Source: a virus (Duplodnaviria > Heunggongvirae > Uroviricota > Caudoviricetes). From it: 41,849 bases of DNA. Position 1 is the first letter of the stretch; every line of letters starts with the position of its first letter. The stretch covers positions 1 through 41,849 of IMG/VR virus record IMGVR_UViG_3300027796_000011; one strand, 5' to 3'. Position numbers and translations under genes: made by a program. Of the stretch, positions 1 to 41,849 are shown in pieces. The notes under the pieces were generated by a model that saw only the letters and a program-made list of their open reading frames with translations, made no database searches and was not told where the DNA came from.

Positions 1-15
1 ATCTTCTGCTTTCAC
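1..15 (-). CDS. 5' end of a gene running off the left edge (GTG AAA GCA GAA GAT...)
   Basis: GGAGGG RBS 5 nt before GTG at 15, downstream of a consensus sigma70 promoter at 113-85. Confidence 0.4.
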
Positions 16-57
16 TGTTTCCCTCCCGATTTTTTAGTAGTTCCCTACCCCATTTTT

Positions 58-71
58 TGAAATCAACTTCA
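58..71. promoter_or_regulatory. Palindromic operator-like site TGAAATCAACTTCA
   Basis: Perfect match to recurrent TGMARTYRAYTKCA; just downstream of promoter 113-85. Confidence 0.7.
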
Positions 72-84
72 CTCTTCGGGAGAC

Positions 85-113
85 AACTTAATCACTTTCT
101 CTAGGTTTGTCAA
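85..113 (-). promoter_or_regulatory. sigma70 promoter
   Basis: TTGACA (113-108), 17 nt, TAAGTT (90-85). Confidence 0.7.
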
Positions 114-135
114 GTCATTTTTTCAAAGTTTTTTG

Positions 136-161
136 TGGCGGGAAGGCAGTCCCTCCCGCCA
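136..161. terminator. GC-rich hairpin after gene 176-685, possible terminator
   Basis: TGGCGGGA/TCCCGCCA 8-bp stem; no clear U tract on the - strand. Confidence 0.3.
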
Positions 162-175
162 AACTGCAAGAATAC

Positions 176-685
176 CTATTCAGGGATGGTGTAGAGGCTA
201 TAGTGACTCAAATCCAGTTTAGGATGCCCTGCTTTTTCATGCAATCCAGCAATCACCTTGAAACCAGAGTACTCAAAAAACACTTCCCCTTCAGGCATAC
301 CATCATAAATAAATGCGCCACTAGGCACATCCAAAGCGGCTACAATGGCCTCCTCAAACTCCTTCCGCCGCTTCGCACTACAAGACAGGTGCGCCGACAC
401 CTTCAAGCATACGGCGGGTAGGAACTCCACCAAAGAACCGTTAAGGCCACCAATAATAGCAGGGATAGCCTTTCCGGCAAACGTAGACTTAACTCGGATA
501 GCGTCAACAGCAACACCCGTCACTGCCATTTTCTCAAACATCTTCGGAGAAAAAGCGATAGGTGCGTCAGGAACCTCGGCAACAAAACTTGCAGTGAACC
601 AATGCGCCGGGGAGTCTTCCCGCAACGCAGCACGTTCTTCAATAACATCCAAGTCCTCCACAAACAAATAGACAATACTTTTCAT
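176..685 (-). CDS. Hypothetical protein (169 aa)
   Basis: ORF with GGAG RBS, downstream of promoter 799-771; no recognisable motif. Confidence 0.75.
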   Translation of the reverse strand: MKSIVYLFVEDLDVIEERAALREDSPAHWFTASFVAEVPDAPIAFSPKMFEKMAVTGVAVDAIRVKSTFAGKAIPAIIGGLNGSLVEFLPAVCLKVSAHLSCSAKRRKEFEEAIVAALDVPSGAFIYDGMPEGEVFFEYSGFKVIAGLHEKAGHPKLDLSHYSLYTIPE

Positions 686-714
686 CTCCCACTCCTACGG
701 TTATAGGGTTATTT

Positions 715-728
715 TGAAGTTGATTGCA
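715..728. promoter_or_regulatory. Palindromic operator-like site TGAAGTTGATTGCA
   Basis: Perfect match to TGMARTYRAYTKCA, between promoter 799-771 and start codon 685. Confidence 0.7.
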
Positions 729-770
729 GAAATTGCTGGCGGGTGGGTAGGCACTCAAAAACCATCAAAT

Positions 771-799
771 ATGCTAAGACCAAAAGCAACAAGTGTCAA
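771..799 (-). promoter_or_regulatory. sigma70 promoter (leftward of a divergent pair)
   Basis: TTGACA (799-794), 17 nt, TAGCAT (776-771). Confidence 0.7.
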
Positions 800-846
800 G
801 AGGGAATCCAAAGAAAAAGAAAATATCTTGGTATCCGCAGAAAACC

Positions 847-875
847 TTGACTTCCCGAAGCGGGGTGGCTACCTT
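847..875 (+). promoter_or_regulatory. sigma70 promoter for RHH gene
   Basis: TTGACT (847-852), 17 nt, TACCTT (870-875). Confidence 0.6.
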
Positions 876-911
876 CTACCCAACAATTAAACACATACAG
901 GAGAAATCGGG

Positions 912-1133
912 ATGGCAACACAGAAGAAGAAAAAAGCAGATATATACACGAAAGAGATCATGCTGTCCTATACCCCAGAGACACATGCCAAAATCAAGTT
1001 CATAGCCAAACAGAACAAACTCACCCTGTCTGAACAACTCAGGCGCTTCATCACCAACCTGATCGAAATTTATGAACGAAAATACGGTGTTATAGATACC
1101 GAAGAGAAAAAGGAAGAAAAACCAGATAGTTAG
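912..1133 (+). CDS. Ribbon-helix-helix (Arc/CopG-like) DNA-binding protein
   Basis: 73 aa; beta strand EIMLSY then helix PETHAKIKFIAKQ, turn NKLT, helix LSEQLRRFI; AGGAG RBS. Confidence 0.7.
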   Translation: MATQKKKKADIYTKEIMLSYTPETHAKIKFIAKQNKLTLSEQLRRFITNLIEIYERKYGVIDTEEKKEEKPDS

Positions 1134-1154
1134 CTAGTCACCTCTAAAACGCAT

Positions 1155-1236
1155 CAGAATGCCCTGTGAGACGTTCTAGTATTGAAAATGACCTACCATG
1201 TGGTTTAGTAGCTAGAACGTCTCCTGGGGCATCCTG
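1155..1236. repeat. 25-bp imperfect inverted repeat with 32-nt spacer
   Basis: CAGAATGCCCTGTGAGACGTTCTAG (1155-1179) versus reverse complement of 1212-1236, 21/25 identical, inner 12 bp perfect. Confidence 0.8.
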
Positions 1237-1464
1237 GTAAGAATCAGAGGCATGTATACCCAACACTGAGAGCGTACAAACAACTGCCAGGAGAACCCCT
1301 GTGTTAGAGAAACTATTCCATACCAAATTACTAGGAAATGTGTTAATACGTTCTGTTGCCTTTCTCAAGTGCCTTCGTTGGAATCCGTGGCTGTTCTCTT
1401 GGCTGTTCTCGACGACAGTCGGCCAACTGGGGAATTTTCCCGAAGGGAAAATTTTCCAGCTCTT

Positions 1465-1511
1465 CTCACCGAAGGCTTTCAGCGAAAGCCGCAGGTGAGC
1501 TTTCTTTATTC
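1465..1511 (+). terminator. Extended stem-loop followed by U-rich tract
   Basis: CTCACC/GGTGAG outer stem, GGCTTTC/GAAAGCC inner stem, then CTTTCTTTATT. Confidence 0.55.
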
Positions 1512-1705
1512 CTATTAGCTTCTCAGAGAAGATTCCAGATATCTTAAGGAACGGGTTTTCTCCTTGAAGTTTGAAACCACCCTCCCACTTTTTTACCAGG
1601 GTTTCAACCCTGCGGCAAAAAATTTCTCCTACCCCTCCAACCCCCATTTTGGGTCTGTTTCGAGGTCGTTTTTGATGCTTTTTTCAAGTATTTTTGATGT
1701 GCCTC

Positions 1706-1734
1706 TTGACAATCTCTTGGTTTGTGATTATCAT
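1706..1734 (+). promoter_or_regulatory. sigma70 promoter of replication operon
   Basis: TTGACA (1706-1711), 17 nt, TATCAT (1729-1734). Confidence 0.75.
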
Positions 1735-1771
1735 ATACGCTTACGAAAAACGTAGAAGGAGGGTTTTGAAG

Positions 1772-2956
1772 ATGGGTACGTTTACTCGACCTTGGGACAT
1801 CGTTGCGGGGAGCCTCCCCGCTATTTTTGAAGTTGACTGCACAAAAGAACGTCCGGTGTTCTATCTTATGGATGATCTGTTGATGGGCATGGGCATGTTG
1901 AACACCTCTGTTTTTTATGGCGTTGAGGAGTTCAAGACTGACGGCCAAAGGTTGGCTGGGTTGGAAGTCCTTCGTCGTGTTGCCTCCCGCACCATTTCGT
2001 TCGGGAAGGCATTTGAGGTTTTGCCTCTACAGCAGATCGTTGATCCTGGTCAGTCCCGTGGGTACTTCTGCCCACTTACGTTGGAACTTGTAACCACCAC
2101 GGTAGCGAGACTCATGCGGGCCGGTCTTCTCTTGAGGTTCGGGACGGCAACCATGGGAACCGCCCCATCATATTCGCTGAACTTTCAAAAGGTGTTTGCG
2201 TCTCTGTCTGAACGTGTACCGTTGCTCGGGAAGCAGTTTAAGCAGACGGACAAGATCAAAGATGCTTTGAAGGCCGTAATCAGTCATCGACATTTCGGTG
2301 TGGCGTGTGTGTTCGCGTCTCGTTTAGGAACGGGGGTGGACATACCAAAAAGTGATATTATGGAAATTTTAGCGGGAGTAACAAAGGACATGCCTAATTT
2401 CAAAGAGATGATGGCAGCAACGACAGCGAAGGCGAAGAAGGCGGAAGCGGCCCGCCTGGAAAAGTTGCAGGAGGCTCCGATCCTGCGGTGGAAGACCACG
2501 GTGAAGAAAGACATGGATGTTGAGAATCGTGTCTTTATCTATCCTGATGCGGTGATTGCTCATTGGGATAATGTCGTGCAGAAGCATGACAAATTCAAGG
2601 ATGCCTCCCCGACTGTGATGACGAAGGGAGACAAGGCGAGTCTGAAGTCCAAGGTTATGTCCTTGGTGAAGAAGGGCATGACAGAGGATGACATCCGTGA
2701 GCATTTCCGTCTGATCGTTTTGGGGTGGTCTTACATCCGGGCACAGTCGGTCAAGACCGTAGGTGTTCGGGCTGATGGCACTACCTATTCGATGTACCTA
2801 CCCGTCCATCCCACCCTGCGACTGTTCACTTATATGTGGGATGACCTCAACCCGCAGTTGCTTAAATCCGCCAAGCGGTTCCAGCGTCCTGCTGAACTCC
2901 CCACGGATACGAAGCCGAAGCAGACTGCAACAGAGGAAGAAGTTTTCCATGTCTAA
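1772..2956 (+). CDS. Putative phage replication initiator / replisome organiser (394 aa)
   Basis: Start moved to ATG 1772 (AAGGAGG RBS, downstream of promoter); wHTH-like segment LELVTTTVARLMRAGLL; first gene before DnaC-like, DnaB-like and primase genes. Function inferred from position. Confidence 0.55.
   Translation: MGTFTRPWDIVAGSLPAIFEVDCTKERPVFYLMDDLLMGMGMLNTSVFYGVEEFKTDGQRLAGLEVLRRVASRTISFGKAFEVLPLQQIVDPGQSRGYFCPLTLELVTTTVARLMRAGLLLRFGTATMGTAPSYSLNFQKVFASLSERVPLLGKQFKQTDKIKDALKAVISHRHFGVACVFASRLGTGVDIPKSDIMEILAGVTKDMPNFKEMMAATTAKAKKAEAARLEKLQEAPILRWKTTVKKDMDVENRVFIYPDAVIAHWDNVVQKHDKFKDASPTVMTKGDKASLKSKVMSLVKKGMTEDDIREHFRLIVLGWSYIRAQSVKTVGVRADGTTYSMYLPVHPTLRLFTYMWDDLNPQLLKSAKRFQRPAELPTDTKPKQTATEEEVFHV
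1805..1828 (+). terminator. Intragenic terminator-like hairpin
   Basis: GCGGGGAG-C-CTCCCCGC perfect inverted repeat followed by TATTTTT. Confidence 0.45.
1828..1841. promoter_or_regulatory. Palindromic operator-like site TGAAGTTGACTGCA (intragenic)
   Basis: Perfect match to TGMARTYRAYTKCA, 56 nt into the putative initiator gene. Confidence 0.65.
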
Positions 2957-3830
2957 TACTGGCAGCGGTGATAAAAAGATTATTGACCGGGTGTTGCGGT
3001 TTCCTTGGGAACTCATAGATTCAACGCATGTGTGGGGTGGGACGGATGATAAAGAGGTTATCACAAAGATGCTGGCGGTGTCTGGGGTTTCTGATGCTTG
3101 TCTTGAACCACTCGTTAAGAACACAGCGAGGTTCGCTCAGATAGCCATTCCGAATATCTTGATGTTGAACAACAGTAGGAATCCTATCCTGGCATACAGG
3201 AACTTCTGGCGTAACCTCCCGCTTAGTCGGGAGATCGACAGACCTACGGATGTTTTGGGGCCGGAACTCACACAGGATGAACAGTACACAGTGATGCGTG
3301 CGTACAAGTTTGATGCACCGTACCGCACTGTGTTTCATTTTGCGAAGGACAAGGAGTCTGTTGATAGCCTTGCCAGTTACATTGTCGGGACGGCTATGCT
3401 GACTTCCTATGTCTGCTGCTTGTCTACGACTGTGGGCAACGCTTTTGATGTGAGCCGTGATAACTCCTTTTCACAGCAACCCCTAGAAGAGTTTGAAGCC
3501 TTGAGGCGTACCCCCATGTTGGTGCTGACTGATCTTGTAGACGGCACTAAGATATCCGGTGATAGATTTGAAAAGGGATATGGCACCTTGAGTTCCTTGT
3601 TATATGACCGCTATCATAACGGACGTACCACTGTGTTCATTGATGATGTGGCATGGCCTTTAATTGCTGATCCTGATGAGGGGGCACCCCGCTTTGACAT
3701 GCAAGGTATCAAGGCAATCACAGATGAATGGCCTGCTATTTTGAAGAAGTATCTCATGGACACACGAACCCGCATCCATTGCGATTTGGACAAGAAGTCG
3801 AACAAGGGGGTTTGGCATGTCAGTCGGTAG
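2949..3830 (+). CDS. DnaC/IstB-like helicase loader, degenerate ATPase (293 aa)
   Basis: Start ATG 2949 overlaps upstream stop; EALRRTPMLVLTDL (Walker B-like) and LSSLLYDRYHNGRTTVF match the DnaC C-terminal signature; no Walker A seen. Confidence 0.6.
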   Translation: MSNTGSGDKKIIDRVLRFPWELIDSTHVWGGTDDKEVITKMLAVSGVSDACLEPLVKNTARFAQIAIPNILMLNNSRNPILAYRNFWRNLPLSREIDRPTDVLGPELTQDEQYTVMRAYKFDAPYRTVFHFAKDKESVDSLASYIVGTAMLTSYVCCLSTTVGNAFDVSRDNSFSQQPLEEFEALRRTPMLVLTDLVDGTKISGDRFEKGYGTLSSLLYDRYHNGRTTVFIDDVAWPLIADPDEGAPRFDMQGIKAITDEWPAILKKYLMDTRTRIHCDLDKKSNKGVWHVSR

Positions 3831-5385
3831 ATACTTCCTTCAATCTTTATTGCAGGGATCAGATTCCAAAGCAAAGAAAGCACGGTTTCTTCAGTCCAAA
3901 CTCGATGGGGTGGATGAGAACGCTTTTGAACGTGTTGAAGAGCGTGACGCATTTACATACTTGAATGAGTTCTTTGAACAGTATGGTGTCCTCCCTTCTA
4001 TCAATGTTGCACAAGCGGATACTGGTATTATTTTCACCGCAGCGGAACTTGAAGAGCCTTTTGAGTTCTGGTGTACTGCTTTGAAGGAATATCGTAAGGA
4101 AACGCTGATTGGTGATTTGGTTGCGGAGGCATCCCGCCTGCATATTGAGGGTAAAGTTGATATCCGCAACAAAAAGATAGAAGAGGCTTTGGAAGTTCTG
4201 CGTAATTTCGGGGAGGGCAAGAAGCACATCAAGAAATTGAGTGAACTTGTCCCAGAGATTATGGAGAGACACAACGCCATTCGCAGTAACGAGCGTGTGA
4301 CTGGTGTTCGTTTTGGGCTTCCATATCTGGATGGTTTGACCGGAGGTGGGCAGGCATCTGACCTATGGGTCATTGCCGGTAACACAGGATCAGGTAAGAC
4401 CTTCTTGCAGTGTCGCATGGCCCTTGGTGCTGTGATGGGTAGGAAGCCTGAACATTTTTTTGTGGGGATGGAGAACCTTCCCGAAATCTTTGAGCGTCGG
4501 CAGATTGGTCGGTTGCGGGAAGGTGAAGAACTGGAGACTTGGGAACCAGCTACAGCACTTTTCATTTCAATGGAGATGTCGAATCTTCAGATCGCTTCCA
4601 GGGCATTGTCCCTCGGGACTCTGACCAGTGGGACGCAGTTACGTCGTGGTGAGATGACCATGTTTTCTGAGCAATTCATTCAGGAGTTCAGTTCTCGTTG
4701 GAAGGCGTGCGGGGTGGACGAACGCCTGATTCTCATCGAAGGTAATATCAACATGACGGTGAACGATGTCTTATACTATATCCGTCAGTACCGGCCAGCT
4801 ATCGTGTTTGTTGATGGTGCTTACCTCCTCAAGATGAAGGGCGGGCATGGTGATAAGCAGTGGGAGAGGATTTCAGAAATCTTGGAATTGTTGAAACGTA
4901 TAGCGATGGCGGAACAGATTCCTATTATTTGCACCTTCCAGTTTAACCAGAAGGCCAAAGACCAGCAGGTTCACGACATCATGGGTGGTCAGGCCATTGG
5001 TCAGATAGCCTCTGTCATCATTAAAATATCTGACGACACTGAGGACATGACCGGGAAGGCGTTTACAGTAGCCGATATGGATGCCAAAGTCGCTACCCTG
5101 CTTAAAGGGCGTTCAGGTGAAAGAGGCCAGATCAAGTTGTTGTACAACATGACATCCACGCAAATCACAGAGACATCTGTCAGTGGTACGTCTGTTGACT
5201 TCGAGATGCAGACGCGGGGGGCAGACCCTATGCAGGCATTTGTATCCAGTAATCGTCCAGACGATGCCGATGACTTCATCATTGACATTCCAGAAGTTAG
5301 GAGTACCGATGATTCCAATACGGGTAGCCCTAATAGTACGTCCTCTTCCGGGGAACGGACACTTTCTAGTTTGTTAAGGCCCTAA
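3817..5385 (+). CDS. dnaB: DnaB-like replicative helicase (SF4)
   Basis: Walker A GNTGSGKT, LFISMEM, Walker B IVFVDGAY, TFQFN, KGRSG motifs. Confidence 0.9.
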   Translation: MSVGRYFLQSLLQGSDSKAKKARFLQSKLDGVDENAFERVEERDAFTYLNEFFEQYGVLPSINVAQADTGIIFTAAELEEPFEFWCTALKEYRKETLIGDLVAEASRLHIEGKVDIRNKKIEEALEVLRNFGEGKKHIKKLSELVPEIMERHNAIRSNERVTGVRFGLPYLDGLTGGGQASDLWVIAGNTGSGKTFLQCRMALGAVMGRKPEHFFVGMENLPEIFERRQIGRLREGEELETWEPATALFISMEMSNLQIASRALSLGTLTSGTQLRRGEMTMFSEQFIQEFSSRWKACGVDERLILIEGNINMTVNDVLYYIRQYRPAIVFVDGAYLLKMKGGHGDKQWERISEILELLKRIAMAEQIPIICTFQFNQKAKDQQVHDIMGGQAIGQIASVIIKISDDTEDMTGKAFTVADMDAKVATLLKGRSGERGQIKLLYNMTSTQITETSVSGTSVDFEMQTRGADPMQAFVSSNRPDDADDFIIDIPEVRSTDDSNTGSPNSTSSSGERTLSSLLRP

Positions 5386-5393
5386 GTTTCTAC

Positions 5394-5422
5394 TTGACAG
5401 TTTTAGAACTTGTTGCTATCTT
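5394..5422 (+). promoter_or_regulatory. sigma70 promoter for primase
   Basis: TTGACA (5394-5399), 17 nt, TATCTT (5417-5422). Confidence 0.7.
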
Positions 5423-5493
5423 AGGTATCCCAAACGTGAGAATGGAGGGAACACACAAATGCTGCAAAAACTTTTCAAAATGGTGGGAGTACC

Positions 5494-6582
5494 GTGGACA
5501 CCAAAGACGTAAAGACTTTCTTGGAACATGCCGGTCTGAAGAACATTCAGATCGACCAGGACCGGGGGTGGGTTCGTGCCAGTTGTCCTTTTGCTCCGTA
5601 CAAGCATCAGAAAGGTACGGACTCCAACCCCTCCTTTGGGGTGAGGGTTCCTGATGAGGAGGTCAAGACTCCGTATTATACCTGTCTGTCTTGTGACTCT
5701 TCTGGGAGCCTCCCCGCCCTGGTGGCATCATTGCAGTTTCTTACTGGCAAGTCTTTGCGGGAAGCCAGTCTGTATATACAAAGTTTTCCAGAGGCATTCC
5801 CGTTCAATGAAGCGAACGGTGAGCATAAGAAAAAGCGTGTCAAGGTTGATAAGTACCTTGATGTGTATGAGCAGGAAAGGCACAACAATGTTCCCATCCC
5901 GCAGAAGACATTGGATAACTACCCATTGATTTGGGAGATAGACTCCGCTGCGGCAGAGGAGGCCAAGGATTACTTGAAGAGTCGAAAGATTTCAGAGCAG
6001 GTTGTTAAGGATTACCAGTTGCGCCTTTACGTTGACTATCTTGGGCGGGTGGGAATCATTACTCCCATCATGGCACAGAGCGGGAAAGACACATTAGACC
6101 TGTGGGTTAGGATGGTAGCCTCTAAGAGGTTCTTCAGGCTCACAGCAGAGATGACAGGATGTGTTGTCAACTATAAGGCCACAGGGAAGTGGTTCGGTCA
6201 GCAGTATTTGGGACAGAGCCAGACGGTCATCCTGGTGGAGGGGGCGTTTGACCTCCTACGCTTGGTGTCCATCGTTCCCAATAGGGATAAGGTGGTGGTG
6301 CTGGCATCTTTCGGGATGCCTTCCAAGGAACAGATTGATGGACTATACGCAACCAACGTGTTCGTGGGTTTCGATGCGGATGATGCCGGGAAGGCTATGG
6401 CAAGTAAGGTTATTCGTAATATAACGGTTCCGTTTCTGGCCGTACTGTATTGGGACTTGGTTGGGGTTAAGGATGCCGGTGATCTTTCGGATTCCAGCCA
6501 GTTCGTCAAGGTGTACAACGGGATGATTCATATCGACAAGAAGACCTTCACTGATGTTGAAAATCTTAAAAAATCTTCTTGA
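5494..6582 (+). CDS. DNA primase (Zn-binding domain plus TOPRIM)
   Basis: SCPFAPYKH...TCLSC zinc site; VILVEGAFD and GFDADDAG TOPRIM motifs; KDAGD. Confidence 0.9.
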   Translation: MDTKDVKTFLEHAGLKNIQIDQDRGWVRASCPFAPYKHQKGTDSNPSFGVRVPDEEVKTPYYTCLSCDSSGSLPALVASLQFLTGKSLREASLYIQSFPEAFPFNEANGEHKKKRVKVDKYLDVYEQERHNNVPIPQKTLDNYPLIWEIDSAAAEEAKDYLKSRKISEQVVKDYQLRLYVDYLGRVGIITPIMAQSGKDTLDLWVRMVASKRFFRLTAEMTGCVVNYKATGKWFGQQYLGQSQTVILVEGAFDLLRLVSIVPNRDKVVVLASFGMPSKEQIDGLYATNVFVGFDADDAGKAMASKVIRNITVPFLAVLYWDLVGVKDAGDLSDSSQFVKVYNGMIHIDKKTFTDVENLKKSS

Positions 6583-6607
6583 CATTTTCTAGGAAAGTGC
6601 TTATTAT
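6579..6607 (+). promoter_or_regulatory. sigma70 promoter (SSB, distal)
   Basis: TTGACA (6579-6584), 17 nt, TATTAT (6602-6607). Confidence 0.7.
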
Positions 6608-6613
6608 TGTTTC

Positions 6614-6631
6614 TGAAGTCAATGTGAAAAA
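6614..6631 (+). promoter_or_regulatory. Variant operator-like site TGAAGTCAATGTGAAAAA
   Basis: 18-bp exact match to copies at 14441-14458 and 39724-39741 (opposite strand); overlaps the expected +1 of promoter 6579-6607. Confidence 0.65.
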
Positions 6632-6666
6632 AGTTTGGGGGAGGAAAGAAAAATGCCATATTTTGC

Positions 6667-6694
6667 TTGACAAAACTAGAAAAAGTCGTATATT
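6667..6694 (+). promoter_or_regulatory. sigma70 promoter (SSB, proximal)
   Basis: TTGACA (6667-6672), 16 nt, TATATT (6689-6694). Confidence 0.6.
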
Positions 6695-6762
6695 AGTACT
6701 GACACCTGGAGTGTCAAACAACCCATGTAAAGCCCCAGAGCGGGCGATAGGAGAAGACAGTT

Positions 6763-7581
6763 ATGTCTGGTATTCTTTATGGTGACGATGGTTGGAAGCG
6801 GGATGCGGAAGAGCGTGAACGTGCAGCCGCACGCAAGATGGGAGGGGATGACTACCAGCCCTTCCGGTTCTTCCAGAAGGTGGGTGACTCCGCTTATCTG
6901 CTGTTTCTGGATGACCCGATTGCCTTTGTCGAGGAGCATGGTCTGTACCAGCCGGGGGCCAGCCCGCCCATTTCGTGGCATACCTGCGGAATGGACTTTT
7001 TCGGGAAGTGCCCTCTCTGTGATGGTGCCAAGCAGTACCCCGACAAGAAGGCCGGGAAGTCTCTCACCCTGTACGGGTCTGTTCTGAACCTGACCGGGTA
7101 TCGAAACAAAAAGGGTGAGGAAGTCAAGATGGCGAAGAACCTGATCCAGTTGAAGGCGAAGGTTCGCGCCAAGGTTCCCGACAAGAAGGCTCTGGCGGGG
7201 GGTTCGATGGCTTGGTCGATTTGGAAGTTTACCCGCTACGACAAGCAGTCGGGGACGGGGGAGGATTTCGACTTCATCAAGAAGGTGTCGCCTGCTGATC
7301 TCCAGGCTGACCCCGAACTGATGCGGTTCCTTCCCCAAGGCATCCCCTTTGAGGATTTCATCCAGCCGTTTGACTACGGGAAGATTCTGGCCCCTCAGAG
7401 TCTTGAAGCTCTGGAGGACGCCGCGAAGCGTTTCTTCGGTGGTGGTGTGACCAGTTACTCTCAGCCTGCTCCTGCCCCGATGGCGGCTCCCTCCCTGGTG
7501 GCCCCTTCTGAGGCCCCTGCCGACCTTGTGTCCCCTCCCCCTGCCGGTATGACCGGCCAGGACATCCGCTCCCTCCTGTAA
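6763..7581 (+). CDS. Single-stranded DNA-binding protein, T4 gp32-like
   Basis: HTC...CPLC zinc motif, aromatic OB-fold-like strands, low-complexity C-tail, position after primase. Confidence 0.65.
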   Translation: MSGILYGDDGWKRDAEERERAAARKMGGDDYQPFRFFQKVGDSAYLLFLDDPIAFVEEHGLYQPGASPPISWHTCGMDFFGKCPLCDGAKQYPDKKAGKSLTLYGSVLNLTGYRNKKGEEVKMAKNLIQLKAKVRAKVPDKKALAGGSMAWSIWKFTRYDKQSGTGEDFDFIKKVSPADLQADPELMRFLPQGIPFEDFIQPFDYGKILAPQSLEALEDAAKRFFGGGVTSYSQPAPAPMAAPSLVAPSEAPADLVSPPPAGMTGQDIRSLL

Positions 7582-7601
7582 ACCTCCAGCCTCCTTGGGA
7601 T

Positions 7602-7626
7602 GGGAACTCACGATGGGTGGGTTCCC
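7602..7626 (+). terminator. Hairpin between SSB and tRNA (terminator or processing signal)
   Basis: GGGAACTCAC-GATGG-GTGGGTTCCC 10-bp stem, T-rich sequence downstream. Confidence 0.45.
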
Positions 7627-7651
7627 TCCTTTGGAGTTTCTTTGTGTGTCT

Positions 7652-7728
7652 GCTGGATTAGCTCAAATGGCTAGAGCCGCTGACTTGTAATCAGCAGGTT
7701 GCGGGTTCGAGTCCCGTGTCCAGCTCCA
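7652..7728 (+). tRNA. tRNA-Thr (anticodon TGT), CCA encoded
   Basis: Full cloverleaf: acceptor GCTGGAT/GTCCAGC, D stem GCTC/GAGC, anticodon arm GCTGA-CTTGTAA-TCAGC, T arm GCGGG-TTCGAGT-CCCGT, 77 nt ending CCA. Confidence 0.97.
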
Positions 7729-7741
7729 CTAAAAATTTCGC

Positions 7742-7770
7742 TTGACAAGTTTAATAACAACAGGTATAGT
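7742..7770 (+). promoter_or_regulatory. sigma70 promoter for SF2 helicase operon
   Basis: TTGACA (7742-7747), 17 nt, TATAGT (7765-7770); palindrome TTAAAG-CATA-CTTTAA (7770-7785) covers +1. Confidence 0.8.
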
Positions 7771-7810
7771 TAAAGCATACTTTAATAGAATTGTAAGAAT
7801 AGGTAAAAAC

Positions 7811-9151
7811 GTGTTTTCAAAAGCCATTGATTCCACACACTACTTCGTTCAGAAGACAGAGATTCCGATTGACTTGGATGTCCTCCGGGGGCGTCTCACA
7901 GTACGCTCCAAGTTCAAAGATAATGAACCGATTAAGACATACAAGGAAACCGAAGATTACTTTGGTATTCCTCGTCATTATTTTGACACCGGGGCTATCG
8001 CAGACGAGATCATTGATGCCCGTTCCTTTGGGACTCCCGTAGACATTCAGTTTGTTGGGGAGCTACGTCCCCGTCAACTCCCTTTGGAGCAGAAATTTCT
8101 TGCTGGTGTAGAGGCCGGTAGCACCGGGTTCATTCTTGCTGCTTCGACAGGGGTGGGCAAAACAGTCATGTTTCTCAACTACTTAGCGCATCTCAAAACT
8201 ACAGCACTTATTGTAGTTCCTCGCTCCCGCATTGTTGACCAATGGAAGGAACGTATCCTTCAGTTCACGAATCTAACAGAAGACGATATTGGTATTGCAC
8301 AGCAGAACGTGTGCAATTATGAAGGCAAGAAGATCGTCATCGGTATGCTGCATAGTCTTGCTAAAGACAAATATCCTGAAGAGTTTAAGAAGTATTTCGG
8401 GGTGGTTTGTTTTGATGAATTGCATACGGTGGCTGCCACTACATTCTCTACGGTTGTAGGTATGTTTCCAGCCCGCTACCGTTTAGGATGCTCTGCTACG
8501 TTAGATCGTCCAGATGGCATGTCCACGGTGTTTGAGTGGGCATTGGGACAGTGTAAGATCGAACTCAAGGGTACAACCGATGTTGTGCCTAAAGTCATTT
8601 TAAGGGAATACACGACAGAAAGCACGAAGCATCCGTACCTCCATCAACTAACAGATGCAAAGAAACGCAGAGGGATCATCATTTCAGCATTGGCTGAAGA
8701 TGGAAAAAGGAATCACTTTCTCTCGTCATTCATCACGCAGATTGAACAGTCGGGAAGGCGCACATTGATGCTGTCTGATAGGACAGAGCAGTTGAAGACT
8801 GTTCAAGCCATACTGGTGCATAAACACGGTTACAATATAACTGAGGTAGGTATCTTCGATGGAAAGACTAAAACGGCTGAAAAGGAACGTGTGCTGTCTT
8901 CTTGCAAGGTTATATTGGCTACCTATGGTGTGATGAACATGGCGATTGATGTTCCTGATCTTCGGGGATTGGTGTTCGGCACCCCGACATCCCACGCAGA
9001 ACAGGCTGTGGGTAGGATACTTCGCATGTGTGATGACACGAAAGAACCTGTAGTGTTGGACTTGATTGACACGGCGTACAAGGAATGTGTTCGGTGGGCT
9101 ATTACTCGACAGAGTATGTATCGCAAGAATAAGGCAGTCCTGGTAGCATGA
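7811..9151 (+). CDS. Superfamily 2 DNA helicase (UvsW/XPB-like)
   Basis: STGVGKT, CFDELH, CSAT, QAVGRILR; start moved to GTG 7811 because TTG 7742 is the -35 box. Confidence 0.88.
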   Translation: MFSKAIDSTHYFVQKTEIPIDLDVLRGRLTVRSKFKDNEPIKTYKETEDYFGIPRHYFDTGAIADEIIDARSFGTPVDIQFVGELRPRQLPLEQKFLAGVEAGSTGFILAASTGVGKTVMFLNYLAHLKTTALIVVPRSRIVDQWKERILQFTNLTEDDIGIAQQNVCNYEGKKIVIGMLHSLAKDKYPEEFKKYFGVVCFDELHTVAATTFSTVVGMFPARYRLGCSATLDRPDGMSTVFEWALGQCKIELKGTTDVVPKVILREYTTESTKHPYLHQLTDAKKRRGIIISALAEDGKRNHFLSSFITQIEQSGRRTLMLSDRTEQLKTVQAILVHKHGYNITEVGIFDGKTKTAEKERVLSSCKVILATYGVMNMAIDVPDLRGLVFGTPTSHAEQAVGRILRMCDDTKEPVVLDLIDTAYKECVRWAITRQSMYRKNKAVLVA

Positions 9152-9804
9152 GTGAAAACGGTAAGACTGTTTCTTACGAGCCTAAAAGTCTTCAGCGTGT
9201 CCACCCCCATTTACGGACACGAAATCGAGAGTATGATCGTCAGAAGTTGTCAGGCCAACTTGCAGAATTGGAGAGGTTGGAGAACACTCCAGAAGAATCG
9301 TTGACTGATGAAGAGAAGATCAGATTCAAGATGTTGCAGGGGAATAAGTATAGGATTGGCTGGTATCGCATCCCGCACATGCGGGAGTTGATTGACAGGA
9401 AATTGCAGTACGATAAACTCAGGTCTGAACTTGAACAAGTACGCAAGAAAAATGCGGAGGCTATTTTTGAAGCCGAAAGCATGATACAGGACTTAGGCAA
9501 TCGAGGTAATCCGTATGCTATATTCACTATTAAAGATGTTGCTGGTGCAGTTGGTAATGGTGTTCGTGTTGTCAAGATGATTAAGGAAGGTATCATTCCT
9601 GAACCGTATAAAGTTGAGACAGAGAAGCGGACGTATCATTACTTCGATGAGTTGCAGATAGCGTTATTGTGTGAAGCGGTTGAGCATTGTGGAAAGGGTG
9701 ATTGGGAATGTATCAGGAACTATTTACGTCCCAGATGGGGATGGAGGGTGTATGACAAAGGGAACGGCACTTACAAGTTCCAACGGCTTGGTGACGGTTC
9801 GTAG
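9148..9804 (+). CDS. Protein with C-terminal MerR-type HTH
   Basis: FTIKDVAGAVG...MIKEGIIPEP...YFDELQI resembles MerR wHTH; N-terminal coiled coil. Confidence 0.6.
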   Translation: MSENGKTVSYEPKSLQRVHPHLRTRNREYDRQKLSGQLAELERLENTPEESLTDEEKIRFKMLQGNKYRIGWYRIPHMRELIDRKLQYDKLRSELEQVRKKNAEAIFEAESMIQDLGNRGNPYAIFTIKDVAGAVGNGVRVVKMIKEGIIPEPYKVETEKRTYHYFDELQIALLCEAVEHCGKGDWECIRNYLRPRWGWRVYDKGNGTYKFQRLGDGS

Positions 9805-9808
9805 GACT

Positions 9809-10093
9809 ATGTTTGGTCAGGAGGCGGTGTCTGAAGAGACTATTGATATTCGCCCGTTTGCTACCGATCCCGCCCGGATTCGGGTTGGACGGGGCCTGAC
9901 CATTGGGCTGCCGAATTACAGTTCTGCCAGGGTTGATGTCTCCATTGAGCTTCCTTGCTACGTGGAGGAGGCTGTGAAGGTCTATGAGGAACTGACGCAG
10001 AAGGTGGAGGTCTTGGTTGAAGAAGAGGCTAAGAAAATTCTGCAATTAACTTCAAAGTCCGACCAGCCCGCCAAGGCTGCAACCCTTTTCTAA
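9809..10093 (+). CDS. Conserved small phage protein (94 aa)
   Basis: ATG 9809 follows upstream stop; TIGLPNYSSARVDVSIELP motif typical of small proteins in phage recombination modules. Confidence 0.65.
   Translation: MFGQEAVSEETIDIRPFATDPARIRVGRGLTIGLPNYSSARVDVSIELPCYVEEAVKVYEELTQKVEVLVEEEAKKILQLTSKSDQPAKAATLF
10041..10054. promoter_or_regulatory. Palindromic operator-like site TGCAATTAACTTCA
   Basis: Perfect match to TGMARTYRAYTKCA, 50 nt upstream of recA start. Confidence 0.65.
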
Positions 10094-10104
10094 ACGGAGG
10101 AACC

Positions 10105-11352
10105 GTGGCGAATTTCAACGATGTGTTGTCTTCCAGTGCCCGTCTCAAGAAGATGTCTTCCTTGGTGTCCCCGATGTTCAAGGATGAGGTATACCGGGAT
10201 TACCCACGGCTCCCGTCCTATGTATTCGGATTTGACTTTGCGACTGCTGGAGGGCTTCCCTGTGGCGTCATGACCCATCTCTACGGACTCCCCGCCTCTG
10301 GCAAGAGTACGTTCACGCACCTGATGGCGAAGGCTGTCCAGAAGACCTGTATGAATTGCCTCAAGCCGCTGTCCATGTGCAGTTGTGAGAATCAACAGGT
10401 CGGGAAGGTTCTCTACGTCCTCACTGAAGGGAACAGCATTGACGAATCTTACCTGTTGAAACTTGGGGTGGATGTGAAGTACCTCCCCGATGGTTCGTGG
10501 GATGAAGATCGGAACAACATCATCAGGGCCATGCCGGAATACGGTGAGCAGGCGTGTGACATCATCATGGCTGCTGTCCAGGCTGACGATATCTCGTTAA
10601 TCATTGTGGACAGCATTGTGGGTATCACCTCCAAGGCCATTTTGGAGTCTGACTTTGAAGATCGTCAGTATGGTGGGGACGCCCTCCTGATCGGGAAATT
10701 GACTAAGAAGTTGAATCTGCAAATGATCCAAGAGACGAAGCGCGGACACAAAGTGTCCATCATTTTCCTCAATCAGTTACGGGCGAAGATGAACGCCTCT
10801 CTGTATGAGGAGAAGGAGCAGACTCCTGGTGGTTATGCGCTGCGTCATGCTTGTCGTTTGTCCATCAACGCCTCGCGTCTTTCTGCTGACCCCAAGGAGC
10901 GGGATGCAGACGCCAAGGTCAACTATGCTGACAAGTTCAAGCTCTCAATGGTGGGCCAGACATCCAAGCAACAGATTTTTTTGATTGCTGGTCAGGCTGA
11001 TTATCGTGTCGTGCAACGCCCCTTCGATGGCTATGAAGAAGGGACTATCCTTGATGCAAATGAATGTCTGGCTGTTGCAAAAGACCGACTTGGTATCTTT
11101 GTTAAGGAAGGTGGAGTCTATACATTGATGGGGTTGGATTGGAAGTTTCTCAAGCAAGACGACTTCAAAGAGGTCTTTAGAACAGGACAGTACATTGACC
11201 CGGATACCGTGGAGGTCACAGAGGGTGCTGACGACATCATCAAGTACACCCTGGTGCAGGTTGCTCGAAGCGTTGCGCGTAGGAATATCGAAGAGAAGTA
11301 CAACAAAAAAGTTATAACCATCGGTAGTAAAGACGCCCCTATTGAGGACTAG
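10105..11352 (+). CDS. recA: RecA/UvsX-like recombinase with Cys-rich insertion
   Basis: GGLPCG, Walker A GLPASGKST, IIVDSI, FLNQLR, TPGGYALRHAC; insertion CMNCLKPLSMCSC. Confidence 0.9.
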   Translation: MANFNDVLSSSARLKKMSSLVSPMFKDEVYRDYPRLPSYVFGFDFATAGGLPCGVMTHLYGLPASGKSTFTHLMAKAVQKTCMNCLKPLSMCSCENQQVGKVLYVLTEGNSIDESYLLKLGVDVKYLPDGSWDEDRNNIIRAMPEYGEQACDIIMAAVQADDISLIIVDSIVGITSKAILESDFEDRQYGGDALLIGKLTKKLNLQMIQETKRGHKVSIIFLNQLRAKMNASLYEEKEQTPGGYALRHACRLSINASRLSADPKERDADAKVNYADKFKLSMVGQTSKQQIFLIAGQADYRVVQRPFDGYEEGTILDANECLAVAKDRLGIFVKEGGVYTLMGLDWKFLKQDDFKEVFRTGQYIDPDTVEVTEGADDIIKYTLVQVARSVARRNIEEKYNKKVITIGSKDAPIED

Positions 11353-11358
11353 ATTCTG

Positions 11359-11712
11359 ATGGACATCTGCAACTATGAAGAACTTTGTGGACTACTGAAT
11401 ATAAGTCCAAGTTCCTTTCGGAGAATGGGGTGGCGTCGGCTGCCCCATTTCTTCGCAGGGGGCGGGAAGGACTTGCGCTCTGCCCGTTTCATGATTAACG
11501 ATGTCATGGCAGTTTTTCAGGAGGAGGCCCATGACAATCGAAGGCTACAAGACCAAAGACGGGCAGCGGTATCGGGCGGTGTTCGAGTTCCAGGGACAAA
11601 GGCACAAGCAAAGAGGATTCCAGACGCAAAGGGAGGCCGACGCCTGGATAGTGGACGAAAGGAGACGCTTAAACTCCGAGATGGAACGGAGCTTGTGCTG
11701 CCACATTTCTGA
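11359..11712 (+). CDS. xis: Excisionase-like HTH protein overlapping int
   Basis: YEELCGLLNISPSSFRR HTH, RF..DV motif, position directly before integrase. Confidence 0.6.
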   Translation: MDICNYEELCGLLNISPSSFRRMGWRRLPHFFAGGGKDLRSARFMINDVMAVFQEEAHDNRRLQDQRRAAVSGGVRVPGTKAQAKRIPDAKGGRRLDSGRKETLKLRDGTELVLPHF

Positions 11713-12583
11713 CTTTTCTAAGAAGTATTTTGAGGCAGAGGCATCCCGCATTTCAGCACAAACGCTCAGTTACAAGATGAAGTATGTTCAGGATTTCTTT
11801 GCATTTTTGGGGAAGGATACCCCTATTGAGGACATCACCAGGGAAGTGGCTATTGCTTTTCAGAAGTACATGCTCAGAACCACCAACCCTATCAATGTGA
11901 ATCGCTACATTAGAGAGTTACGAGTCCTTTGGAATTGGCATATCACTAACACAGGGATCGTGTCTTCCAACCCTTTCAAGGTTCCTAGTCTACCTGAATC
12001 CAAGTACGTTCCGTACATCCCACCCAAAGAAGATATTGAAAGAGTTCTTGATACTGCCGAAGGGTGGATCAAGGACTTTTTGCTTTTGGTGTTAGCGACT
12101 GCTGCCAGGAGAAGTGAGATACGAAAACTCACTTGGGATGATATTGATTTTCAGAAGAAGATCATCAGGCTAAAGACTAAAAAGAGACGGGGTGGCGGGG
12201 AGGAATGGGACAACCTTCCGATGAATAGCATCGCTGAAAGCGTCCTTCTCCGTAGACATCTAGAGCGGGAGGGGGATGGAATCGCGGTATTCCCTCCCAA
12301 GTATCGTACCAAGAAAATGACGGCATTTCGTCATATCAATACTGTTTCCGAGATACTTCATAAGTTATGTGTGAAGGCTGGAGTCAAGCCTTTTTCCTTC
12401 CATCCCCTCCGTCATTATGTCGCTTCCATCCTTCGGGACAAGCACCAAGCCAGCCTGTTTGAAATCCAGCACGTTCTCCGGCACAAGAAGCCTGGAACCA
12501 CGGCTATCTACCTAGACACGTTGAAGACTCCTGTTGAAAGACCTCTCAACTCCCTGTCAGATGAGTTCTCTGCCTTCCTGTGA
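11531..12583 (+). CDS. int: Tyrosine recombinase (phage integrase), 350 aa
   Basis: ARRSEI (R), HPLRH (HxxR), LRH, TAIY (catalytic Y); N-terminal arm-binding domain; GAGGAGG RBS before ATG 11531. Confidence 0.95.
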   Translation: MTIEGYKTKDGQRYRAVFEFQGQRHKQRGFQTQREADAWIVDERRRLNSEMERSLCCHISDFSKKYFEAEASRISAQTLSYKMKYVQDFFAFLGKDTPIEDITREVAIAFQKYMLRTTNPINVNRYIRELRVLWNWHITNTGIVSSNPFKVPSLPESKYVPYIPPKEDIERVLDTAEGWIKDFLLLVLATAARRSEIRKLTWDDIDFQKKIIRLKTKKRRGGGEEWDNLPMNSIAESVLLRRHLEREGDGIAVFPPKYRTKKMTAFRHINTVSEILHKLCVKAGVKPFSFHPLRHYVASILRDKHQASLFEIQHVLRHKKPGTTAIYLDTLKTPVERPLNSLSDEFSAFL

Positions 12584-12584
12584 T

Positions 12585-12825
12585 CTGTGGGGTGGGCTGT
12601 GGGGTGGATTCTCTGGGGTGGTATGAAAATCATTGAAGATTTTTGGGAGGAAAGCCCACCCGCCGAAACAAAAAAGTAAGCAATTCAAGGGTTATATCTG
12701 AAGATTTTGGGATGGCCGTGTTGCTAGGTTAGCCAGTCACGCGAAACATAGAGCATAAGAAAAGGGAGCAAGTCTAACGACTTAACTCCCTTTTCGGTTT
12801 TTTGTGGGGTGACTCTGCGGGGTGG
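12585..12825. other. attP-like attachment site with 3+2 arm-type repeats
   Basis: CTGTGGGGTGG 12585, CTGTGGGGTGG 12597, CTCTGGGGTGG 12611; TTGTGGGGTGA 12802, CTGCGGGGTGG 12815; immediately after int stop. Confidence 0.8.
12759..12802. terminator. Bidirectional terminator inside attP
   Basis: GAAAAGGGAG-C-AAGTC-TAAC-GACTT-AA-CTCCCTTTTC with T tracts on both strands. Confidence 0.75.
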
Positions 12826-12832
12826 ATTTATT

Positions 12833-13090
12833 TTAGAGGCGTCCTTCCCGCATCTCCTGGTTCAGAAAGAGGACTTCTGCTTCCAGGGCATCTTTTCGTT
12901 TGGCGTAGGTGGCGGGAAGGAAACACCCTGCGTACTGTCCCACCAAGAACTCCACTGTCCAACCGCCCTCATCCTCGTTAAACTCCACACGGGAAGCACG
13001 TTGAACTTGGGTGGTCCCCACCCCCGCCAGGAGGTCATCGTGGAGTCCTTCAATCGAACCGTCAGGGTGAATACGGTATAACTTTTTCAT
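12833..13090 (-). CDS. Small conserved protein of DUF1257/DUF2997 clusters (85 aa)
   Basis: MKKLYRIHPDGSI...RASRVEF..GGW..KRKDALEAEV pattern; GGAAGG RBS. Confidence 0.7.
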   Translation of the reverse strand: MKKLYRIHPDGSIEGLHDDLLAGVGTTQVQRASRVEFNEDEGGWTVEFLVGQYAGCFLPATYAKRKDALEAEVLFLNQEMREGRL

Positions 13091-13109
13091 GGCGTTTCCT
13101 TCCCGCTTT

Positions 13110-13298
13110 TTAGCGGCTGACGGTGATGCCAGCACCTTCGGTTTTGTAGTAGTCAGCAGTCAACTTCTGATCCGTAGTGGTTCCAAGAGAGTCCATGAAC
13201 TTCTTGGCAGTCTCCACACAACCCTTACCAGCAAACCCTTCGGCCTTGACTTCGATGTTCGTACCGTCAGGGGAGATGATGAATTTCACTTTCTTCAT
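13110..13298 (-). CDS. DUF2997 family protein (62 aa)
   Basis: IISPDG.IEVKAEGFAGKGC...LG...LTADYY. Confidence 0.85.
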   Translation of the reverse strand: MKKVKFIISPDGTNIEVKAEGFAGKGCVETAKKFMDSLGTTTDQKLTADYYKTEGAGITVSR

Positions 13299-13299
13299 G

Positions 13300-13653
13300 T
13301 TAGCGAACCTCAATTTCAAGAACAAGGTTTCCTTTCGCATCCACACCGCAGTTACGGAAAGCAGCCCCGGACATGATAGCCTTCTGCTTCAGGATGTGTT
13401 GGGTGTATTCCTGATTGAACCTGTAGTAGTCGCGGGCCATAGACCACTCGTCCACCACAGGAGTGCCGTCCACCCCGATCACGTACTTGACCTTTCCGCT
13501 CTTGTCTCGCAGGACAGTAGCATTTTTGACTGTTTCTTTGGAGTAGGAGTTGGTGAAGTCCTGCTTCTGCATGGCCCATTCCATAGCCTTGGCAGCAACT
13601 TCAATCGCCTTCGCATTGGTCAACTTGATCGACACTTTACTCAAATGGCTCAT
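13300..13653 (-). CDS. DUF1257 (Ycf35-like) family protein
   Basis: N-terminal MSHLSKVSIKLTN, QEY, C-terminal GNLVLEIEV; adjacent DUF2997. Confidence 0.8.
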   Translation of the reverse strand: MSHLSKVSIKLTNAKAIEVAAKAMEWAMQKQDFTNSYSKETVKNATVLRDKSGKVKYVIGVDGTPVVDEWSMARDYYRFNQEYTQHILKQKAIMSGAAFRNCGVDAKGNLVLEIEVR

Positions 13654-13829
13654 TTCTTTTCCTCCAAGTACTTGTTAGAACACTCCTCACATCTAATCAC
13701 ACTATCAAAGAAAGTCCACCCCTCATTCTGACACCTAAGTACAACTTCCGTCTCTGAGGTTACAGCGTACACAGTTATGAGCACACCACATTCGTCACAC
13801 TCTGCTGTCATATCAGAAGGAAAAATCAC
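13650..13829 (-). CDS. Small zinc-ribbon protein (59 aa), absent from ORF track
   Basis: Translated by hand: MIFPSDMTAECDECGVLITVYAVTSETEVVLRCQNEGWTFFDSVIRCEECSNKYLEEKK; two CxxC pairs; stop overlaps next ATG (ATGA). Confidence 0.7.
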   Translation of the reverse strand: MIFPSDMTAECDECGVLITVYAVTSETEVVLRCQNEGWTFFDSVIRCEECSNKYLEEKK

Positions 13830-13836
13830 AGTAGCC

Positions 13837-14379
13837 TCAACCTCCTTGTTTCATTCGGATAAACCGAACAGCGTTTTGTTGTTCAATTTCCTTTGGCAAC
13901 GTGATGGTCAACATCTTCTGGTGCGTATCCAACGAGATGGGTTGCGTGTTCAGTAGAAGTTTGTAACTCAAACTGTCCTGTTCCACCACCCCGCTTTCAA
14001 TGACTTCCTTCTTCGTCAGGATACGCCCACGGGTCTTGAAGAACCACTTCTGCTTCCGCACCAGATCGTTGTACGACTTGACCTCTACGGTCTGCGGGCG
14101 GGCAGGAACCTCAAACTTGATGTAGTATGAATACGTCAGTCGAGGTTTCGCAAACTCTGCTTCCAATATGAATATCTTTGCAATAGGGATATCCGTCTCA
14201 AAAGCATACTTCCCAGACACACCAGCGGGCAGGACATCCGGCTTCAGTACCCATCCGTTTTTCTGTGCTTCCCATACCGGGATTTCCTTCCCACCAGAAA
14301 CCAGGAACAGCAGAAACTTTGCTTGCGCTCCAGGCTTGAAGCTGTTCGTCCCACCGTTGTACTCGAAAAAGTATGACAT
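13837..14379 (-). CDS. Hypothetical protein (180 aa)
   Basis: Start moved to ATG 14379 (GGAGGGAAGGG RBS, downstream of promoter 14436-14409). Confidence 0.75.
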   Translation of the reverse strand: MSYFFEYNGGTNSFKPGAQAKFLLFLVSGGKEIPVWEAQKNGWVLKPDVLPAGVSGKYAFETDIPIAKIFILEAEFAKPRLTYSYYIKFEVPARPQTVEVKSYNDLVRKQKWFFKTRGRILTKKEVIESGVVEQDSLSYKLLLNTQPISLDTHQKMLTITLPKEIEQQNAVRFIRMKQGG

Positions 14380-14408
14380 CCCTTCCCTCCCCGTCGTTGT
14401 TGAAATAG

Positions 14409-14436
14409 ATAATACCACTTTCTTTGGTTTTGTCAA
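14409..14436 (-). promoter_or_regulatory. sigma70 promoter of the five-gene DUF1257 operon
   Basis: TTGACA (14436-14431), 16 nt, TATTAT (14414-14409). Confidence 0.65.
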
Positions 14437-14440
14437 GGGG

Positions 14441-14461
14441 TTTTTCACATTGACTTCAAAA
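14441..14461 (-). promoter_or_regulatory. Variant operator-like site TTTTGAAGTCAATGTGAAAAA
   Basis: 21-bp exact match to 39724-39744; abuts the -35 box. Confidence 0.7.
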
Positions 14462-14490
14462 AAAGCCCACCTTTTTGGGGTGGGCTTCTT
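14457..14490 (-). terminator. Rho-independent terminator ending polA-portal transcript
   Basis: AAGCCCACC/GGTGGGCTT stem followed by a U run on the - strand. Confidence 0.75.
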
Positions 14491-14492
14491 GG

Positions 14493-14846
14493 TTACTTCG
14501 CGTTTTCCAGCGTTTGTCGGATGTGGGGTGGAATGTCCAGGGTGATCTTCAGATGTCCTTCAGACATCGCTTCGATCTTGGCAGCAAAGTCCAGAACTGA
14601 TTGCCACCCCCAAGCTACGACATTCGTTTTATCGACACCCTCAACAGCGGACAAGCAGAACTCCGTTTGAGTCCTAACGGTAGCCTTACGCACAGGGGCA
14701 CCGGGCTTGAACTCCCAATCAGGAAACAGCCCTGTGTCGTACTGTTCCATCCCGGTTTCTTGAGGCTCAATCTCTGCCAGGATAGGAGCATCCATCACAG
14801 CCACCTCCTCCACGACATCTTCTTTCACTTTACGCGGCCTTCCCAT
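14493..14846 (-). CDS. Hypothetical protein (117 aa)
   Basis: Start moved to ATG 14846 (GAGGGG RBS, overlaps portal stop); the longer ORF-track call overlaps the portal. Confidence 0.65.
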   Translation of the reverse strand: MGRPRKVKEDVVEEVAVMDAPILAEIEPQETGMEQYDTGLFPDWEFKPGAPVRKATVRTQTEFCLSAVEGVDKTNVVAWGWQSVLDFAAKIEAMSEGHLKITLDIPPHIRQTLENAK

Positions 14847-16533
14847 CAGTCCCCTCACTAGTTTCGGGTTTATTGCCTTCGTCCTCTCCACCCCCAACAG
14901 CAGGCTCCTGACCTTGAGGATTCTGAGGATCACCTTCGCCTTGACCGTAGATCGTGCCGTAGTTGTAGAGAGACTTGCTGAAAGCAAGCGGGGAGTCCGC
15001 CCACTCTTCATGCTCACCCACATACGGACGAAGTTGTGCATTAAAGTTCTCGTTAAAGAACTCAATGAGTTCATTGGGAGACAGGACACCTGTGTTGACG
15101 ATGTGGGGGAGAAGACCCATAAGGTCAGCATTGGACTTGATAACAGGATCAACGGTGTCAAAAATCCACTCAGAAACGCCAAGGGCTTTTACGATGGTGT
15201 TGTTGATAACGTCATCGAACTTGTTGCGGGCCGGGATGAACACCTGATCTTCTGTGGCGATACGCAGAAGGTTGGCACTCGCGTAGTTCAACCCCGTATG
15301 CTCACCAAGGAACATGGCGGGGAGGCGGAAGCCAAAGGAACGGATAGCCCCCCGGCTGTCTTCGAGATACTTCTGGAAGGTAAGGTCATCCTTGCGGTAT
15401 TCAGTCAAACTGGTGACGTTGAGTTTGGGTGGGGTGTCCTTCCCCTGGAGGTTGAAAGATGTACCAGAGGCTTCCAGCAGCAGGGGCTTATTGAACTTAC
15501 CGATGTCCTCTGTATGGCCCTTCAGCATCGCCAGGAGGTCATTCATGGACTCTTCGGTGAGTTCCCCGCCAGCAATCGTAATCAAGAGGGGCGGGATGCC
15601 CTGCGACTCAAAAAGGTTGTGGTTGATGAAGTCAGCCTTGGTGATACCCATGACATTGAGAAGCGTTCCAATCCAACGTGGGATACCATAAGTACCGTTG
15701 CCGTACTTGAAGTGAATAACCTCAGTAGCATTTTCCCAGACATCATCTGAGTTATCTTTTTCCTCTTCCGTATGCCCGGTAAGAGCATTGATGTTACGCG
15801 GATCACCGAACTCTTTGAAGAAGCGAACGTCCTTCCCTAGAGTACCAGTGACCGCCTTGGGGTTGGAGATGCCCATAACGAACTTACGGAACCTTTTGCG
15901 GGAAGGAATCTTGATGTCCTTCCCATCCCGAGTCACATCCAGCACGATGTTAGTGAAATCACGATCCAAAGGGGTGAGACGCATACGCTTGGCGTCCAGC
16001 CAGAACAGTAGGGTAGGCTCCCCTTTCAGGTTACGCACAACTTCGATGTAACCATTTCCGGTGACACTGTAGTCACGATCCACGAACTCACGCAGGGCAC
16101 TGAAAGACTCCTGCCCATTCGGGCAGTCAAATAGATTCTCCAGTTTCACTTTTTCGGGGTGGGCCTCATACTTCTCAGCGGGAGGGAGGTTATCAACTTC
16201 CGACCCACTTTTAGGCTTGATCTTCCACCCATAACCACCCACGTTGAAAATGAAAGCATCAACACATGCCTGGAGACAGCCACACTCCTCATAGAGTTCA
16301 TACATACGCTCTGGCGAGTACGGGGGCTTCAGGACAAGTTTCGTCTCGTAGTGAGTCTCATAGAAGTCGTCATAGGCAACCTGACGGGAGAAGGCTTTGA
16401 CGCTATCTCCCTGTTTTGAAGTCAACTGCGAAATCTCAGCCATGATCCTTTTCCGAAAAGCGGACTTGTGCTTGGCCTCTTTCAGTCCCTCTTTGAAACC
16501 TTCCGCAAACGGGTCGGTTGTCACTTTTGCCAT
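14830..16533 (-). CDS. Phage portal protein (PBSX-type), 567 aa
   Basis: TGNGYIEVVRN, YGIPRWIG, N..F..QGIPP, F.LP.MFLG motifs; ATG 16533 with AGGAG RBS. Confidence 0.85.
   Translation of the reverse strand: MAKVTTDPFAEGFKEGLKEAKHKSAFRKRIMAEISQLTSKQGDSVKAFSRQVAYDDFYETHYETKLVLKPPYSPERMYELYEECGCLQACVDAFIFNVGGYGWKIKPKSGSEVDNLPPAEKYEAHPEKVKLENLFDCPNGQESFSALREFVDRDYSVTGNGYIEVVRNLKGEPTLLFWLDAKRMRLTPLDRDFTNIVLDVTRDGKDIKIPSRKRFRKFVMGISNPKAVTGTLGKDVRFFKEFGDPRNINALTGHTEEEKDNSDDVWENATEVIHFKYGNGTYGIPRWIGTLLNVMGITKADFINHNLFESQGIPPLLITIAGGELTEESMNDLLAMLKGHTEDIGKFNKPLLLEASGTSFNLQGKDTPPKLNVTSLTEYRKDDLTFQKYLEDSRGAIRSFGFRLPAMFLGEHTGLNYASANLLRIATEDQVFIPARNKFDDVINNTIVKALGVSEWIFDTVDPVIKSNADLMGLLPHIVNTGVLSPNELIEFFNENFNAQLRPYVGEHEEWADSPLAFSKSLYNYGTIYGQGEGDPQNPQGQEPAVGGGEDEGNKPETSEGTDGKAA
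16417..16430. promoter_or_regulatory. Operator-like site TGAAGTCAACTGCG (1 mismatch, intragenic)
   Basis: Near match to TGMARTYRAYTKCA about 100 nt into the portal gene. Confidence 0.5.
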
Positions 16534-16543
16534 CTGATTGCTC

Positions 16544-19168
16544 CTAGAGTTGATAGTCTTCAAGGGTTGCCAGGGTTTTACCTGTCTGGATATCCGACCC
16601 GAACGGGATGGGAAACTCAATCCCAAATTCTTTCTTAATCGGCGGGTTGACCATGCACTCATACAGGCGGGGTGCAAACGTCGGGATGAAGTCATCCCTA
16701 ACCATGTAGATAAGTTCGTCGTGGATGAAGCAAACCAACTTCGCTTTATCTTCACAGATGTTCTGTCTGTGGGCAGTCAACGCAGAGAACAAAACAGTAT
16801 CATTACTAGCAGACTGAATCGGCGTGTTGATTGCAGCCCGCTCATCTTCAGACCGTTTAGAGAAGTCCTTGGAGTTGATATTAGCAAGCCTACGAATAAA
16901 CCCATAGTCTGTACGGACAAACCCCTGCTCTTTGGCTTTAGCTATTTCGTCTCTATGCCATCCTTCTAGAGCGGGGTAAGCAGTGAAGAACCCTTTTCTA
17001 AAGGCTTCTGCCTCTGCGAGTGTGATCTTAACCCCGTACTCATCACGAGCATATGCTTGCAACTTTTTCGCCTGCATACCGAAGAGCAACCCGAAATTCA
17101 CAGCCTTCGCCTTGGTGCGGTAACTCTTCATCTCAGATGCAGACATATCCTGCGGGTTGCGTCCGTCCATAGCAATCAGCATTTCTGCTGTATGTGTGTG
17201 GACATCTTTGCCCTGCACGTACAGCCCTCGCAGAATCTCATCGAAGGCTCTGACAGCAGCCCAACGCAATTCTGCCTGTGAAGCATCGGCAGTGACGAAG
17301 GAGTAGCCGGGGTCAGCAATAATCAAAGAGCGAATGACATTGGCGATGTCTTTGTTACGCTTGGGAATCTGCTGCAAGTTGGGGTTGGAAACCGCAGTCC
17401 TACCCGTGGCTGTAGCACATTTACTGATGTTGGGATGGAACCGCCCATCAGGAAAGACGCATTTAGGAAAGCCATTGAGATAGGTGGAGTACAACTTCTG
17501 GTATGGTCCCCACTCTATGTAGGTTGAAATCAGTTCCTTGGCGGGATGGTCATCATCCAATTCATCCCGCATACGCACCAGGAGTTTCCGGCCCACCCCA
17601 TCCCCACCGGCAGGGGTCTTCTCCAGAGGATTGAGATTGAAGCCTTCCTTGGAAAACAAAACATCCCGCAGAAGGTCAGTACGAGACAGTTTAAGTCCCT
17701 TCTCCCGCTGGCGTTCAAGAACTTTTCTGGGCATGAGCGAGATGAACTTGTTCGTCTGCTGATTCAGGAAATCTGCCACCTTCTCTTTAGCGGCGGGAAG
17801 GCGTTCCTGGTCGAACAATACACCGTTCTTCTCAATCTCATAAAGCACTTCTGTCGTAACCGGATGCACCAACTTGATGTAGTATTCAGCAAGTCTCATG
17901 TCGGTACACAGACGATCTTTCAAGATAGTTGCACAATCAAAAGTAGAGGCAGTGTCACCACAAGCGTACTGCGAGTGTCTTTCGGGATTCTCTTTTGCAG
18001 CAGCAAGCATGTCAGACTTATCAACTTCCTGTGCAAACTTCGCTTTATGGTCAACACGATAAGGAGCAACTGCGGATTGAATGTCTTGCAAAGATGCTCT
18101 CTTGTACATGTCAGGATCGAGTGTGTGCATCACTGATTGGACATCAAGTGTGTACGCTTTGACTTCCTCCCGCTCAATGCCTAACTGACGAAAACGATGA
18201 AGGTCATAGTTACCGTTCATCATGTACTTTTTGATGGTCGGGTCGGAAAGAATCGTGCGAAGTTCTTCCACCTTTTCATCATAGTGTGCTGCTTTCTTCA
18301 CAAAAACATCAACAAGTTCTTCCTTCCTCCCCACTTTACGGGGCCATTTGATAACAAGTTCATGTTCCCCTTCCACCACCTCTGTAGCCAGCCAGATATT
18401 GTATCCATTGGTCGGGCTGGTACTCACAGAGTACGAAATCACAATGGAGTTGGGGTTGGCGAAGTCCTTCCCCTGCGTCTCCGTGTCCACCGCAACCGCT
18501 TCAGGATTTGAAGCGATTAGAGATTTAATCGACTCAACGTCACGATAATCCAGTTCTCCTGTTTCCATCAACTGATATCCGTTCTTCATGAACTGGAACA
18601 TCTGGGAGATGTCTGGACGCCACTTTGCAAACTGCTTCTGGTCACGGAGGCAGAAACCAGTGGCATACGTTGGCATGACCCAACACTGAAAGTCTTCTGA
18701 ATACTGGAGCATCCCGCGACGTTTGGAGATGCCTGTCTGGTTGAGGACTTGCTTGAAAGCAGTATCCCCAAGGGTGAGGATCATTTTGGGTTGGAGGTGC
18801 TTGAGAACATCATTAACGTAAGGCTTACAATGCTCAAGCACACTCTTCACCAGTTTCTTGTTCTGCTTCTCTTCAATGGTCAGGTGGCAACGGTGAGCAG
18901 GCATGTAATACGCCTTGTTGCCATCAAATCCGTTGGCAGCAAGCTCGTTGGCAAGTACAGTACGCTGATCCCCGGTCATTATTAGGCTCTTAGCCAAGTC
19001 CTCTGCCGATGGCCCGTCAGTCACCACCACAATTTCGGGGTGGTCTGTATTACCGAATCCTTTGAGATTGGTGAACAGACCCTCCCCGACCTTGCGACGG
19101 TATGGACCCAAAACAGGAACCTTCTCTTTTCCGATCTTTTCAAAGAGCGGACATCCCTCGCAGTGCAT
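16544..19168 (-). CDS. polA: Family A DNA polymerase with N-terminal family-4 UDG-like domain and 3'-5' exonuclease (874 aa)
   Basis: CEGC...HRC...HC Fe-S pattern; Exo I DTE, Exo II NGNYD, Exo III YACGD; PNLQQIP, ADASQAELR, KAVNFGLLFG, IHDE; ATG 19168 with AGGAGG RBS. Confidence 0.95.
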   Translation of the reverse strand: MHCEGCPLFEKIGKEKVPVLGPYRRKVGEGLFTNLKGFGNTDHPEIVVVTDGPSAEDLAKSLIMTGDQRTVLANELAANGFDGNKAYYMPAHRCHLTIEEKQNKKLVKSVLEHCKPYVNDVLKHLQPKMILTLGDTAFKQVLNQTGISKRRGMLQYSEDFQCWVMPTYATGFCLRDQKQFAKWRPDISQMFQFMKNGYQLMETGELDYRDVESIKSLIASNPEAVAVDTETQGKDFANPNSIVISYSVSTSPTNGYNIWLATEVVEGEHELVIKWPRKVGRKEELVDVFVKKAAHYDEKVEELRTILSDPTIKKYMMNGNYDLHRFRQLGIEREEVKAYTLDVQSVMHTLDPDMYKRASLQDIQSAVAPYRVDHKAKFAQEVDKSDMLAAAKENPERHSQYACGDTASTFDCATILKDRLCTDMRLAEYYIKLVHPVTTEVLYEIEKNGVLFDQERLPAAKEKVADFLNQQTNKFISLMPRKVLERQREKGLKLSRTDLLRDVLFSKEGFNLNPLEKTPAGGDGVGRKLLVRMRDELDDDHPAKELISTYIEWGPYQKLYSTYLNGFPKCVFPDGRFHPNISKCATATGRTAVSNPNLQQIPKRNKDIANVIRSLIIADPGYSFVTADASQAELRWAAVRAFDEILRGLYVQGKDVHTHTAEMLIAMDGRNPQDMSASEMKSYRTKAKAVNFGLLFGMQAKKLQAYARDEYGVKITLAEAEAFRKGFFTAYPALEGWHRDEIAKAKEQGFVRTDYGFIRRLANINSKDFSKRSEDERAAINTPIQSASNDTVLFSALTAHRQNICEDKAKLVCFIHDELIYMVRDDFIPTFAPRLYECMVNPPIKKEFGIEFPIPFGSDIQTGKTLATLEDYQL

Positions 19169-19192
19169 ATATTCCCTCCTAGTGTCAAAGGG

Positions 19193-19222
19193 ATAATATA
19201 CATCATTTTCGAGATTTGTCAA
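19193..19222 (-). promoter_or_regulatory. sigma70 promoter for polA
   Basis: TTGACA (19222-19217) with TATATT at 16 nt or TATTAT at 18 nt. Confidence 0.65.
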
Positions 19223-19245
19223 GGTAAAATGGGGACTTTTCTTGG

Positions 19246-19265
19246 TTTTGAAGTCAACTTCAAAA
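19246..19265. promoter_or_regulatory. Extended palindromic site TTTTGAAG-TCAA-CTTCAAAA
   Basis: 8-4-8 perfect inverted repeat containing TGMARTYRAYTKCA, upstream of the polA promoter. Confidence 0.75.
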
Positions 19266-19266
19266 A

Positions 19267-19542
19267 CTATTTCTCTGCCACGGGCAGGGTGACGGTCTGC
19301 TCCATCTTTCTTCCGTTGGCAGTGGTGACTGCACACTTAACGCTGTACTTCTGTTTTGCCGTCCCGCCAGACAGCCAGACAACCGCTTTGGTGGTGTCGT
19401 TTGTCTGACTCATTTTTGTAATGCCTGTGGGAACAGTCCAGGTAACTGCGGAAATGGTGTCCCCTGTGACAAGACGGGCAGCCCAATCAACAGTGTAGTC
19501 CAATTCTTCTTCGGGGTCTTTAGAAGGCCATAACAGTGCCAT
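19267..19542 (-). CDS. Small virion protein, fibre-adaptor-like (KDP..LDY..DW family)
   Basis: KDPEEELDYTVDW...VWLSGG...Y...C.VTT..GR pattern of small beta-sandwich phage structural proteins. Confidence 0.7.
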   Translation of the reverse strand: MALLWPSKDPEEELDYTVDWAARLVTGDTISAVTWTVPTGITKMSQTNDTTKAVVWLSGGTAKQKYSVKCAVTTANGRKMEQTVTLPVAEK

Positions 19543-19553
19543 ATCTTAACTCC

Positions 19554-19829
19554 TTACGCTTGAACGGTTCTATTTTCAGAGGATACAGAAACAGAGCGTG
19601 TTTCCGACCCGACAACCACGACTCTAACTTCTTCACCTAGGGTTACTACCCTGTTTTCCATATCAACCTCTGCTAGTTGTAGGTATCCAGAATCCCCCTC
19701 CCCCACTGCACCGTTGGTGCCCGACACAGCGGGGGGAGGGACTTCTAAAGCCCTGGAAGCGGAAACCACGATAGTGATTATTCTATCGCCGCCGCCAGTA
19801 GCCATAAAAGCGGGAAGGAGAACGCTCAT
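19554..19829 (-). CDS. Hypothetical virion protein
   Basis: C-terminal (E/N)R.V.V repeats; coupled to neighbours. Confidence 0.6.
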   Translation of the reverse strand: MSVLLPAFMATGGGDRIITIVVSASRALEVPPPAVSGTNGAVGEGDSGYLQLAEVDMENRVVTLGEEVRVVVVGSETRSVSVSSENRTVQA

Positions 19830-21022
19830 AAAGGAGTCCTAGTCGTACCATCCAAGCTCAAGTCAAAGGAGAATATGGGTGTAACACCGTCGTCTTCGTA
19901 GATAGTGATACGCTGTCCACCTTCAGCGGTTACTGTGATTATTGCTTTATTGACGGATGCTTTTCTTGCTGAAGAAGACTCTTCCGCCGCTTGTTGTAAC
20001 CAGTTCTCTTGCTCTGTCGTAAGTCCTCCAGCCCCTCCATCATTTATCTTCTTGCCCATAGTACCTGTGACAGTGAAGGCTTCTGCTTGGCAAGACCACA
20101 CAGCATCCGCTAACGCCTGTGGGGACAACTCTGTGTAAGGTAGGGCAGACCCCACCATATGCCCCAGAGCATAGGGGTCGAGATTGCCAGAAAAGGACAT
20201 ACCAGCAAATGCTGTCCTAGCAGGAGGTGAATCATCCAAAGGTAACATGGCAGCCGTTCCCGTAACAGTGAGCGTGGACGTAGCATTTCGTGCGGGAGGG
20301 GAGTCATTAACAGGCAGTATGTTCACTACAGGGACATTTAGGTGTATAGTGCCCGTAGCGGTGTATAGTTGGATTTCCATGTTCAACGGACGCGGGGTGG
20401 CTTCCCCGTATATAGAAACTTGAGCAGAACCATCTGCATCAAGCACCGCCCCCAACAGAGCAGTTGTGAGCATCCCTATAAGTGCCTCACCACTACGACT
20501 AGGGGGAGAATCGTCTAGAGGATAGGCATCAGCGTCACATACCAACTCTAATTGGGAGTGCCCTGTGCGGGCAGGAGGAGAATCGTCTAGGGGGAGGATG
20601 TTTGCGGTAGCACTAAATGTTATTGCAGAGGAACCAGCCCCTTTGACGTTTGCTTCGAGTTTAATGCTACCGGGCTGCATGGTTATGGTACAGGTGCCGG
20701 TGCCCCAAGCAATCAACTGCCCGTCTAAAGAGGCAGGGGTTATGCTCAAGGCAATAACGCCCGTGATCGGGACGCCCATCAGGCCGTTGGCGGTGGCCGT
20801 GATCGTGTTGCTGAAAACGCGCCCACACAGGTCGCCGCCTGTGATCGGTGGCACGAACCCGGACATGCCGTAGCCCACCGGCACAGCCGACTGCCGCCGG
20901 ACACCCGCCCATCCGGTGTAGGCCGCGAGGCCGTCGCCGTTGAGACGGTGCGGCTCGAAGGAGGTGAACCCCGTGTCCAAGGTTTGCGCGGTGCGGAGAT
21001 AGTTGCCGTTTGCGATCAACAT
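19826..21022 (-). CDS. Putative virion structural protein with four PLDDSPPAR repeats
   Basis: 398 aa, Ala/Gly/Thr-rich beta content, internal repeats. Confidence 0.7.
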   Translation of the reverse strand: MLIANGNYLRTAQTLDTGFTSFEPHRLNGDGLAAYTGWAGVRRQSAVPVGYGMSGFVPPITGGDLCGRVFSNTITATANGLMGVPITGVIALSITPASLDGQLIAWGTGTCTITMQPGSIKLEANVKGAGSSAITFSATANILPLDDSPPARTGHSQLELVCDADAYPLDDSPPSRSGEALIGMLTTALLGAVLDADGSAQVSIYGEATPRPLNMEIQLYTATGTIHLNVPVVNILPVNDSPPARNATSTLTVTGTAAMLPLDDSPPARTAFAGMSFSGNLDPYALGHMVGSALPYTELSPQALADAVWSCQAEAFTVTGTMGKKINDGGAGGLTTEQENWLQQAAEESSSARKASVNKAIITVTAEGGQRITIYEDDGVTPIFSFDLSLDGTTRTPL

Positions 21023-21025
21023 GGA

Positions 21026-22138
21026 TTAACCCCAGGCCGTCTCAAGATACCCGTAAAGGCTTGTCGCCGCAGTGGTTGCGCCGCCAGCGTACATCAGGAA
21101 GTCCAAGCACGCACCGTCGTAAATGCGCGGGAGCGACGGCATCTGGAACATTAAATTGCGCTCACTCGCGACGCCCGCTGCCGGGATCGGAATGGAGGCA
21201 ATCGGACGGGCCAGCACCAGCGCGGCGGCAGCAGACGCCCCCGTGTAGGCCGTGCCGCCAGAGAAGGTGAACGACTGCACCGAACGGATGCCCGTGTCAC
21301 CGGCCTGGAGCGGGATGAAGTTCAGCTTGTTCGCACCAGCAGCCGTGTGGATGATCTGTCCGGCGGGGGGAGTCGCGTTCATCGACAGCGTGGCAATCGG
21401 GCATTTGCAACCGGATGTGCCTGCTTGGTTGGTGTAGGTGAACTCGGTCAGGTTCGGCCCGCCAGCCGTCGCGGCGACGGTGGAGACGAAGAAGGCCCGC
21501 ACCCCGGCCCCGGTGGCGTAACGCGGCAGGGTGATGGTGTTGACCAGGGTACGCTGCGACGTGCTTATAAGGTCGGCGGACGCAATCGGATAGTACAGGA
21601 GGTGGTCCATCAACATGAGCCAGGACGGCCCATAAGCAGCGGCAGTCACAGCCGCGCCCAGGTTGACGAGGTGCTTCTGGTCGGTGGAAACGTCGCCGCC
21701 ATGCCAGATGGTCGGGAAAGCACATGTCAAGGTGGGCGTTCCGGTGCTGGAGCCACCCGTGACTGCCGAGATCGTGAACGATGTCCCCGCGCTGATAGCC
21801 GTGATAAAGGCGTTGGCCGGGATTGTGACCGTGCCCGCCGACCCGGAAACCAGCATCCCGATGGCAAGCCCGGAGGTCTGCGTGGTTGAGATTGTCGCGC
21901 TGGCGGCGGTGGCCGTGCCCGTGGTGATGTTGACCGGCGTGGAGGACATCGCCACAGCGGTCTTGGTCGTGCCGCCGAAGAGGAACGCCGGGGGCGTGCC
22001 TCCAGCAGGCAGGAGGCTGTACCAGACCGACGCAACCTGAGCAGCGGCGTTGGTCACGCGGGCGAAATCCTGACGCCACATCTTGCCTTGTGTCGTGACT
22101 TCAGACACAAAATCGTCTATTGAACTGAATCCAGCCAT
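21026..22138 (-). CDS. Putative virion structural protein (paralogue B)
   Basis: Shares MxGFxxxD..GK.W, L.D...Y.P and DGA.L.F motifs with 22151-23032; extra Thr/Ser-rich beta insert. Confidence 0.75.
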   Translation of the reverse strand: MAGFSSIDDFVSEVTTQGKMWRQDFARVTNAAAQVASVWYSLLPAGGTPPAFLFGGTTKTAVAMSSTPVNITTGTATAASATISTTQTSGLAIGMLVSGSAGTVTIPANAFITAISAGTSFTISAVTGGSSTGTPTLTCAFPTIWHGGDVSTDQKHLVNLGAAVTAAAYGPSWLMLMDHLLYYPIASADLISTSQRTLVNTITLPRYATGAGVRAFFVSTVAATAGGPNLTEFTYTNQAGTSGCKCPIATLSMNATPPAGQIIHTAAGANKLNFIPLQAGDTGIRSVQSFTFSGGTAYTGASAAAALVLARPIASIPIPAAGVASERNLMFQMPSLPRIYDGACLDFLMYAGGATTAATSLYGYLETAWG

Positions 22139-22150
22139 GTTGTATCTCCT

Positions 22151-23032
22151 TTAGGACCACACGAAAGTGAGTTCTGCCGCGCTCAAAGGAGTCGTGGCGG
22201 ATGTTGAACGTGCGATAAAATTCAGGTATGCACCGTCTCCAACCTGTGACAAGAAGCCCTTCTCAAGTGTAAAATCGATCTCGTTGACGGTTTGTGTGGC
22301 GTTGTAAGACGGCGCACCTGCCGCCCAAGAGTTTGCGTTTGGGTACATAGTCGGGATATGCACAACAGGTTTGACCCACACCAGGGCGAAGACGCCGCCC
22401 ACCGCAGACTCAAGTTGGATTCCCGTTACAGTTGACGGGAAATCGCCAGGATGCAACTTGATGAAAGGGTCATCCAGACCAGCCGACGAACTGTATGACG
22501 AAAGCACAGACCCCGGGGCAAGCGAGAAGCCCGCAAGATTGCGTGGAGATGTCCGCTCCATGCCGTGCTGGTTGACGTAGGTGATCGTGAAATAGGCACT
22601 GCCCGTGCCTGCGCCCTGGCCGACCAGCATCAGCCGGATGCCATTCCCTCCAGCGTGGCGGGCATACGCCAATTGCGATATACCCTGCACGCCGGTTTCG
22701 TCGCCGTCCAAGAAAGGCACGTACATTTCGTAATCCAGCAAAACATACGCCACCCCCGCGCTCGTCGCGGTGCCAGACATCGAGATGCTTTTGACATACT
22801 TTCGGGCCGGGGCGACATCCGGCCCGTGGTAGATACCGTCCACCGCAGCCAGCCTACTGCACACACCGGGTGCGCTGGCGTAGTAGTTCGCAGGGGGGCC
22901 GCCGCCTCCATAAGACATGTCCACGAAGTTGTACTGCGATAACGCGGGCGCAGTACGTCGCCACATGGAAGTCCATGCCTTCCCGGCCTCAAGAGCGCGG
23001 GTTATCTCGTCAACGGCGTTGAATCCTGGCAT
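22151..23032 (-). CDS. Putative virion structural protein (paralogue A)
   Basis: See paralogue B; tightly packed operon. Confidence 0.75.
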   Translation of the reverse strand: MPGFNAVDEITRALEAGKAWTSMWRRTAPALSQYNFVDMSYGGGGPPANYYASAPGVCSRLAAVDGIYHGPDVAPARKYVKSISMSGTATSAGVAYVLLDYEMYVPFLDGDETGVQGISQLAYARHAGGNGIRLMLVGQGAGTGSAYFTITYVNQHGMERTSPRNLAGFSLAPGSVLSSYSSSAGLDDPFIKLHPGDFPSTVTGIQLESAVGGVFALVWVKPVVHIPTMYPNANSWAAGAPSYNATQTVNEIDFTLEKGFLSQVGDGAYLNFIARSTSATTPLSAAELTFVWS

Positions 23033-23035
23033 GGC

Positions 23036-23440
23036 CTAGTCCGCTCCAACGCTCAAGGCCCCAATGGCGAACTGCGGCTGAATGCCAGCACTCACGTTCA
23101 GCGTTGCGGACAACGCACCACTCACGAGCATCGCAACGGCCCCGCTTGCGGTGTCCACCACGGCGAAATGCGTGACGGCGTTCGTCCCGGCAGTGCAAGC
23201 CCCGAACTGGATCAGCGCGGCATTGGTGAAAGTCGAGCCACCATCAGTCCAGGCGGAAGCCTTGGTCAACGCAACACGAGCGTAGCCGGTGTAGGTGGCC
23301 TCGTTGGCAATGCTACCGGCCTCGCCCGGGTCAGCAGTGAACAGCGCAAGGTACTGCGTGGCCCCGGTACGCCAGGAGGGGTCTTCCCCACCAAGAACCA
23401 TGCTCAAAACCGCATTTTCAGTATCATTGGACATAGACAT
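23036..23440 (-). CDS. Small fibre-associated virion protein (YLALFTADPGEAG family)
   Basis: MSNDTENAVL...YLALFTADPGE...E..Y.GYARV...I.F pattern common in phage fibre modules. Confidence 0.75.
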   Translation of the reverse strand: MSMSNDTENAVLSMVLGGEDPSWRTGATQYLALFTADPGEAGSIANEATYTGYARVALTKASAWTDGGSTFTNAALIQFGACTAGTNAVTHFAVVDTASGAVAMLVSGALSATLNVSAGIQPQFAIGALSVGAD

Positions 23441-23465
23441 GCTAGAGTCTCCTGTTTAAGATGGT

Positions 23466-23479
23466 TGAAGTTAATTTCA
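23466..23479. promoter_or_regulatory. Palindromic operator-like site TGAAGTTAATTTCA
   Basis: Perfect match in the 43-nt gap between endolysin and the appendage module. Confidence 0.7.
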
Positions 23480-23483
23480 AAAA

Positions 23484-24062
23484 CTAAAGGGCAAATATTA
23501 AAGCCTCCAAGTCAGCACAACGTCTGAACCAGCCTTTCTTGAACTTCTGAAGCACGGGGTTATTGGCTATGATGCTGTTGTAGAACTTCCGCCTTTCCTC
23601 GATGAAACGTATGGCAAATGTCCTATCTGCTTCCGGGTTGGAACAGATAGCCTTTACAGCCTTTATGGTTTTAGGCCCGATCTTGCCGTCAATGGCTACC
23701 GTATGCCCAGAGTAGAAGTTACAAATCTGCTGAAGGATGCGGGACGCCCTCCCGCCACCGGCGTTGATAGCCGTGTCATAGAAGACGATGGACGCAAAAA
23801 ACGGGAAGGAATCAAGATCGTAGTTATCCCAGAAGAAGTCTTTGTAGAGACGAAGCGCATCCTCTTTGGTCAGATGCTTGATGTCAGCCTTATCAATGTC
23901 TCCATCACCGTCGATATCTCCATCTTTAAGAGGTAGACCAGATAGAAACCGAAGACTGATACCCATATTAGTAGCCCCACCAGAATCTCCAGCCACATCA
24001 CAATAGCCGCCTTCCCACTTGAAGACAAAATCTTGTGCGAGTTCATAGCTACTCTTGTCCAT
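23484..24062 (-). CDS. Endolysin, glycoside hydrolase family 108 with C-terminal peptidoglycan-binding domain
   Basis: WEGGY...D.GG.TN.GIS; FYDTAINAG; DGKIGPKT; F.KGW..R. Confidence 0.92.
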   Translation of the reverse strand: MDKSSYELAQDFVFKWEGGYCDVAGDSGGATNMGISLRFLSGLPLKDGDIDGDGDIDKADIKHLTKEDALRLYKDFFWDNYDLDSFPFFASIVFYDTAINAGGGRASRILQQICNFYSGHTVAIDGKIGPKTIKAVKAICSNPEADRTFAIRFIEERRKFYNSIIANNPVLQKFKKGWFRRCADLEALIFAL

Positions 24063-24074
24063 CTTACACCCCCA

Positions 24075-24335
24075 CTATTCATTGGTGGTTTTATCAAGTT
24101 CTTCGTACTTTTTGCTTACAACCTTGAAGAGGATAGCTATGACAGAGGTTGCCAAAGTGCTTACCTCCCCAATCCCTAGTGGGATGAAAGTCTGGGACAT
24201 AAGAGAAAGATATGCCCAAATAGACAGAATGAGAGTAGATGCCAAGACACAATAAGCAACAACGCCAGCCACAAGGATTCTCGTAGACGATGGGTTGCCA
24301 TTATCATCCTCAAACACCTGTCTCCAGAAGCCCAT
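24075..24335 (-). CDS. Holin (two predicted TM helices)
   Basis: 86 aa, GNPSSTR then two hydrophobic helices and charged C-tail, directly before endolysin. Confidence 0.7.
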   Translation of the reverse strand: MGFWRQVFEDDNGNPSSTRILVAGVVAYCVLASTLILSIWAYLSLMSQTFIPLGIGEVSTLATSVIAILFKVVSKKYEELDKTTNE

Positions 24336-24790
24336 TACTTCACCCCTATCTGGTCAAGTGTGTATTTCAGGTAGCCAAACATGGTCAGCCCTATTGCCGA
24401 TATAGCAGTGCCCAACCACAGCACTTTCTTGTAAGCTGCGTGCATCTCTTTGACGGGGGTGGACGCCTCTTCCACGGCCTCTTTGAGGCTCTTCAGGAGG
24501 TCTTCCTCCCGCCTGATTTCGCGCTCTACAGCCAGGGCGGTGCGGGAAGAGCACTCTCTGTCATGTGTCTGGAAACACACAGAAATGGTTTCTTCATGCT
24601 CACCGATATGCTCTTTCAGTAGTTTTCGGATGTCCTCATTTTCGGGGACGGTATCCAGGGTTTCCAGTATTCTCACAACGCTGTTAGAGATGCCTGCCAA
24701 TGCTTGGGTGTTTCTAGCCACCTCTTGGGCCAGGGAATCTGTAACCTCCTTCACTAGAGAAAGGAGTTGCCGTGCCTGCTCAATATCCAC
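24335..24790 (-). CDS. Coiled-coil protein with C-terminal membrane anchor (lysis-cassette accessory)
   Basis: 151 aa, helical N-part, KKVLWLGTAISAIGLTMFGYLK TM; TAGTG and TAATG overlaps with neighbours. Confidence 0.75.
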   Translation of the reverse strand: MDIEQARQLLSLVKEVTDSLAQEVARNTQALAGISNSVVRILETLDTVPENEDIRKLLKEHIGEHEETISVCFQTHDRECSSRTALAVEREIRREEDLLKSLKEAVEEASTPVKEMHAAYKKVLWLGTAISAIGLTMFGYLKYTLDQIGVK

Positions 24791-25668
24791 TACTGACCTC
24801 TCTCTAGGTTCTGAATCTTCACCTCATTCTCCTTGAGAATTTGGTGTGTCTTTTCAGTGGCCTTGAACAACGCATCTTTCATTCTAGCCACTTCCACCTG
24901 TGCCAACTGCAACAACTCTTCTGCTTGCTGATGCCTGTATGTGACATCCCGTCCGATGGTCTGTACCTCAAGAAGTCTTCCCTGCCTGTCAAAAATGCCG
25001 ACCTTCTTCCATAGCACCCATCTGTTTGAGAGTTTCGTTTCCACACTTTCAGAGGTGGGGTTCTCCAGTGTGAGGGCTTCCACTTTATCATTGTGCATGG
25101 ACATGAACTTGCCGCGCATGTAATCAGAAAGATTTGTCCCAAGAACATTCCCCAAAGACATATTCAATAAAGCACAGATGGCTTTGTTGGCGAAAGTAAT
25201 GGTGCCATCGGGACGGAAACGAACAATGTAGTCAGGGGAGAGGTCAACCACAGAGTTGTACAGGTCACACTTGGATTGAAGTTCCTGTCTAAGACGGTAC
25301 TTCTCTGCGGTAAGCAGTAAAACAAGCGGGAGGGTCTTCTGTTCCGTCTTCAGGACGTATGAGTCCGCCCCCGCTGCTATGGTTTCTTTGGCCGTATGCA
25401 AGTCATCGTCACTAGTGAGAACAACGATGGGGATATTCGGGCACAGGGCTTTAACGGCATCAACACTCTGTGTGCCATAACTGTCGGGAAGGTGCAGATC
25501 GACAAGAGCTATGTCAAAGCAGCCTTCCGACAATTTGTATTTAGCATCTTCCAGGGAGCGGACGGCAGAGTACATGTAGTCTTCATCCCCCAGGCTGCGC
25601 TCTAGGAGTTTTTGGACTACAAGGATTTGTGTCAGATCGTCTTCTATGTGCAGTACGCGAAAGCTCAT
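24790..25668 (-). CDS. Response-regulator receiver plus PAS domain protein, no output domain
   Basis: REC: HIEDD, ALVDLHLPDS, VVLTS, GADSYVLK; PAS: SPDYIVRFRPDG.ITFAN...GRLLEVQTIGRDVT; C-terminal coiled coil. Confidence 0.92.
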   Translation of the reverse strand: MSFRVLHIEDDLTQILVVQKLLERSLGDEDYMYSAVRSLEDAKYKLSEGCFDIALVDLHLPDSYGTQSVDAVKALCPNIPIVVLTSDDDLHTAKETIAAGADSYVLKTEQKTLPLVLLLTAEKYRLRQELQSKCDLYNSVVDLSPDYIVRFRPDGTITFANKAICALLNMSLGNVLGTNLSDYMRGKFMSMHNDKVEALTLENPTSESVETKLSNRWVLWKKVGIFDRQGRLLEVQTIGRDVTYRHQQAEELLQLAQVEVARMKDALFKATEKTHQILKENEVKIQNLERGQ

Positions 25669-25689
25669 GCCGTCCCCTTAATGGTTTTT

Positions 25690-25703
25690 TGAAGTTGACT
25701 TCA
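25690..25703. promoter_or_regulatory. Palindromic operator-like site TGAAGTTGACTTCA
   Basis: Perfect match about 21 nt upstream of the REC-PAS start codon, in the 38-nt gap after the o-spanin. Confidence 0.75.
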
Positions 25704-25706
25704 ATC

Positions 25707-26021
25707 CTACTTGTTTGTGGCTTCCCGCAACTCTTTGAGTCTGGTGTTCTGTGCCCTAGCAGCCTCGTACTTTACGAACAATTTTTCAGCCCAATCCTTC
25801 AACTTCGTTATGTTTTCCATAAAAATTTCAGAGTTCAGTTCGGACTCTAGAGGTTCGTCCTGCACCATCTCCTGGTACTGCGGGCGGGGAATTTCGGGAA
25901 GGTCAAGCATCGCCTGCCCGATTTCAATCTTAGCCGGGCCGGTGGTGGGCACCCCCGCGCAGCCACTAATTGAAAATGTGAGTACGAAGATAACCAACAA
26001 GGTCTTTACTAGACTTTTCAT
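25707..26021 (-). CDS. Outer-membrane spanin (Rz1-like lipoprotein)
   Basis: Signal peptide with lipobox ISGC, Pro-rich segment, overlaps the i-spanin 3' end. Confidence 0.8.
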   Translation of the reverse strand: MKSLVKTLLVIFVLTFSISGCAGVPTTGPAKIEIGQAMLDLPEIPRPQYQEMVQDEPLESELNSEIFMENITKLKDWAEKLFVKYEAARAQNTRLKELREATNK

Positions 26022-26370
26022 CTAGGACTCCTTTCTCTATCGCTTCCTTGGCGGGGATGTAAGTCCGCTTTTCAATTACAGTTGTTTTAGCAGACGCCCT
26101 ATCAACCCGCTTATCACATTCAATATCCATCTTCCCAACAAGTTCCTTCAGGCTGGTGACATCAATGGTCAACTCTTTCTTCCTGATTTCAGCTAGATTC
26201 AACTTCTCCTGCAAGGACACTTTTTGGGCTTCAAGTTTGTCGATAGATGCCTTGAGGTTGTCAATGGTATTCCCCTGCTGGTAGGCTCGAAATACCAGAA
26301 AGAGAATAACTAGGACAACTGCCGCGTACCCCATGAGTTTTGCATTTGTTATTCCGAACATACTACCCAC
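25966..26370 (-). CDS. Inner-membrane spanin (Rz-like)
   Basis: N-terminal TM helix followed by long coiled coil. Confidence 0.75.
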   Translation of the reverse strand: MGSMFGITNAKLMGYAAVVLVILFLVFRAYQQGNTIDNLKASIDKLEAQKVSLQEKLNLAEIRKKELTIDVTSLKELVGKMDIECDKRVDRASAKTTVIEKRTYIPAKEAIEKGVLDEKSSKDLVGYLRTHIFN

Positions 26371-27267
26371 CTACCCTATAAGTGTTCCAGTTATCCTAGA
26401 AGATGCAAAGACTGAGGAACTGGCCGCCGTTTGCTGTCTATAATACAAACTGAGTGTTCTTTTTCCAGTAGTCAACACGGGGCTGTGAATAGCTGCGACA
26501 CTTAAATAGTCGCCACTCGCGTAGCCAGTCGCAATCGTATCAGGAAGAACTTTTGTAGCAGACACCATATCATAGACTGAAAAGATACTCTTAAAGCTGT
26601 TGTTTGCATATTGGGCATACACATTTATCCCTATGGTAGTGGCTTCTTCACCCCAAGATAGGATATCTATTCTGTCTACAGCATCAAATACTTCAATATC
26701 CACACTAGCAGTTGTGATATTGGTACGATCTATGGATTTAAGGGCACCAAACCCAACCGAACGCCTATTGTAGTAACTAAGGACGAGTCGCTGTTGTTCA
26801 GTGTCGGCCCAGGCGGGTCCGGTGATGGGGTAGGCCATCCCGACAAGCGTCTTGGCAGCAGTGACAGAACTAACCATCACCGTGCCGGTAGCATCCAGGG
26901 TGGGGGTGTCTGTCAGAAACTCAAGAGTCGGGCTGGAAGCGTTAGACACATAGATATAGTACAGGATGTTTGGGGTAGCTCCAGTAGGTGCCAATGTGAT
27001 ACCAGCAGCAGGAATCTGAACCATAACGCCATTGATGTAAATCCAGCCCCCATTGTAGCGGGACAACAGGAGGTTGGCTCCAGACTTCGTGAGCCGAACG
27101 CTTCCGTTAGGACGGAACATCGTGGCATTGGCAGGGGTCAGAAACTTGTCATTGCTAGTAGCCGCAAGAATCTCGGCAGAAGATGCAGGAACCGCCCCCG
27201 TAAACGCCTGTTTCGGGAGGGCAGCAGACAACTCCCTACGAAACCAGTTTCTCAAATTGATAGCCAT
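26371..27267 (-). CDS. Tail fibre / receptor-binding protein (second)
   Basis: A...E..A.T.ND.FLTP fibre repeat, TLYYIY..., LVG motif, beta-rich C-terminal domain. Confidence 0.65.
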   Translation of the reverse strand: MAINLRNWFRRELSAALPKQAFTGAVPASSAEILAATSNDKFLTPANATMFRPNGSVRLTKSGANLLLSRYNGGWIYINGVMVQIPAAGITLAPTGATPNILYYIYVSNASSPTLEFLTDTPTLDATGTVMVSSVTAAKTLVGMAYPITGPAWADTEQQRLVLSYYNRRSVGFGALKSIDRTNITTASVDIEVFDAVDRIDILSWGEEATTIGINVYAQYANNSFKSIFSVYDMVSATKVLPDTIATGYASGDYLSVAAIHSPVLTTGKRTLSLYYRQQTAASSSVFASSRITGTLIG

Positions 27268-27271
27268 CGCG

Positions 27272-27568
27272 CTATACCCCCAGATAAGTGATTATGCCAG
27301 ACATGATAAGACAGGCACAAAAGGGCCACATAAAATCGTTTCTTCCATCCAAATCGTACTCTATTGGAGTCCAACCCCGCCACCAGCGAAGGTCTTTGGA
27401 GTGTATCTCGAAGTCACGTTTCTCCCTCCCCCAATAAAAGCCAATACCCAAAGCCGCACCGGCCCACCAATTACCAGTGGAGAAGCCAACTATCAGTTGC
27501 AGCAGCAAGGCAATAGCGGCGTGAATCACGCCATTCAGAAGTAGTTTGCTTGTCATGGCTAGGCCCAT
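27272..27568 (-). CDS. Small membrane protein following fibre gene
   Basis: Hydrophobic helices, GRE..D and WW motifs; start may be ATG 27556. Confidence 0.6.
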   Translation of the reverse strand: MGLAMTSKLLLNGVIHAAIALLLQLIVGFSTGNWWAGAALGIGFYWGREKRDFEIHSKDLRWWRGWTPIEYDLDGRNDFMWPFCACLIMSGIITYLGV

Positions 27569-27879
27569 GTCCCAACATTCGGGGGGCGGTCAACGATCTC
27601 GACACCACAGGTCCGAACGGCGTCCGCAAGTTCAGTGTCGTAACACCGCAAGGCAGCATAGACCCCAGGAAGAAACGTCGTGGGGGTCAGTTCGTTGCCC
27701 TCTTCATCATAGGTGCCCGGAACGTCCACGACGGCTCCCAGGTAGTGTAGGGCGTGTCGCGGGGAGGCAGTCACAAATTCCCCCTCAAATGTCAGGCCGG
27801 GGGCTGGCAGGATAGTCACAGACGCCAGTGCGTCGTACATATCCTCGTAGTCAAGTGTTCCAATATAGAGGTCAATCAT
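27559..27879 (-). CDS. Small fibre-associated protein (chaperone-like)
   Basis: 106 aa directly after fibre gene; G..D..G.E...P pattern. Confidence 0.6.
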   Translation of the reverse strand: MIDLYIGTLDYEDMYDALASVTILPAPGLTFEGEFVTASPRHALHYLGAVVDVPGTYDEEGNELTPTTFLPGVYAALRCYDTELADAVRTCGVEIVDRPPNVGTWA

Positions 27880-27889
27880 TATCCGCTCC

Positions 27890-29986
27890 TTACAGGGTCA
27901 ACGCCTGGAGTTGGGAAGATGTTAAGGCACGGGGGTAGTAGACAACACTGGCAATAGTACCCTGCCACATATTTGCTGCTGTGGTGGGGCTGCCAAGACG
28001 CAATGTTGTCAGTCCTGTGGGAACACCCCCGGCGGTGTCAGTCAACACTGTGGCTCCATTGATTGTAAACTTGAAGTCGTTTGCCTTCCATGAGAAAGCA
28101 CAGAAGAACTCCGTATTATTTGGGATAACCGTGGTGCCGAGTGAAACAACGGTGGAACCACCAGTGACAACGGAAGCCGTGACTGCTTTGTTGGTGCCTC
28201 TGTTGATGTATATTCTATTACTTGTGGTTCCATCATCCAAGTGAACAAGGAGTTCGTTGCTCACCGGGGCGTTCATTGGTGTTCTGGCCCGGACAACAAC
28301 AGTACCTTCGGAGGTGTTAAAATCTATGCCTGACAGCAGGACAGTAGCGACATCCGCAGCCCTAGTAACAGTCGCATACGTGGTGTCTATGTAACTGGTT
28401 GGGATGGAGCCAGACTCAATCTGCGCTTGCGAGGCATAAACACCATAACCAACGGTGCCCGCATAAGTAGCCACACCATAAGTCGTGACAGTTGTACCAT
28501 TATACATACTCAGTGTGCCACGCAATTGCGTTGAGGTAGCATCGACGATACAGGACACAGAGCAAAGCCAGTAGCCATCCCCCGCATAACGCATCTTAGC
28601 GGTGGGGAGAGTGCCACTGCCAGCGACGGTAGCGACATCCCAAGTGGCTGCATCCGTCCCGGCAGCACTACAAGTACCAGTGGTGAGGTCAAAAAAAGCA
28701 TTGACACCATTTGTCCAACCGTTATGCACCAGACCAAGACGCACAACATTTCTCTCAGCGGCTTTCAGTTTGACGCTAAAAACCTGTAGTGTGTTAGCGG
28801 TAACGATCACTAGGGGGGTTGCCCAGGAATACGCTAAGGTTCCAGTTGTTTCACAGATTTTTTCGGCGTTTGTTGCGCCGTCCGGGCCTGTGGTAGCGTT
28901 GGGAGTGACAGTTGTATTTGTGGGGAGGTGCATGTCCACAATGGCACTGTAGGTACCTGACGCTGTAGACGTATCACCAGTGACAGTCCCAGAGAAAGTG
29001 CCGGTAACAGTCTTGAGTCCCAGATAAGTGGTGGTTCCAGCAGTCACATGGACAACAACACCAGCAGCCCCCCCGCCGCGCACAGTCTCACCCACCTGGA
29101 AAGTGCCAGTAACACTGGTGAGGGCCAGACGCTTGGTGACTTCCAGCATATTGGAGTACGGGCACAGATTTGTGGCAGCCGCTTCGATGAGCAGCCCATC
29201 ACAAGTACCGGCGGTGACATCGAACGGAAACCGTGGGACATCCACGGCCTTGCTGGTGATAAGTCCGTTCTGGTTGATATCCGTCCCGGTTGACGCCCTG
29301 GAGTATCCAACAATCGCGGGAAGGGCCTTCGCATCAGCAAAAGGCAGCACCATAGCAGGGGTCACGGTGGGAAGGTCAGGGACCAGAGAAGCCAACCCGG
29401 CGGGGTGGATAGCTAGAGCCGAAGACGTTCCATCCAACGTCTCAGCAGCAGTGGCGAGTTCCACCAAACCAGTGCGTGTCTCATTGGCAGTCCTGTCGAG
29501 AATAGCCTGGATGGACGGGGGGAAGAACACCTCTGTGCCTGTGGGGGTGTCGGTGAAATCATAGACAGAGGGGATGGTAAAAATAGACCAATCTGCAAGG
29601 GTAGCAGCCTCCCCCACCATGCCAGAGACAGCCACAACCAGAGTTGTCACAGAATAACTGGTGACACTCCCGGTCATGCCTTTCTGGTTAGTCTCGTTCC
29701 AGATGACCACCTGAATACCAGGAACAAAGGATTTTCCAGAAGCAATCGTGAGAGTCACACTGCCAGAGGACACCATAGCCAACGAGGTGGTGGAGGCAGC
29801 AGTCAGCCCGTTACCGCCGCTGGAAGCGGACAGCGTAGCCAGACTGTTGATCTCGGTAATGACAGCATTGATCTGTTCCGTCAGGACAGGCAACGCCCCC
29901 AAAAAGGCATCCGCTTTGGTAGCAAAATTGGAGGGGTTACTTTTGGAAGGCGGATCAATCAGTTCCGTGATTTGAGCAATAGCCAT
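27890..29986 (-). CDS. Tail fibre / spike protein with C-terminal LamG-like domain
   Basis: N-terminal PPS.SNP.NF..KADAFL.AL; GLVELAT.AET..G repeat; SRASTGT...PRF...GLLIE..ATN domain; Thr-rich; ending PRALT..QLQALT. Confidence 0.8.
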   Translation of the reverse strand: MAIAQITELIDPPSKSNPSNFATKADAFLGALPVLTEQINAVITEINSLATLSASSGGNGLTAASTTSLAMVSSGSVTLTIASGKSFVPGIQVVIWNETNQKGMTGSVTSYSVTTLVVAVSGMVGEAATLADWSIFTIPSVYDFTDTPTGTEVFFPPSIQAILDRTANETRTGLVELATAAETLDGTSSALAIHPAGLASLVPDLPTVTPAMVLPFADAKALPAIVGYSRASTGTDINQNGLITSKAVDVPRFPFDVTAGTCDGLLIEAAATNLCPYSNMLEVTKRLALTSVTGTFQVGETVRGGGAAGVVVHVTAGTTTYLGLKTVTGTFSGTVTGDTSTASGTYSAIVDMHLPTNTTVTPNATTGPDGATNAEKICETTGTLAYSWATPLVIVTANTLQVFSVKLKAAERNVVRLGLVHNGWTNGVNAFFDLTTGTCSAAGTDAATWDVATVAGSGTLPTAKMRYAGDGYWLCSVSCIVDATSTQLRGTLSMYNGTTVTTYGVATYAGTVGYGVYASQAQIESGSIPTSYIDTTYATVTRAADVATVLLSGIDFNTSEGTVVVRARTPMNAPVSNELLVHLDDGTTSNRIYINRGTNKAVTASVVTGGSTVVSLGTTVIPNNTEFFCAFSWKANDFKFTINGATVLTDTAGGVPTGLTTLRLGSPTTAANMWQGTIASVVYYPRALTSSQLQALTL

Positions 29987-29999
29987 CGAATCCTCCTCG

Positions 30000-30947
30000 T
30001 TATATCAGACCTTCAACGGTCAGGCTGCACTCATCAATAGAGCCGGGATGTTTTGTCTTGATGACCACCCCGAAATCCTTAATAAACCCATAAACAATCA
30101 GGGCTTGCATGGAGTCGTTATAACTATCTTCGTTGTCGAGAATCCAAACACAGGGTTTGGCACGAAGACTCTTCATAAACTTTGAGATGGTGTCCGTAAC
30201 GGAGTTCGAGATGTAGAGCATCACATCCAAAACATCTCTATAAGCCCCCTGCTTCAAGTAGATATCTCCGAAACTGTTCTCTTCCTTAACGGAGAAGTCG
30301 ATTATTCCAGAACTGATATCTTGCCCGACATCACCGATATACTTGGTCATCCCGTGCTTGATGATACCCGCACTAGAAGTACCTCCGGGGGTGTTGACCT
30401 GAATGAACAGGTGTGTCCCATACCCAGGGGGGTAGTCCCAAAGTATTTTGTCTTTATAAGTGCTGTCCGTAAAAAAGTAATCATACCAATCAACTATGTT
30501 TGAGTCATCTATGAGAGATATCGTCTCCCATTTAATGGCTCCTGACATGTCCGCAGGGTACAGACTTAAAGATACAGAGGCACCTTCCAAGTTCAGCAGT
30601 GCAACAGATGAGGTGCGTGTTGCGTCCAACTCATACTGAACACGCTCTGACTGCACAGTAGTGGTGTTGACGTAGGGATCGAAGGCTTTCCATCTGTTGG
30701 TGTACCCGACTTCAGCCCACTTCGGGGTGTCAGCAAGGACATCCGTGGGGGGGTAGTTTCCAACATTACCAGCAGTAAGAGACTCGTATATCTTGTGTGT
30801 AGCCACGACACAGACGCGGGCTTCGTTCGCATAGGTGGTTCCTGCTACATAGATAGCAGGATCACCATTTGCAGTGTCCGGTTCTGGGATGTTAGAACTG
30901 AGAAGTATCGCATCAGTGACATCAACCGGGTTGATTACGGTAGCCAT
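30000..30947 (-). CDS. Distal tail / tail-tip structural protein
   Basis: Directly after tape measure; SSNIPE, Y..GTTY...V, P..W..VG.TNRW.AFD pattern of siphophage tail-tip proteins. Confidence 0.7.
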   Translation of the reverse strand: MATVINPVDVTDAILLSSNIPEPDTANGDPAIYVAGTTYANEARVCVVATHKIYESLTAGNVGNYPPTDVLADTPKWAEVGYTNRWKAFDPYVNTTTVQSERVQYELDATRTSSVALLNLEGASVSLSLYPADMSGAIKWETISLIDDSNIVDWYDYFFTDSTYKDKILWDYPPGYGTHLFIQVNTPGGTSSAGIIKHGMTKYIGDVGQDISSGIIDFSVKEENSFGDIYLKQGAYRDVLDVMLYISNSVTDTISKFMKSLRAKPCVWILDNEDSYNDSMQALIVYGFIKDFGVVIKTKHPGSIDECSLTVEGLI

Positions 30948-30950
30948 GCT

Positions 30951-33900
30951 CTAAGCCTCCGTCAGTTCGGCGGCGTAGTTGGACCGCTCAATGGCTTTGT
31001 TGGTTCTGTAGGTGTGCCCGGCAATGGCCGCTGTGTTATCCACAACCTTACGGGTCAATTCGGCCATGTCCTGATTCATCTGGTAGATAGCAGCCACAAC
31101 ATCTTCACTGCTGCCCCCTGTCATTCCGTTGATCCTGACCGGGATAGCTCCCCCGGACAGGGGCACAATGGCTTCCGGGCCAGCCTCCCCGACTGTAGCC
31201 AGGGTGCGCTCGTACACAATCCCGCCTGTAGCATATTCGGGAAGGTCAACAACAAGGTTCATCCAGTAGTTCAACTGATTCTGGAGGGAGTTGACCTGAT
31301 TCATGATCTGCTGGTATTCCTGCATGTACATCATGAAGGCCATCGGAACACCCATCATCATAGCCATCATAGCCATCTGCTGCTTAGAAGCGGCCTGACT
31401 CTGCAACCCCGCAATAGACTGCGAAAGGGCCTCAATGTTGGTCTGCTTCAGCAGGTAGGTGGAGATAGCCTGGAAGTAACTAGCCATCTGATCGGCAGCA
31501 GCGTTCTGCTCCTCTTCCAAGGCATACAGGCGTTCAGCCTCCTTCCTGCGTTCGGCTATATTCAACTCCAGCCAGGAGATGTACTCTTCCTGCCCGACTT
31601 CGATCTGGTCAATCAGGGCGTCCCACTGCGACTGATCGGTAACACCAGCAGCGATAGACTCCAGTTTGAGAACCATCTTATCGGAGACATCAACATCCTG
31701 CCCGGTGTACTTCTCCAAGGACTCCAACGCATCCACAGAAGACAGCAGCAGTCTGGCCTGATCCTGCGACAAGTTGTCGGTGTTCAACGTACCAGCCAAC
31801 AACTGCTTCAGGTCAGAGGAGGACATCAAATCATTGTACGTTGACTTAGCCAGGGCCTTAAACGAGGCTTCTGTCATGTCTCCTTCAGCGGTGTCCTTGG
31901 CGGCATCGGACATCTTAGCCAACTTCTCAAACAGCGCATTGGCATCGGCCACGAACTTGGAATCCGGGCTGTCCGACTGAAGTTCTTCCTGCACACGAGT
32001 CAGCAAATCAGACTCGTTGGTGTAAAGGTCGCTGGCGACTCCCCCGTACTCACCCTGCAACTCAGAGCGGGTGGCAGCGTTCCCAAGGCGGGAAAGCGTT
32101 CTGGCCTCAAGGACGTTGTAGTCGCTGTACGACATGGTTTTCTTGGCGGATTCCAACATCTTCTCCGCAAGTTCGGGGAGGTTCCCCATGGCCTCTTGGG
32201 CATCCGCACTAAAGTCCTTCATAGCAGTGCTGAAGTCAGTGTTGAACTCTGCACGCGCTTTGGTGAACTTCTCAAGCGGGGTGGTGGTATCTTCTGTGAT
32301 GCTTTCGATAGCATCCCGCAAAGACTTGCCAAAGGCTTCAAACGCGGTAGCCGAAGCAGACGCCTCTGCGGCCAAATCCTGCAACGCGGCTATCTGGTGT
32401 GCAACAGAATCCTTCAGCTTCTTGGTCAGGGAGGTAAGGTCATCCTCATCGCTTTCCTGCCCGCGAAGTTCACGCAGTTTGGCTTCCATCTCATAAATCT
32501 GAGTCTCAACCAGGGCAGCTTGCTGTGCGTAGGTAGCATTGTTCTTGCGTGCATCCGCAAGTTCCTGCTCCATCGTGATAGCCCAACGGGTCATCTCAGC
32601 ACCCGCAGTCTGCTCATCAGCAATCTGCCTACGGTACTTCAGTTCTGCATCCCAAGCGTAGTTGGAGAACTCAATATCAGCCAACGCCTGTTCGGCCTCT
32701 TCCAGGTTGGCGACATTCTGAGCAATCGCAACCCAATCGTCGAAGATCGAGGCAGGCATAGACTCGTTCATCGCCGCAGCATACGCAGCCCAGAAAGCGT
32801 CGGTGTTGTCCCCAATCCAATCCGTGTCAAAATTGGGAAGGAGACTCCCAAGGTCGGTAAGCCCGGAAGTGAACTGCGACTTGTAGTAGTTCACATTGGC
32901 ATTAGCTCTAGCTTCATTCCCCATCGCGTAGTTGGAGAACACGGTCATGGCCTGCTGGAAGGCATCCTCCCCGCCAGCAGCATCAATCAACTGTTCGGAA
33001 TACTGAGCCAGGACGATGTTGGTCAACTGCTTGCGGTACTGCTCAAAGTAACGAACAACTTCAGCACCAGACTCGCCAACGGCCCGAAGGCTATCAGTGA
33101 GTTCGTCCGTGGTGTCCGCTTGGTTCTGCATAGCCTCTGTGATGACACCCACCCCGGCATTAAAGCCGGTAGCAATGGCAGCATAAGACAGGATCACCGC
33201 GTCGGTGGCACCGGCCATCTTGGCTAAGTCGATACCAAGAGGCTCAACCAGGGGGGAGACAGTACCGAAGGCTTTAGCCAACCGAATCAAGGTCTGGTCC
33301 AGGCTTTCCATGCCCTGCTTGAACAACTTGACCATGTAACTCATCTCGCCCATAGCCTGTGCAGCCGCATTGTCCTTCATGTTGTAGGACACCATCGGGG
33401 CCAGTTTATCAGGAACGCCCATAGCCTGGAAGGAGAAGTTACGGTCCCAATTCTGGTTGAAACCGATATCTAACACCTTCATGGACTGATTGATGTCTTT
33501 CACTGTTTTTTTGAAACGCAGGCGTTCCTCTTCCATCTCCATCGGATCAAGACCAGATGTTTGGGTGCTGCCGTCACTCATCTGGGTGACACCAAAACCA
33601 GAGAAAGAGCCGTTGGAGAACATCAGAGACTTACCAGACCACACTTCGGAGGGTGGCTTCTTCTTCTCTTCTTCGGCCATCGAACTGAAAAGGGTCACAA
33701 GGCCACCAACGGCCATCGTTATCCCACCAATTAACTGCCCACCGGGGATCATGGAGATGATGCCACCAGCAGTCATCAACCCGCCCCCAATGCTCTGCAT
33801 GGCGTTACCAGAGGTCAGCCCACCGATGGCTGTACCAGCCCCGGCGGCAACGGCCATCACGTTGGCACCATTGACATTCCAACCGCTACCAGCAGACTTC

Positions 33901-41817: not shown

Positions 41818-41849
41818 TAAACCACGTCCTGCCAGATCACGAGCAACTT
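41818..41849 (-). CDS. 3' end of upstream structural gene (...KLLVIWQDVV*), possibly major capsid
   Basis: Open frame from the window edge to TAA at 41820-41818, followed by hairpin; identity inferred from position only. Confidence 0.35.

What the first reader, a model, noticed from the sequence alone, without database searches (positions are those of the whole stretch)
24335..25703. Intact REC-PAS signalling protein with no output domain wired into the lysis cassette
Seen: 24790-25668 encodes a CheY-like receiver with all phospho-signalling residues (acidic pocket EDD, phospho-Asp in LVDLHLPD, Thr in VVLTS, Lys in YVLK), then a PAS domain and a short coiled coil. It has no DNA-binding, kinase or cyclase domain, and no histidine kinase is in the window. 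It sits between the spanins and the holin, is translationally coupled by TAGTG and TAATG overlaps to a membrane-anchored coiled-coil gene and then the holin, and has a copy of the genome-wide operator just before its RBS. Established: REC domains are phosphorylated by His-kinases and PAS domains sense ligands, redox or light; holins set lysis time. Inference: a phage module that reads host two-component or metabolic state and tunes lysis timing through protein-protein contact with the CC-TM partner or holin. I do not know a characterised system of this kind.
Basis: partly seen in the sequence, partly recalled or inferred. Interest (0 to 1): 0.85.

Follow-up and report, generated by a model that had tools for sequence, protein, structure and literature searches.

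The report
Phage receiver-PAS sensor in lysis cassette
An uncultured 106-kb freshwater phage carries, inside its host-bursting genes, a bacterial-type phospho-receiver plus PAS sensor protein that is always co-inherited with a new membrane-anchored helical protein, which suggests (but does not show) that some phages let a signal from inside the cell adjust when they lyse it.

Summary
Window 24790-25668 (-) encodes a 292-aa REC-PAS protein. Its phospho-acceptor residues are all present and are invariant in its relatives. It ends in a 49-residue helix and has no output domain. The complete 106-kb phage genome has no kinase, HPt or GGDEF.

The gene overlaps (TAGTG) a 151-aa protein made of a helical hairpin and a C-terminal membrane helix, and that gene overlaps (TAATG) a 2-TM holin-like gene. 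A GH108 endolysin follows and spanin-like genes precede.

New here: the 151-aa partner founds a small Pfam-less family, seen only on phage-type or short contigs. In 11 of 11 lineages it lies directly after, and overlaps or abuts, a sensor gene (REC-PAS, REC only, or PAS only). In 7 of 7 lineages with enough flanking DNA, a cell-wall hydrolase lies within three genes. Three hydrolase types and several phage body plans are involved.

The partner is therefore the conserved output and the sensors are interchangeable. The best reading is a phospho- or ligand-gated lysis regulator (confidence about 0.5). Binding, phosphorylation and any effect on lysis are untested.

I found no published precedent. 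This scan has noted the same theme on other DNA, so this is a new REC-PAS variant of that emerging class.

The parts
24790..25668 (-). REC-PAS sensor protein, 292 aa, no output domain
   Evidence: Pfam Response_reg 2e-14 and PAS_4 3.2e-9; AF2 model pLDDT 81.7; 7 full-length relatives
25339..25656 (-). Receiver (REC) domain, residues 5-110, with E9 D10 D57 T85 Y104 K107
   Evidence: These residues are invariant in alignments A1 and A4. Foldseek matches to receiver domains have TM 0.8-0.87 by target.
24928..25245 (-). PAS domain, residues 142-247
   Evidence: PAS_4 37.4 bits against a cut-off of 23.1. The AF2 model has five strands at 147-241. No cofactor motif is conserved: H192 is present only in the closest subgroup.
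24796..24942 (-). C-terminal 49-residue helix (243-291). It occupies the position of the signalling helix that leads into the output domain in cellular relatives.
   Evidence: AF2 helix 243-291. The alignment with the REC-PAS-cyclase protein P0008 shows where the output domain would follow.
24335..24790 (-). Partner protein, 151 aa: helical hairpin plus a single C-terminal TM helix. It founds a new family with no Pfam model. The gene overlaps the REC-PAS stop (TAGTG).
   Evidence: AF2 (pLDDT 84) gives helices 2-46 and 50-147. There is a single copy in the genome.
24368..24424 (-). Predicted C-terminal transmembrane helix of the partner (residues 123-141)
   Evidence: Hydropathy scan; the position is conserved in 23 family members
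24075..24335 (-). Holin-like 2-TM protein, 86 aa; its start overlaps the partner stop (TAATG)
   Evidence: TM scan. Homologues lie in the lysis regions of L007, L004-6 and L012. Weak phrog_1356 holin hit, E 0.022. No Pfam family.
23484..24062 (-). Soluble endolysin, GH108 plus PG_binding_3
   Evidence: Pfam 5e-17 and 8.5e-15; phrog_315 endolysin 1.3e-38
25966..26370 (-). i-spanin-like protein (N-terminal TM plus coiled coil)
   Evidence: TM scan; DUF2570 6.5e-4 and Rz-like phrog_739 3.9e-3, both weak
25707..26021 (-). o-spanin-like lipoprotein (lipobox ISGC); overlaps the 3' end of the i-spanin-like gene
   Evidence: Sequence and overlap
25690..25703 (.). Copy of the genome-wide palindrome TGMARTYRAYTKCA, 21 nt upstream of the REC-PAS start codon
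   Evidence: 8 copies in the window against 0.01 expected; read in context
23466..23479 (.). Second palindrome copy, directly after the endolysin stop. The two copies bracket the four-gene unit.
27272..27568 (-). 98-aa membrane protein (phrog_1443), conserved upstream of the spanin-like genes also in L007; a possible further lysis-region component

Best explanation
The 292-aa protein is a cytoplasmic, phosphorylatable sensor made of REC, a linker helix, PAS and a free C-terminal helix. It works as the input half of a two-gene module. The output half is the downstream 151-aa protein, which is tail-anchored in the inner membrane and consists of a helical hairpin and one C-terminal TM helix.

The two genes are co-translated as part of the late lysis cassette: spanin-like genes, sensor, partner, holin-like gene, endolysin.

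Proposed mechanism:
- Phosphorylation of D57 by a host kinase or HPt protein, or by acetyl phosphate, and/or a PAS ligand, changes the conformation of the sensor's helical rod.
- That change alters how the sensor holds the cytoplasmic hairpin of the partner.
- The partner in turn promotes or delays holin triggering in the membrane.
- Lysis time is thereby tuned to the state of the infected cell.

Shown: the domain content, the intact and conserved phospho-site, the absence of any phage kinase, the invariant gene pairing, and the recurrent position beside lysis genes.

Inferred: phosphorylation, sensor-partner contact, action on the holin, and the direction of the effect.
For: (1) REC and PAS are above the Pfam cut-offs, and there is no other domain. 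E9, D10, D57, T85, Y104 and K107 are invariant across relatives at 44-100% identity. D57, T/S85 and K107 are also kept in the more distant L016, L012, L010 and L018 sensors.

(2) The complete phage genome has no HATPase_c, HPt or GGDEF. Any phosphoryl donor must therefore come from the host.

(3) A profile of the partner, searched against 1.84 billion representatives, found only about 20 proteins of the same size. In all 11 lineages whose context I could read, a sensor gene ending in a coiled coil lies immediately upstream, overlapping or at most 8 nt away. It is REC-PAS in 8 lineages (2 of them cut by contig ends), REC only in 2 and PAS only in 1.

(4) In 7 of 7 lineages with flanking DNA, a peptidoglycan hydrolase lies within three genes. 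It is GH108, Amidase_2 or SLT. The phages carry different tail and portal modules: a TMP_3 tape measure, an Rcc01698-type tail, an SU10-type portal.

(5) The holin-like 2-TM family travels with the pair but changes sides. It is downstream in the window and in L007, and upstream in L004-6 and L012. This argues for functional rather than accidental linkage.

(6) The partner has no signal peptide and a single C-terminal TM helix. Its hairpin should therefore face the cytoplasm, where the sensor is.

(7) Neither scan count exceeds what shuffled sequence gives, and no promoter-like site lies on the coding strand between the spanin-like genes and the endolysin. This is consistent with co-expression with the late genes.
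Against: - There is no direct evidence that the two proteins bind, that D57 is phosphorylated, or that lysis timing changes.
- The holin and spanin assignments rest on features and weak profile hits (E 0.004-0.02).
- Regions next to lysis genes are also common sites for accessory (moron) and superinfection-exclusion genes, so position alone does not prove a lysis role.
- Four partner lineages sit on contigs too short or too poorly annotated to show lysis genes. In L010 the gene after the partner carries a UDG domain, not a hydrolase.
- The host is unknown, so no candidate kinase can be named.
- The conserved partner motifs (EPTR; H-x3-C-x2-R) are unexplained by this model.
Confidence: 0.5

Rival explanations
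1. Host-signalling decoy or phosphate sink. The output-less receiver drains phosphoryl groups from a host kinase or HPt protein, or forms heterodimers with a host REC-PAS enzyme. This would silence a host response during late infection, such as envelope stress, c-di-GMP signalling or cell-cycle control. The partner would only tether it to the membrane where the kinases sit. The position near lysis genes would be incidental.
For: The phospho-site is intact and there is no phage kinase. The nearest cellular relatives are REC-PAS-GGDEF, -cyclase and -kinase proteins. Sink-type single-domain receivers are established in chemotaxis (own knowledge).
Against: The same partner is preceded by a PAS-only sensor without any receiver in L019, and a phosphate-sink role cannot explain that. 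The pairing with the holin-like family and with hydrolases recurs across unrelated phages.
Confidence: 0.2
2. Superinfection-exclusion or anti-defence membrane module. The partner acts at the inner membrane against incoming phage DNA or against a host abortive-infection system, and the sensor switches it on. It would be encoded beside the lysis genes, as many exclusion genes are.
For: It is a membrane-anchored protein of unknown family in a region where exclusion genes and morons often sit (own knowledge). It has no homology to any known lysis protein.
Against: The genes are translationally coupled inside the holin-endolysin run, not placed as a separate moron with its own promoter. There is no PHROG or Pfam family match at E 0.01 or better, and the 0.01-5 hits are scattered chance-level ones. 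PADLOC defence models were not searched. The module is expressed with late genes, which is late for exclusion.
Confidence: 0.15
3. Phosphorylation-independent adaptor. The receiver is used only as a fold or dimerisation unit. PAS ligand binding, or mere stoichiometric binding, controls the partner, and D57 is conserved for structural reasons.
For: PAS-only and REC-only versions both exist. No kinase is encoded. Atypical receivers that work unphosphorylated are known (own knowledge).
Against: All five catalytic positions plus the Y104 switch residue are invariant or conservatively kept (T/S) over deep divergence. This is the pattern of active receivers.
Confidence: 0.1

Closest known systems
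Output-less response regulators that act by protein contact (CheY-FliM, DivK, CpdR, Spo0F), and stand-alone REC-PAS regulators in bacterial genomes
   Same: A receiver with a complete phospho-acceptor set, no DNA-binding or enzymatic output, and presumed action through a partner protein.
   Different: It is encoded by a virulent-type phage with no kinase. It has an added PAS domain and a free C-terminal helix. It is obligately paired with a tail-anchored membrane protein of a new family inside a lysis cassette.
Cellular REC-PAS-GAF-GGDEF, REC-PAS-cyclase and REC-PAS-histidine-kinase proteins (P0047, P0008, P0048)
   Same: Same order of REC, helix and PAS; 26-34% identity over about 85% of the phage protein. 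The C-terminal helix corresponds to the signalling helix that leads into the output domain.
   Different: The phage protein stops after that helix. All relatives above 44% identity are stand-alone and lie on phage-type or short metagenomic contigs.
Lysis-inhibition and antiholin systems: T4 RI/RIII with holin T (PMC8385771), N4 gp62 regulator with pinholin gp63 (PMC12642591), lambda S107
   Same: Extra, non-essential-looking genes inside the lysis cassette that would adjust holin timing. RIII and N4 gp62 act from the cytoplasmic side, as proposed here.
   Different: There is no sequence or fold relationship. None of those systems uses a two-component receiver or a PAS domain. The input there is superinfection, whereas here it is unknown.
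LytSR/LytST control of holin-like LrgAB/CidAB (PMC3507848), and CckA-ChpT-CtrA control of gene-transfer-agent lysis genes (PMC13236601 for context)
   Same: Phospho-relay signalling linked to holin-type membrane proteins.
   Different: Those are host-encoded and act through transcription by DNA-binding regulators. The phage protein has no DNA-binding domain and would act after translation.
Vibriophage VP882 VqmA-Phi (PMC10274711)
   Same: A phage-encoded PAS-containing sensor copied from host signalling that decides when the host is killed.
   Different: VqmA-Phi is a PAS-HTH transcription factor that controls the lysis-lysogeny switch. It is not a receiver protein inside the lysis cassette.
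XhlA of the Bacillus PBSX-type lysis cassette (Pfam PF10779)
   Same: A small protein with an N-terminal coiled coil and a C-terminal TM helix, encoded beside the holin and endolysin (own knowledge). It appeared only as a weak language-model lead: score 0.89, with 43% of the cluster carrying the family.
   Different: No significant sequence match. XhlA has no sensor partner and belongs to Gram-positive phages.

Membership tests
Response regulator receiver domain (PF00072) | Profile match above the curated cut-off and a (beta-alpha)5 fold | tested here: met
   54.2 bits against 30.2. AF2 gives five strand-helix units at 1-106. Foldseek hits to PhoP, PmrA and CheY receivers have TM 0.8-0.87 by target.
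Response regulator receiver domain (PF00072) | Acidic pair, phospho-acceptor Asp, Thr/Ser and Lys at the canonical positions | tested here: met
   E9/D10, D57, T85 and K107 (plus Y104) are invariant in 7 relatives. They are kept, with T/S, in distant sensors.
Response regulator receiver domain (PF00072) | Cognate histidine kinase or HPt encoded with it | tested here: not met
   The complete 106-kb record has no HATPase_c and no HPt; the HisKA match is noise only. This does not exclude membership: orphan receivers are common.
Response regulator receiver domain (PF00072) | Actual phosphorylation of the Asp | not testable with these tools
   Needs acetyl-phosphate or kinase assays.
PAS domain (PF08448 / PF00989) | Profile match above the cut-off and a five-stranded antiparallel sheet with flanking helices | tested here: met
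   PAS_4 37.4 bits against 23.1 and PAS 27.8 against 22.6. AF2 strands at 147-151, 156-160, 209-213, 216-226 and 232-241.
PAS domain (PF08448 / PF00989) | Identifiable cofactor or ligand site (heme His, LOV Cys, FAD) | tested here: inconclusive
   There is no LOV NCRFL motif. The only His on the F-alpha helix (H192) is replaced by Phe in four of the seven relatives (P0004-P0007). The ligand is unknown.
Antiholin / lysis-timing regulator (functional class) | Encoded within the holin-endolysin-spanin cassette | tested here: met
   Window order. The same neighbourhood occurs in 7 of 7 lineages with context.
Antiholin / lysis-timing regulator (functional class) | Homology to a characterised antiholin or lysis regulator | tested here: not met
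   Neither the sensor nor the partner has a significant PHROG or Pfam lysis family match; the only one is a chance-level Phage_holin_3_3 hit, E 0.063, in one of seven partner-family members. Only generic coiled-coil structural matches were found.
Antiholin / lysis-timing regulator (functional class) | Binds the holin and shifts lysis time | not testable with these tools
   Needs lysis curves and interaction assays.
Holin (the 86-aa protein) | Small membrane protein with one or more TM helices and a charged C-terminus, next to the endolysin | tested here: met
   Two TM segments, a C-terminus KKYEELDKTTNE, and a 12-nt gap to the endolysin start.
Holin (the 86-aa protein) | Membership of a described holin family | tested here: inconclusive
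   phrog_1356 holin E 0.022 only. No Pfam family. Atlas structural neighbour Phage_holin_4_1 with TM 0.68.
Two-component spanins | An inner-membrane protein with a periplasmic coiled coil, plus an overlapping outer-membrane lipoprotein gene | tested here: met
   The 134-aa protein has an N-terminal TM helix. The 104-aa protein has the lipobox ISGC. The genes overlap over 25966-26021. Profile hits are weak.
Histidine-kinase DHp / phosphotransfer helix bundle (considered for the partner because of its near-invariant His) | Profile similarity to a DHp (HisKA_3) domain | tested here: not met
   hhalign of the partner family against REC-HisKA_3-HATPase proteins gave probability 0.5%. The His is replaced by Arg in L006.

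The most novel reading that the evidence does not exclude
Phages carry a modular 'sensor-to-membrane' lysis clock. It has a conserved tail-anchored effector (helical hairpin, EPTR turn, an H-x3-C-x2-R stripe, one TM helix) that gates holin triggering. Interchangeable cytoplasmic inputs (REC, REC-PAS, PAS) are plugged into it through a coiled coil. In the REC forms, the virus eavesdrops on host histidine-kinase or acetyl-phosphate signalling, for example envelope stress caused by superinfection, or energy state. It then delays or advances lysis. This would be a phosphorylation-based counterpart of T4 lysis inhibition.
Probability: 0.35. Interest if true: 0.85.

Novelty: new variant of a known kind. 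Interest (0 to 1): 0.72.

Why it matters
Lysis timing sets burst size and phage fitness. The only well-understood ways phages adjust it to circumstances are the T4 and N4 lysis-inhibition systems.

A receiver domain wired into the lysis cassette would mean a phage reads host two-component or metabolic phospho-signals after translation to decide when to burst the cell. That would link two heavily studied fields that have not been connected.

The module is compact: four genes with a clear phospho-site to mutate. The idea is therefore directly testable in a plasmid lysis assay.

The partner is also a new membrane-protein family with a sharply conserved motif. Its interchangeable inputs offer a natural set of experiments on how sensors couple to it.

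Tried and rejected
- **Complex prediction.** REC-PAS with partner residues 1-122 scored 0.01 against a mark of 0.32. This is no verdict and is not evidence either way.
- **Partner as a DHp/HPt-like phosphotransfer domain.** Rejected at the profile level: hhalign probability 0.5%, no Pfam hit, and the His is not invariant.
- **Partner fold search.** The PDB sequence profile and VIA-align wide search gave only generic coiled coils and designed helical bundles, with Z of 8 or less.
- **Heme-type PAS.** The candidate His192 is not conserved.
- **Close phage relatives.** There was no megablast hit in 50,697 phage records. tblastn found only receiver-only matches at 33% identity in Salmonella and E. 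coli records.
- **IMG/VR.** The scan found one other record, which is the L006 contig.
- **Bacterial genomes.** The scan of 185,579 species genomes found no relative, so no prophage copy and no host.
- **Partner-based collection scans.** These failed because no conserved stretch was long enough, or found nothing.
- **Palindrome as a conserved part of the module.** Rejected: it is present only in copies of this same phage.
- **Literature.** Six searches found no described receiver or PAS protein in a phage lysis cassette. The N4 'Receiver domain' is only a name for a holin region. The jumbo-phage cREC domain belongs to NAD-related systems.
Full report
**What is there**

All genes of this part of the window run on the minus strand. 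In the direction of transcription the order is:

- a 2451-aa tape measure, then tail and fibre genes;
- a 98-aa membrane protein and a 298-aa protein of unknown function;
- an i-spanin-like protein (25966-26370) and an overlapping lipoprotein (25707-26021);
- the 292-aa REC-PAS protein (24790-25668);
- a 151-aa protein (24335-24790);
- an 86-aa 2-TM protein (24075-24335);
- a GH108 plus PG_binding_3 endolysin (23484-24062).

The REC and PAS matches are above Pfam's cut-offs and nothing else matches. The stop/start overlaps TAGTG and TAATG, and the Shine-Dalgarno-like runs in front of each start, can be read directly.

A copy of the genome-wide palindrome lies between the lipoprotein stop and the REC-PAS ribosome-binding site. 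A second copy follows the endolysin stop. The window holds 8 copies against 0.01 expected. The promoter- and terminator-like counts are no higher than in shuffled sequence, and no promoter-like site lies on the coding strand within the cassette.

**The sensor**

The AlphaFold2 model (pLDDT 81.7) shows four parts:

- a (beta-alpha)5 receiver at 1-106;
- a long helix at 107-137;
- a five-stranded PAS at 147-241;
- a 49-residue C-terminal helix at 243-291.

Foldseek returns receiver domains and REC-sensor proteins.

E9, D10, D57, T85, Y104 and K107 are invariant in the seven full-length relatives at 44-100% identity. The Asp, Thr/Ser and Lys are also kept in more distant sensors of the same module.

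I could not assign a PAS cofactor. The only His on the F-alpha helix is not conserved, and there is no LOV motif.

**The genome has no kinase**

The window is the first 41.8 kb of a 106,007-bp IMG/VR virus record that CheckV rates as complete. It contains one receiver, no HATPase_c, no HPt and no GGDEF. The only HisKA match is sub-threshold and lies inside the tape measure.

Any phosphoryl donor must therefore be a host kinase or HPt protein, or a small molecule such as acetyl phosphate. That last step is inference.

**Relatives and their neighbourhoods**

The word-indexed search of 5.8 billion proteins found only seven full-length relatives, all 291-293 aa. The next best hits are cellular REC-PAS-cyclase, REC-PAS-GAF-GGDEF and REC-kinase proteins at 34% identity or less. 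No relative was found in 185,579 species genomes, and only one other record in IMG/VR.

The gene contexts are as follows.

| Locus | Gene order around the pair |
|---|---|
| L001-3 (same phage) and L007 (60% relative) | sensor, 151-aa partner, holin-like gene, GH108 endolysin |
| L004-6 (44-47% relatives; a different siphophage with an Rcc01698-type tail) | holin-like gene, sensor, 183-aa partner, Amidase_2 endolysin; L004/L005 continue with an overlapping spanin-like pair, L006 with a 121-aa lipoprotein and a 191-aa protein |

The 151-aa and 183-aa proteins are homologous, and so are the 2-TM proteins. The holin-like gene has changed sides while the sensor-partner pair stayed fused. This argues for functional linkage.

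**The partner family**

The partner has no Pfam or PHROG family. A profile of seven partners, run against 1.84 billion representatives, found about 20 proteins of 139-197 aa. Two further hits were long repetitive coiled-coil proteins, which I regard as noise.

The 23-member alignment has P48 and R82 invariant and H75 and C79 nearly invariant. This gives an EPTR turn and an H-x3-C-x2-R stripe on one face of a helix, followed by a C-terminal TM helix.

The AlphaFold2 model (pLDDT 84) is a hairpin of helices 2-46 and 50-147, with the second helix running into the membrane. Structure and sequence searches return only generic coiled coils. A profile comparison with HisKA_3 kinases is negative.

With no signal peptide and a C-terminal anchor, the hairpin should be cytoplasmic. 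That is inference.

Contexts of the distant members:

| Locus | Gene order |
|---|---|
| L012 | SLT hydrolase, holin-like 74 aa, Rz-like 190 aa, REC-only sensor 186 aa, partner, then an SU10-type portal |
| L016 | Amidase_2 endolysin, 56 aa, a 2-TM-like 89/108-aa protein, Rz-like 183 aa, REC-PAS 334 aa, partner |
| L018 | 2-TM 75 aa, a 104-aa membrane protein, a 149-aa lipoprotein, 205 aa, REC-PAS 289 aa, partner, GH108 endolysin |
| L010 | REC-coiled-coil sensor, partner, UDG-domain gene |
| L014, L015 | sensors cut by the contig end, with PAS and coiled coil still visible |
| L019 | PAS-only 235-aa sensor with no receiver, then partner |

In all 11 lineages the sensor gene overlaps the partner gene or ends within 8 nt of its start. 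In all 7 lineages with enough flanking DNA, a peptidoglycan hydrolase lies within three genes.

The partner is therefore the constant element. REC, REC-PAS and PAS are alternative inputs that share only the C-terminal coiled coil.

**Mechanism**

The best-supported reading is a two-protein, post-translational regulator of the lysis step.

- Cellular relatives use the same REC-helix-PAS-helix rod to pass a conformational change into a C-terminal enzyme.
- In the phage proteins the rod ends free, and the next gene supplies a membrane-anchored helical hairpin.
- I infer that the sensor's terminal helix packs against that hairpin, and that phosphorylation and/or a PAS ligand changes this contact.
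- The partner would then act on holin assembly, through its glycine-rich TM helix or its conserved cytoplasmic stripe.

None of these contacts has been shown. The single complex prediction allowed gave no answer.

Because the partner's conserved motifs persist while the sensor type changes, they more likely serve the output, or bind a cofactor, than the sensor interface.

**Rivals**

- *Phosphate sink or decoy for host signalling.* This fits the intact receiver but not the PAS-only form.
- *Exclusion or anti-defence membrane module.* This fits the location, but less well the tight coupling inside the holin-endolysin run and the late expression.
- *Phosphorylation-independent adaptor.* This is hard to square with the invariant catalytic set.

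**Host and habitat**

The stretch occurs in freshwater metagenomes. Wastewater runs held only small shares that I could not lay, so they show nothing about habitat.

Portal and DNA polymerase are about 29% identical to those of 95-110-kb siphophages of Rhizobium, Agrobacterium and Rhodobacter, and the portal also to Pseudomonas phages. The endolysin's nearest cultured matches are from phages of various Gram-negative bacteria.

Spanin-like genes and a GH108 enzyme point to a diderm host. A more precise host cannot be given.

**Comparison with what is known**

It works like an output-less response regulator coupled to an antiholin-type regulator, but it is not a member of any described lysis-regulator family.

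Six literature searches found no receiver or PAS protein described inside a phage lysis cassette. The 'Receiver domain' of N4 gp63 is only a label.

Earlier notes of this scan, on other genomes, describe the same theme: stand-alone receivers, or kinase-receiver pairs, with coiled-coil membrane partners beside lysis genes, and a membrane module fed by different sensors. Sequence look-ups found no overlap with the present family.

These notes are unchecked AI leads, not independent evidence. They suggest that the present case is a new REC-PAS, single-TM variant of a wider class that I found described in no paper.

**Verdict**

The synteny test passed strongly, while function is untested.
- Novelty: a new variant of known kinds (orphan receivers and lysis regulators), with a new partner family.
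- Interest is high because a four-gene plasmid assay with a D57 mutant would settle the question.

Noticed in passing
window 23466-23479 and 25690-25703: Two of the eight perfect copies of the palindrome TGMARTYRAYTKCA bracket exactly the sensor-partner-holin-endolysin unit, each in a short gap just before the next ribosome-binding site. The motif is absent from the related phage L007 and from all other lineages.
   Followed up: partly
window 24335-24790 (partner residues 75-82): A near-invariant H-x3-C-x2-R stripe lies on one face of the long helix, and an invariant Pro sits in an EPTR turn, across 23 family members. In a parallel dimer this could form a His2Cys2 metal or redox site. No test was possible.
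   Followed up: no
window 27272-27568: A 98-aa membrane protein (phrog_1443, function unknown) with a conserved GNWWAGAALGIGFYWGREKRDFE motif is also present just upstream of the spanin-like genes in L007. It may be a second holin- or antiholin-type component.
   Followed up: no
L006 12694-13269 and L018 1586-2203: A conserved protein of about 200 aa (IPYLEGGRDLCVTG...) with no Pfam family recurs next to the sensor-partner-endolysin genes in two different lineages.
   Followed up: no
L019 28-735: In an AT-rich lineage, the gene before the partner encodes a PAS-only sensor (235 aa) with no receiver. This shows input swapping within the same module.
   Followed up: partly
window 16544-19336: The DNA polymerase A is fused to an N-terminal uracil-DNA-glycosylase-like domain (Pfam UDG plus DNA_pol_A). 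In L010 a UDG-domain gene directly follows the partner gene.
   Followed up: no
window 7652-7728: A single tRNA-Thr (TGT) gene lies in the plus-strand early region.
   Followed up: no
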